In this document: one piece after another, positions 1 through 63,974 of the stretch
How the letters are laid out: every line of letters starts with the position of its first letter
Numbering within the stretch: the first letter of the stretch is position 1
Source of the DNA: Gekko japonicus
Lineage: Eukaryota
Reading direction: 5' to 3'
NCBI RefSeq assembly: GCF_001447785.1
Contig: NW_015164758.1
Location: 64,328-128,301, forward strand
DNA: 63,974 nt
The notes under the pieces: model-generated
The model's input: only the letters and a program-made list of their open reading frames with translations
Told to the model about the DNA's origin: nothing
The model's database searches: none
Position numbers and translations under genes: made by a program

Positions 1-149
1 AAGCAGGAATATATTGAGAGCCAGAATTGAAAAAGAATCAAGGAACAGCACTGGCAGAGTTGTTTGCTAGTCTGACAGTAGCTTCTAGATGTGCTTTCCA
101 AGATAGGTTAGATTGAAAGGTAACACAGAGATAACTAAAAATGTCAACC

Positions 150-900
150 TGCTCCAATTCTTGATCTAATATAGACCAGCTATAGCATTTTTAGGACCAT
201 TTCTACTAAAAAGCAACACGTTGGATTTAGAAAAATTGATGGTTAATCCCTCTGTATGGCAGCAGCAAGCAAACAGTTTAAGAAGTTTACAGAGACCTAG
301 AACTGACCTAGGTAGAAGAGCTGTATCATCAGTATAAAAGAGTGTAAATAAAGTTCTGAAGAGTACAACAGCCCACTGGAAGAAGTCGTCGACCCATCCT
401 AGGGCGCCAGGAGTAACATCTGAAGCCCACCCGAATATACTAACAGAATGCACCGCCTGGGTGCTGGTAGGCAGTCCCTCCCCCCATACAAATTGTGGCC
501 CTAGGTAGGAATTAAAATGAATGTGTAAACCGCTCAGAGACCCTTCGGGGTCAAAAGCGGTGTATAAATCGAAAGTAAGTAAATAAATAAATAATTGGAA
601 GGTAGCAAGATATGGCGGATGACATTCATCTTTACTGAGAAATTGAGCCATATCATTTATATAAAGTTGAAGAGAAGTGGGGCCAAAATACAGCCCTATT
701 TAACACCTTTACTGAGGACAACAATTTGGTTAGCTGTCCCATTTGTCCACATCTAATCTAAACTGTAGGACAATTGTACAGCTTTTGAATAAGAAATAAT
801 AAACACTTATCCATTGATGTTGCTTTGAGTTTTCCCCACAAATGTGGCCTTGGGATACTGTCAAACACAGCCTTTAAATCCATGAAGGCAACTACCAGTG
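150..900 (-). mobile_element. LINE reverse transcriptase fragment (degenerate), partly duplicated at 1181-1424
   Basis: GVK*GCILAPLLFNFYIND and YTDD (YADD) motifs, GLTINFSKS. Confidence 0.8.
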
Positions 901-975
901 TACCCTCTGAATTGCAGCTTGAATAACCAGCTTCCACCCCTTCATAGTGGCCTCCCTTTTCTTCTTTCTGATAAC

Positions 976-1562
976 ACTGGAAAAGATAATAATGACAGAA
1001 AAAGTTGAAGGCAGCAGGAAAAGAGGAAGACCCAACATGAGATGATTGACTCAGTCAAGTGTCAGCTATGCTGCCATGAGTGTGGTGAATGTTTCTAATT
1101 GCTGTGCATTCCTTCCCATGCGCTTAATTGCATCTTAGCTGTAACGCATATCTCTCAAGGCCACTGGAGGAGTTGGTGACTGCTCCAATTCTTGATCTAA
1201 TATAGGCCAGCTATAGCATTTTTAGGACCATTTCCACTAAAAAGCAACACCTTGGATTTAGAAAAATTGATGGTTAATCCCTCTGTATGGCAGCAGCAAG
1301 CAAACAGTTTAAGACGTTTACAGAGACCTAGAACTGACCTAGGTAGAAGAGCTGCATCATCAGTATAAAAGAGTGTAAATAATTGGAAGGTAGCAAGATA
1401 TGGCGGATGACATTCATCTTTACTGTGGATCCTGACATCAAGCAAGCCGCGGTCCTCAGTTTGCGAGACCTGAGCAAGGCAGTTAATGAAAGGATGTTTT
1501 GGAACTCACTAATTCATAAGGTTGCCATAAGTCAGAAGCAAGTCGACAGCACTTAACACACA
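976..1562 (+). mobile_element. RTE-clade LINE 3' end, split by an insert (1058-1444)
   Basis: KVEGSRKRGRPNMR*IDS-like translation and typical 3' tail. Confidence 0.7.
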
Positions 1563-1576
1563 ATGGAATGCAATTG

Positions 1577-1897
1577 TTATCCCTCCTCCTCAGACTGATG
1601 CTCTCCGACCTCGAAACTCTCCAGAGCAGCAGAAGAGCTGTCAGCACAGAGTGGGACTGTTCTGGTAAGTCCCTGAGGGTCTCTTCCCCAAACCTCTCTC
1701 TCTCTCTCTCTCTGCCTCAGCTTTTCCAGGTCAGCAACCCTAGCCTCAAGGGAACAAACCTGCTCCCTGAGAACTACAAGCTCTATGCAGCGAGCACACA
1801 CCCACGATTTCCACCCAGTGGGTAGATAATTGTGCATGTGGCACTCTCTGCAAAACACTGGATAGCCCCCACTTCCCTGCATGCTTTCTACCTTCAT
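1577..1897 (-). mobile_element. CR1 ORF1 5' fragment (zinc finger plus leucine zipper)
   Basis: CRECHM...WVCARC...LREQVCSLEARVADL. Confidence 0.75.
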
Positions 1898-3085
1898 AAC
1901 TAGCTAGTGATTTAAAGGAACCTAGAGTGGTGCAAGGTCCTCAGGCCTGATCCCCAGGCTAAGAGACTTCGGCTCGTGCCGAAGGCTTGCCCCTCTGCCT
2001 AGGAGGAGCCTTACAGTTCAGAGGCCCACAGCCCCCACCGCCCAGCAGCAACAGCAGAGGGTGGCACCTGCAGTCATCCCCAGGCAAACAGATAAGAACA
2101 TAAGAGAAGCCAATGTTGGATCAGGCCAAAGGTCCATCTAGTCCAACACTCTGTCATAGGGTTCCCAAGTCCAAAATACTCACCGGCGGGGGAGCCTTGG
2201 CCAACTCCGGGAGCTGTTGCTCAATGAGCAATAGACCAAAGAACCAAACAGACCTACACAAAAACACCACTCTCCAGTAGGCTACAAGCACCCACTCACC
2301 CTCCACTCTGTCCTCTCACAAAGCAACCTCAGTTAATGTTCCCCAGTAGTTTATAAGTTTAGGAAAGGCAAAAAGAAAGCAAAACCTCACCTTCCCAGCA
2401 GTTCTCTCCTGGGTTCTTTCTCTGAGCCTAGCTGGTTCAGTTCTTCAGCCTGAATGCAGAACTTAAGAGCATTGCGGTGACTGTTCTCAATTGGTGTAAC
2501 AACCTCTATATCTCTCACCAGGTCTTGAGAAACACTCAGAACCAAGTCCAAGATCCCTTAGTATACTTGTGTGCAGATTAAAAAAAAAACAATTCTAAAT
2601 TGCCTCTTTTGTAGATGAGTGTACACCACATGAAGCCGTCCATCTTTCAGCTCTTTGAGGAAACACACACAAAATACACCTCTCCCCCCCCCCAAACCTG
2701 TCCCTGCTCTAAGACAGTTGGAAGAATTACAACAACCAGAGCTGTTCTCCCTGGGCCTTTTACCCAAGACCCAGATAGACTTGATCAAAACATCGTTACT
2801 CAGTAGCTAAATTATGGAAACACACACCCCCCCCCCCCCCGCATGAAGACACTTGGGTCAGCATCTGCAGCTTGCTAGCTATCAGGATGCTTTATTTATT
2901 TATTTATTCAATTTATACCCCGCCCTCCCCACCAAGGCCAATATTTGCTTAGCAATATTGGTACAAAACAGCCCAATCCTGTGCAAGTTTGCTCAAATGT
3001 AAGTCCTGCTCAGTTCAGTGGACATTACTTCCAAGTAGATGTGCATAGGACTGTAGCCTTTGTATGTTAAAGGAAGGAGCTAAAA

Positions 3086-4045
3086 ACCTTTGAGTAGAAC
3101 TGATCTAAATTGGGGGAAAGTCTGAATCAGACCAAGTTCAGAAGACAAATTAGTATAAAAGATTCTGGATTTAGTTCACTTTTGAACTCTGCACCCCAAA
3201 TGCCAGAAGAAATGTTATACGCTGCAGATGTTTCCAGAGCGGGTCATAGAACTGGCCATCCTGACCAGAACTCTGATGCTCAAGGTGGTCCTTCTGGTTT
3301 TGGTAACTATCTGGATACCATTTTCTCAGCTGATGAAACAGGAAATCTTCTACCTGCTTTTGCCTACCAGGTGCTGTGCCTCGATTTATTTGTCTGAATA
3401 AAGGACCAACCTCTTCTACTCAATAAGATCCAGAAAGCATCCCTTCCTGGGCCAACAGAAGTCCACTAGCAGTGGAGGACACATGGTTTCATTGCACTGT
3501 TTCCTCACGAACCTTGACATTAATGCCATCAGCAAAAAGGCTTACTTGCGGCAAAGCCTTCTGGCCACCAACACTAGTTTTGCAACAAGAGTTGCTCTTA
3601 CAATTTTTTTGAGACGTGAAAAGATCTGCTGCCCCTTGGGGAACAACCTCAGAAGTGGTTTGAAGAACCAGCCAAGTCGAGGCAGTCTGATAGCTTTACT
3701 GGAAAAGGTAAGGAACGTGTCCGTCTTTAATTGCCTGCCCGAGAAGGCTTCCATCTCACAGCCGCCTTCCTCTGAAACTCAAGTGGGGCTAAGGAAATCT
3801 CTGAACAGTCTTCTTGATTGGGCACTCCGACGGCTCCTGAGCAGGCATTTGGAGCAGTCATCTGAAGAAAAGGAGCCCTGGTTTTGGACAGGTCCCACAG
3901 GTGCAAGCGGTGATTGTCACCTTAAGGTGATTGTCACCTTTAACCATGCCTCTTTTTTGGCCACTGGGGCTCTAGGTTCCGGGGAGAACTGGCTTCCTGC
4001 AATGAGAGGCTTAGTGTGGGAGTTAATGTCCGAGTGTCTGGAGAC
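3086..4045 (+). pseudogene. Degenerate pogo/Tigger-type (TIGD/CENP-B-like) DDE transposase relic
   Basis: IFSADETG (3320-3343), one extra base, then IFYLLLPTR; later SKKAYL and NVSVFNCLPEKASISQP; flanked by AAGGAGCTAAAA direct repeats. Confidence 0.5.
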
Positions 4046-4084
4046 AAGGAGCTAAAATGTTGATGAAAATGTCAGGTCGGTGTG

Positions 4085-4760
4085 CTGCAGCAGGGAAAGT
4101 GGCATTAGGAAATGAACAGAAAATAAAACTCTCAATATTGTAATGCCCCTGTACATGTCTGTGGTGCGACCTCATATGGGAATACTATGTACAGTTCTAG
4201 TCATGGTACCTAAACCTGCACCGCTTAGCTAGCTGTTCTCTTTTCCATAATACCAGAACCCAGGGGCACCCAATGAAGTTAATGGCCAGCATATTCAGGA
4301 CAAATTATATTTACCTGAAAGGAGGACAACCTTGAATGTATGCTTGTATGTGAACGTAAGACGGCCACCTCTTTTTTCTCAGTGGCACACCTAGAAACAC
4401 ATGAGTCTTCTTTTTAGGTAAATGCAGTACATCTTTATACATTTTTTTTCAATGAGTCAATTGTGGAATGCACTGCCAATCAATGTGGTAATGGTCACTA
4501 GCGTAGATTTAAAAAATGGGGTTAGACTGATTCAGAGAGGATAGGTCCATCAACAGCTGCTAACCATGGTTAATAAAGGGAACCTCCACATTCAGAGCCA
4601 GTAAACCTCTGAGTCCCAGTACTAGAAGGCAGCATCACAGGATGGTCAAGTGCTGCACACCCTTAGTTGGCCCTTCAGGGCAACTGCTAGGCTGCTCTGT
4701 GTGACAGGATGCTAGACTAGATGAGACAGTGGTCTGATCCACGAAGGCACCTTTGATGTT
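4085..4760 (+). mobile_element. CR1 LINE 3' fragment
   Basis: IVMPLY..VVRPH..YYVQF remnant and CR1-type 3'UTR. Confidence 0.65.
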
Positions 4761-4917
4761 GAATATAATATGTTAAACATAATACAAAGCATTTTAAAAG
4801 ATAACAAAATTCAAACAGGCTAGATAAAACCTGCTGCAACAGCTCTTGCTACAAAGGCCAGAACAAAACAAAATATACAGAGCAGCAAACGGCAGCCTAA
4901 CCCTTCGTTCCCTCAGA

Positions 4918-5203
4918 GCGTGCCTGGACAGCATGGTCTTAAATTGTCTCCAGAATGTGAGCGCTAGGAGAAGACTGGTCCTTGGGAATTGCTACAGCAA
5001 CCATTGGGAAGGAGAAACGCTGCAATACACAGAAATACAAAGGATATTATAGCTTTGGGAGCGTGCCCGGACAGCATGGTCTTAAATTGTCTCCAGAATG
5101 TGAGCGCTAGGAGAAGACTGGTCCTTGGGAATTGCTACAGCAACCATTGGGAAGGAGAAACGCTGCAATACACAGAAATACAAAGGATATTATAGCTTTG
5201 GGA
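4918..5203. repeat. Tandem duplication, 143-bp unit x2
   Basis: Near-identical units; identical peptides in the ORF track are offset by 143. Confidence 0.9.
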
Positions 5204-6921
5204 CCACTGGGTGCTGATAGGGACTGCCCCCCACCCTGTGTTCTGTGGCCATAGATTAGGTATGAAAATCAAAGTGTAAGCCGCTCAGAGACCCCTTAGC
5301 GGGGGTTCGAGTGGGGTAATAAATCGAATGATAAATAAATAAATAAATATGGAGCAGAGGTCCATCAGTGGCTATTAGCCACNNNNNNNNNNNNNNNNNN
5401 NNNNNNNNNNNNNNNNNNNNNNNNNNNNNNNNNNNNNNNNNNNNNNNNNNNNGTTTTCAAGCAACCAAGCCATATACAACACAAGTCAACACTACCAATA
5501 GCAATAAGATGGCTTCTACCACTGGCAATTTGGGACAGGACATAATGGAAGATGCTGTGCTGCTGTTCTCTGGCACTCGTGAAATCTTGGGAGGACACTC
5601 AAGAGTGCCAAATTAGCTCACTTCTGAAATTGCAGCCACAACAAAAGCTGAGTTCCAGGACAAACTGTGCTATGGCTAATTATGAAAGTAAGCACGCACA
5701 CACAAATACGCAAAAAGATATTGATGCCAGATGCACTTTTATGGAAATATTACTCAAAACGTTTCCCCTCCAGAAACATCAAACAAGTAAAAATATCAAA
5801 AACAGACACATACTGGCAAAACTTCATGCTTTTGACTCAGGTTTAAATTTTAGCTCTTAAAAAAAAAACTTTTGCTTGCAGATTGCTTAGTTTTTAGTGA
5901 TCAATAGTACATCATCTAGATGGTGTACTTTATCACTGACCTGCAAATCCTACACTCAGGAACCTTTTCCTGGCGTGTTTAACATTAGTGTGGTTATTCC
6001 CCGCTCCGCCTCCAGGGTAAGGCCTGTCACACGGAACAGACACCGTATGCATATTCCACTCCAAGATCATTTCTTTCCTAGCCCTGTTCCAATTTTCTCT
6101 CCCCCCCCCCCAAGCTCACACAGGAAAGGGAATGAAAATGAGGAATTTTAAAAGAACAAAAGATTGAAGAGTTTGTTGCAGCAGAAAACAAGCTAGCTTG
6201 CGTGAAGGTGTAACTAATTCACATTATAGCCAACATCACACGGTTCTATTTTAGGGCAAAGCAATAGGGACACATTCAGATGTTAACTTGAAGACATGTG
6301 TGCCGGGGCTTACTTAGTCTGCCTGAAGCCACAGCCTGTGTGTGGGAGACCTGCCCTCTAATCATAGATGTGTGCCACTGCCTTATAGACAGGGCTGTTG
6401 CTTCACCATTCAGTTTTATTGCAAAATCAAAGATGCAAACATCGATGTGGTGATGGCTTTACAGATACCCCAGATTGTATCAGAGAAGAATCAAGACACA
6501 ATCCAATACATAAACTGATGCTACATGCAATGTATTCCGTGTGCTCATGCACATACATAAGATTATATGCCAGTGCTTCAATTGACTCATTCCAGAAATA
6601 CACTTTTTAATTCAGAGAGTACAGCGGTGTATGGACACATCCTCTTCACCAAAGTGTTCTATGCAGTGTTGAAGATCAGTACATGAAACTCTTTTTAAAT
6701 GTGACTTCTGCTAGGAATCCCAGTTCATAAAGTGCCTTACTGATCAAATAATACAAATTGGCTTTTTGGCAGGCAAGTACTATAATCAGCAGAAACACCG
6801 ACGAATCCATTCCAGGATAATTACTAACTATAGAGATATTCCAGTGACCTTAGGCAGGAGTAACTCTGCATAGGATTGCACCGTAGGAGATAATTAAACT
6901 TACATGGATTACAACAAAGAC

Positions 6922-8206
6922 TGAGGTTTCAACAACCAGTCTGTGCACTGCATAGTAAAGGAGGCCAATAATGGCCCCGGTCACATGGGCCGGAAAATGC
7001 ACGGGGGGGGGGCATGGCTAATTGTCCAGGAGGAAAAAAAAGCACCACGGCAGCCTGATCAGAAGTCCTTTGGAGGTCCCGTGGGTAGGCATCAGGTGCA
7101 GATCAGACAGCTAGTCTGCAGCGCGGCAAAGAAGCAGCACGGCGCGTTCAAACCGGCACTCGCGCCGCGCAGCTCCTGTGGCAAACGCCACTTCCTGTTT
7201 GTGCGCATGCTCCATTGGGTGCTTGTGTGCATCCTGTGGAGACTTGGGGGGAAAAAAATTCTTTGCAACGGGACGTGGGCGGGCGCTGGATGCCACGGAA
7301 GTTCACCGGAAACATGGTCAGACGCCCACCCTTGCCCCGCGGTTTCCGGAAACTAGTACCTCGTAGGTACTAGTTTTTAACTCCGCACCTTCAGCGGGGA
7401 GCCATAGGTTCACCACGGGAGCACTGTGCTTCCCAGATGTTGAGGTGAGATCGCGGCCGGAAAATCCGCGGGACTCCCGTGCTTCTCCCGCGGCAACTTT
7501 GCCGTGTGACCGGGGCCACTATACAGTAGCTGGTATGTTGAAAGAAGATACAGTTAAAACCAGGTTCAAATTTGTCAACTATGAAGGTCCGTCAGTGGCT
7601 TTGGGAAAATCACTGCCAGATCGGTATCACACAAGGTTATTGGGAAGTGATTCTTACACAAATGACAAAGCTCACTAAAAGAGAAATGATCAACAAAACA
7701 TATTTAAAGTTATCAGAATTACTTTACAAACTTTTCCCCTTCATCTCCAGCCAGTTACCTCTTAGAATTAGAACATTCCATCGAACATTTCCATTTACTT
7801 ATATTTAATACACTACATATGAATGATGGCTTTCTGGTTCTGAGGTTTCAACAACCAGTCTGTGCACTGCATAGTAAAGAAGGCCAATACTATACAGTAG
7901 CTGGTATGTTGAAAGAAGATACAGTTAAAACCAAGTTCAAATTTGAAGGTCCGTCAGTGGCTTTGGGGAAATCACTGCCAGATCGGTATCTCACAAGGTT
8001 ATTGGGAAGAGTGATTCTTACACAAATAATGATAAAGCTCACTAAAAGAGAAATTATCAATAAAACAGATTTAAAGTGATCAAAATTACTTTGCAAACTT
8101 TTCCCCTTCATCTCCAGCCAGTTACCTCTTAGAATTAGAACATTCCATCGAACATTTCCATTTACTTATATTTAATACACTACATATGAATGATGGCTTT
8201 CTGGTT
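6922..8206. repeat. Tandem duplication of ~365 bp; first copy interrupted by a MITE
   Basis: 6922-6970 plus 7518-7838 matches 7841-8206 with small indels. Confidence 0.9.
6973..7517. mobile_element. MITE, PIF/Harbinger-like
   Basis: TIR GGCCCCGGTCACAYGG; 3-bp TSD AAT/ACT; empty site in the duplicated segment at ~7885; CpG-rich. Confidence 0.75.
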
Positions 8207-8726
8207 CAGGCAGCACCCATTTTTATCAAACCAATACAGTTAAAAAAAATCAACTGAAATGCAAAGCCAGTCTAAAGAATGGCCCTGCTAGCTCCAAGCT
8301 AGAAGGGGCATTTAGACTCTCCTCTTGAATTGCACCCAAGTCCTTTCCAATTTTGCACAGTTATCTGCTTTTGAAACCTTGTTTTGTTGCCATCACGTTG
8401 CAGCTGACTTCTGGCGACCCCTTGGGGTTTTCAAGGCAAGAGACATTCATATGCGGTTTGCCATTCCCTGCCTCTGTGTAGCAATGTGTAGCAACCCTGG
8501 CCTTCCTTGGTGGCCTCCCATCCAAGTACTAAACAGGGCTGACTCTGCTTAGCTTCTGAGACATGAGGAGGTCAGGCTAGTCGGAGCTATCCAGGTCAGA
8601 ACAAACTGTGATGGGGGGGAGGTGCCTGTCCTTCCTGGGAAACTCCCTTAGACTAAGGGTCTCTTGGAAAGAATCTGGTAACAGCTGCCACCACTCAGGA
8701 GATCCTCCTGAGAACATCTTCTAGAC

Positions 8727-9042
8727 CAGTGGTGGCGAACCTATGGCACGGGTGCAGCTGTTTTCATCCCCAGCCGGCTCCCGGAGCTACAGGATGCTCC
8801 CCCGCTGGTAAGCTTTTTCGATTTGGCAACCCTATAGCAACCAGCAGCTAGGCCCATACCCACAGGGGCGATGCCCCATCCTGAATTTGCCACACCCCTC
8901 CCCAACACGGCAATTTAAGTTGTTTTTTCTAAAGTAGAACCTCAGTATTCAGGTTAAATTGCCGTGTTGGCACTTTGCAATAAATAAATGGGTTTTGGGT
9001 CGCAGTTTGGGCACTCGGTCTCTAAAAGGTTCGCCATCACTG
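8727..9042 (+). mobile_element. hAT (Charlie-like) MITE
   Basis: TIR CAGTGRTGGCGAACC; 8-bp TSD TTCTAGAC. Confidence 0.9.
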
Positions 9043-9134
9043 TTCTAGACTGATCCACTAAGGGTTCCTTCTAGTACAGTACTAGATGAATAAAGAAATA
9101 AGGTGTAATCCCTGGAAACTATGTAGCATCCATG

Positions 9135-9946
9135 TCCCAGCGGCCGTATTAGCTGGCCACTATATCTATGCGGTGGCTCAAGTGGTTAAGACAACCAGCA
9201 GCTAGGCCCATACCCACAGGGGCGATGCCCCATCCTGAATTTGCCACACCCCTCCCCAACACGGCAATTTAACCTGAATACTGAGGTTTTTCTTTAGAAA
9301 AAACAACTCATACATTAACTTAAGATGATACAAACAAAGTAAGGAAAGCAATCCCAAATGCTTTCATTTACTTAAAATTATTTGGCAGAGAGTCGACACT
9401 TTACTGATGGTCTGGGCCTGGGGCGATGGCACGTGAAACGGAGATGAGCACCGCAACCCTAGATTCAGACTCGACTTGCTTTCGAGCAAGGGAACCTTTA
9501 CCTTTATAGTGTTTTTATATCTGTGGTTCATCTGTTATTGAGGATCTTCCCCATTACATTCTTGAATGCTCGATGCATGCCCAACCTAGGTTAAAATTCC
9601 TCTCTGGGACTTTATCAGACTTACGTTTCTACTCAGGCACTGAGAAGATTGCATTCTTGTTAGCTGATTCCAATGTCAACATATCTTATAGAGTGGCATT
9701 ATATGCCTTGGCTACAAAGAAAATACGGGCCAACGCTGTTCTTATGGGAACTAATTAATATTGATCTTAGTGGATTCAATTAATCTCTTATATCTTCGGT
9801 TTATTTTCTGATTTGATGGTTTTATTATAGCTTAAATTTTACTCTATTTCATATCAGTACTCATATTTATAACATCCCTCTCTGTTGTTGTCCTTGGTTT
9901 GTAATGGCCTATGGCTAAATACAAATAAATTTCTATTCTACAATCA
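9135..9946 (+). mobile_element. 5'-truncated LINE (C-terminal CCHC knuckle) with a nested chimeric Sauria SINE
   Basis: 14-bp TSD ATGTAGCATCCATG; ICGSSVIEDLPHYILEC; SINE head at ~9170 and ACCTTT tail at ~9500. Confidence 0.7.
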
Positions 9947-10362
9947 TGTAGCATCCATGCAGTCGAGTACATAGGGAAGAGATTAAGAAAAATATCTTAG
10001 AGAAACTTACTGAACTGAAATTAAGCAAAAAATGTATTTGAAAAAGAAAGTTTATTATAAAAGGGAAAAAAGGGGTAGAAAACAGGAAAAAGTAAAATGC
10101 AGGAGAAAGCTTTGGAACTTAGGTGGAATTTAAAATGCAGTCTGTGATGTGGCATGGGATGTGCTGCACGTATTGGTGGAAATGTCCAAGACCCCTATAT
10201 GAGTCTAGGCAGCTTTTCAGATCACAACCTAAAAGCACATGATCATTTAGCAGAGACCAATCTACAACATGAGTAAGAAATTATATTTGACACAATTCAA
10301 CCTTCATTTTCCCAAAATGACACCAACACAGGTATCTACTAAAAAAGAAAATCTGTCATTGC

Positions 10363-10368
10363 TTTATT
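10363..10368 (-). terminator. Polyadenylation signal AATAAA
   Basis: tttatt on +; followed on - by U-rich (TTTCTTTTTT) and GU-rich (GTGTTGGTGT) downstream elements. Confidence 0.7.
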
Positions 10369-11506
10369 CTTTTCTACTGTAGTGTTAGCACTTAACAATA
10401 ATTATCACTCCTCTATTATTATTTACAATCCACTGGTGCGTACTCTACAAATACATAATTATCAGGCATATACGGGGACAATGAACAAGTCGTCAATAAG
10501 GCTTTAAAAGTGACACTGATCAGTACAGAATCCCAAAATCTATCATCCAAAATGTAAAAAAAGATTGTATATGTCATTACCCACATAGCTCTGGAAAGGC
10601 TGGTGATACACTGATAAAACAGCAAACATATTTGCAAAAAAATACAACATGGAAATAAAAGTATGCAATTTCGGCACAAGACGAAATACACAAATGGCTC
10701 GATCCAGGGCCTTTTAAAACATCCAAGTGCTACAACGTGCACATAGTTCCCATCCAGGTAAGGCTTTCCCAGTGAGTTCACCATGGAGGCACACATCTGT
10801 ATAAGAGCACATCAAAAATGGAGGCCGCTAGGGAAGCCTTGCCATGCCTTAATGGGCACTCCAAGTGACATCCAAGCACATGCTGAGCTTTGGATAGCAG
10901 CCGATTAAGTACCAGAAAAGCCGGACATTTATCAGTTGGAACGCCCATATTTTAATAGACGTGAAATTACCAACCTTGTGAATGTTCTGAAAAAAATATT
11001 AAACCTTATATACAAATGAGGTAAATGTACCTTGGTCTTTTGTAGAGGTAATTGATGTTTAAAGCAACTGATATATTGGATTTTTTTTTACATGAAACAC
11101 AATCATACACCATTGTAACCACTTTAATGGCAAAGCATAAACAACAGGCTAACTGAAAACCAAGAGCCATGGCACCCAACTGATAAACCATTATTTTGTC
11201 AGAGTAAAAGTGTAAAAGCTTTTTGCTACACTTAACGAAATTTGCCAAACTGTGCCATTGTGGTACATATGTATGGACACTGCAGACAAAGAAGGTGCGA
11301 AAGGCTACCAAGTTCCAGACAGGCAAATTTAAAAAAATATGATAACAGGCTTTCTGTGCTCAAGGCCCAAGAAATGCATCCAAGACTTCTAATTAACATA
11401 ATTTGCATACTGTTCCTTGTATACTCGTATGTCCATGATCTGAAATGAAACGTTAATGCTATTCAGAAGACACACTTAATGAAAACGTATAATCAAGTAA
11501 AGGTAG

Positions 11507-11510
<4 letters not shown>

Positions 11511-11546
<36 letters not shown>

Positions 11547-11550
11547 TGTG
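11511..11550. repeat. (TG)n microsatellite in the 3'UTR
   Basis: Direct reading. Confidence 0.95.
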
Positions 11551-13817
11551 AATATTTACAACAACAACTGTTTGTTTGCATCAGAAATACTTTTGGTACC
11601 TCCTGGAAATTATATGTCTGAGTGCATCCTGGAAACAATATGTCTGAAATACTTTTGGTATGTCCTGGAAATGATATGTTTGAGCGCTGAAATATTTTGG
11701 TCCCATCAGGTTCCCAAAGAGCAGAACATTATAACCTTTTAAAAATACTAATACTAGCCTAGGTAAGCATATAAAAGACCTATGTTTGACTTTACACAGT
11801 GAACAGATTGTAAAAACACACAGTTCATAAGACATTGCCAAACAATGGAAAACATGAATAAAATTCAAGTCGTGTCACAGCCCAGCCACAAATAGCTGTG
11901 TATAGTTTTCACAATATGAAATTAGCATTTTGCAAACTCTGTTTTGAGAATTAAAATCAATCTCACAATTAAATATTGTTTTAAGCTACTTTGCAGTTAT
12001 CTTTTTACAAATCTCACAATTATGGAAGTTTAATAGACTGAAATAGAAAAATCAATTTTGGCTTGAGAGAATTATGAACAGTCAAGGTGATGAACAACGA
12101 ACAATAGCTGCTATACTGTTAGCTGTAATCATTTCCATCCTGCACCTCTGCAAAACTGATTGCAATTCAGAATAGATTTTAACTTTTAATTCATAACATG
12201 GGTTAAATAAAGACAAGCTTCTCTGATTCCTCTTGGTTGCCTCCTTATTCAAAAGTTTAAAAACTAGATTCTTGTTTCTTCTTAAAAGCAACTGTTTTGA
12301 AATTATACTAGTAGCAATCCAATGTGCATGCAAGTCTTAATATGTGCAAAATCAAAGATAGATACACCTCGACATGAAAGTACTATACATATTTTTCAGT
12401 ATTCTAGATGTCATTAGCTCACAATCTCCCTCGGAGTTTTTCACCCACTATGGAAAATAAATCAATTTAATGGGCATCCAATTTTTATAGTTAACTCTTG
12501 TGTGTCAGATATGCTGAGAAAACACCTGCCTCCAGTTGTCACATAATAACAGACAGAACCCACGAGCAAGAGATCTTCAAAGGAAACCAAAGGCTGTACA
12601 AAATGATGTGGCACGCAATGCTTTCTTCCCTAAGCCAGACATATAGCAACTGTCATGGACTCCAACTCCAGAGGGAAGGAGCCCTAAATTCAGATCCAAT
12701 GCCTCAGCCATACAGCTGGCCCTGGCAGTGCCAAAACATCTGTTAACTGATATGCATATTGAACTGATCCCACGAGGTGTCCACACAGCAGCCCCAGAAG
12801 CTATGAAAACTCGGGTTTTGCACACGTGAACATGTTTGCCCACATGCGTCAACTTTGCAAAAAGCACAAAGACGGCTGATAACAAAAGCACTGTTGTGAA
12901 AGCAGATAAGGTCTATGGAGAAACAAGGCGGCACCAGAGAGGTACTCTTGTTTAACAGATTAGTTCTTGCATCAAATTTTAAAAGACTCTTACAGCACTC
13001 TTTGTAAGAGCTTACCTTAATTGAAAACAGCTGCTGACACCACAACTCATTATGATGTACAACTGAGACGATATTATTGAATTTACTTGTATGCTATTTA
13101 GAGTCCTACAGAATTAGAGTTTTTGGTTAAAAATGGGGGGGGATTTTCACATGTGACTATGAAATCCCCTTTTAGTTAGGAATCACGGTATTTAACGTAA
13201 TTATACAAGCACCAAAGACTTTGCATGTCCCTACTGAATTGCATTAAGATTTAAAAGTGGCACTTACTGGTACAGTACAATCTATTTTGAAGGCATGTAA
13301 TGTTTTGAAGCAAAATAACAGAAATAGTATACAAAATAGAATTGCATATGTTGTGTATGGTCCTCCAGATGAATGAGGTCATGTCTGTAAATCCTGATAG
13401 AAATGTCCAATAGGATATCGCTCTTAGTAGCCAGAAAAAAATGGTATACCATCTGAATTGAAGAAAAATCCAAGAGTGGTTCAGAATATACAGTGTACAA
13501 TCATGAACAAAGCAAACAGCTTAAAAAACACTTCAAGAAATCCTTCAACGTGCTGTATCAATAGTGTACACCGGCTCCATTATCTTAAGCATATTCTTCA
13601 TGTCCTCAACACAGTCAACAGAGACTGGCATTGGCCTTTACACTGTACTGAAGCTAGACTAGACAAAAGTTTCCGAGTGCCCTGGGGGGGAAAAGAGGTG
13701 TTCATAGTGCACAGTAAGACTATGTACAACTATTTACCACATCCACAGAAATCCTGGGCTAATCACTGGTCTTCCTATGTTGTATAAAAAGGCAGCCATA
13801 TCCTTCTGTTCCCTCAG

Positions 13818-13825
13818 TGAGGTAG
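13818..13825 (-). promoter_or_regulatory. let-7/miR-98 8mer site (CUACCUCA), 78 nt after the stop
   Basis: tgaggtag on +; TGFBR1 is an established let-7 target. Confidence 0.8.
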
Positions 13826-13902
13826 AACAATTAGCTTTCTCAACGCACAAGCTAAGTGCAGATGCAGACTTTTAAGAGTTTCCTTAAGTACCGCCTCCAA
13901 AA

Positions 13903-14142
<240 letters not shown>

Positions 14143-14336
14143 CTAAAGGCATACAGTGAATCTATCTTCTTTAATAAGGCACGGAAAGCTCAGCAAGAAT
14201 ATGCAAGCAGATTGCTTTAAATAGTTCTAAGCACTTAAACTTCAACAATACTACTAAAACTAATAAGAAGAGGAAGAGGAACACGCTGTTCAGTTGCAAC
14301 TGATTTATGGTGACTGACCCCATCCATGGGCAGAAG

Positions 14337-14610
14337 AGCAGAAGAGATTGGATTTATACCCCGCCCTTCACTCGGGAGTCTCAGTGTGGCTTACAAGTTC
14401 CTTCTCTTCCTCTCCCCACAAAAGACACCCTGTGAGGTAGGTGGGGCTGAGAGAACTCTGACTGAGAACTGATCTTGAGAGAACAGCTCCGAGAGATCTT
14501 GTGACTGACCCAAGGTCACACCAGCAGCTGCATGTGGAGGCGTGGGGAATCAAACCCAGTTCTCCCAGATTAGAGTCTGTGAACTTAACCACTACACCAA
14601 ACTGGCTCTC
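14337..14610 (-). mobile_element. tRNA-derived SINE with L2-like tail (Squam3-like); other copies at ~22880-23119, 25756-26028, 28470-28790, 48097-48370, 49574-49860, 50320-50585 (-) and 56975-57257, 63409-63556 (+)
   Basis: Head ccagtttggtgtagtggttaag...ggtttgattcccc; tail gggcggggtataaatccaatctcttcttc. Confidence 0.88.
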
Positions 14611-14699
14611 AGTGCCTTGCCATCGTCTTCTCCACACAGCAACCTCAGTCCTCCTTGGATGTCTGCCATCCAAGTACTGAAAATGGCCGACCCTGCTTA

Positions 14700-14936
<237 letters not shown>

Positions 14937-14939
14937 TTA

Positions 14940-15137
<198 letters not shown>

Positions 15138-15458
15138 CTATCCGGAAGCAGCTACACATACCGAGCCAATTCAGAAAGTTAATATTAACTTAAGCATTAT
15201 GCCCAGTGACAGCCTCATGAACATTTACACTGACCTAAATCTACTTTTCAACCCAAACCACATCTCAGTGCTTCTATCTGAAAAACAACCAACTATTATA
15301 ATAATAGTATATTTATTTAACATATTACCTACTGATGTGCGTTAACTTGATTGAGACCGAAGAAAAACTTACTGGCACAGATTTTGATTTATACAGTCAA
15401 ACCCTATTTATCCTCTCATTTACCTACAGGGGAGGGGAGGGCCTGCAATGGGGTATAA

Positions 15459-15747
15459 CAGTGATGGCGAACCTTTTAGAGACTGAGTGCCCAAACTGTG
15501 ACCCAAACCCCACTTAACCTGAATACTGACGTTTTACTTTAGAAAAAACAACTCATACATTCACTTAAGATGATCCAAACAAAGGAAGGAAAGCAATCCC
15601 AAATGCTTTCATTGACTTAAAATTATTTGGCAGAGAATTCGACACTTTACTGATGGTCTGGGCCTGGCTGGGGCGATGCCACGCGTGCCCACAGAGAGGG
15701 CTCTGAGTGCCACCTCTGGCACCCGTGCCATAGGTTCGCCACCACTG
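15459..15747 (-). mobile_element. hAT MITE, same family as 8727 (another end fragment at 18367-18475)
   Basis: Same TIR; 8-bp TSD GGGTATAA. Confidence 0.9.
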
Positions 15748-15865
15748 GGGTATAATGTCATAAAGCCCAACTTTCAAAGCAGCCATTTTCTCCAGTTGAA
15801 CTGGTCTCTGTCTCCTGGAGAGCAGCTGTAATCCCATGAGATCTCCAGCCAGCACCTGGAGGCTG

Positions 15866-16202
15866 AGAAGAAGCAAACAACCGTGATGTATTATGCCAAA
15901 AAAGTCTCCAAAGACTAGATTCAAACGCCATCAACACCCAACGAACCGTGCATATTGTATCTCGTTTCATGTATAACTTTATCAAAGTGGGCAGCATCGA
16001 AATACAATATTAATCCATTTGACAAACTCTCTAGTAGTATCTCATAGTGACACTCATCAAATGAGATGAGATTTCAACGCCACCCACTTTGATAAAAGTT
16101 ATAAACGAAACAATATGCACGGTTCGTTGGGTGTTGATGGCGTTTGAATCTAGTCTTTGGAGACTTTTTTGGCATAATACATCGCGGTTGTTTGCTTCTT
16201 CT
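15866..16202. repeat. Fold-back element in intron 6 (arms ~140-150 bp)
   Basis: agaagaagcaaacaaccgtgatg... is the near-perfect reverse complement of ...catcgcggttgtttgcttcttct. Confidence 0.9.
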
Positions 16203-17009
16203 TAACTTCCATCCCATGATCTCTCTCTTTGGTTTGCAGCACCTGGAGGTTGGCAACCCAACTGTGCGGCAATGAAGCCACTTAAACACAATGGCTACAG
16301 CAGAGCGGGCAGCCAGTCCTATGGGAAGGCATAATCATCGGACTCTTCCCTTGGTGTCTCTATGCCTCTGGTGCCTAAGAGCACATAGAGAGGCGCTTTC
16401 TTTAGCATAAGGTGGTAGAGCAACCAACACCTGCCAGTGCCTTACCTAGACAGCAGCTACGGAAAGGAAAGGGGACATTCAACTTCCTTGAAGTATCTGA
16501 AGAATATTTCTTGTCTAATATCACTCTGGCCACTAGAGTGCACTGTAAGACCGCAAGCAAACATAAAAGGTACCCACAGAAAAAGAAAGCTGAAACTGGG
16601 AAGATTTAGGTCTTGTTGCCACTAACAGCAGGAAAGGTGGGAAATGCCTCAGGGCTATCCAGATTAAGATTTGCTTGTAGAGGTTCGTGTGATGGTATGC
16701 TTCTCCAGACAAAAACAATCCCTGCATGTAGAGGACTGGCTTCTCAAGGAAAAGCCTAGGCTTCTTCCAAACATAGAGTTACGTGCATGGATTTTTTTTG
16801 GGGGGGGGGTATGGAAGAACAATCCACAGTATTAACTCACGCCTGTACTCTCAAGTGGTAAGACTGGTTTTCCACTTCACCTGCTATGCAAAGCTGTAAT
16901 AGCTCAGCCACCTAACTGTCCTCAGACACTAAGACAACGGCAGAGAAAGCAGACACCTTGTCTCTCCAAGGACCTGGGCATTTTTCAACCACCTGTGTCA
17001 GTGCAGATT

Positions 17010-17828
17010 AGGAGTGTGCATGGAAAAAAATCGGCTTTGTTGGATTCGGGTCCAGTAGACCCGAAAAATATCAGTATATCCCGATATTCCTGAATCCCAA
17101 TATTGGTATGATACTGGGATTTGGGTAAATAATCGGGAAACCTGAATTCATTCAGCATTTCAAAACGCCTTCTTCTCTTTTAACTTTATTCAGCATAAAA
17201 AATGCCTTCTCCCTTCACTGATGGAGGTGTGCCGCCACCACAGCACAACTCTCCACGAGTCAAGGGAAGTTAAATGCCTTCTCCCTTCACTGATGGAGGC
17301 GTGCCGCCACCACAGTGCGACTTTGCAAGTGAAGGGAAGGCATTTAAAAATGCCTTCACTTTACTGGTGGAGCTGTGCTGTGCCGACACCGGCAAAGGGA
17401 ATGCCTTCTCCAAGCCACGGTGGCACCACTGCGGCGGTGTAACTTGGCGATATAGCTGGCCTGAATAAAAGCCAAACCATATCAGCTTTTATTGAGGCCA
17501 GCTATATCAGCAGTCAATGTGCGACTTTACAAGTGAAGGGAAGGCATTTAGAAATGCCTTCACTTTACTTGTGCAGTTGTGCCGTGCCGACACCAGCAAA
17601 GGGAATGCCTTCTCCAAGCCACGGTGGCACCACTGCGGCGGTGTAACTTGGCGATATAGCTGGCCTGAATAAAAGCCAAACCATATCAGCTTTTATTGAG
17701 GCCAGCTATATCAGCAGTCAAATCAGCTTGTCTAATCTGCATTCGGCTGAATAAATACCCCCAAAATACCGATAAGGTATTCTTCAGGTATTTATTTGGT
17801 GTGGTTTATACTGAATCCACACCCTTAG
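17010..17828. mobile_element. Probable non-autonomous DNA transposon with ~203-bp internal tandem duplication (relative at ~36440-36948)
   Basis: TAGGAGTGTGCA ... CACACCCTTA ends; 17316-17516 repeated at 17519-17720. Confidence 0.55.
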
Positions 17829-18632
17829 TGTACAGTCAGGTGGCCAGCTGTGTTGGTCTGAATCAGCAGAGCAAAGTTTGAGTTCAGGGGCACCTCTAAG
17901 ACCAAATGTTTTTTGTTCTGGGTATAAACTTTCATGTGTATTCACGCTCCTTCAGTGTTAGGGCAGTGTCTCAGGAGGAGGGCACTACTCCACCCATTCA
18001 AGATAATCTGCTAGGCAGAGGACATGAAAAATAGATAAAAGGGATTTGTTACAGCCACACCCTGGCCTTTACCTAAGAACTGGCAGCAGATGGACCCCCA
18101 TCAAGTAGGTTAGGATGCAAAACGGAAGATTTGTCTTCACTTACCGTGAAGCTTCCTTCTCGGTGGTCCTGGAGTGGGGCGGTCCTCACGAGTGGGTAGC
18201 TCCTCCCTCCTCCGGAAGCAGGGTTGATTGGCAGAATTTGATCCCGGAGAGGAGGGGCTTGCCCACAGATCGTCAGTCCATATCCAAGCCATGCCTCCCA
18301 TCGACAACTCTCATACATGAGGAAAAAAGAGAAGGAAAAACACCCCTTCCCCAACTAACCCATAAAGTAAAACCTCAGCATTCAGGTTAAATTGCCGTGT
18401 TGGCACTTTGCGATAAATAAGTGGGTTTTGGGTCGCAGTTTGGGCACTCGGTCTCTAAAAGGTTCACCATCACTGATCTAGACTTTTCACTTTGAAACCC
18501 AGGAAGGTCTGGTTTCCACAGACCCTGGAGGGTTCCTGCACAGTTGCTTTTAAATTGAGAGCCATGATAACCAGCCTTCTTACAATAAATAAGTATATTC
18601 TTTTCTTTCTTTTTTTTAAGAGAATGATCTTA

Positions 18633-18818
<186 letters not shown>

Positions 18819-19214
18819 TTATAAACAGAAATGCCTTGCATGGTTACACACTGAAATTCAAATTCAGTGTTGAATTTGGGCTCGTTTCTGGTGTTAAATT
18901 AAGCAATTTGCATAACCATATTCCTAATTCTGTGGGCATTGTTTGAAACCATAGAGTGAAATGACAAACACCTGAAATAATCTCTACAACATAAAAAAAA
19001 CCCAAACAAAATTACTGAGGTAACATGAAGCAAAGCTCTTTAAATCCTTCTGGAAAACGCTATCAAATTATCGCCACTGTTGATATTGCTACAAACAAAG
19101 GCCTTGTGCTTTCTCATCATGAAGCCAGATTGATCTGACGGTCTCAGATTAAAAAAAATAAGGCCCCATGCACTGCACTGATACCGGGGCTGAGCTCGCT
19201 GAATGAGTTATACC

Positions 19215-19420
19215 CAATGCTCCCTCTAAGCTGTGGAGTCTTGTGAGCAAAAATTCTACTTTCGGAGCTCCTAGCATTAAAGTTGTGAGCAAGCGATTTG
19301 GCTGCTGCATAAACTAGTTTGTTCTGGAGCCCTCCTTCCTGAGCTAAGACAAAGATGTGTGAGCCAGAGGCTAAAAAACTGTGAGCTAGCTCACACTAAC
19401 TCAGCTTAGAGGGAACACTG
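19215..19420 (-). mobile_element. hAT MITE, CAGTGTTCCCTCTAAGCTG family
   Basis: Full-length similarity to the 24133 copy; TSD not preserved. Confidence 0.85.
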
Positions 19421-20373
19421 CCCAGGACTCAGTAAAGTCCATGTAAGGTTGCCAGGAACAGATCAAGAGATGGACTGTATCTTTAGTTACTGAAGTATCC
19501 ACACAGAGAAGTACCATACAACAGTGTTTACCAACCTGTGGGTCAGGACCCAAAAGTGGGTCACAAAGCCTCTGCAAAGTGGGCCGTGGGCCAGCCCACC
19601 CTAATGGCCACCCTAATGGCCCTTTTCCACTGTGCACTTTTGTATCTTGGAAACCAAGATCCAAATCTGGATATTGTACCTTCCATTTTTTCTTCACTGC
19701 ATATACATGTTGATCAAGCAAAATGTGCCCTGGTGGTCACTGGAATGAGTGAGAATCTTAGGGGGGATTAGAGGGAATAATGGAGAAGGAGAGGGCAGTC
19801 AGAGGTTGGAATGGAACCCTCATATGCAAAGGCTGTGTATGTTGGAATGCCGCTTGCCTGGGGTTCATAGTGGGGACAGCTGCACCCTTCGTGGAATGGT
19901 TCCTGGTTTCTCAAAAACATTTGGTATAGCCACAGTAGAAAATGGAATGCCAGACTAGATGGGTGCCAAGGTCATAGTTTGCCCAGGTCACCAAAAAACC
20001 TTGGGCCAGCCTTGGATGGGCCACCATACCAAGTAAATTTGGTCCTGTGGGTCACCGTCCCAAAAATGCTGGGAACTGCTCCTATACAGTACTGGCATGT
20101 CCCGTTCCAGTGCTTGAGCATTCCTTTTGTCCACCTTTCTCTCTTGTCTACTGGAGCAAAAAGTCAATCCTGTTTAGATCCCACCTTTCCTATACTGAGC
20201 CCCTTCCAGCATAAAGTTCCACCCTCCTCCCTTGTATCCACCCAACAGCCCCGAGGGAGATCAGGCACAGACAGCATGACTGGCCCACAATCAACCTGCA
20301 AGCTGAGTGAGGATCTAAACCCAGGTCTCCTGGTTCTACTCCAACAATCTAACCACTACACCGCAGTGGCACC

Positions 20374-20590
20374 CAGTACCAGATTTACGCATAAGCTAAA
20401 TAAGCTACAGCTTAGGGCCTCGCAATCTGCTGGGGCCTCGAATAAAAACACAATATAACAAATGATTTCAAATATTAAAAAGGCGTATATAATTTAAAGT
20501 TTTCTGAGACCAGCTGATGTAATTTAAAACAGTAGGGAGCTTCTGGGTTTTGTATAGCTTAGGGCCTCAGCAAGTCTAAATCCGGCCCTG
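20374..20590. mobile_element. hAT MITE
   Basis: TIR like CAGGGCCGGATTTA; 8-bp TSD GTGGCACC. Confidence 0.85.
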
Positions 20591-21286
20591 GTGGCACCCC
20601 ACAACTAGACAAAAAGGGCAGATGAACTGGCTGCTGGGGAAAGAGCCCCTCCGACTCATACTGCCTTACTGCCAATCTTAGTATTAGTTAAAGTACCCAC
20701 TTGGAAACAATCACAGTTGGGTGACTGGAAGTCTATCCACACGACTACGGAGCAAGATTTACTAAAACGACCCATTCCTTTGCTGCTATTCAGAGACCAC
20801 ATACAGAAATCTGGGGTGCGCTCAGGAAGTACCTGCATTTGATGTGGTCTGATTTTACGGCCCACAGAAAAAAATAATCTATAACTGAAATTAGCCAAGC
20901 AGGAGTTAGGAGTTTTTTGTTTTGTTCAGATTAAAAATGAAACTAAAGGGGAAACTGACCAAAATTGTTTCAAACAGAGAGTTAAGAGGGGAAGAGAAAC
21001 AGGGAATATTATGCAACACATTATAATTGAAACTGAACAGACTTATTGATTGATAAATGTACTTTACCAGAATGGATATTCTTTGAGAGCAAAATCTGAG
21101 TGATGTCAGGGGGTGTGGCCTTCTGTCACTTCCGGTGATGTCAGGGGGCGTGGCATATGCAAATAAGTTATGCTAATGAGTTATGCTAATGAGCTCCGGC
21201 AGCTCTTTTTCTACAACAAGACCCCTGACCGGAATGGATATTCTTTGAGAGCAAAATCTGAACTTCATACAATGTTTTTCCTTCTA

Positions 21287-21550
<264 letters not shown>

Positions 21551-22007
21551 TTAAAAACCAAAATCCTAACAACTCATACCTGGTCAGTATGTCATTCAAC
21601 AATGAATAGAAAGTACCATACATCTCCTTGGAACAAGAAATGGCAACGGCTGCAGTCCTACACACTGTTAAGCTGCTTAAATTTAATTGATGTCAATCAA
21701 AATTACACAGCCAACAGATGCAGTACTGAGGATACATATTATATGCTTTTGAGACCGGAATGCTTGGAATGTTTGACGTACAAACCACTAGTAGCATTTT
21801 ACACAAGAGAGAGGAATTTATTTTTCATTACAAGTATATGAATTTTCCCCGCAGTTCTCTTCTGTACTGAGAAATTCAGGGCTCATTCTTGTAGCACTTT
21901 ATCTGGAACCATGCAAATGCTCTCCATTTCTCACTTATGATATGCAAAAACTGCAACCTGGATGGCATCATGAATTTTACAAGCCACGGAAATCAGGAAT
22001 CTTCCTA

Positions 22008-22283
<276 letters not shown>

Positions 22284-23697
22284 TCATCGCTTGAGCGATT
22301 GATAAAAAAGTTTGTGACTTTAAGCTTATCTCTCATTCCACAAAGAGTCAGCTGGATTTTGGTACCCTTCTTCTGACCTGAGGCAGAAGAGGGGGGATTT
22401 GTCTGATCTCCCACCTCACTGCAGCACCTATTTCCATGGGATGTTTTCTTCACACAAGATCCTAATCCCTGATACAGCCTTCTCAGGGATGTTAAGGAGC
22501 AATGGGGGAAGGGGGACAAAATGCTTCCAACCAGCAGAAAAATGACATGATCCGTCCCAAATTATATAGAAAGTGGAATCTTACTAGTCTTTACAGTGTA
22601 TATTACCCCCACACGTTCCCACATGTGGGTGGCTATGCTATTTCAAAAAAACAACAAAAGGGAGACATCTCTTCCACATTTAATCAAAACATCCATGTCC
22701 AGTCTAGTTATACTAATCCAACTGATTTGTCCATATACCTTGTGAGTTACTTTAACAGAGAGAGGCATTTTTAATATAAATGCATTCTAATTTTGAATGT
22801 GCTTTTTTCAGCCTTCTTCAATACAAGAGGCATGATTTAATGTAATACAAGTGACGCCACAGAAAGCAAGTGTGAAGAAGATGAAGAAGAGTTGAATTTA
22901 TACCCCGCCCTTTACTCAGAGTCTCACAGCAGCTTCCAGTCTCCTTCTCTTCCTCTCCCCACAACAGACATCCTGTGTGAGGTAGGTGGGGCTGAGAGAG
23001 CTCTGAGAGAACTGTGACTGACCCAAGGTCACCCAGCTGGCTGCATGTGGAGGAGTGGGGAATCAAACCAGGTTCTCCGGAGTAGAGTCCACCACTCTTA
23101 ACCACTACACCAAACTGGCACTGAAACAGATGAGTGGACAACTGGGACTACAGAATATCATGCACAGTTCTTCCAATAAAAATAATTTCAATGTAAAGCT
23201 ATGAATCTGTTTGACTGTAACATTTAAACCACATTTTTTCCCTCATCAAATATTTCAGCTCACGTGTCTGTTGCTATTGGGACATAAAACTAACATGGGG
23301 TAGTCCTAAATTTTTGTTTATTAAATAAAAGTCAAAACAAATATGCTAAATCAGACTGTGTTCTATTTAAGGCATCAAAAAATTTCCAATTCATATATTT
23401 CTGGAAAATCTACATCACTGTTTCCAGACCATCAAAGAAACCATTCCTAAACCAGGAACTACAAACCAGATCTCCTTCTGGGGCAAAGTTTTTGAGGGGT
23501 TAGAAGCTGTTCAATCTTGGAAGAGACTAATTTTTGAGATCTAGTTCAATCCCGCTTCAGGCCTGGTTTAGAAACAGATACAGTGTTGGCCACCTGGACA
23601 ATAAACATAATTGGGACAATCAATGGGGAGAGTGATAGGGGGAGTGTATCCCTATTGATTCACCTGTAATTTTTAACCACCTTTGATTCTACCAACT

Positions 23698-23904
23698 CAG
23701 TGTTCCCTCTAAGCTGAGTTAGTGTGAGCTAGCTCACAGTTTTGTAGCCTCCGGCTCACATTTTTGTTGTCTTAGCTCTGGAAGGATGGCTCCAGAGCAA
23801 ACTAATTTATGCAGCGGCCAAATTGCTTGCTCACAACTTTAATGCCAGTAGCTCACAAAGCAGACGCTCTGCTCACAAGACTCCACAGTTTAGAGGGAGC
23901 ATGG
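23698..23904 (+). mobile_element. hAT MITE, CAGTGTTCCCTCTAAGCTG family
   Basis: Reverse-complement similarity to the neighbouring 24133 copy. Confidence 0.85.
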
Positions 23905-24132
23905 CCCACCATGGTAAACGTACGGAGCATTTGCTAGAACAGGAATTGCTAGAACACTCCAGCAGTTCCTATCGAATCTGGCTGACTGGTTCCAGAAGGA
24001 GGTGCTGGGGAATTCGTACTTGGCTCTGTAATTGTCAAGGTTTCTCTCTCACTCCAGTCCAGGGATGGGAGTTAAACCAAGCATTCAGCAACAATTAAAC
24101 AAACCCCAGGAGAATGTCTGTGCACTCTCCAG

Positions 24133-24339
24133 CAATGTTCCCTGTAAGCTGTGGAGTCCTGTGAGCAAAAATTCTACTTTGTGACCTACTGGCCTTAAAG
24201 TTGTGAGCGAGCCATTTTGCACCTGTATAGATCAGTTAGCTCTGGAGCCATTCCTTCCTGAGCAAAGACAAAAATGTGTGAGCCGGAGGCTAAAAAATGG
24301 TGAGCTAGCTCACACTAACTCAGCTTAGATGGAACACTG
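24133..24339 (-). mobile_element. ~205-bp hAT MITE (CAGTGTTCCCTCTAAGCTG family)
   Basis: TIRs and 8-bp TSD CTCTCCAG. Confidence 0.9.
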
Positions 24340-24967
24340 CTCTCCAGGCTTTTCCAGTAGTTACTGCCACCAGGATCTCAAAAGTCCCCACCAAGGTCAG
24401 GAGCAGAGATCCCACCTCCTGCCTGATTTATCGGACTTACCAAATTCACCAGCTCTGTACTAGAGCTGCAAACAATTAATTAACACAGTGGTAGCCTCCT
24501 TAGGCGAACGGCTTAGACACAAGATTCAGTCTTAGAAATCAGGTTGCAACAGAGGAAACAAGTCCAGATAATATTGATTATCAGTGGAAACAATATCCTG
24601 TTGCTCTTAGGAGATATTTCCTGTTGCTCTTAGGAGATATTTCCAAAATCCACAATTAGGGCAACTGCTCAAGAGGTTCCGCTCATTCTTGAGAGTTCCA
24701 AGATGATGGCGACTGGTCACTTTTTCCGGGGAGTCTCCTGCCTTTTTTTTTTTAAATGCTCAATATGTATACGAAGCCGGTCAGTGGGAGCCTGCAAATA
24801 TCCAGACTAAACAGCCCTGTATATGACAACGGCATCAGCTCTTTCATACCTTAGCCTGAAGACGGGGGGGGGATGTATTTGGGCCAGCCACCAAAGTTAA
24901 ATTTCAAACTGTCTTTGGTTATTTTAGATTCAGGTGGTCTGTATTGGTCTGAAACAGCAAAAATGAA

Positions 24968-25087
24968 GTTTGAGTCCAGTGGCACCTTTAAGACCAACAA
25001 AGTTTTCTTCTGGGTATAAGCTTTTGTGTGCCATACCCAGAATAAAATGTTGTTGGTCTTAAAAGTGCCACTAGACCCAAATTTTGT
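24968..25087. repeat. Short palindrome of the same Penelope-derived family (fragments also at ~17880, ~43930, ~46480-46890, ~60500)
   Basis: gtccagtggcacctttaagaccaacaa ... ttgttggtcttaaaagtgccactagac. Confidence 0.7.
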
Positions 25088-25360
25088 TTGGTATTTTACT
25101 TCATTTAAAATCCAGAGACAGATTTCCTTCTATAAGCAAGATGTATGTTTCTTAATATCAAACTACCTATTGTACCACAAAGAGATGCTGCCTCTAGCTA
25201 CAACCACAACTTCGCAATGACGGAAGTCCTAGTTATTATTTCTACAAAGGCCCTATTTTTCCCTTTTATTTAGCAAGCAGTTGTATTAGTGCATTGCTAT
25301 TAATCACACTGGCTTTTAAATAAAGAGATTTACCGTCATGCATTAAAAAAACTACATTAC

Positions 25361-25603
25361 CTGAACCAGAGCCTGAAGTAGTCATATCATAAATTAAATC
25401 TTTTAAAGTGGTGCCCTCGGATATGAAGGGGCGATCCATGGAAGGATCTTCTTCACTTGGAACACGGTGGTGTATAACAGCACGATTATGGCAGATATAC
25501 AGAATCAACATGAGTGAAATGCAAACAAAACAGACCGGTCCAGCAATAACAGCAGCCAGTTCCACTGGTCCTAAATTAGAAGCAAGCTTTCCTGGTGCAG
25601 GAC
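25361..25603 (-). CDS. TGFBR1: TGFBR1 exon 3 (transmembrane helix and GS domain); alternative acceptor starts the exon at 25591
   Basis: ttctag|GT CCT GCA CCA GGA ... TCA G|gtaatg; [26 protein letters not shown]...[13 protein letters not shown]; 243 or 231 nt. Confidence 0.96.
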
Positions 25604-26622
25604 CTAGAAGTGGGTAGAAGGAAAGGATAATAAGACATAAAAGGGGCAGAGAAAATCACCTGCCAAATTAAACATTATGTAGTATTTTATTGTTTGCATG
25701 ATGGCAACAAACGGCACAGGGCTTGGCCCCTTCAATCCTCATGGGCCAAACAATGAAGAAGAGATTGGATTCATACCACATCCTTCACTACCTGAGGGAG
25801 TCTCAGAGTGGCTTACAAACTCCTCTCCCTTCCCCTCCCCACAACAGACACCCTGTGAGGTAGGTGGTCCTGAGAGAGCTCTTTTGGGAACTGCTCCTGA
25901 GAGAACAGCTCTGAAAGAAGTTGTAACTGACCCAAGGTCACACCAGCAGCAGCATGTGGAGGAGATGGGAATCAAACCCGGTTCTCCCAGATTAGAGTCC
26001 ACACTCCTAACCACTACACCAAACTGACTCTTGATCCCATACAGCCAGGTAGGAGCCCACTGGTCAAAAAGAGGGGACAGAGAGAACCATATACTCTATG
26101 TGAATGACACAGCTTGTTGGAGGAAGGAAACTGAACTGTTTTAAAGTCAGTGCCTCCTGCGTTTCTTGTTTTGTGCTAGAAAGAGAATAAAGGCAAGAAG
26201 TTTTCATTTATTTTGATTTATTTTATTTTACTTCATTTATACCCCGCCTTCTCCCCCTCAATGGGAACACAAAGCAGCTTGCATCATTCTCCTCTCCTCC
26301 ATGTTAGCCTCACACCGACTCTATGAAATAGGTTAACCTGAGCGTACGTGACGGGGCCAAGGGCACCCAGTGAGCCCCCATGGCAGAGGGGAGATCTGAA
26401 CCTGGGTCTCCCATATCCTACGTCCTGGACTCCAACCACCACACCAGGCTGGGTCTTGCGTAGACATGCCTCAAAATCCTTTCTGTGCTCATTTTATCTG
26501 AACATTATTTTATCTCATATATTTTGCACTAGCAGTAAAGCCCATTGTAGAAGCAATACAACGAGCTCTGGAAAGATGTGATATGTAAAGAATACAGTGA
26601 CTGGAAGTAGGTGACGTACATA

Positions 26623-27960
26623 CTAATAGCTTCCGGAGCCCCTCCAGGGCTCCACTTACCGGACTCGGCGGTCACTCCGCTCTGTGGCCGGAATCAGGTT
26701 TGAGCAGGGCAAAGAGCTGTGTCCCTGGGCTCCCCTCTCCACTGCCAGCGAGCTTCGCACGTGGTGTACAGTCCCTTCTGCCCGCGTCGCTTTTTGTCTG
26801 GAGCCACTGAGCCAAGACCAATGTGGCTGCAGTGGTGGAGACAACACCTCCCCAGAAGGAAGGCAGGGCAGGGAGGCGCCGGCAAAGGAAGGGGGGGAAG
26901 CCAGGATGGTAGAGGCCGGCCGGCCAGCCAACCAGGGACCTGTGCCACTCATTCGCCAGCCAGCCCCACAAGGGCGAGGCAAGTCACGGTCTCTCGCTCT
27001 CCTTCTCTCACCACGCTGCAACAAACTTTTCTGCCAGACTTTCCTCCACCCTACCGGCAACAGAGCGACCTGGAGGCGAAAGACCAGGCGCGGCCACTGG
27101 CCGAGGAGTAAGAGAGGAGGAGAAGCCGCTGCTGCTGCCACCGCCACTCTGGGCATACAGGTTGTGCATGTTACATACGTGCTGTTGCCAGCCGGAAAAC
27201 AAAGCATCAGGAACAGTGTCCTGGCATGGCCGTTGGGCCCGCACTGGCTTGGAGGGCTGGCTCGCAGGCACGGAAGGCCCTCCGGCATGGGAGAAGGGGC
27301 CTCAGTGGCGGCAACCGGCCACTGCAGTTCTAGCTGTGCGCAGCAAACAAATAGTGAAGAGGAGCATTGTGCCCTGGCCGCTGGGCCCATGCTGCCTCAG
27401 AGGGCTGGGTCCCTGATCCCAAAGGGCCTGCGGCATGGGGGAAGAGCGCAGCAATGCCAGACAGACCCACCATGGCCCCGAAGAACCTGGCTGTGGGCCC
27501 GTCCAGAACCTGCTGGCTTCACAGCGCCCCAGGGGAGTGAGTGTCCTGCACCCTGGGCCGCCAGCTGAAGTTGGGGTGTGTGTGTGAAGATGGGCAGCAG
27601 ATGGACACCGCTGTGCCGAAGGGGAGGCCCGATGCTACCCGCCCCTCTCAGAGCCCTACCAGAGCCCTCAAAAGGCAGGCAGAAACGCTGGCTGCTGGAG
27701 CAGGGCCGTCGTGCTACAAGGCTCCGCGCTAGAAGGATCCCCCCGCTGGGAAAAGGCTCCACAGGCAAATGACATCCTCTCTCTTCTGAGGTGAAGGTGT
27801 GTTCTGAGGCGACTTTTGGTGGGCAGTGCTTCTGTGGGTGGGACTCAGGCAACGCAGCCAGTGAATAGGGACAGCTTCTGATTGGCAGATGAGGGAGCCA
27901 ACTGATTTGGGAGCGCATGGAACGTTGCCACTCGAAAACAGAATTATATATAAGGAGAGA
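26623..27960 (-). mobile_element. Non-autonomous Helitron (1338 bp)
   Basis: 5' TCTCTCCTTATATATAA identical to the 29949 element; perfect hairpin GGAGCCC-5nt-GGGCTCC at 26635-26653; ends TTAG|T (one change from CTAG); GC-rich body with sharp edges. Confidence 0.75.
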
Positions 27961-28026
27961 CTGTACATTTTAGAAAAACCTACCGAACACACACACACAC
28001 ACACACACAGAGGCACACTTTTTTAC

Positions 28027-28278
28027 CTGGTGTTGGAATTGGAAGGTCTATTCTATTGCAGAAATCTTTGTCACAGCAATGAGGCACAGTAGTAACTCCT
28101 TCAGCTGATGATGGAGCACAAATAAATGGCCTGTCTCTGGGAATCAGATCAATTTCTGCTATACACATGCTATTGCGTATAATTTTATCTCCATTTCGTG
28201 TCACTGAAGTAATGCAGAGCCCGTCTGTTGTACACGTAAAGTTCTCTTTTGCACAAACAAGGCAAACACACTGTAAGG
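28027..28278 (-). CDS. TGFBR1: TGF-beta receptor type-1, exon 2 (cysteine-rich ectodomain)
   Basis: ttacag|CC TTA CAG TGT ... CCA G|gtaaaa; 252 nt, phase 1-1; encodes LQCVCLVC...[20 protein letters not shown]...CCDKDFCN. Confidence 0.97.
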
Positions 28279-29726
28279 CTGTAACAAAGAAGAATATTTT
28301 AATATTAGTTGTGTTAATCAAAGTGCTCCTAAAATATGCTTCCACTCCTCTAACTGCTAATCTATACAGCTATAAATTGCATAATAATTATGTATTGTGA
28401 ACTACCAAACAAAAATCTTAAATCATTCCAGGAATAAAGTGGCTAGAGCCTTTGAGGAAAAGACAAGCTTCTAGAAGAAGAAGGAAGATGAGGAGGAGAT
28501 TGGATTTATATCCCGCCCTTCATTACCCGAAGGAGTCTCAGAGCAGCTTACAATCACCTTCCCTTCCTCTCCCCACAACAGAGACCCTGTGAGCTACGCG
28601 GGGCTGAGAGAACTCTCCCGAGAACTGAAGAAGAAGAAGAAGAAGAGATTGGATTTATATCCTGCCCTTCACTTGGAGTCTCAGAGCGGCTTACAAACTC
28701 CTTTCCCTTCCCCTCCCCACAACAGACACCCGCCCTTGAGAGAACAGTTCTGAAAGAACTTATGACTGACCCCAGGGTCATACCCACAGCTCTATGTAGA
28801 TACAGAATCAACTGTCTTTCTACCACAGTTGACCTCCAGCTTTCAAAAAAGACACATTTTCAGATGGTTACAAGCAAATAGAAGGTACTGGTGAAATAAA
28901 CCAACAATGAAAAGCAAGTCTGAATCCTGTCAACGTCCCCTTTAAACCTTGCCCTTACCGCCTCATGTACAGATTCTCTCACAGCTCCTGGTTGCCTCCA
29001 TTCCTTTCTCTCTCCGCTCCAGCCCCCACTTCTCAATCTGTATGGTTCAGAGCATGAATTAGGGGGGGGGTCCTGGGGAGAGACTGCTGCCATCATTTTG
29101 ACCACTTGCTGCACTCCCCTTCCCTCCCTGGTGGATTATTTTACTGCTTACAGCTGTGTTCGCTGTATTTGGCAGTTTGGTTATTGATTTCTCATATTGT
29201 AAACTGCTTTGTCCACATCCAGTGGAGAAAAAAAAGGTTAAAGTATCCAAGCCAGTCAGTCTTTGGCTCAAACTTTACCTTTGCCATGAAATCACCAAAT
29301 TATACTTGGTCGGCCTGTACCTTCCCCACTTTTCCATTTACAATATGTGGGCCTAACTTACTAAGTTCTCGTAATACGCTCTCAGATAGTGCGTGCAGAA
29401 GGATATGAGGACTCTGATAGCCAGGTAAATAGGACAGAGATTCTCTGGCACAGCAGCAGTCATGGTCACAGGCAGTGCACCTTGTACCAGATTTACATTT
29501 AAAGCAGGCATCTCTAAGTCTCCAACCTGTCCATAACCAGGGCCCCGTACTTCCCATGTTTTTAAAAAGACAGGAGGTGGCCGAGGCAAGCACGTGGGAA
29601 GATGCAAAGGTGATGAGCAGAAGTAGGAAAAAAAAGAGTTAAGGGGAACATGGGATTTCTGCAGTTCCTCATAGGTCAACTAAAAGGAGATCACCCAGCA
29701 GTATAGTAGTAACAACAACGGGAAAG

Positions 29727-31097
29727 AGCTGTGAAGCAGGACACAATAGAACTGGTATGAACGTTAATATATTGGACAAACACAATGTGTTCAGTACATG
29801 AATATAATCATTGCACAATAAAGCACAGTAATTCTAAATATGAATCTTCTGATATACAATGAAATTCTCTTTCCAAAATAGTTCTTTCCAACAAAGAATC
29901 CGGATATTGAAGATTTCGTTTCAATAGTTGTCCTCAAGAAAATTACTATCTCTCCTTATATATAAAAGAGTTTTGGTGTCTCTCCTCCACACGCTCCTGC
30001 AGCCTTTGGCTCTCGCACCTGCCACTCTGAAGGATCCCCTGGCTGCATTGGCTGGCTCCCTTGCCTCCATCCCACCCACAAAGGTGGTGAGGCAGCCGCC
30101 AGCATCTCTGGCTCACTGTGCTCTGAGCCAGTCGACGGGATAGATGCTCTGGCGGCCAGAGGGTGAGTAGGCCCACTGGGAGATGCGGAGAAGAGGTGTG
30201 AAAGCCCAGAGACATTCAGAAATGCCACGATCAGGGCGAGGCGGTGGTGGCTGCTGCTGCTGCAGGAGGCTGCCCCTCTGCTGGCAGCCCTGTCGTCGTC
30301 GTCCAGGACAGCTGAAGTGGCTGACGCCGCACCGCGCTGCGCCCCACCATCACCATTGAACACACCGACAGGCCTCCCTGATGCGGGCCCGCCACCACGC
30401 CAAGACCCTCCTCCTGTTCGACCCCGGTGGCGGGAGCCAGGATGCTGGCAGCGGCGGAGCAGCTGTGCTCTACCTGCCGCTGGGCCCGGGGACTGAGGCT
30501 GCTGCCGCCCCTTCTTCTACCAAGGGAGGGGCTGGCAGGCGGCAGCCCAGCTACAGCTCGTTGCATTTGTCTCCACAACGGGCCTTCTTCCTAGTTATAA
30601 ATATTTCAAAGGCATAAGGTTTCAAAAAACTGTATAGCTTCAGATTACTAATGTAGAAGGAACTGCTCTTCCAGGGTATTCAAAGAGGTTTGTAGTAACA
30701 ATCTCTACTGATGGGCCACCAATAACACTTTTTAGAAACTGTTTTAATGCTGAGCTGGTCTAGCCTCTAGAAATACAACTGTTACTACAAACCTTTTTGA
30801 ATACACTGGAAGGGCAGTTCCTTCTACATTAGCAGTCTGAAGCTATACAGTTTTCTGGAACCTTATGCCTTTGAAATATTTATAACAGTAATTTTCTTGA
30901 GGAAGATTATCGAAACGAAGTCTTCACTATCCAGATTCTTTGTTGGAAAGAACTGTTTTGGAAAGAGAATTTCATTGTGTATCACAAGATTCATATTTCG
31001 AATTAGTGTGCAATGATTATATTCATGTACTGCTCACATTGTATTTGTCCAATATATTAACATTGTTACCATTTTTATTGTGTCCTGCTTCACAGCT
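29727..31097. repeat. Long palindromic element (arms ~320 bp, 79-nt spacer), left arm split by a Helitron; probably Penelope-like
   Basis: 29727-29948 plus 30595-30700 is the diverged reverse complement of 30780-31097. Confidence 0.85.
29949..30594 (+). mobile_element. Non-autonomous Helitron (646 bp)
   Basis: A|TCTCTCCTTATATATAAAAGAG ... GCTCGTTG-12nt-CAACGGGC hairpin ... CTAG|T; no TSD; empty site visible in the opposite arm of the host palindrome. Confidence 0.88.
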
Positions 31098-32024
31098 TAT
31101 TCCTCGTAGGTCCTCACTTGCTATATTTTACAGTAAACTAGTTGGCCCCTATGTGAGTGACAAGAGCCAAAAAAACCATACCACCCAGACAAGGTATGTC
31201 TAGCTACGCTGAGGACTCTCCAGGTAAGCAGAAAAATATGATTCTGTAAATCAAACAAACAAACAAAAATCCCACACACACACAGAGCTTGATGGAAGCC
31301 TGGGGATAGGGAACCATGGAGGACATTTTTAGGGGTGGGACTGGATTCCTAAACTGTTCCACTTCCTGCTCCACACTCCCCAGCAATTCCTGGTAGGCTC
31401 CTGCTTGTTTTAATGCCTGCTGCCATTATTAGTTCACTAATTTTTATTTTTATTATGTAAACTGCTTTGAACCTCCTGGAGGAGTAGTGTATGCTGCTAA
31501 ATGAAGAGACAGATTTCACTCAGAAACAAAGCTAGGTATGGTTCAGCCCAGGTGCCTGGGATCACAGAAAAATCCAGCATGCATTTAAAAGACATGGACA
31601 CTTCAACCCAACGAGGCACAAACCCCAGTGGGGACTCTCCCTTCAGCAGCCAGTGGTGGCCACAGACTTCATGTCCAGTTCTTCTTAGATGAGCCAGGAT
31701 AACTTCCTGTCCGTAATTCTTGGGTACTTTTGGTCTAATCATGTCTGAAATTCTGGCTTGAATTCTAGCAGTGGCCTATATGACAGAATACATCTTATAA
31801 CACTGTGCCACTGAAGGGAACAAGAAGCCCTTAGTGGAAGGTGCCACCGGAGTTGTGCTTGCTGAAGAGGAAGCATTTTTTAAGAACACAAGAGAAGCCA
31901 ATGTTGGATCAGGCCAATAGCCCATGCAGTCCAACACTCTGCATCTTATAACACTGAAGGGAACAGGAAGCCCTTAGTGGAAGGTGCCAGCGGAGCTGTG
32001 CTTGCTGAAGAGGAAGCATTTTTT

Positions 32025-32440
32025 AAGAACATAAGAGATGCCAATGTTGGATCAGGCCAATAGCCCATGCAGTCCAACACTCTGTCACACAGTGGCCAAA
32101 AATACCAGGTGCCATCAGGAGGTCCAGCAGTGGAGTCAGGACACTAGAAGCCCTCCCACTGTTGCCCCCCCCCAAGCACCAAGAATACAGAGCATCTCTT
32201 GCCCCAGCCTGAGAGTTCCTATCTATAACTTGTGGCTAATAGCCACTGATGGACCTCTGCTCCAGATGTTTATCCAATTCCCTCTTGAAGCCGCCCATGC
32301 TTGTAGCTGCCGCTGCCACCTCCTGGGTCAGTGAATTCCATGTGTTAATCACTCTTTGGGTGAAGAAGTCCTTCCTTTTATCTGTTCTCCCGACTGCTCA
32401 GCAATTTCATTGAGTGCCCACGAGTTCTTGTATTGTGAGA
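32025..32440 (-). mobile_element. CR1 LINE 3' end
   Basis: aagaacataagagatgccaatgttggatcaggcc terminus, also seen at 2095 and 31881. Confidence 0.7.
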
Positions 32441-32666
32441 AAGCACCACCCCCTAGAGGCGGATTTGACTAGCTTTCAAGCAAGGGAAACCTTTACCTTT
32501 AGGAGGTTTTGAAGAAGAATGTCAAACTGAAGAAAGCACAGAAATACACATGAAAGATAATGAGAATAGTATAGGAGGTTAAAGTATGAAACAGATTTGT
32601 TGAAATAAAGTAACACTTTGATTTTAAGGTTTTAATAAAACTCAAAAGAGATCCTTCATAAACATT

Positions 32667-33007
32667 TGCTCAAGTGGTTAAGACGCTGAACTGCAGGCTG
32701 GAGGGTCAGTAGTTCAGCAGTTCGAGACCTCAGTGCCGCATGACGGAGCGAGCTCCCGTCTTTGGTCCCAGCTCCTGCCAACCTAACAGTTTGAAAGCAA
32801 GAAACTGCAAGTAGATAAATAGGTACCACTTCAGTGGAAAGGTAACAGCGTTCCGTGCGCCTCGGCATCTAGTCATACCGGCCACATGACTGTGGAAACG
32901 TCTTCGGACAGCGCTGGCTCTTCGGCCTGGAAATGGAGATGAGCACCGCATCCCTAGAGTCGGATTCGACTGGCTTTCGAGCAAGGGAAACCTTTACCTT
33001 TACCTTG
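32667..33007 (+). mobile_element. Sauria SINE
   Basis: tRNA-like head (A box, GTTCGAGACC B box), gagatgagcaccgc body, (ACCTTT)n tail. Confidence 0.85.
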
Positions 33008-36000
33008 TAAATACGTTTTCTCACAGTTGATAATATTCTTAAGGTAACGGTTAATAGTACAGCATCTTCTGCTTTCCATTTAAATACATATTGATGGCCG
33101 GTTTGTAACAATTAGTTCTTATAAGAACAGTTACATTTCTTTTAAACCCATGAAGCAAATTTTCCTGAGTTCAGTTACAGTTGGCTATTGAAAGTTGTGA
33201 GCTATTCATACAGCCTAAGGTTTACCTGTCCTGAACTGGATGGCCCACGCTAGCGTGGTCTTGGAAGCTAGGCAGGGTTAGCCCTGGTTAATAGTTGGAT
33301 GGGAGACCAGCAAGGAAGACTTGGGTTGCTATGCAGAGGCAGACAATGGCAAATCACCACTGATCATCTCTTGCCTTGAAAACCCTGCCACTTGATGCTA
33401 ATTTCCACCCCAAAAACTAATTTGTATTAATGTTGATATTGTAAATATCTACTAATAGCATAGATTCTTGTCCTTCAGGTTGGGGGGGGGGGTTCTTTGT
33501 TATCTCTAAGTATCTAGGTACTTATTTTTTGCTGCTGGAAATTTGAGAATCTTAATGTATGTTTTAAATATTATTATTCTAATATACAGTTGTTTTTCCC
33601 AGGCCAGTTCTAATTTATCAACTTGCATTTCTCCTCATTGAACCCAGCTATATATTGTTCTCCCTAGAATTTGCATTTGTAGAATATGGTCAGGGCTAAG
33701 GATGGGCACGGACCAGAAAAATGTGGTTAGTGTCGGTTCGTGGCCAAAGCACAAACTGAACCGGGAGGTATGTTCATGAATCGAACCAGTCCATGGCCCC
33801 TCAAACCCTGTTGAAAGGGACTGCAGTTCCTCTAAATCGGGTTTGCATCGTCTAAAAAGTCTAGCCCTCATAGACCCAGAGATACAAGGCAAAATGTCTG
33901 GGCAATATTCTGCCCAATCATTCTATGAGAAATGAGTGGGTGTCCCACCTCTTGTTCTTCTAGCCAATCAGGGGCACTGATGTTGTCTGAGACGTGTGAG
34001 CAAATGGGTAGAATGATGGCTTCCTCTGTTCTTCCCCCAGCTTTTGGTAGCAGTTCTAGGATCATCACACAACACAAGGAACAGCAGTTACAACTTCAAA
34101 CACGCACCCAATACTTAGAACAGACCACCATAGTTAATACAGTCAGCTGGGCACCCAAAATCGCAAGTACATTATCAATAATGATAACTCACGTCAAGAT
34201 ATATGTATGTATGTGGGATTCTGTGTTGGTCCCCAGCAAAATCCAAAATGAGCTCCCATATGAGATCAGGGCCCTGTGGGATCTATTGCAGTTCCGCAGG
34301 GCCTGTAAGACTGAGCTCTTCCGCCAGGCCTTTGGTTGAGGTGGCGGGCATCCCTTTCTTTTCCTGGCTCCCTCCTCCTCAGCAGCCTGGATCTTAACAT
34401 CGGTACTGCTGAAGTGACATCAGTGGCCGGATCTTAATATCAGTATTGCTAGTCACAATTAGGCGTTGCACGGTATATTATGGTTTTAATGGTATTGTGT
34501 TGAAACTGTCCACAGGGAGGGCGGTATATAAATCGAACAAATAAATAAATAAAAATAAATATCCGCTCTATGTTGTGTGTGGTTTATCATGCTATTCGTG
34601 ATCAAAAAGAGTACAAGCCTATCCCTCACCGTTGCTAGATCACAATTATCCAGGCAACGGAGGACTCTGAGCCTTCTCCTCGTGAGGATCCCGGTGTGAA
34701 GACAGCTGAGCAGGAGGTGGAGAAGCTCCACTATCTGCTGAATTTTATTAACACAGAGACACAGCTGTGCAACAATACTAAGATTTGTGACGCAGATATA
34801 AGAGACAGAACTTTGGACAGAAAGAGTTTAGGATCCTAACTAGTGATGCCAGCCTCCAGGTGGGGATGCAGAGGCCCCCCCCCCCGAATCCCAGCTCATC
34901 TCCAGACTACAGAGATTAGTCCCTGTCCTCCCCAGGCTCCACCCCCAAATCTCCAGGAGTTTCCCAACCTGGATCTGGCTACCCTACCCCCCCCATCCCT
35001 CTGGCAACCCAATTCTGGCCCTTACACTGGCATAACTGCACCAGGGTCACAGTTACAATGGCATGGCATTATTGTTTGCTACCATGACGGCTTTGTCTAT
35101 TTTATACACAGAAAGAAATACAGCAGTTTGTAAAATGAATAAATAACAAAAATAAATGTCTCTGCTCTCAAACATTAGTCAACATATGCTACCCCTACCC
35201 CTAGTGCTTTTCTGCAGGATCATTTTGGTAGCAAGACAGTAGTATATCCAGCCTGTCTTTATATGATTAATTTTTTTAAAAAGACTTTAGGCCCCCACTG
35301 AGAAACAGCCATTAAAGCTTTAGCAAGTATCAGAGAACCTAATTAGGACAAACAAATTATGGGGAGTGAACTAAAATATTATCCAGTTATTAATTGCACA
35401 CAGAAACAGGGTTATACCAGTCAGATCCCACCATAACATCTCCAGCGCTGTTCCATCTCTGAAACAGCTGAAGATGATGGCTTTCAAACTGTGTCCAAGA
35501 TCATTGCGGAATTCCTTAGAAGCTTAATCGGGGTTCTTGAACGAATTTTTGCCTTTATTTACAGCATTTATAGCCTGATTTTGTTTTGAAAAAGGTTCTC
35601 TGAATGACACCATGCAGCTGTGGGGAACTGCTAGTAACTCTCAGCCACATTCACGTCAACAACCTTGGTGCCCAACAGACCTGTCCAGTGTGCACCCAAG
35701 AACATGCCACACAATCTTCAGTGCGCAGCAGCTTCTTAGCAGACGTCAAAGGGGGAAAGGTCTAAAGGCGTTCGCCTGCCACTCTCTTCGGAAACCAACT
35801 GCTGAGTAAACCCACAATCACAGCCTCAGTGTTCCAGACCAAAGCCAAAGCAGTGGTGAGCTAGAACCTGAGAGCCATCTAGTCACAACAGTCACCCTCA
35901 GGCTAAGGCTGGATAACAGGACAGTAGCTGCCTATGGAACTTAAATCTGGAGACAGATTTGTTTAAGGAGAAATCAACCCACTATTGATTCGAAGCCACC

Positions 36001-37939
36001 TGGCACTCAACTCACTCTGAATGAAGCATTCACAAAAACTCTGGGAGCAATGCAATCAACTTCTTCTTGTGGGATTTCACCAACCAGAATGGGCACAGAT
36101 CAAGCTCACAAAGATTACACTCATGCTTCTTAAGTGCATCCTTGGTATCAGCAGGCAAGACAGACTGCAACCATTCTAATCAAGACAGACTCAGGTAGGG
36201 AGCCATGCTGCTCTGAAGCAGAACAAAGTTTGAGTCCGGTATAATCAAGAGACAGCGGAGTCTCCAGTATCCCACACCATCTTTCAACTAGCAGCACACA
36301 GGTCAACTTGCATGCAATTAACTCTCCCACACACCAACGCACACAAAGTAGGTGGTAAACACAGGACAGCTCAATCTCCAGATGGAGACAGTTTACTTGA
36401 CGTATTTAACATACTCTATATCACATTCTACCCATGGCAGTTCACAGATACAAACAGTATCCGTATTGGTATTTTTCGGGAATTTATTCAGCTGAATCAG
36501 ATTCTCTAATCTGATTCCACTACCAATAAACTGATCCAGAATAAAAACCAATCTTATTCGGCTTATATTTGGGTGCATTCACTGGAGCTGCTGGCCATTT
36601 AAACCTAACAGCTGACAGGTGGTCCTCCTGTCAGTTTAGGTCCACTCTGCTGAAACTGACCATTGCCTTCCCTCCCTGAGTCACCCCTCTGGGGTGGCTT
36701 GAAGATGGAAAGCAAGGCATTTAAACATGCCTTCTCTCAGGCTTCCTCCCAAAGCCGATCAGCTGACCGGCAGATTGCTGCACTGATCAGTCTGAATGTG
36801 AGGCAGCCATTTCAACCCTCCCAGCTGAATATTTTTAGCAATACCAATTACTTCCCGAATCCCAATACAATACTGATATACCAATATATTTCGGGTTCGG
36901 TATACCTGAACCCAAAAAATACTGATTTTTTTTTCTGCACACCCCTAGAGAGGAACAGCAATTTAACAATTCACATTCACCAACAAGTCATTTACTACCC
37001 AGAGTAGTTCTATAAGAAAGAAGTAACAACAGCCAAGAAGGGTTCTTCCTATCATTACTGCAGTCATGGCATCAAGAAATTCAGGCATGTATCAGGCACC
37101 AATCATGCAGTAGTCATTTCAACTCATACCTCTTGATATTAGGGTTGTCCATAAACTGATGGAGAGGAAGCTGAATTAAAAATGTCAGTGCAGAGAGTAC
37201 AGAAACAAACTACTGCACACCTAGAGCATGTTACTGTTAGAAACCAAAAATATACCAGGTATGCAAAAAGGGGGAGAGGTAACTGTTAGGTACCTTCACT
37301 GATGGCTCATAAGGCCATCTAACCCCACCCCACCTTCTGCAAGTCTTTCTAACAGCCATTGAAAAAAATGCCAAGACTGAATGTGGAATCTGGATTTCAA
37401 GATATGAACCGTCAGATTCAAATTCCTTGTCTGCCAACTACAGACGTGTGGCATTTCCAGAAAATCTAAACAGGCCCGGGGGGAGGGCAGTTAAAACATA
37501 AGGCTAGTTGGGAAGGCTGAGATCTTTTTCCCCCCGAAAACAATTAGGATATAATAAAAAAGAAATGTTCAAACATATATCAAAACTTAAACCATTATAT
37601 ATCCTTCCCTCCTCCCTTCCCCCCCCCTTCTCGGCTTCCCACAGTGCTCCAACCTCCTGCCTGATTCTTAAATTTTCTTCATACCTCCTCATCTCCTTAT
37701 TCACATCCACAGGTAACTTAATCTTCAACTGTTAGTCTTATACAATTATCTATTTTCTACTGTCCTTTAATTTTCAATAATTCTCAAAGCAAAGTAAATT
37801 GTCCTTTACATCCCAGCATTTCTCCAAATAGTCTTTAAAGTCTATCCAGCCTGCAGGGAAGGCTGAGATCTTGAAGGATACGGTGCTCCTCACTTCTTAT
37901 GGGGTCCAGTTGACACTTTTTGACTCATTAAGAGAGCAA

Positions 37940-38520
37940 GGGTCATGCTGGACCCAGCATTACCGCTGCAAAGGAGCCACAGAGAAGCATTTTAGCAGTT
38001 TAAGCCAGGAACATGACCCCCTACCTTGACTTAGCACGGATCAACATGGCCAGTCCAGCTATGAGCATCTCAAGGCTAGACTACTGTAATAAAGTCTACA
38101 TGAGTCTGACCTTAAAGTCAACTTGGAAACTCCACTGGTTGAGATTGTGCCAGCCTGGTTACTTGCGGGTGCCTAACAGAACATGCACGTCACACCAATC
38201 CTCCCAACCAGTAACTCACTTCAGTTCACGGTACTGATTATCACTTACAAACCTCTTCACGGCCTGGGACCCACATATCTTCAGGACCCACATACCTCTC
38301 CTGCCATGCTCCATCACAACAATTTCAGTCATCCGAAAAAAGCCTTCTGAAGGTTCCTTGCTGCAAATGGGTTAGATTAACAACGGCCCACTCATATATA
38401 CATTCTCTGTGGAGCCTCCCACCTTGTGGGATGGTCTACCTCAGGAGATCAGGAGGGCTCCCACAATGATATCATTCCACAAAATGTGCAAAAGAGAAAT
38501 GTCCAGGAGGACATTCTTAC
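37940..38520 (+). mobile_element. Old L2 LINE 3' fragment
   Basis: SRLDYCN..Y..L motif; similar to the 52-53 kb L2. Confidence 0.75.
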
Positions 38521-38579
38521 AGTGGAATAAAAAATGCACTGTATGGAATAGTCCACAAGTATTTGGTCCCACAAAGGCT

Positions 38580-39280
38580 GAGCAGGAACAATGTTAACAA
38601 TGATTTTTTAAAAAATCAATCTATACAGTGTACTTAAAATGTAAATTAAAAACATAGGCCTTGAATCGAGCCTCTAGATTGAGAACACCAGGCTAAATAG
38701 TCCTCAAAGTACATTAAATACAAATAAATATCCACAGGTTGAAGACATACAAATAAGACCACAATCACAGTAAACAAACATGTATTGGCCCAATGGGTAT
38801 TTTGTCAGATTGCAGATTGTATACACACACACCACCACAGAATGAACTGCCAAAATTAGATATAATTTACAGCAATACATATTTATGTGTAGGAATGGAA
38901 ATCATAAAACAAGACCCATGATCCTCATAAAGTCACCATTTGGCCACACAGTGCAAAACGTGCAAGAATCAATCAACGCCTATTTTGGCTTATACTAACA
39001 ACTGATCTTGGTGTATACGTGTATCTACGCATTAGTGACCACTGAAGAAGGCCCACTGGACTGAAGTGTGTCTGGTTCTAATTACTGTGACTGTGGTCTT
39101 ATTTGTATTTTAATTAACCTGTGGATATTGATTTGTATTAATTAATGTATATTAAGGACTACTTAGCCTGATGGTTTCAATCTAGAGGCTAAATCCAAGT
39201 CCTATATTTTTAATTTGTATTTTAAGTACACTGTACAAGGAATTGATTATTTTAATTCATTTTTAACATTGTTCCTGCTC
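38580..39280. mobile_element. Palindromic Penelope-like element with decayed hammerhead motif
   Basis: Inverted arms 38580-38773 and 39082-39280; CTGAAGA...GAAG-TGTG-TC core at 39038-39076. Confidence 0.7.
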
Positions 39281-39983
39281 CACCTTTGTTGTACCTAATT
39301 CAATTTCTGGAATGGATGGGTTTGTATTGCCTTTTTTTTGTGTGTGTGTATCAGTCCACAAGTATACCTTCATACGAGAACAGTATAGTCTACTGCAATG
39401 ATCAATGTTATCATTTACTATTGCAGGTATCATATGTTATTTACCTCACTGTTTTATACCTTGTAATCCCACATTTTGTATTGTTCAAACAATACCTTTG
39501 CCTTAGGCAGTTAGCTGTTTCTCACATTGTCTTTGAGTTTTGTATTCCTACTGCTACTCCATTCTTACATTTCTCTCTCTCTCTCTCTGCTCCGTAATCT
39601 GCCTTGAATCTCAGTGAGAAAGGCGAGCTATAAACAAACTGAATGACTACTTTCTTATCAACATTATATTTACATGACATAAAATAATACTGCCATATTT
39701 AGAAAACTGTATAAATGCTTTCATTTGGCAGAAGTAAAACTGCAAATATACACAGTACTACAGAGAAAGAGCTGCAAAGTGCGGCATCCTACACTACCAC
39801 GCTTATGCATATATCTTAGTTTTTGCCATTTCAGAGGCAGGAAAAATGCAAGCTGAAAGTTAAAAACATAAATGATGTAAAAACAGAATGTCTTATTTGA
39901 ACAGAAAGTTGCATACATTCACAGCAGGACTAGCAGAATATCTGAATATCACGTAGAACTTTTTAACACTGAAAGCACTGAAC

Positions 39984-40632
39984 TAGAGATGTAAAATTTC
40001 TGGAAATATTGAAGCTCAGAAAAAAAACCGTTTTTTTTTCCGGGGGGAAATGGAAATTTTCTGAAAAATTGAAAAAAATGCTACATTAGCATTTATTTTG
40101 TCTTTTCTAGATTGAAAGTCATTCTGTTACTTTAGGAACATAAAATATGACTATGGACATTTTTACTTGGCATGAAATTATCACAACTAACATATTAAAA
40201 ATATAGTGTATCCAAACAATTATTACAAACAGAATACCCACCCACATGCAAAAACAAAACTGAAACTTTTTTATTTTTTTCTGACAATCGCACCTCCTAA
40301 AGGAAGAAATGCATCTTGTTCTTGCTTTGGAGAGTTCAACTTGTAACCTAGGACTTGCTTGTCCTCAGTGCACAGAAATTAGATCAATCTAAATTAGATC
40401 AATCTGATATATATATGAATGAAATGATTTGGAAAATATTTGAACACCTTGTCTTAAAATATTTTATTCATCATGTTAAAATAAAACGTTCCATAATCAA
40501 TTTTCTTTTCTTTTCTTTTTTCAATTTTTCGGAAAAAAACAAAAAGGCTTCAGGGGAAAAAAAGGGGGAAAAAAGGGGAAACCGGGTTTTTTCCGAATTT
40601 TCCGAGTTTTTTCCTGGGCCTTCACTTCTCTA
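39984..40632. mobile_element. Non-autonomous hAT element
   Basis: TAGAGATGTAAA ... TTCACTTCTCTA ends; 8-bp TSD CACTGAAC. Confidence 0.85.
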
Positions 40633-43600
40633 CACTGAACTCCTCAATAGTGTGGTACCATCATTCTCAGTATAGCCTAATAACTTTGGACAGAATTAAT
40701 CACTTTTAAACAATAACTGTGTACGTGTGTGTGTGTGTGTTAAACAATAACATATAATGCTATTAATGTCTACAGTAGCCACAGGGATTCTGATTCTTTA
40801 ATTCTACTGATTGTTATATAGGAAAAAATCTTCACCCACACATTTTGAATGTGTAAAACTTTGCCCTTAAAACATTTCACTTCTTCTGTTTTTCACCAGT
40901 GCTCTACAAGATTTCCAATTTTTCTGTTGGAAAAAACCTGGAAAGTCTTTCTGAAAAATCTTGAGTCTTTCCAGCCCTTCAGACTCTACTGCCACCCCCA
41001 AAAGTTCCTTCAATAGAAAAACGACACTGCCCTCCCCCCATATTTGTAATCTGTGAAATCTTCTCAGATTCCTTTTATAATTTGTTTAATGTAAAACATG
41101 TGATATACGCATATATAATACACTGGTAAATCAATTTACACAAAAATGGCATAAAACTCGTAGAAACATTTTGTCAGTTCTCTGCTACTTCAAAACCAAC
41201 ACATTTGCTTATCAATTAAACAGCTAACAACTGTAAGTAAGGACAACTGGTCAATACTTGAACAAAATGCATTTTTAAATAACTGTCCTGTAAGTAAAAC
41301 ATATCTTACTTTCTTGCATACACTACTGGCGGCCCTGGAAAAGGCACCTACACATATTGAAAATACAGATTCTGCGTTTTCAAACAGTTGCTAAATATAT
41401 TACCATGGCCAACTCCACGTAGAAAGGATGCACTTTTTCAAACTGCGCAACACCACACCAGATGGGTGTCTTAGTTCTGCTGAGGATCACTTTGGCATGC
41501 CACATTATGAATTACTTCTGTTTCTGCACAGGAAAAGGAAGCCTAACAACCTTATCTTATGCAGAATTATCCCAATCAATGTAGTCAGTTCTTTCATTTG
41601 TTTTGCAAATGAAAGCACATAAGTTTAAAGAAACAGGAAAGAAACAGGAAGCAGCACCCTGCTCAAACAGTGAATGTACTTCTAACCACAAATACCCAAT
41701 GCTAGACAGTCCCTCTACTGACCTGCTGCCTGGGACACTTTCTCCCTTAATATTCCCTACCAGAACAAAGCCAGACTATGGTAAAGTTGTGAAAAATGAT
41801 CCTGCCTGTTTAAGATGAAAAGATGTGAGCTGGGTGTTCCAATTTTCTAGAAGAACTGGGCAGGGGAAAAGGAGCTCTGCCACAAATGAGACGTGGAGCC
41901 ATCCCATCTGGTCTAGAATTCCCCCCTCTCCATTGTATGTGGATGTGGATCTATTCACAGTGGTTAGAGACCCACACTTTCTTACTGCATCATTTGTTTA
42001 TAGCTTGTTCCTCTCTCCCATGGACCCCCAAGCGGCATACACTTGGTACCCAGCTAGCCCCTCATCCAGGCACTGATCAGATACTCAGTCGGTTGTGATT
42101 TTATTTTTTTACAATTCATTCATTTATTATACTTCTACCGCACTCTAAATAAAGCATTTTAGGATCTAACTGGAAAAGCGGCTAGGATGCAGCAGGATCT
42201 TGTGGTCTTTACAGCACTACAATAACCCGACACACTGGATCACAAATAAATTATAGTGCTTAGGTAACATGTATATCTGAGAAGTGCATTCAACTGCAAT
42301 GACAATGCATTACGGTCTTTGTCATGAATACTGGATTTCTGCCACTGAAATGCTAGCATACCGCATCCATGATTTTCATGCTGAAAGACATGGCACAAGC
42401 ATTCAAAATAATGAATGTGGTGGGCTTATCATTGGAATATAAACTATGACGACCCATCACCAGACAGGGGTGTTAAACCCCTGCAGAGTTTCGAAAGATC
42501 CATGATTATTTTGCAGTCTGCTGGCAAAAGTGTGAACTATGGTTAGACTACAGATTTTGTGGGACTGCTTGCGAGAGAAAACCGCATGAGGACCTGTGCT
42601 TCAGATCCAGGCAGCAACGCATTAAGATTCCCGCTCGTTATGATTCTCTCTCCGTCTTCAAAGTACAATATAATTAGATGGTTGATCTGAGGCAGCTGCA
42701 CGTAAAAATGCATCAGGATCCGTGTGTCATAATTAGGTTTCTGAGCCACAAGAAGCACTTAAATCCATGGTTTTCATGACGCAGTCCATGGGGCATGCAT
42801 GTGTGATCAGGATTTGGAACGTCTTAATGTAAAAGCCACTGAGATCAGTAACTCAGACCAACGGTTTTGTGACACAGCCACGACACCTCGGCTGGACCTA
42901 TTATTTTTATGATGCTGTTTATGGACACAGATATAATGCATCTGCCTGCAAAATTCACCAGGATCACAAACATCCATCCCACAGTTCTATATTTCTGCAC
43001 CACATCAGAGATGCTGGATGCAGCACTGTTATGATACTGCTGGTGGGCTTGAAAATCTGACACATCTGCTTTTTAGCTAAAAAAAAGGAGAAAACATCCT
43101 CAGTCATTTCGGTGGGCTTGAAAATGAACGACGTTTAGAAGATTCCTCTGACACATCTGCTTTCTAGCTAAAAAAAGGAGAAAACATCCTCAGTCATTTG
43201 CACTGTCCATTTGGGTCCTACTCCAAAGTGGTGTCCTAATGTGTTGATTCTTCACTTCTCAGCTTGCAGCTCCTGCGAAGCAGTGTCACCTCTGATCAGT
43301 CAGTGGATTTGGGATTTTCCTCATGTCAAAGTCATACAGATTTATGCTTGAGATCTACCACTGTACACTGTCATGGGGCCACAAAATGCCAAATCTGTGA
43401 TTTCTGCAATACAGTTTTAGGGTCTGACGCAAGCTCTGATGAGCCAATGGATTCTTGTAATGTATATGAAATCATGAGGAACCAAGCTTCAGATTTAAAT
43501 TCTGTTATCATAATTCATCTACAATATTTACCATGCAATCTGTTCACACAGACATTAGCTATGACTGCAGAGTGAGTTCTGTATACAGATGCCAGGAAAT

Positions 43601-44189
43601 ATGAGTATATATGCCTCAAATTTGGCCACACTCGCTGCAATAGATTTCTGTGGTGTATTCAAGCAACAATGAAAACTGGTTTTATAGTCCGTTTCTGTGG
43701 TCCTTACATACCAGTCAACACATTTCTCACGTTAAAACGACTAGATGAAACGACATTCCCAAATTATAGTAACAGAGAAAAACAAGCCTTCGGCTCCACG
43801 TGCAACTTTCTGAACATGCTTTTAAAAACACTGCCCATTTCCTGGAAACCGACTCAGATTTAGCTTAAAACTTTCTTCCCAGTGAGCGTGCAGTCCAGTT
43901 ACAACCCAAAGGGAAGTTCCAGGTGGGTAGCCGTGTTGGCCTGAAGCAAAAGAACAAAGTTTGATTCTAGTGGCAACTGACAAAGTTTAATTCTGGGTAT
44001 CAGCTTTCCTGCCGGTCCCTTAAAGGTGCCACCGATTGGACGCAAACTTTCTTCTCACCCCAAGAAGACACTGCACAGTTCATCACTTGCAAACTTCCCC
44101 CATGCCTTTGCAACTAGGAGAGAGGCCCCCTCCGTTTGGACTGCAGAGGCCAGAGATCCCCGGAAAGCTCCCAATTGCCACTGCCGGCC

Positions 44190-45069
44190 CTCTGAGTGAG
44201 TGTGAGCTAGCTCACAGTTATTTAGCCTCTGGCTCACACATTGTTGTCTTACCTCAGGAAGAAGGGCTCCTAGAGCCAGACTAATTCATGCAGCAGCCCA
44301 AATCACCTGCTCACAACTTTCATGCCAGCAGTTCCCAAAGTAGACGTTTTCCTCACAAGGCTCCACAGCTGAGAGGGAGCATTGGATGTTCCCTCTAAGC
44401 TGAGTCTCAGTGTGAGCCAGCTCAGTTCTTTAGCCTGTGGCTCACACAGTTTTTGTCTCAGCCCAGGAAGGAGGAGGGCTCCAGAGCCAAACTAATTTCA
44501 AGCAGTGGCCAACGTCAGCTGCTCACAACTTTCCTGCCAGCAGTTCCCAAAGTAGACGTTTTGCTCACAAGGCTCCACAGCTGAGAGGGAGCACTGGATG
44601 TTCCCTCTAAGTTGAGTCTCAGTGTGAGGCAGCTCACAGTTCTTTAGCCTCTGGCACAGGCATTTCTGTCTCAGCCCAGGAAGGAGGGCTCCAGAGCAAA
44701 CTGATCTGTGCAGCAGCCAAATTACTTGCTCATAGCTTCTTTTCGTCTTAGCTCAGGAAGGAGGGCTCCAGAGCAAACTGGTCTATGCAGCAGCCGAATT
44801 ACTTGCTCACAGCTTCTTTTAGCCCAGGAAGGAGGGCTCCAGAGCAAACTGATCTGTGCAGCAGCCAAATCACTCGCTCACAGCTTCTTTTCATCTTAAG
44901 CCCAGGAAGGAGGGCTCCAGCGCAAACTGATCTGTGCAGCAGCCGAATCACTCGCTCACAGCTTCTTTTCGTCTTAGCCCAGGAAGGAGGCTCGCTCACG
45001 ACTTTAATGCCGGTTGCTCACAGAGTAGAATTTTTGCTCACGGGACTCCGCGGCTTGGAGGGAACATTG
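44190..45069 (+). repeat. Head-to-tail array of three hAT MITEs; the third is expanded by ~71-78 bp internal tandem repeats
   Basis: Junctions at ~44385 and ~44597; repeated caggaaggagggctccag at 44677, 44754, 44825, 44903 and (partial) 44980. Confidence 0.85.
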
Positions 45070-46102
45070 CTGCAGTCGCAAAGTACAGTTTCCGCCCACA
45101 GGGCCCCACAGTTCAGAGGGAGCACCGCCACCCCCACCCGGGGCAGGAGAGGCATCGGGGGGCGCTCTGCCGCATCTGGCCGAAGAGAGCCGNNNNNNNN
45201 NNNNNNNNNNNNNNNNNNNNNNNNNNNNNNNNNNNNNNNNNNNNNNNNNNNNNNNNNNNNNNNNNNNNNNNNNNNNNNNNNNNNNNNNNNNNNNNNNNNN
45301 NNNNNNNNNNNNNNNNNNNNNNNNNNNNNNNNNNNNNNNNNNNNNNNNNNNNNNNNNNNNNNNNNNNNNNNNNNNNNNNNNNNNNNNNNNNNNNNNNNNN
45401 NNNNNNNNNNNNNNNNNNNNNNNNNNNNNNNNNNNNNNNNNNNNNNNNNNNNNNNNNNNNNNNNNNNNNNNNNNNNNNNNNNNNNNNNNNNNNNNNNNNN
45501 NNNNNNNNNNNNNNNNNNNNNNNNNNNNNNNNNNNNNNNNNNNNNNNNNNNNNNNNNNNNNNNNNNNNNNNNNNNNNNNNNNNNNNNNNNNNNNNNNNNN
45601 NNNNNNNNNNNNNNNNNNNNNNNNNNNNNNNNNNNNNNNNNNNNNNNNNNNNNNNNNNNNNNNNNNNNNNNNNNNNNNNNNNNNNNNNNNNNNNNNNNNN
45701 NNNNNNNNNNNNNNNNNNNNNNNNNNNNNNNNNNNNNNNNNNNNNNNNNNNNNNNNNNNNNNNNNNCTCCTCCTCCTCCTCCCCCGGGGTTTCGCGAGCT
45801 CCTTTGGAACTCGGGGCCGAGGCTGCTCCGGGTCCGGCGGCCGGTTTGCAAAGCTTGGCCCGGGCTGGGCTTTGTTGGAGCCGGATGGCGGCCTCCCTCT
45901 CTCCTCGAGGCCGCTGGCACCGTCCCGAATGCGGGCAGATGCCGACGGAAGGTGCGGTGCGGTGCGGATGAAACCTCTGGCTGGCTGGCTGGCAGCGGGA
46001 CGCGCGGAGGAGAGGCGCAGCCCAGACGGCCCTGCGCCGCGGCTTCCTGGGGCCCCTCGCTGTCGGGTGCAGGGTGCAAGTGTGGGCGAGGGTGCGGCAG
46101 GG
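45070..46102 (-). promoter_or_regulatory. TGFBR1: CpG island: TGFBR1 promoter, with exon 1 presumed inside the N gap 45193-45766
   Basis: Strongly CpG-rich unique sequence upstream of exon 2, on both sides of the gap; no signal-peptide exon found elsewhere. Confidence 0.75.
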
Positions 46103-46278
46103 CAACGCTCCCTCTAAGCTGCGGAGTCCCGTGAGCAAAAATTCTCCTTTGTGAGCGCCTGGTCATTAAAGTTGTGAGCAGGTGATTTGGCTGCTGCGTA
46201 ATTCAGGCTGCTCTGGAGCCATCTGCGAGGCTAAAGAACTGCGCTGGCTCACACCCGCTCAGCTTAGGGGGAATGCTG
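46103..46278 (-). mobile_element. hAT MITE, same family, at the CpG island edge
   Basis: caacgctccctctaagctgcggagtcccgtgagc ... cagcttagggggaatgctg. Confidence 0.85.
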
Positions 46279-46516
46279 GTGTAGGGCAGGGGACAACTTG
46301 CGGGTCAGGAGGGGGAACGCACAGCAAGCCGCCGCTGGGGAAGCCCAGAAAACCTGGCAACAGACCTGCATGAAGAGTCCCCAGGAAAATCAGACACCGG
46401 ACAGGGTTTATGAAGCGTATTTAACTCAGATTAGGGAGAAAAGTCTTCTTGAGCAAAGAAGTAGGAAAGAGCAAGATGGTAGCACCTTAAAGATCAACAA
46501 AATTGGTGTCGGGGTG

Positions 46517-46751
46517 GAACGCTCCCTCTAAGCTGTGGAGTCTTGTGAGCAAAAATTCTCCTTTGTGAGCGCCTGGTCATTAAAGTTGTGAGCGAGCGAT
46601 TTTGGCTGCTGCATACATCAGTTTGCTCTGGAGCCCTCCTTCCTGAGTGAAGATGAAAATCTGTGAGATGAATGCTAAAAACCTGTGAGCTGGCTCACAC
46701 TAACTCAATTTAGAGGGGATGGCGGGATATAAATCTAATAAATAAACACTG
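46517..46751 (-). mobile_element. hAT MITE, same family, nested in a Penelope-derived palindrome
   Basis: Family similarity; an L2-type tail fragment interrupts the right TIR. Confidence 0.75.
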
Positions 46752-48883
46752 GTGGGGTGTGAGCCTTCGCAGGCACTCAGGAAGGCTCACACGCTGCTAC
46801 ACATTTGGTTATACTTTCAGGTGCTCCTGCAGTCTTGCCCTTGTCTACTGATACAGGCAGACGGACGCAGCTACCCATCTTGATCTATTGAACAAAGAAG
46901 GTTTGGAAACATCGCTGTTCATCTGATGTGAGGTGTCACACCTGTGCCTCTGTCTTCACTCTGCACTGAGGGATGCCTCCGTATACCCAGTGGACCGTGC
47001 TCAGTGAGATCTGTGAGACATAGTGCAATCTTGTGCATGTCTACTCAGAAGTCAGTCCCATTATGTTCAATGTTGCTTACTCCTGTGTGCCCCCCCCCCC
47101 CCGGACTTTCCAGGAGCCAGCAGATCCTGCAGTGTACACTGCTGGATCCCAGTACCATTCAGATCTGCTGCTGACATGCAGGGGTGCCTGGATTTCTATG
47201 GCATCCCACAAAACTGTTGGGGAAACATGTTTCAGAGAGCCAGAGCCAGCGAAGTGTGTGTCCAATGGCCAATCAAAAGCCTTGCTGGGGGAAAGCCCCA
47301 CCCACTGTCTAAAAACACTCGGCCAGCCCCCGGAAAGGTGTCAGTGGGTACCATGGCACCAGTTAGAGACCCCTGCCTTAACTTGTTTGGGAAATCCATT
47401 ACCGCATTTACTCATTTTCTTTCTCCTCCTTGCCCCAAGTACATTCCTATGGTTCCTGTCATGAGTTTCCAGCAGATGAGTACTAAAACGAAAAGCACAA
47501 CAGCATTATACTTGTGGGTAAAGGCCCCCGCTTGTCATCATGCACAGACTGGTGGGTGGACGGGAAGAACACATTTGCGTGAGGCTCGGATCACAGTGTC
47601 GTTCCCAGCAGTATTTCATTTGAAGCCTGAATCGCACCAGCATTTCTGAGAACTCCGTAAGGTTTTTTGGAGAGCAAAACTGAACTTGTGAGTCCCTTGA
47701 TAAGATTGTGAGGGTCACCTCGTGCCTGAGAGTCTGCCAGTAAAACTGCGTAATGTTGTTGTTTTTAAATCTCAGGTTTCACAATGAAGACGAATTCAAT
47801 TGTATGCGAACACAATGAATTCATGACCACTCTCTCCTCCCTCAGTACATTGTAGCAGAAGAACTGAATTTCAGCATTGCATTCATGACTCCTACTAATT
47901 ATTTCATAATCGGTCACACTCTCCTTGAATCATACCCTAACCTTGTTGGAACAATCACAGTACTTTTGAACACTTACATATATCTAGTCATAGATTTGGA
48001 CCCATTTATTAAACTTTGTTGACTGCTGCATTTGATAATACTGTAACGTGAGGCAGAGTCCATAGGCACTGCTTCACATGGCAGTGTACATGTAAAAGAA
48101 GAAGAGATTGGAGTTATACCTTGCCCTTCACTACCCAAAGGCGTCTCAGAGTGGTTTACAATCTCCTTCCCCTCCCCACAACAGACACCCTGTGAGGGAG
48201 GTGGGGCTGAGAGAGCTCTTGACAGAAATTGCTCATGAGAGAACAGCTCTGAGAGAACTTGTGACTGACCCAAGGTCACCAAGCTGGCTGCATGTGGAGG
48301 AGTGGGGAATCAAACCCAGTTCTCCCAGGTTAGAGTCCGCACACCAAACCATTATACCAAACTGGCTCTCCAGTTTGTGCAAACGGACCAACTCGATCAC
48401 ACACACGTGAAGCTTCTTTACACCGTATCAGACCCTGGGCCCATCAAGGTCAGTACTACTATCTGCTCAGACCATCAGCGGCTCTCCAGAGTCTCAGGCT
48501 GAGGCTTTTCTCATCACCCGCTGCTTGGTCCTTTCAACTGCAGACGCCAGGGATTGAACCTGGGACCTCCTGCACGCCATGCAGAGGCTCTTCCATGGAA
48601 CCACAGCCCCTCGCCTGAGGGGAAGCGCCAGTAGGTCTTCGCCTGAAGGCGGAGAGCTCCTGCTGACTTCATGCAGGCGCTTGATCCAGACAAGGGAATC
48701 CATACCTAGCAGTCGTCTGTTGTGGCCTCCCAACCCCGAGTCCAGTTTGAGGAGGTGAAGCTAAGCTCCAAGTCTTGCCGAGATCAGGAGCACCAGAAGA
48801 AGAATGGGGCAACCAGGCTGACCCCTCTGCTGAAGCCTGACCTCTGCAGATAACGGCATCTGCCTTGGGACCATTCTGAACGA

Positions 48884-49172
48884 CTCCTTGGCTGATCGGC
48901 TTCCTGGTCTGCACGCCCCGGCTTCTTCCTGGCTGCCTTGACAAGGCCTTGCTGGGTCGGCCTGCAGCACCCTTTCTGCCACTGCCTGTTTCGCCGAGGT
49001 AGGTGGATCCCAAGTAGGATGGCTCCTTGGCTGATTGGCTTCCTGGTCTGCACGCCCCGCCTTCTTTCTGGCTGCCTTCCCTTGACAAGGCCTTGCTGGG
49101 TCAGCCTGCAGCACCCTTTTCTGCCACTGCCGGTTTCGCCGAGGTAGGTGGATCCCAAGTAGGCTGTTCCTT
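48884..49172. repeat. Tandem duplication, ~140-bp unit x2
   Basis: ctccttggctgat...ggtggatcccaagtagg repeated. Confidence 0.85.
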
Positions 49173-50639
49173 GGCCAATGTCCCGCCATTCTGACAATCC
49201 AGTTTGGGGGGAAGGCAGGAAATGTCACAGTGGTGGAAAGTGCCATCAAACTGCAGCCGGCTCATGGCAGCCCCCACAGGGTTTTCAAGACGAGAGACGT
49301 TCAGAGTTGCCTGCCTCTGTGTAGCAGCCCTGGATGTCTTCGACGGTCTCCTATCCAAGGACTAACCAGGGATGACCCTGCTTAGCTTCCGAGATCTGAC
49401 AAGATAAGGCTAGCCGGGGCCGTCCAGGTCAGTGTGGAAAGGTAGTGAATGTAAATTTTTAGTTCTTAGAAACATACCCGACACAAAGCCCAACAGAACC
49501 AAAATCCCTTCTGTATGTGATGGGAGTTTTCATCTTCCATCGCTTTTCCCATAGTGCCCCTTGGTTATGTCTAGAAGAAGAAGAGATTGGATTTATACCC
49601 CGCCCTTCACTCGGAGTCTCAGAGCGGCCTACAAACTCCTTTCCCCACAACAGACACCCTGGGAAGTAGGTGGGGCTGAGAGAGCTCTCTCAAGAACTGC
49701 CCTTGAGAGAACAGCTCTGACAGAACTATGGCTTGCCCAAGGTCATCCAGCCAGGTGCAAGTGGAGGAGTGGGGAACCAAATCCGGTTCTCCCAGATTAG
49801 AATCCGCGCACTTAACCGCTACACCAAACTGCCTTAACCACTACGCCAAACTACACCAAAGAGGCAGTAACTTAGACACAATCAGAAAACTCACTGCAAC
49901 TATTACTGCTTCTCAAACCGGCTATCTCTGCCTCAGGCCACCACCCAGAGCTTTTCTTTAAGTCGTGCTTCTGAGTCTGCAGGATCAGCTTTACTCCGTG
50001 CCCCAAAAGTCCCAGTATGAGGGACAAATCACTTCCTTCTCGACTTCTTCTCTATTCCCGTTTCCTTAAAAAAGGGTTACCAGATGTCATCTCGTGTCCT
50101 CTTTTGGGGGGCTCTTTTTAAAAAAACCCCGATGAGAATGCCCTCTTCTTGGCTTGTGGGGCTGGGCCCGTTTTGCCCTCTAGTTGCCCCAGTGGAGGCA
50201 AGCTTCGCCTTAAACACCAGCGGAGCTATTTGAAATGAGATCTGTCACCACGATCAGTTGTGTTTGAAGTAGCCAGTCGGGAAACACCTCCTCTTTTTCG
50301 CTTTTCAAAATAATAATAATAAGAGATTGGATTTATACCCCGCCCCTCACTTGGAGTCTCAGAGTGGCTTACAAACTCCTTTCCCTTCCCCTCCCCACCA
50401 CAGACACCCAGTGAGGTGGGTGGGGCTGAGAGAGCACAAACTGCTCTTTTTCAAGGACAGCTGTGCCAGAGCTTGTGACTGACCCAAGGTCACATCAGCA
50501 GGTGCAAGTGGAGGAGTGGGGAATCAAACCCGGTTCTCCCAGATTAGAGTCCGTAACACTTAACCACTACACCAAACTGGCTCTCTAAGGTAACCCTATT
50601 CAAAAAGAAACCATTTATTATGAGTGTAACCTTGAATGT

Positions 50640-50850
50640 CATGACCTAGATAGCCCAGGCTAGCCTGATCTCATCAGATCTCGGAAGCTAAGCAGGGTCA
50701 GCCCTGATCGGTACTTGGACAGGAGGCCGCCAGCAAAGCCCAGGGTCGCTACGCAGAGGCAGGCGATGGCAAACCGCCTCTGGACGTCTCTGGCCTTGAA
50801 AAGGGTTGCATGTCACCATCCATCGGCTGCGACGTGACCGCACCTTCCAT
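50640..50850 (+). mobile_element. 5S rRNA-headed SINE; other copies at ~8380-8600, 14610-14700, 33230-33400, 49230-49430, 59190-59402, 61480-61650
   Basis: gatctcggaagctaagcagggtc...gtacttgga matches the 5S internal control region, followed by a non-5S tail. Confidence 0.75.
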
Positions 50851-51920
50851 CTCCACAAAACCTAGAATATCCACCGTCATAACTTTATTAAGATTGTTTT
50901 AGCCACCTGTGCGAGTGGATCGATTCAGGAATTAGCATGCAGAGTTTTGTCCCCCGGCTGCTCAAGATCCATCAGAAAAAGACCTCGACACTCTGGCCGA
51001 ATTCTAAGCGTCACCTTTTCTGTTGCGCACAACCTTGAAAGGGTACTCCCCTAGACTCCACCACTCCTTTCCCTCCAGCCGTAGCCGGAAACCCCACCCC
51101 CAACTGTCGTCCCCCGACGGCCGACTCCTCATCATCACCCAAGAGTCTAAAACGGGGTTTCTTCACTGGCTGCAGGGCTACCGATTCATCCAGTCCGGAA
51201 ACTGTCGCTAAATTTCTTTTTGGTACCATTTCTATTCGCCCTTTATTTAATCGATTGGTATACTGACGGTAATTCCTGACATCTGTTTTTTTGCAACTAT
51301 TATTTTATGCCGTTGTTGTTTTTGTTGTACATGGGTCTGTAAGGGTTGCATGCCAATAAAGGTAATTGGATTGGATTCCTCCAGGCCTGTCAACAGTTCT
51401 TTCTTCAACCAGTAAATCAATGGATTGTAATTCCAAGGATTATTTTGCACCCCGACTGCATTCAAAGCCAGAGGGAGTCTGCTCTCCCTCGAGGAAGAGT
51501 TAACCACAACGGCCGGCCTCTTTCTGGCAGAGACATTGGACCGGTGTGGGCAAGAAGCCAGAAGACTAGTGCAGGACTCGGGAGGATCTTTTCCACATCG
51601 TCTGGCAGCATACACAGAAAGGCATCCAAAACGACAGGGCAAGTGTCTCGTCTAGAACTGGGCTTGCATTTAGTGTGGCATTCAAGCTGGAACGGGTGTG
51701 AGCTAGCGTCTGCAAACCCGTTCCAGCAGACTAGCGCGGGTTCCTCCAACTCATCCCAAAGAGCAAGAGGTATTCATGCCTTTATCGACTCACCGCACAG
51801 ATGCAGTAGTGGTGGTGCCATGTCACCATTACAGTTTGGTGTAGTGGTTAAGAGTGCGGACTCTAATCTGGGAGAACTGGCTTTGATTCCCTACTTCTCC
51901 ACATGCAGCTGCTGGCGTGA

Positions 51921-54104
51921 TCAGGAGATTATCAACAAGTCCCTCTCAGAGGGACGGTTCCCTGGAGCACTCAAGGAGGCGATGGTCCGCCCCCTCTTAA
52001 AAAAGCCATCTTTGGACCCGACTGAATTGGACAACTATCGGCCGGTGTCCAATTTGCCCTATTTGGCCGACGTGGGGATTCAGGGGCTTGCCCTTCAGTG
52101 GTTTGCCTCGTTCCTGCAAGGTCAGGGACAAAGGGTGGCGATAGGGGATCAGCAGTCCCGGAGGCACCCACTCGAGTGTGGACTGCCTCAGGGGGCGGTG
52201 CTGTCCCCGATGTTATTTAACATCTATATGTGCCCCCTTGCCCAGATTGCCCAGAGTTTTGGGCTTGGGTGTCATCAATATGCGGATGAAACCCAGCTCT
52301 ATCTGAGGCTGGGCAGCCGGTCGAACTCCGACCCAGATGATCTTCATCGGGTATTGCAAGCTGTGGGTGGTTGGCTCAGACTGAGTCAGATGAAACTAAA
52401 CCTAGGTCAGGTCGGTTCGGGGTTGGGGCTACCTCTCCCAGCCTTCGATGGGGCGCCTTTGGTGCCGGTGTTGAGGGTTAGAAGTCTGGAAGTGCTTCTG
52501 GACTCCTCTTTATCGATGGAGGCCCAGGTGGCAGCCACTGCCAAATCAGCCTTTTACCATCTTCGGCTGGCGTGGCAGTTGTTTCCTTTCCTTGACCGTG
52601 AGGACTTGGCCACAGTGATCCATGTGACTGTCACCTCGAGGCTGGACTACTGTAACGCTCTCTACATGGGGCTGCCTCTGTCGCAAATTGGGAAGCTGCA
52701 GCTAGTGCAGAATGCAGCAGCCAGNNNNNNNNNNNNNNNNNNNNNNNNNNNNNNNNNNNNNNNNNNNNNNNNNNNNNNNNNNNNNNNNNNNNNNNNNNNN
52801 NNNNNNNNNNNNNNNNNNNNNNNNNNNNNNNNNNNNNNNNNNNNNNNNNNNNNNNNNNNNNNNNNNNNNNNNNNNNNNNNNNNNNNNNNNNNNNNNNNNN
52901 NNNNNNNNNNNNNNNNNNNNNNNNNNNNNNNNNNNNNNNNNNNNNNNNNNNNNNNNNNNNNNNNNNNNNNNNNNNNNNNNNNNNNNNNNNNNNNNNNNNN
53001 NNNGCTGGGCAGCCGGTCGAACTCCGACCCAGATGACCTTCATCGGGTATTGCAAGCTGTGGGTGGTTGGCTCAGACTGAGTCAGATGAAACTAAACCTA
53101 GGTCAGGTCGGTTCGGGGTTGGGGCTCCCTCTCCCAGCCTTCAATGGGGCGCCTTTGGTGCCGGTGTTGAGGGTTAGAAGTCTGGAAGTGCTCCTGGACT
53201 CCTCTTTATCGATGTAGGCCCAGGTGGCAGCCACTGCCAAATCAGCCTTTTACCATCTTCAGCTGGCATGGTAGTAGTTTCCTTTCCTTGACTTGGCCAC
53301 AGTGATCCATGCGACGTTCACATCGAGGCTGGACTACTGTAATGCTCTCTACATGGGGCTGCCTCTGTCGCAAATCGGGAAGCTGCAGCTAGTGCAGAAT
53401 GCAGCAGCCAGGCTGCTGATGGGTCTCACTAGCCGGTGCTGAAGGTGCTGCACTGGCTGCCTATAGCATACCGGATTCGCTTCAAAGTGCTGGTTCTTAC
53501 CTATAAAGCCCTTGACGGCCAGGGTCCAGCGTACCTAAGGGACCACCTTTCTCCATATGTTCCCCGAAGAGCACTACGGTCAAGGGCGCAACACCTATTA
53601 GTTGTTCCAGGCCCCAAGGACATCAAGTTGGCCACAACCAGGGCCAGGGCTTTTTCGGCGGCGGCTCCTGTCTGATGGGACGAGCTCCCAGGGGAGATCC
53701 GGGCCCTGCGGGACCTTGCGCAGTTCCGCAGGGCTTGCAAGACGGAGCTCTTCCGCCAGGCTTTTGCATAGGAGCCACTACCGCCATTGTACCACCACCG
53801 AGCTGCCATCTCTGATGGTGGAGTCGATCTGGATGTGAGCTGGCCCTGGGAAGATGACCAGATGACTTGAAGAACTGGTCACGAAAGGACGACAGTAGTA
53901 TTATCCGGAACTTATACTGACGGGTTAGGCTGGTCAACGGAACCCCATCTTGGACCGATAAGAACCAGTATCAAGAGCACCGGCACGTTGTTGTGATGGA
54001 TTGTTTTATTATGTTTTTAGCTGTTCATCTCTGGCATGTGCCTCTTTTGTTAGCAGCCCTGAGCCCGTTTTGGGGAGGGCGGGATATAAATGTAATAAAT
54101 AAAT
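51921..54104 (+). mobile_element. L2-clade LINE (deleted RT and 3' end), nested in a tRNA SINE; spans an N gap
   Basis: VRPLLKKPSLDP, NYRPVSNLP, GLPQGAVLSP, YADETQLY, SRLDYCNAL, LHWLP; (TAAA)n tail; SINE halves at 51832-51920 and 54110-54302. Confidence 0.92.
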
Positions 54105-54870
54105 ATTGTGGGTTAGTCACAAGTTATCTCGGAGCTGTTCTCTCAAGAGCAGTCCTCAGAAGAGCTCTCTCAGCCCCACCTACCTCACAGGGGGTCTGTT
54201 GTGGGGAGGGGAAGGGAAAGGAGATCGTAAGCTGCTCTGAGACTCTGAGTGAAGGGCGGGGTATAAATCCAATCTCCTCCTCCTCCTCCTCCTCCTCTTC
54301 TTCATGTGATCAGCTCTAACCCATGGCTGATCAGATGTGTCACAAGTGTTTAACCATCAGTGCTCAAACCATCAACCCTGACATTTCGTTACTCCAAGCT
54401 CCTCAGTATACCAAGGAGCCAACTAAGTTCGGGCAGAAGCGTCCAACTTAGGAGTGGCTGTGTCGGCTTCCCAGGGCTATTTGTATTCTGCCTGTACAAT
54501 TGTCAACAGCATTGTCACGGTGGCACAACAAAGGCTGGATCCCATTAAAAACAAATCTTCTGTGCGTACAGAAGAGGGGGCAGTTCTCCCCTCCTATGGC
54601 AGCCCTCCAACGCACCCCTCACACTGCTCAGAGGGGTCCCCCAACCCCCAGAACTAACTGGGCTCAGCTTAGCTGGCATCAAGCAACTCTGCAAGGGCTT
54701 TCCCGGGTAGAGGCTGCCAGGGGAACAGAAAGTGGGAAAGCTGAAGACAGGGAGCAGATAAGAGGAGGCTCTAGGCTGTGGGTGGGAAGGAGAGAAGAAA
54801 GCAGGAGAAGGGGAAGGGGAAATAGTGGGGAAGGGGAGGCCTCCAGCAAGTCTTGGCAGGTCACCTGCCT

Positions 54871-55282
54871 CCGGGGTGTCAAACATAAGGCCCGGGAGCC
54901 AGATCCGGCCCATCCAGGGCTCTTATGCGGCCCGCGAGCAACGGGTGCAAGGGAGGGAGTACTGGGGAGGGAGCGGGGGGAGCCACTCCATTGTGGCTTC
55001 AGCACAGCAGAACGATCTTGTCTGCAGCAGTCAAGCATCGTGGGAGCACCAGCACTGCACTGCCGCCTCTCCGGTCCGCCCGTGTGGGTTTTCCTCTGCA
55101 CCCCCCTCCCAGCCCAGGGGGCCTTGCAGCGAGGACACACCACCTTGGAGCTTACCATCTGCTGCCCTTTATACAGTTTCTATCTTCGGTACCTGGTGTT
55201 ACATGCTATGGCACCCATGGCCTGTCCCGGCAAAGTGACACGTCAGATCCGGCCCTCGTAACAAATTAGTTTGACACCACTT
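54871..55282. mobile_element. hAT (Charlie-like) MITE
   Basis: GGGGTGTCAAAC / GTTTGACACC TIRs; TSD ACCTGCCT / ACCTACCT. Confidence 0.8.
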
Positions 55283-55933
55283 ACCTACCTGTTATATCTT
55301 AGTTACCTTTTTGCAGAGCGTGTAAGGCACAGAGGTTCCGCCAGGCATTTGGTTGAGCACAGTGACTGTACAGCATGTAGTCTGGCGCCCTCATACCCTC
55401 CATTCTCCACAGCCCCCCTCTGGGAGGCCTGTGAAGTCTGGATTTCCCCCACCACCACCATCTTGGATCTACCAAATTATGTCGATGTATTATCGGAGCT
55501 GTATGTTTAATATATTTATTCTTGGTTTTAACTTTTAATTATTTATTGTATGTTCTCTCTTGTCATAAGCCGTCTTGAGCCGTGCTTGCAGGGAAGGGCA
55601 GCCTAAAAACCTACTTAAATAAATAAATAACATCTCATTATGAACTTGGCCCCAACTGTGGATCTTTAAATCCCAAGACTGGGGCCATGTACAGACCAAA
55701 AAAAAAGAATTCCTACAGGTTTTGGGAATCCCCCTAAGTTTTCAGAAAAAAACTGAAAAGTTAAAAGGGAGGAGTTAAATCACCCCAAAAGAGGAATGTT
55801 GTCTGTGTGGCCCCGTGGGTTGGGTGTGGGTGCGTGGCCACTGGTACTGGTATTTTGTTTAACATTGTCATAAGAAAGAGGACAAAGTTAGAGTCCAGTG
55901 GCACCTTTAAGACCAACAAAGTTTTATTCAAGG

Positions 55934-55969
55934 TGTGAGCTTTCGCATGCATGCACACTTCATCAGACG
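55934..55969 (-). ncRNA. Minimal type I hammerhead ribozyme motif
   Basis: GT-CTGATGA-A-GTGTG-CATG-CATGC-GAAA-GC-TC-AC on the minus strand; catalytic core intact, stem I short. Confidence 0.6.
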
Positions 55970-56049
55970 ATGAAATGGAATTATATATCATAGTTGTATA
56001 TATAGGAGTGGTTTGTTAAGTGTGCATGCCCACGAAAGCTCACACCTTG

Positions 56050-56379
56050 TGCAATATACTCAGCTCAGACCGCGTGGCCAGCTTCGGCTCCACGCGGTCA
56101 AGCGCCAACGTCGAGCTTCACTCAAAAAGACAATGGACTATGTGGATCCTAGCCTGCACCAATCAGGGGGCTAGGTCCCCAGCCGAGAGCCTATGGAACT
56201 CACGGCCACTGTTATGGAACTCACGGCCACTGTAAATAACCTATTGGAAAGTAGGGGTGTGTTATGGGTGGCGGTTTCATGGGGAATATAAGACGGCCTG
56301 CGAGCTGGCTAAAGTCATCTTGTTCCTGATCGAATAAAGTACGCTTTGCTGAAATCACTCTCCGTCTGCATACTTTTCA
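56050..56379 (+). mobile_element. Solo LTR (330 bp)
   Basis: TG...CA ends, CCTTG TSD (56045-49, 56380-84), internal CCAATCAG, TATATAAG and AATAAA in LTR order. Confidence 0.85.
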
Positions 56380-59300
56380 CCTTGAATAAAACGTTTTTGG
56401 TTTTAAAGGTGCCATTGGGCTCCAACTTTGTTCTATTGCTTCAGACCAACACGGCTGCCCACCTTGATCTGTAAGAAAGAGGAAACTGGGGTATCAGCAT
56501 GTAAGATGACACCGATTCTCAACGTGCAGTTTGACTAGATACAATCCGTCTGCAGTTCTGCCAAAGCGACTGTTAACCATAGTTGTGTGTGAAACAGAAT
56601 GGATTCAGATTTGTGGCGGAAGCGATTGCTTGAATTACTGATGTGCTTACCCCCTGGAGGAGGTTAAATGAATGTGGTTTTTTAAAACTCCTTCTAGGGG
56701 GTCCCCGCCAGGCCCCAACATAGTAACTGGAACACACGTCTGCCAGGTGGGAGGGCAAAGCTCAGAATGTGGTGAATGTGTCTTTGAGCCTCTGCCACTG
56801 CCCTTGGGCACGTCTTGTCTGGCTTCATCCCAAGTTACAAGCTCAAAATACAATTTCACAATTCTAGCAAGGGTGGGTCAGGCACAAAGGAGGGTCAAGT
56901 GTCTGTCCCTCGAAGGGCTGTAGAGAAAGAGGAGTTTCTACAAGTGCCGTTAGTTGTGCTGGAATGGATGAAGAGCCCGTTTGGTGTAGTGGTTAAGTGC
57001 GCGGACTCTAATCTGGAAGAACCGGGTTTGATTCCCCACTCCTCCACTTGCACCTGCTAGATGACCTTGGGCAAGCCGTAGTTCTGATAAGAGCTGTCCT
57101 TGAAAAAGAGCAGTTTCTGTCAGAGCTCTCTCAGCCCCGCCGACCTCACAGGGTGCCTGTTGTGGGGAGGGGAACGGGAAAGGAGTTTGTAAGCCGCTCT
57201 GAGACTCCCTTGGGTAGTGAAGGGCCAGGTATAAATCCAATCTCTTCTTCTTCTTCTTAACATCCGTTTCTTGCGCACCATCGTGAAAGGGACAGGATCC
57301 GTCTTCCTTTTCATCTCTTGAGGCTCACAGGGAAAGGCAGTGGCACAAGGAAGGTTACATTTCCACGGCTTGATTGCTAAAATGGAGACTGACAGGGTCT
57401 CCTCCATATCCCTGCAGGGCTGGTTGTGCTCCAGTGAGGAAACACAACTTTGCACATGCTCCACTCCACTCTTCCCGTCAGCGTTATGCTCCGGAAAATG
57501 GAGTCTTGGCACGGAAAAGAGGTTCAGGAACTAAAACTGGAACTCAGCCCAAATCAGCATTAGAGACGGGAATGGACTCGATGTGCCTGGAACGGCAGGC
57601 ATTCCTCTCACGCTTCCTGAATTGTCTGCCCACTGTGACTTCCGGGTGGGGCTGAAGGAGCCCTCGGTCCCCACCTTCTCCTCCCCAGCAAAAGAGGTCA
57701 TTTGAGTTCAAGGCCACCAAGAGGGCTGGAGGTTCCCCGAGTGCTGCCTTCAGTTGCTGAGAGAGTCAGCCGGGGACATCTCATATTCCTGCGAGACAGA
57801 GACAGGAAAAGGCGGGACCTCCCAAAGCTCTGCCTGCCAGGCACAGATTAAAACCATAGCTCAGCTTCCCAGGAAAGCTGTGGGCGGCAGTGGTGTGTGT
57901 GTGTGGGGGAATGCAGGGCTCTTTTTGTAGAAAAAGCGGGGAATGCCAAAAGTTAACATTATGCTGTGTTGGAGAACAATTGGCTGCAAAGAATATTTAT
58001 GTATGTATGTATGTATGTATGGCAGGGCTCTTTTTGTAGAAAAAGCCCAGCAGGAACTCATTAGCATAATAGGCCACACCCAAGAGCAGGAACTCATTAG
58101 CATATTGGGCCACACCCCTGACAGCACAGCTCATTAGCACATTAGGCCTCACCCCCATGTTACCAGAAGTGTGGTCATCCAGCCACACCCACCTTTTGCT
58201 TGTTATTCTGTTTACTTTGTTTATTGTCAAAACCCAGGGCCTTTTTTTTTGTAGCAGGAACTTCTTTGCATGTTAGGCCACACACCCCTAATGTAGCCAA
58301 TCCTAATGAGTTCCTGCTGTTGGGTGTGGCCTATTATGCTAATTAGTTCCTGCTGGGCGTGGCCAACTTGGGAGCCAGACGGAACTCCGTTCCTGTGCGT
58401 TCNNNNNNNNNNNNNNNNNNNNNNNNNNNNNNNNNNNNNNNNNNNNNNNNNNNNNNNNNNNNNNNNNNNNNNNNNNNNNNNNNNNNNNNNNNNNNNNNNN
58501 NNNNNNNNNNNNNNNNNNNNNNNNNNNNNNNNNNNNNNNNNNNNNNNNNNNNNNNNNNNNNNNNNNNNNNNNNNNNNNNNNNNNNNNNNNNNNNNNNNNN
58601 NNNNNNNNNNNNNNNNNNNNNNNNNNNNNNNNNNNNNNNNNNNNNNNNNNNNNNNNNNNNNNNNNTTAGGGTGCCTTTCTCAGAAACACTGGAATTCCGA
58701 ACCCGGCGGTTTGGGATGAAGACGACAGAAGGTGCTCAAGTCGTCATGAAACAGACTTTTGAAGAGACGTCGGTTGGATTCCGAGCTTCGCGTTCCAGGC
58801 AGCCAGTGTGTGTGTCCCAACGACTGACTTCCATGCACTTAGGATATCTGCCAATCTTCATCCCCAGACAGTGAAGCAACCCATTGTCTGGAACATCGAA
58901 GCACACTCCCCGCTAGGTCTGCATTCTGTAACCGTACTTGAGTCCCTTCCTTGCAGGATGGGTCGCGTCTCCATTTTCTGTTTGCGAAGTGACTTTAGTT
59001 CAGGCTGTCCACTCATGCAGCGGAGATGCCGCCGTGCCCCCCCCCATGGGTGGCGTCTGCAGGTGGTGGGGCAGTTCGGGCTACTCGCGAGACCGGTTCC
59101 CTGCAAGAGTCCTTTTGTGTCAAACCGCTTGGGGAGGAGACGTTGAAAAGGGCACTTTGGGGTAGGGGAACATCAACAGATTGGTGGCGGTGGTTGTTCT
59201 GCCATCAAGTAGCAACTGACTTATGGAGACCTCATAAGGTTTTCAGGGCAAGAGACACTCAGAGGTGGTTTTCTATTGCCTGCCTCTACGTCGTGACCGT

Positions 59301-59562
59301 GGACTTCCTTGGTGGCCTCCCATCCAAATACTAGCTGGGGCCGACCCTGTTTTGCTTCTGAAATATGACGAGATCAGGCTATCCTGGGCTATCCAGGTCA
59401 GAGCATCAGTGGACTAGTCCATACAATGTAAGTTCTTCCCATGGAGTTGTTCAGAGACATGACATGCTGGTGATTCACAGAAGTCAAAGTCAGGTGAAGA
59501 CCGATCAAGATGGGTAGCCATGTTCGTCTGTCTGCACAGACCCAGTTGAAAGAGAAATGTGG

Positions 59563-59995
59563 GTTGTTGTTCAGTCGCACAGTCGAGTCCGACTCTTCGC
59601 GACCCAATGGACCAGCTCCCGCCAGGCCCTCCTGTCTTCCACCGTCCTCTGAAGTTTGCTCAGTTTCATGTTCGTTGCATCTATGACACTGTCTATCCAT
59701 CTCATCCTTTGCCGTCCCCGTCTTCTTTGACCTTCAATCTTTCCCAGCTTCAGGGTCTTCTCCAGGGAGTGCTCCCTTCTCATTGGGTGGCCAAAGGATT
59801 TGAGCTTCAGTTTCATTATCTGGCCTTCCAGGGAACAGTCAGGGTTGATTTCTTTTAGGATTGACTGATTTGATCTTCTTGCAGTCCAAGGGACTCTCAA
59901 GAGTGTTCTCCAGCACCATAGTTCAAAAGAATCTATTCTTCGGCGCTCGGCCTTCCTTATAGTCCAACTCTCGCAGCCATACATGACTACTGGGT
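59563..59995 (-). mobile_element. BovB (RTE) LINE 3' fragment
   Basis: MYGCESWTIRKAERRRIDSFELWCWR...RRRGRQRMRW. Confidence 0.92.
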
Positions 59996-60282
59996 AGTCA
60001 TGTGGATATTAATGGATAATTAGAAATGTGGGTACTAATGGATAAATGGTACCTGATTCTAGAAAAACTAGATGTAGACAAGTTTGAATGGGAATCCATA
60101 ACAGAGACAAAATTTAAGCTACTAGCTTTAGGTTAATGTACCAGATGGTCAAGAATTTAGCCATAAAAAGTTACTAAGAGCATAGGCAGTCCTCCAGGAT
60201 CACAATTTAGCTTTTGTAGCTGAAAATACTTCTTTTTCATGTAACTCTAAATACTATAACGTTATACCAGTATAAGAGTATG

Positions 60283-60702
60283 CAGGGGTCATTTCGTAGA
60301 AAAGGAGGTGCAGGAGCTCATTAGCATAACTCATTAGCATAACTTATTTGCATATGCCACACCCCCTGACATCACCGAAAGTGTGTCAGAAGGCAAAACC
60401 CACCACTCAGGCTCCACTGGACTGTTTTGGATTGCTAGCTATTTGGGGGGGGGGGAGGAATGTGCAGATCTGTCCTCGCAGAGGAGGGAGAGCTTGTACC
60501 TGAATAAAACTTGGTCTTAAAGGTGCCACTGGACTGTTTTGGGCCGGGGAGCTGGGGGAGGCTCTGCAACTTACCTGGCTGCTTCTTGCTCTGACTGAGG
60601 GCTGCTGGGAGCAGGGGGTGGGGCTTGTTGCATATGCCCACCCCCTGGGCTTTTTACTGCTGGAGCTCTGCTCCTATGCGCTCCTGCAGGAAATGACCCC
60701 TG
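60283..60702. mobile_element. hAT MITE carrying octamer motifs (relatives at 21100-21227 and 57915-58402)
   Basis: TIR CAGGGGTCATTTC; 8-bp TSD AGAGTATG. Confidence 0.85.
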
Positions 60703-60823
60703 AGAGTATGTAACCTCCACCACAACTGTGGCATCTTCACAGTCGTGTTCGAGATGCTTCCAAGTTTTGATTTCTGTATTATCTTGTATGCTGTTTAAAT
60801 GTAAAAAAATTTTTTGTCTGCAG

Positions 60824-60994
60824 CAGTAGAAAAAAGCAAGAGTCCAGGAGCACCTGAAAGACTAACAAAAATGGTGGCAGGGGAGGAGCTTTTGTGAGTG
60901 ACCGCGGAGTGAGCAGTGACTCAGGAAAGCTCCTCCCCTGCCACCATTTTTGTTAGTCTTTCAGGTGCTCCTGGACTCTTGCTCTTTTCTACTG
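60824..60994. repeat. Near-perfect 171-bp hairpin, Penelope-derived family
   Basis: ~70-bp arms cagtagaaaa...ggagctt and aagctcc...ttttctactg. Confidence 0.85.
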
Positions 60995-62259
60995 TCTCAG
61001 GCAAAGACTGCAAGCCAGAAGGAGACGGGCGGTTGTCACTAAGGAATGCCAGACGGCCCAGAATTGTCAGACATAGCCCTGTTTTGCTACTTTGCAGAGA
61101 GCAAGGACGAAACCTGGCTTCGACAAGTAAGCAATCCTATCAGATTGGGTGTGGACCACTCCCAAGTAGCAACGAATGGGCACGGTAAGATCAACATGGG
61201 CATAAACGTCTAAAGCAAGGCCATTGTTTTCTGTAGTGAGCTGGACTCCCGCAGTCTCTACTAGGTCCCAGCTCGATGGTGCCAGATCGGCTCTGAAGTT
61301 GCTGACTTGGAGCGCGTGCACAGATTGAATGTGATCGGGCTCACCCTTTTGAGCACCAAACGTGGCAAAGGGGCTTGAAAGGCTCGCTGCAGGATCCTGC
61401 TTCAGTAATTAGGCTGTCTATGGGGAAAATCCACCCTGACCTGGTTGGTCTCCGTGGGCTACTTCAGTCTCTTCAGATCTCAGAAGCTAAGCAGGGTTAG
61501 ACCTGGTTTGTACTTGAATGGGAGACGACCAAGGAAGCCCAGGGTTGCTACGCAGAGGCAGGCAATGGCAGACCCACCTCTGAATGTCTCTTGCCTTGGA
61601 AATCCTGTGGGGTCTCCATAAGTTGGCTTCCACTTAACAGCACATTCTACCACCACCCCCCCAAGGGAAAATCTACCCACATGGGATGCCGTGTCCTTCT
61701 CCCCACTGGTGGATTGCAGGCTTGAGGATGGGCAATGCAGGTCGAGTAACTGGCATGGGAGACATGGATTAAAGCACCTCCTCATCCCTCATCACCTAGC
61801 CAGTTTCAAAAGCACCACAGGGGGCTGTCCCTTAACAGACAACAGACTGTGGGCTCAGATTAGGACCTGGGAGAAGTGGGTTCGGATTCCTCCGTCAGCT
61901 ATGGGAGCCTGCCAGGTGACCTTGGACCTGTCACTGTCTCTCAGTCTAACCTACCTCACAAGGTCGTTGTGGTGAGGATTAAGTGGAGGAGGGAGGAATG
62001 ATGAGTCCCCGATCAGGGAGGAAAGTGGTAGGTAAATAACAAATAAGCACTGACTAAGCATATCACATCTAGCTGAACACTTAAAAATTGTTCCGATCGT
62101 CTGCAACCTCAGAATGTACGGAGGCGTGAATTGCTGGCGGAGCATTTGCACAGTACCCCTTTGAGTGTTCAGCTTGAAGCCTCCTAAGAACTTTATGAAT
62201 CAGGCAGGTAGAATTGTCCTCTGCCCCCCGCCCCGGCCGCCATTGCAGAGGGAGGTGGT

Positions 62260-62465
62260 CAATGTTCCCTCTAAGCTGTGGAGTCTCATGAGCAAAAATT
62301 CTACTTTGTGAGCCACTGGCATTAAAGTTGTGAGCAAGCGATTGGGCTGCTGCAGAAATTACTTTGCTCTGGAGCCCTCCTTCCTGAGCTCAGACAAAAA
62401 TGTGTGAGCCGGAGGCTAAAGAACTGTGAGCTAGCTCACACAAGCTCAGCTTAGAGGGAACACTG
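62260..62465 (-). mobile_element. hAT MITE, same family
   Basis: TIRs and 8-bp TSD GAGGTGGT. Confidence 0.9.
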
Positions 62466-63169
62466 GAGGTGGTGGGTCGCTGAGGCTCAGAGCTGGTGGC
62501 TTGCCTCAGGCAAATAAAGGAGCCAGGCCGACGAGAGGTTTGAACTGGAGACTGGAGTCAGAACTCACGCCAAGGCCAAATTGACAAGACACTCGGCCTA
62601 CAAGCAGAGCATCGGTGGGCTCCGTCACAGCCCAGGCGGTTGAAACAGAGCGGGACCTTGCCGCCTTATGTAGAATCTCCAGGCGAATGATGACTCTGCA
62701 CCGGAGTTCTCATTTGTCATTTCCTTCTTCCGTATCCTCGGCCTGCCTTTGGCAGATTCCCAGCAGCCGGAGACAGCCAGGGAAACGGGCTTCTGATTCC
62801 TCCCCCCACACATAGCTGACTAGTCACTACGGGAAGATCCCTTAAAAGAGGAGACGTGAAGAGTGCCCCCCCCCAGACTGTGGTGTTGCACATTGTTAGC
62901 TGGTGTTTCCCTCATAAACAGCATCACAATTGACCTCATACCATGTTTCCCCGAAAATAAGACACTGTCTTATATTTATTTTTTCTCAAGAAGACACACT
63001 AGGGCTTATACCACAAATACATAGAAATCCTGCTAGGGCTTATTTTTTGGGTAGGAGTAGGGGAAACAGGGTAGCTCCGTTTGATTATCCAAGCCTCCTG
63101 ATGTGGTTTTATTATCCAGGCCTCCTTGATTTTGAACTGGTGCTTTGAGGCTGTAGTCAGGTGGCTGCC

Positions 63170-63410
63170 AACCCTGAATTGGCACTGGTACGGTAGTTTC
63201 AAGTTGGCACCACTCAGTTGACGCCAGAGGTTTACCTCATGATCGTTGATGAGTTATTACAACGTGGGTACACAAAGCTTGTGCCACCGGGAGACTGGCA
63301 ACCCTGAATTAGCACTGGTACAGTAGTTTCAAGTTGTCCACTCAGTTGACACCAGAAATTTACCTCATGATCGTTGACGAGTTATTACAACGTGGGTACA
63401 CAAAGCTTGC
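63170..63410. repeat. Tandem duplication, ~130-bp unit x2
   Basis: aaccctgaatt...acacaaagcttg repeated. Confidence 0.85.
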
Positions 63411-63814
63411 CAGTTTGGTGTAGTAGTTAAGTGTGTGGACTCTAATCTGGCAGAACTGGGTATGCTGGCAGAACTTGGGTCAGTTACAAGTTGTTTCAGA
63501 GCTGTTCTCTCAAGGACAGTTCTCGAAAGAGCTCTCTCAGCCCCACCTACCTCACACTTTGCCTGTTTCTCCTGCTTTGGGGTAGCCATTAAGTACCTCA
63601 AGCCATTAACTAGTTGCTGTCCAGCGTGGTTCAAGAAGGTGATTTCTTCACCTTACAAGAATGAAGCTGCCTTATACTGGATCTTAGCCTTGGTCCATCC
63701 AGGTCAGTCTTGTCCACTGGGACTGGCAGTGGCTCTCCAGGGTTTCAGGGACCACTGATTCATAACCCCTCCCTGTATGACCCGTCTCAGGATAGGTTCC
63801 TGCTAAGAATTTTT

Positions 63815-63974
63815 GTTGTTGTTCAGTCACACAGTCGAGTCCGACTCTTCGCGACCCCATGGACCAGATCCCGCCAGGCCTTCCTGTCTTCCGCCGTTCT
63901 CTGAGGTTTGCTCAATTTCATGTTCGTTGCATCTATGACACTGTCTAACCATCTCATCCTTTGCCGTCCCCTTC
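63815..63974 (-). mobile_element. BovB 3' end (runs off the window)
   Basis: Closely matches 59563-59725. Confidence 0.88.

What the first reader, a model, noticed from the sequence alone, without database searches (positions are those of the whole stretch)
26623..30594. Two non-autonomous Helitrons with one shared 5' end but unrelated bodies sit head-to-head around TGFBR1 exon 2
Seen: elements at 29949 (+) and 27960 (-) start with the same 17 nt (TCTCTCCTTATATATAA) and share GTTTT at the same offset. After that their GC-rich bodies (646 and 1338 bp) and 3' hairpins show no similarity that I can see. Known: 5'-TC, a subterminal hairpin, CTRR-3' and A|T insertion without TSD define Helitrons, which acquire new 3' ends and capture host DNA; in amniotes this is best described in vesper bats. 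Inference: a squamate Helitron system in which one 5' origin mobilises different captured promoter-like cargos.
Basis: partly seen in the sequence, partly recalled or inferred. Interest (0 to 1): 0.8.

Follow-up and report, generated by a model that had tools for sequence, protein, structure and literature searches.

The report
Two lizard Helitrons sharing both ends
Two non-coding rolling-circle transposons (Helitrons) flank exon 2 of a lizard TGFBR1 gene; they share both end sequences, not just one, and differ only in their interiors, which is the ordinary build of such elements.

Summary
The 17-nt match is real, and both elements are genuine non-autonomous Helitrons. The central claim, a shared 5' end with unrelated 3' ends, comes from a misplaced boundary.

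- **E1 (29949-30594, +):** A paralogous empty site in the other arm of the palindrome it sits in shows a precise insertion with no target-site duplication.
- **E2 (minus strand):** it ends at 26529, not 26623, so it is 1432 bp long. A related species carries the two flanks joined with exactly these 1432 bp missing. Read depth and variable AT-rich flanks mark 26529 and 27960 as family termini.
- **Shared ends:** with the corrected end, the two elements share about 130 bp of 5' sequence (69% identity). They also share the last 40 nt (72%), including the same hairpin 10-11 nt before CTAG.
- **Copy number:** E2's end modules occur on the order of 1,000 to a few thousand times in this genome. Its 1265-bp GC-rich interior occurs about 1-10 times. 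In most copies the same end modules join a different, conserved body.
- **Cargo origin:** no coding signal or source gene was found, so "captured promoter" is untested.

Squamate Helitrons and variable interiors are already published. This scan holds 76 other Helitron notes on this genome. This is an ordinary finding, usefully corrected.

The parts
29949..30594 (+). E1: non-autonomous Helitron, 646 bp, A|TC...CTAG|T
   Evidence: Sequence. The paralogous empty site shows a precise insertion with no target-site duplication.
29949..30080 (+). E1 5' terminal module, homologous to E2's
   Evidence: blastn gives 132 against 128 nt at 68.7% identity, E=2e-15. Global alignment. First 30 nt are 24/30 identical.
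30081..30554 (+). E1 interior (cargo), GC 0.67, CpG observed/expected 0.55, no coding signal
30555..30594 (+). E1 3' terminal module: 8-bp hairpin ending 11 nt before CTAG
   Evidence: Folds. Alignment to E2's true 3' end. Motif search.
26529..27960 (-). E2 with corrected boundary: non-autonomous Helitron, 1432 bp, G|TC...CTAG|T
   Evidence: a contig from related organism C joins 26527 to 27960, skipping 1432 bp with a 3-nt ambiguity. Variable AT-rich flanks begin before 26528 and behind 27960.
27842..27960 (-). E2 5' terminal module, high copy
   Evidence: depth about 750-1800 against about 1 for single copy. Most other copies continue into a different conserved body before 27842 (agreement 0.91). 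Contigs from two related species end at 27960 with variable flanks (56 and 82 contigs).
26577..27841 (-). E2 interior (cargo), 1265 bp, GC 0.62, low copy, with an internal ~100-bp duplication 148 bp apart
   Evidence: Depth about 1-10. Internal repeat 27197-27296 against 27345-27444 at 69%. No Pfam match and no protein relatives.
26529..26576 (-). E2 3' terminal module: 11-bp hairpin ending 10 nt before CTAG, high copy
   Evidence: Depth about 1700-2150. Other copies continue into a conserved different body behind 26576 (agreement 0.97). Fold, motif.
30877..30896 (-). Paralogous empty site of E1 in the opposite palindrome arm (junction at about 30886/30887)
   Evidence: the empty arm reads ...AAAATTACTG|TTATAAATA..., the filled arm ...AAAATTACTA[E1]TTATAAATA...
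29721..31103 (.). Host palindrome that E1 inserted into. Arms are 29721-29947 plus 30595-30700 against 30780-31103.
   Evidence: 334 aligned nt at 88% identity, 79-nt spacer.
28027..28278 (-). TGFBR1 exon 2 (ectodomain). The splice-site boundaries are inferred from the sequence.
   Evidence: Translation; Pfam; PDB. E2's 5' end lies 66 bp beyond the splice donor. E1's 5' end lies about 1.67 kb upstream of the acceptor.

Best explanation
Both elements are non-autonomous members of one abundant lizard lineage of canonical Helitrons (5'-TC, 3'-CTAG). Each consists of three parts: a 5' terminal module of about 120-130 bp, a 40-48 bp 3' module carrying the terminator hairpin plus CTAG, and an interior that differs between subfamilies.

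Inferred from the published Helraiser mechanism, not shown here: a RepHel transposase encoded elsewhere nicks at the 5' TC, unwinds the strand, and stops at the hairpin/CTAG. It then pastes the strand into AT-rich DNA without a target-site duplication.

E1 and E2 are two independent insertions, into intron 1 (antisense) and intron 2 (sense) of TGFBR1. Their interiors are low-copy, GC-rich, non-coding DNA. This DNA replaced the body of the main family while both ends were kept. That points to internal replacement or recombination rather than 3'-end bypass. Their position around exon 2 is most likely a coincidence in a Helitron-rich genome.
For: Termini and hairpins.

Homology of the ends: the 5' ends align at E=2e-15. 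The 3' ends align at 29/40, z about 8. The motif GCTCGTTG..CAAYGGGC..CTAG occurs only at the two predicted 3' ends, with 0 expected by chance.

E1 insertion: the paralogous empty site shows no target-site duplication.

E2, all:
- An empty site in organism C lacks exactly 26528-27959 (3-nt ambiguity).
- Depth is about 1500-2150 on the end modules against about 1-10 on the interior, with single-copy depth about 1.
- Flanks outside both ends are variable and AT-rich. The base next to the 5' end reads A on the element strand.
- Most other copies continue into conserved but different bodies inside both modules (agreement 0.91 and 0.97).
- Contigs from two related species carry E2-type interior joined to the 5' module at about 82% identity (for example 27628-27948).

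Literature: the 5' terminal sequence is essential, the 3' hairpin acts as terminator, and AT targeting is not absolute, with 46 of 1,751 insertions elsewhere (PMC4778049). Anolis has two autonomous and six non-autonomous Helitron families (PMC3014272).
Against: - No RepHel partner was seen. There is none in the window and the genome could not be searched.
- E1's copy number and family were not measured, because the single reads call went to E2.
- E2's 5' flank is G, and E1's paralogous empty site also has G where the filled site has A. The canonical A|T target is therefore met only on the T side.
- The last 30 nt are only 67% identical without gaps. Under the 80% convention (PMC2997563) the two would formally be different families.
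- The right side of the orthologous empty-site joint is only 23 nt long, limited by the stretch I submitted.
Confidence: 0.85

Rival explanations
1. One reading: the two elements share only the 5' origin. E2 ends at 26623 with its own unrelated hairpin, and each 3' end was newly acquired by read-through (end bypass) together with host DNA.
For: A GC-rich 7-bp hairpin lies 12 nt before 26623. End bypass with new 3' ends is documented for bat Helitrons (PMC4778049).
Against: The sequence at 26623 ends in TTAG, which is not CTRR. The related species lacks the whole 1432 bp down to 26528. Family-level flanks start before 26528, not at 26623. The canonical hairpin plus CTAG at 26529-26566 is homologous to E1's.
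Confidence: 0.04
2. Two events at the E2 site: an element spanning 27960-26623 lies directly next to a separate, truncated 3' fragment of another Helitron (26529-26622).
For: The bin 26585-26641 has intermediate depth of about 50-100. Head-to-tail junction reads show that copies of this family can lie adjacent (table 5c).
Against: The empty site in organism C removes both parts at once, and the joint sits exactly at the two family termini. A 5' module paired with a matching 3' module is the normal full element, as in E1. The proposed inner end is not CTRR.
Confidence: 0.06
3. The interiors are captured host promoters or 5' exons, as in bat HelibatN3, so these Helitrons spread promoter activity, here next to TGFBR1 exon 2.
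For: GC is 0.62-0.67, and a few 200-bp windows reach CpG observed/expected of 0.6 or more. The interior is low copy, as expected for a recent capture. Promoter capture by Helitrons is known in Myotis (PMC4778049).
Against: Overall CpG observed/expected is 0.48-0.55. There is no Pfam, protein or Rfam signal. The CCAAT and TATA-like motifs lie in the shared 5' terminal module, not in the cargo. No parent locus was identified. The main family's body also appears GC-rich in the two 30-nt read consensuses at its junctions with the end modules.
Confidence: 0.15
4. These are not transposons. The shared ends reflect a local inverted duplication or chance similarity in GC-rich intronic DNA.
For: The two elements are inverted relative to each other and only 2 kb apart.
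Against: The termini are present on the order of 1,000 to a few thousand times genome-wide with variable flanks. Each element has its own empty site. The interiors are unrelated.
Confidence: 0.01

Closest known systems
Non-autonomous Helitron families of Anolis carolinensis (Helitron-1N1_AC, Helitron-2N1 to 2N5_AC; Novick et al. 2010, PMC3014272)
   Same: They are squamate hosts with non-autonomous elements of 0.5-2 kb, hundreds to more than 1,000 copies, no inverted terminal repeats, and AT/TA target sites. One family carries captured foreign DNA.
   Different: The Anolis families are described as internal deletion derivatives of their autonomous parents. Here the interiors are unrelated to each other and to the main family's body. 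Sequence identity to those families could not be tested, because no Repbase or Dfam was available, and the host species is coded.
HelibatN3 and other gene-capturing Helibats of vesper bats; the Helraiser system (PMC4778049)
   Same: 5'-TC, CTAG-3', a hairpin about 10 nt before the end, a 5' terminal sequence required in cis, and empty-site evidence. The interior can be host DNA held between conserved left and right terminal sequences.
   Different: In HelibatN3 the source gene (NUBPL promoter and exon) is identified and the captured unit is amplified to thousands of copies. Here no source is known and the interiors are present about 1-10 times.
Maize-type Helitrons, and the 3'-end (family) / 5'-end (subfamily) classification convention (PMC2997563)
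   Same: Conserved termini with highly heterogeneous interiors. Classification uses the terminal 30 bp.
   Different: By that rule E1 and E2 have 80% identity at the 5' end and 67% at the 3' end. They would be separate families that are nevertheless clearly homologous at both ends.

Membership tests
Canonical Helitron (Helitron1 type) | 5'-TC terminus | tested here: met
   Both elements start TCTCTCC. Contigs from two related species end at 27960 with variable flanks.
Canonical Helitron (Helitron1 type) | 3'-CTRR terminus | tested here: met
E1 ends CTAG at 30594. E2 ends CTAG at 26529 after the boundary correction.
Canonical Helitron (Helitron1 type) | Short palindrome/hairpin about 10-12 nt upstream of the 3' end | tested here: met
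   An 8-bp stem ends 11 nt before the end in E1. An 11-bp stem ends 10 nt before the end in E2. The stems are homologous.
Canonical Helitron (Helitron1 type) | No terminal inverted repeats | tested here: met
   The ends read TCTCTCC... and ...CTAG. The repeat search reports no inverted pair between the two ends of either element.
Canonical Helitron (Helitron1 type) | Insertion without target-site duplication, shown by an empty site | tested here: met
   E1 has a paralogous empty site. E2 has an orthologous empty site in organism C that skips 1432 bp.
Canonical Helitron (Helitron1 type) | Insertion between host A and T | tested here: inconclusive
   The 3' T is present in both. The 5' base is A in E1, but G in its empty paralogue, and G in E2. 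Family-wide flanks are AT-rich, with A next to the TC. AT targeting is known not to be absolute (PMC4778049).
Canonical Helitron (Helitron1 type) | Multiple dispersed copies with the same termini | tested here: met
   This was tested for the termini of E2 only, which have depth about 750-2150 times single copy. E1 was not tested by reads. Runs of two other species labels hold 6-14% of its sampled words.
Canonical Helitron (Helitron1 type) | Autonomous RepHel-encoding partner with matching termini | not testable with these tools
   There is none in the 64-kb window. The host genome cannot be searched here.
Promoter-capturing Helitron (HelibatN3-like) | Interior traceable to the promoter or first exon of a host gene | tested here: inconclusive
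   No Pfam match, no protein relatives and no RNA family. CpG observed/expected is 0.48-0.55. A parent-locus search in the genome was not possible.
Annotated Repbase/Dfam squamate Helitron family | Full-length match to a curated consensus | not testable with these tools
   No Repbase or Dfam library is available. The literature gives family names and sizes only (PMC3014272).

The most novel reading that the evidence does not exclude
The two end modules (about 120 bp at the 5' end and 48 bp at the 3' end) belong to a recently active lizard Helitron lineage. This lineage repeatedly exchanges its whole interior for low-copy, GC-rich host DNA while keeping both ends. That would be a capture route distinct from 3'-end bypass. 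Such elements would land close to exons (E2 is 66 bp from the TGFBR1 exon 2 donor and absent in a related species) and could supply lineage-specific promoters or splice signals.
Probability: 0.15. Interest if true: 0.45.

Novelty: new member of a known kind. Interest (0 to 1): 0.22.

Why it matters
The main value is as a correction. A claim of 5'-end sharing with unrelated 3' ends, which would have suggested active end bypass and promoter shuffling in a reptile, turns into the standard Helitron build once one boundary is moved by 94 bp.

What remains useful:
- The termini of an abundant lizard Helitron lineage (on the order of 1,000 to a few thousand copies) are defined by empty sites.
- One insertion is absent from a related species, so the family moved after those species split.
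- The low-copy interiors are a small, concrete test case for how Helitrons swap interiors while keeping both ends.

There is no evidence that TGFBR1 is affected.

Tried and rejected
- **Interior similarity:** blastn of each element against the other and against the whole window with word sizes 7-9 found no further copies and no similarity between the interiors.
- **Main family in the window:** the two 30-nt body consensus stretches seen in the reads have no match in the window.
- **Other collections:** a 22-base 5' pattern found nothing in metagenome or viral contigs. These collections are not expected to hold lizard DNA, so the blank means little.
- **Coding signal:** Pfam on five cargo reading frames found nothing. 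Rfam gave only a chance-level match, E=0.76. The word-based protein search with the 294-aa cargo frame found nothing. It sees only proteins of 0.55-1.75 times the query length, so the blank is weak. I did not run the large representative search, because these frames look non-coding.
- **Earlier notes by sequence:** three look-ups were blank.
- **Alternative junction parses:** shifting E1's junction by one base, so that the element reads A-TCTC...CCTA inserted at T|G, fits its empty site without a substitution. E2's joint has a 3-nt ambiguity. I kept the canonical TC...CTAG parse because family-wide flanks end exactly at 27960 and at 26528/26529.
- I left the exon and the (AC)n tract out by choice. 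No N stretch was touched.
Full report
**What is in the sequence.** The 17-mer TCTCTCCTTATATATAA occurs exactly twice in the 64-kb window, at 29949-29965 (+) and 27944-27960 (-). About 0.13 matches are expected even when three mismatches are allowed. The two copies face each other across a 252-bp exon at about 28027-28278 on the minus strand. Its translation matches Pfam Activin_recp (2.9e-12). It matches solved TGF-beta receptor type-1 ectodomains at 1e-35, against 5e-16 for ACVR1B. The setting around TGFBR1 exon 2 is therefore right. GC content rises to 0.60-0.67 in 26700-27900 and 30000-30600, against 0.35-0.48 around them.

**The 5' similarity is longer than reported.** blastn aligns the first 132 nt of E1 with the first 128 nt of E2 at 68.7% identity, E=2e-15 (alignment). 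The first 30 nt are 24/30 identical. Beyond about 130 nt there is no significant similarity in either orientation.

**E1 is a precise insertion without target-site duplication.** E1 (29949-30594) reads A|TCTCTCC...CCTAG|T. It sits in one arm of a palindrome. The arms are 29721-29947 plus 30595-30700 against 31103-30780, with 334 aligned nt at 88% identity and a 79-nt spacer. The other arm is uninterrupted at the homologous point. It reads ...AAAATTACTG|TTATAAATA..., where the filled arm reads ...AAAATTACTA[646 bp]TTATAAATA.... There is no target-site duplication and no inverted terminal repeat. The base 5' of the element is A in the filled arm and G in the empty arm. This is either a substitution, plausible since the arms differ at 12% of sites, or a one-base shift in the junction.

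**E2 is mis-delimited.** I laid about 1x of raw whole-genome reads from two individuals of the source species (X8, X11) on 26300-27982 at 80% or higher likeness. I also laid contigs from two related species (X3 = organism B, X5 = organism C) on the same stretch. I left the exon and the (AC)n tract out of this stretch by choice. Four results fix the element at 26529-27960 (1432 bp, minus strand).
- One contig of organism C carries the left flank (26300-26527, about 90% identical) joined directly to 27960 onward. It skips 1432 bp with a 3-nt ambiguity (ACT at both edges). This is an orthologous empty site.
- Depth is about 1500-1800 in 27839-27895 and about 1700-2150 in 26528-26584. It is about 1-10 across 26642-27781. 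Single-copy depth is about 1: 12 and 5 reads were 99% or more alike over the 1683 bp.
- Outside 27960 and before 26528 the unaligned read tails are AT-rich and variable (agreement 0.37-0.42). In organisms B and C, 56 and 82 contigs stop at 27960. The first flanking base corresponds to A next to the TC on the element strand.
- Inside the two end modules most other copies continue into different, conserved sequence. Agreement is 0.97 behind 26576 and 0.91 before 27842.

On the minus strand the element therefore ends ...GCTAG|T at 26529.

**The 3' ends are homologous too.** The last 40 nt of E1 align with the last 39 nt of the corrected E2 at 29/40. The score is 19, against 8.0 +/- 1.4 (maximum 13) for 500 shuffles. 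Both fold into the same hairpin (GCTCGTTG.../...CAAYGGGC). The stem is 8 bp ending 11 nt before CTAG in E1, and 11 bp ending 10 nt before CTAG in E2. The motif built from them occurs only at these two places in the window, each in the orientation set by its 5' end. That motif test is partly circular, since the motif was built from these two sequences. The last 30 nt are 20/30 identical without gaps.

**Anatomy and copy number.**
- E2 consists of a 119-bp 5' module (27842-27960), a 1265-bp interior (26577-27841) and a 48-bp 3' module (26529-26576).
- Its modules occur on the order of 1,000 to a few thousand times in this genome. Most copies are under 90% identical to E2's.
- The interior occurs about 1-3 times over 26642-27496 and about 3-10 times over 27497-27781. 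Bins of intermediate depth (about 50-130) lie next to each module.
- Contigs from organisms B and C carry E2-type interior joined to the 5' module at about 82% identity (for example 27628-27948). E2-type elements are therefore a small family of their own in at least three species. In organism B they show many internal length differences (tables 5 and 8).
- E1 has the same three-part build (29949-30080, 30081-30554, 30555-30594). Runs of two other species labels hold 6-14% of its sampled words.

**The interiors.**
- GC is 0.62 (E2) and 0.67 (E1). CpG observed/expected is 0.48 and 0.55, against 0.38 for the window. Only a few 200-bp windows reach 0.6.
- The long reading frames are typical of GC-rich non-coding DNA. 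They have no Pfam match.
- The 294-aa frame has no relatives in the word-based protein search. This is a weak negative, because the search is limited by length.
- Rfam finds nothing meaningful.
- The CCAAT and TATA-like motifs lie in the shared 5' terminal module, which is family terminal sequence, not cargo.
- "Promoter-like captured cargo" is therefore neither shown nor excluded.

**Mechanism.**
- *Shown here:* 5'-TC, CTAG-3', a subterminal hairpin, no inverted terminal repeats, no target-site duplication, AT-rich variable flanks, high copy number of both end modules, and presence/absence differences between species.
- *Inferred from published work on Helraiser (PMC4778049):* a RepHel protein made elsewhere nicks at the 5' end, where the left terminal sequence is essential. 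It unwinds the strand, and the 3' hairpin with CTAG acts as the stop signal.
- *On the target site:* AT targeting is preferred but not absolute. In that study 46 of 1,751 insertions were elsewhere, which accommodates the G|T site of E2.
- *On how the interiors changed:* because both ends are kept, the interiors most likely changed by internal replacement or recombination, not by 3'-end bypass. This step is inference.
- *Autonomous partner:* none is in the window. The only enzyme-like frame is a reverse transcriptase fragment.

**Comparison with what is known.**
- Helitrons are well documented in a lizard. Anolis carolinensis has two autonomous and six non-autonomous families of 0.55-2 kb, with up to more than 1,000 copies, and one family carries captured repeats (PMC3014272).
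- Horizontal transfer of Helitrons involving lizards and snakes is reported (PMC2997563, PMC12001565).
- Conserved ends with variable interiors, and promoter capture, are described in bats (PMC4778049).
- Under the convention that the last 30 bp define the family and the first 30 bp the subfamily at 80% identity (PMC2997563), E1 and E2 score 67% at the 3' end and 80% at the 5' end. They are formally different families that are clearly homologous at both ends.
- I could not compare them with Repbase or Dfam.

**Earlier notes of this scan.** The scan holds 76 notes mentioning Helitrons in this genome.
- A note that the window holds E1's empty site gave me that lead, and I verified it.
- A note on a shared 48-nt hairpin-plus-CTRR terminus elsewhere in the genome may concern the same 3' module. 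I did not test that.

**Verdict.** The Helitron identification is supported. The claim of one 5' end with unrelated 3' ends is not. This is an ordinary pair of non-autonomous Helitrons from an abundant lizard lineage, with low-copy interiors of unknown origin.

Noticed in passing
window 26357-26420: A short high-copy repeat fragment, probably a SINE. Depth is about 800-1000 times single copy. Most other copies continue on both sides into the same sequence, which this copy does not share (tables 2 and 7).
   Followed up: no
window 29721-31103: A large palindrome with 334-bp arms at 88% identity and a 79-nt spacer. It hosts E1 in its left arm. It could be a fold-back element or a local inverted duplication.
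   Followed up: partly
window 28484-28574 and 28633-28717: Two adjacent units about 145 bp apart of a SINE-like repeat (GATTGGATTTATATCC...GGAGTCTCAGAGC...), 79-90% identical to each other, in TGFBR1 intron 1.
   Followed up: no
reads of run X11 laid on window 27952-27960 joined to 26524-26531: A few reads (2 for each of three forms) join the Helitron 5' terminus to the 3' terminus with 1-6 letters between them. These could be head-to-tail tandem copies elsewhere in the genome or circular junctions. There are too few reads to tell (table 5c).
   Followed up: no
window 27961-28026: E2's 5' end lies only 66 bp beyond the exon 2 splice donor, in the sense orientation of TGFBR1, with an (AC)11.5 microsatellite (27987-28009) between them. 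The insertion is absent from related organism C, so it is lineage-specific.
   Followed up: partly
window 27197-27296 and 27345-27444: A ~100-bp duplication 148 bp apart (69% identical) inside E2's interior. Contigs of organism B differ from E2 by several internal length changes, including a 288-bp skip that ends in this region.
   Followed up: no
window 51346-52722: An open frame with a reverse transcriptase domain (RVT_1, 9.4e-13), probably a LINE fragment. It runs into an N stretch, which I did not touch.
   Followed up: no
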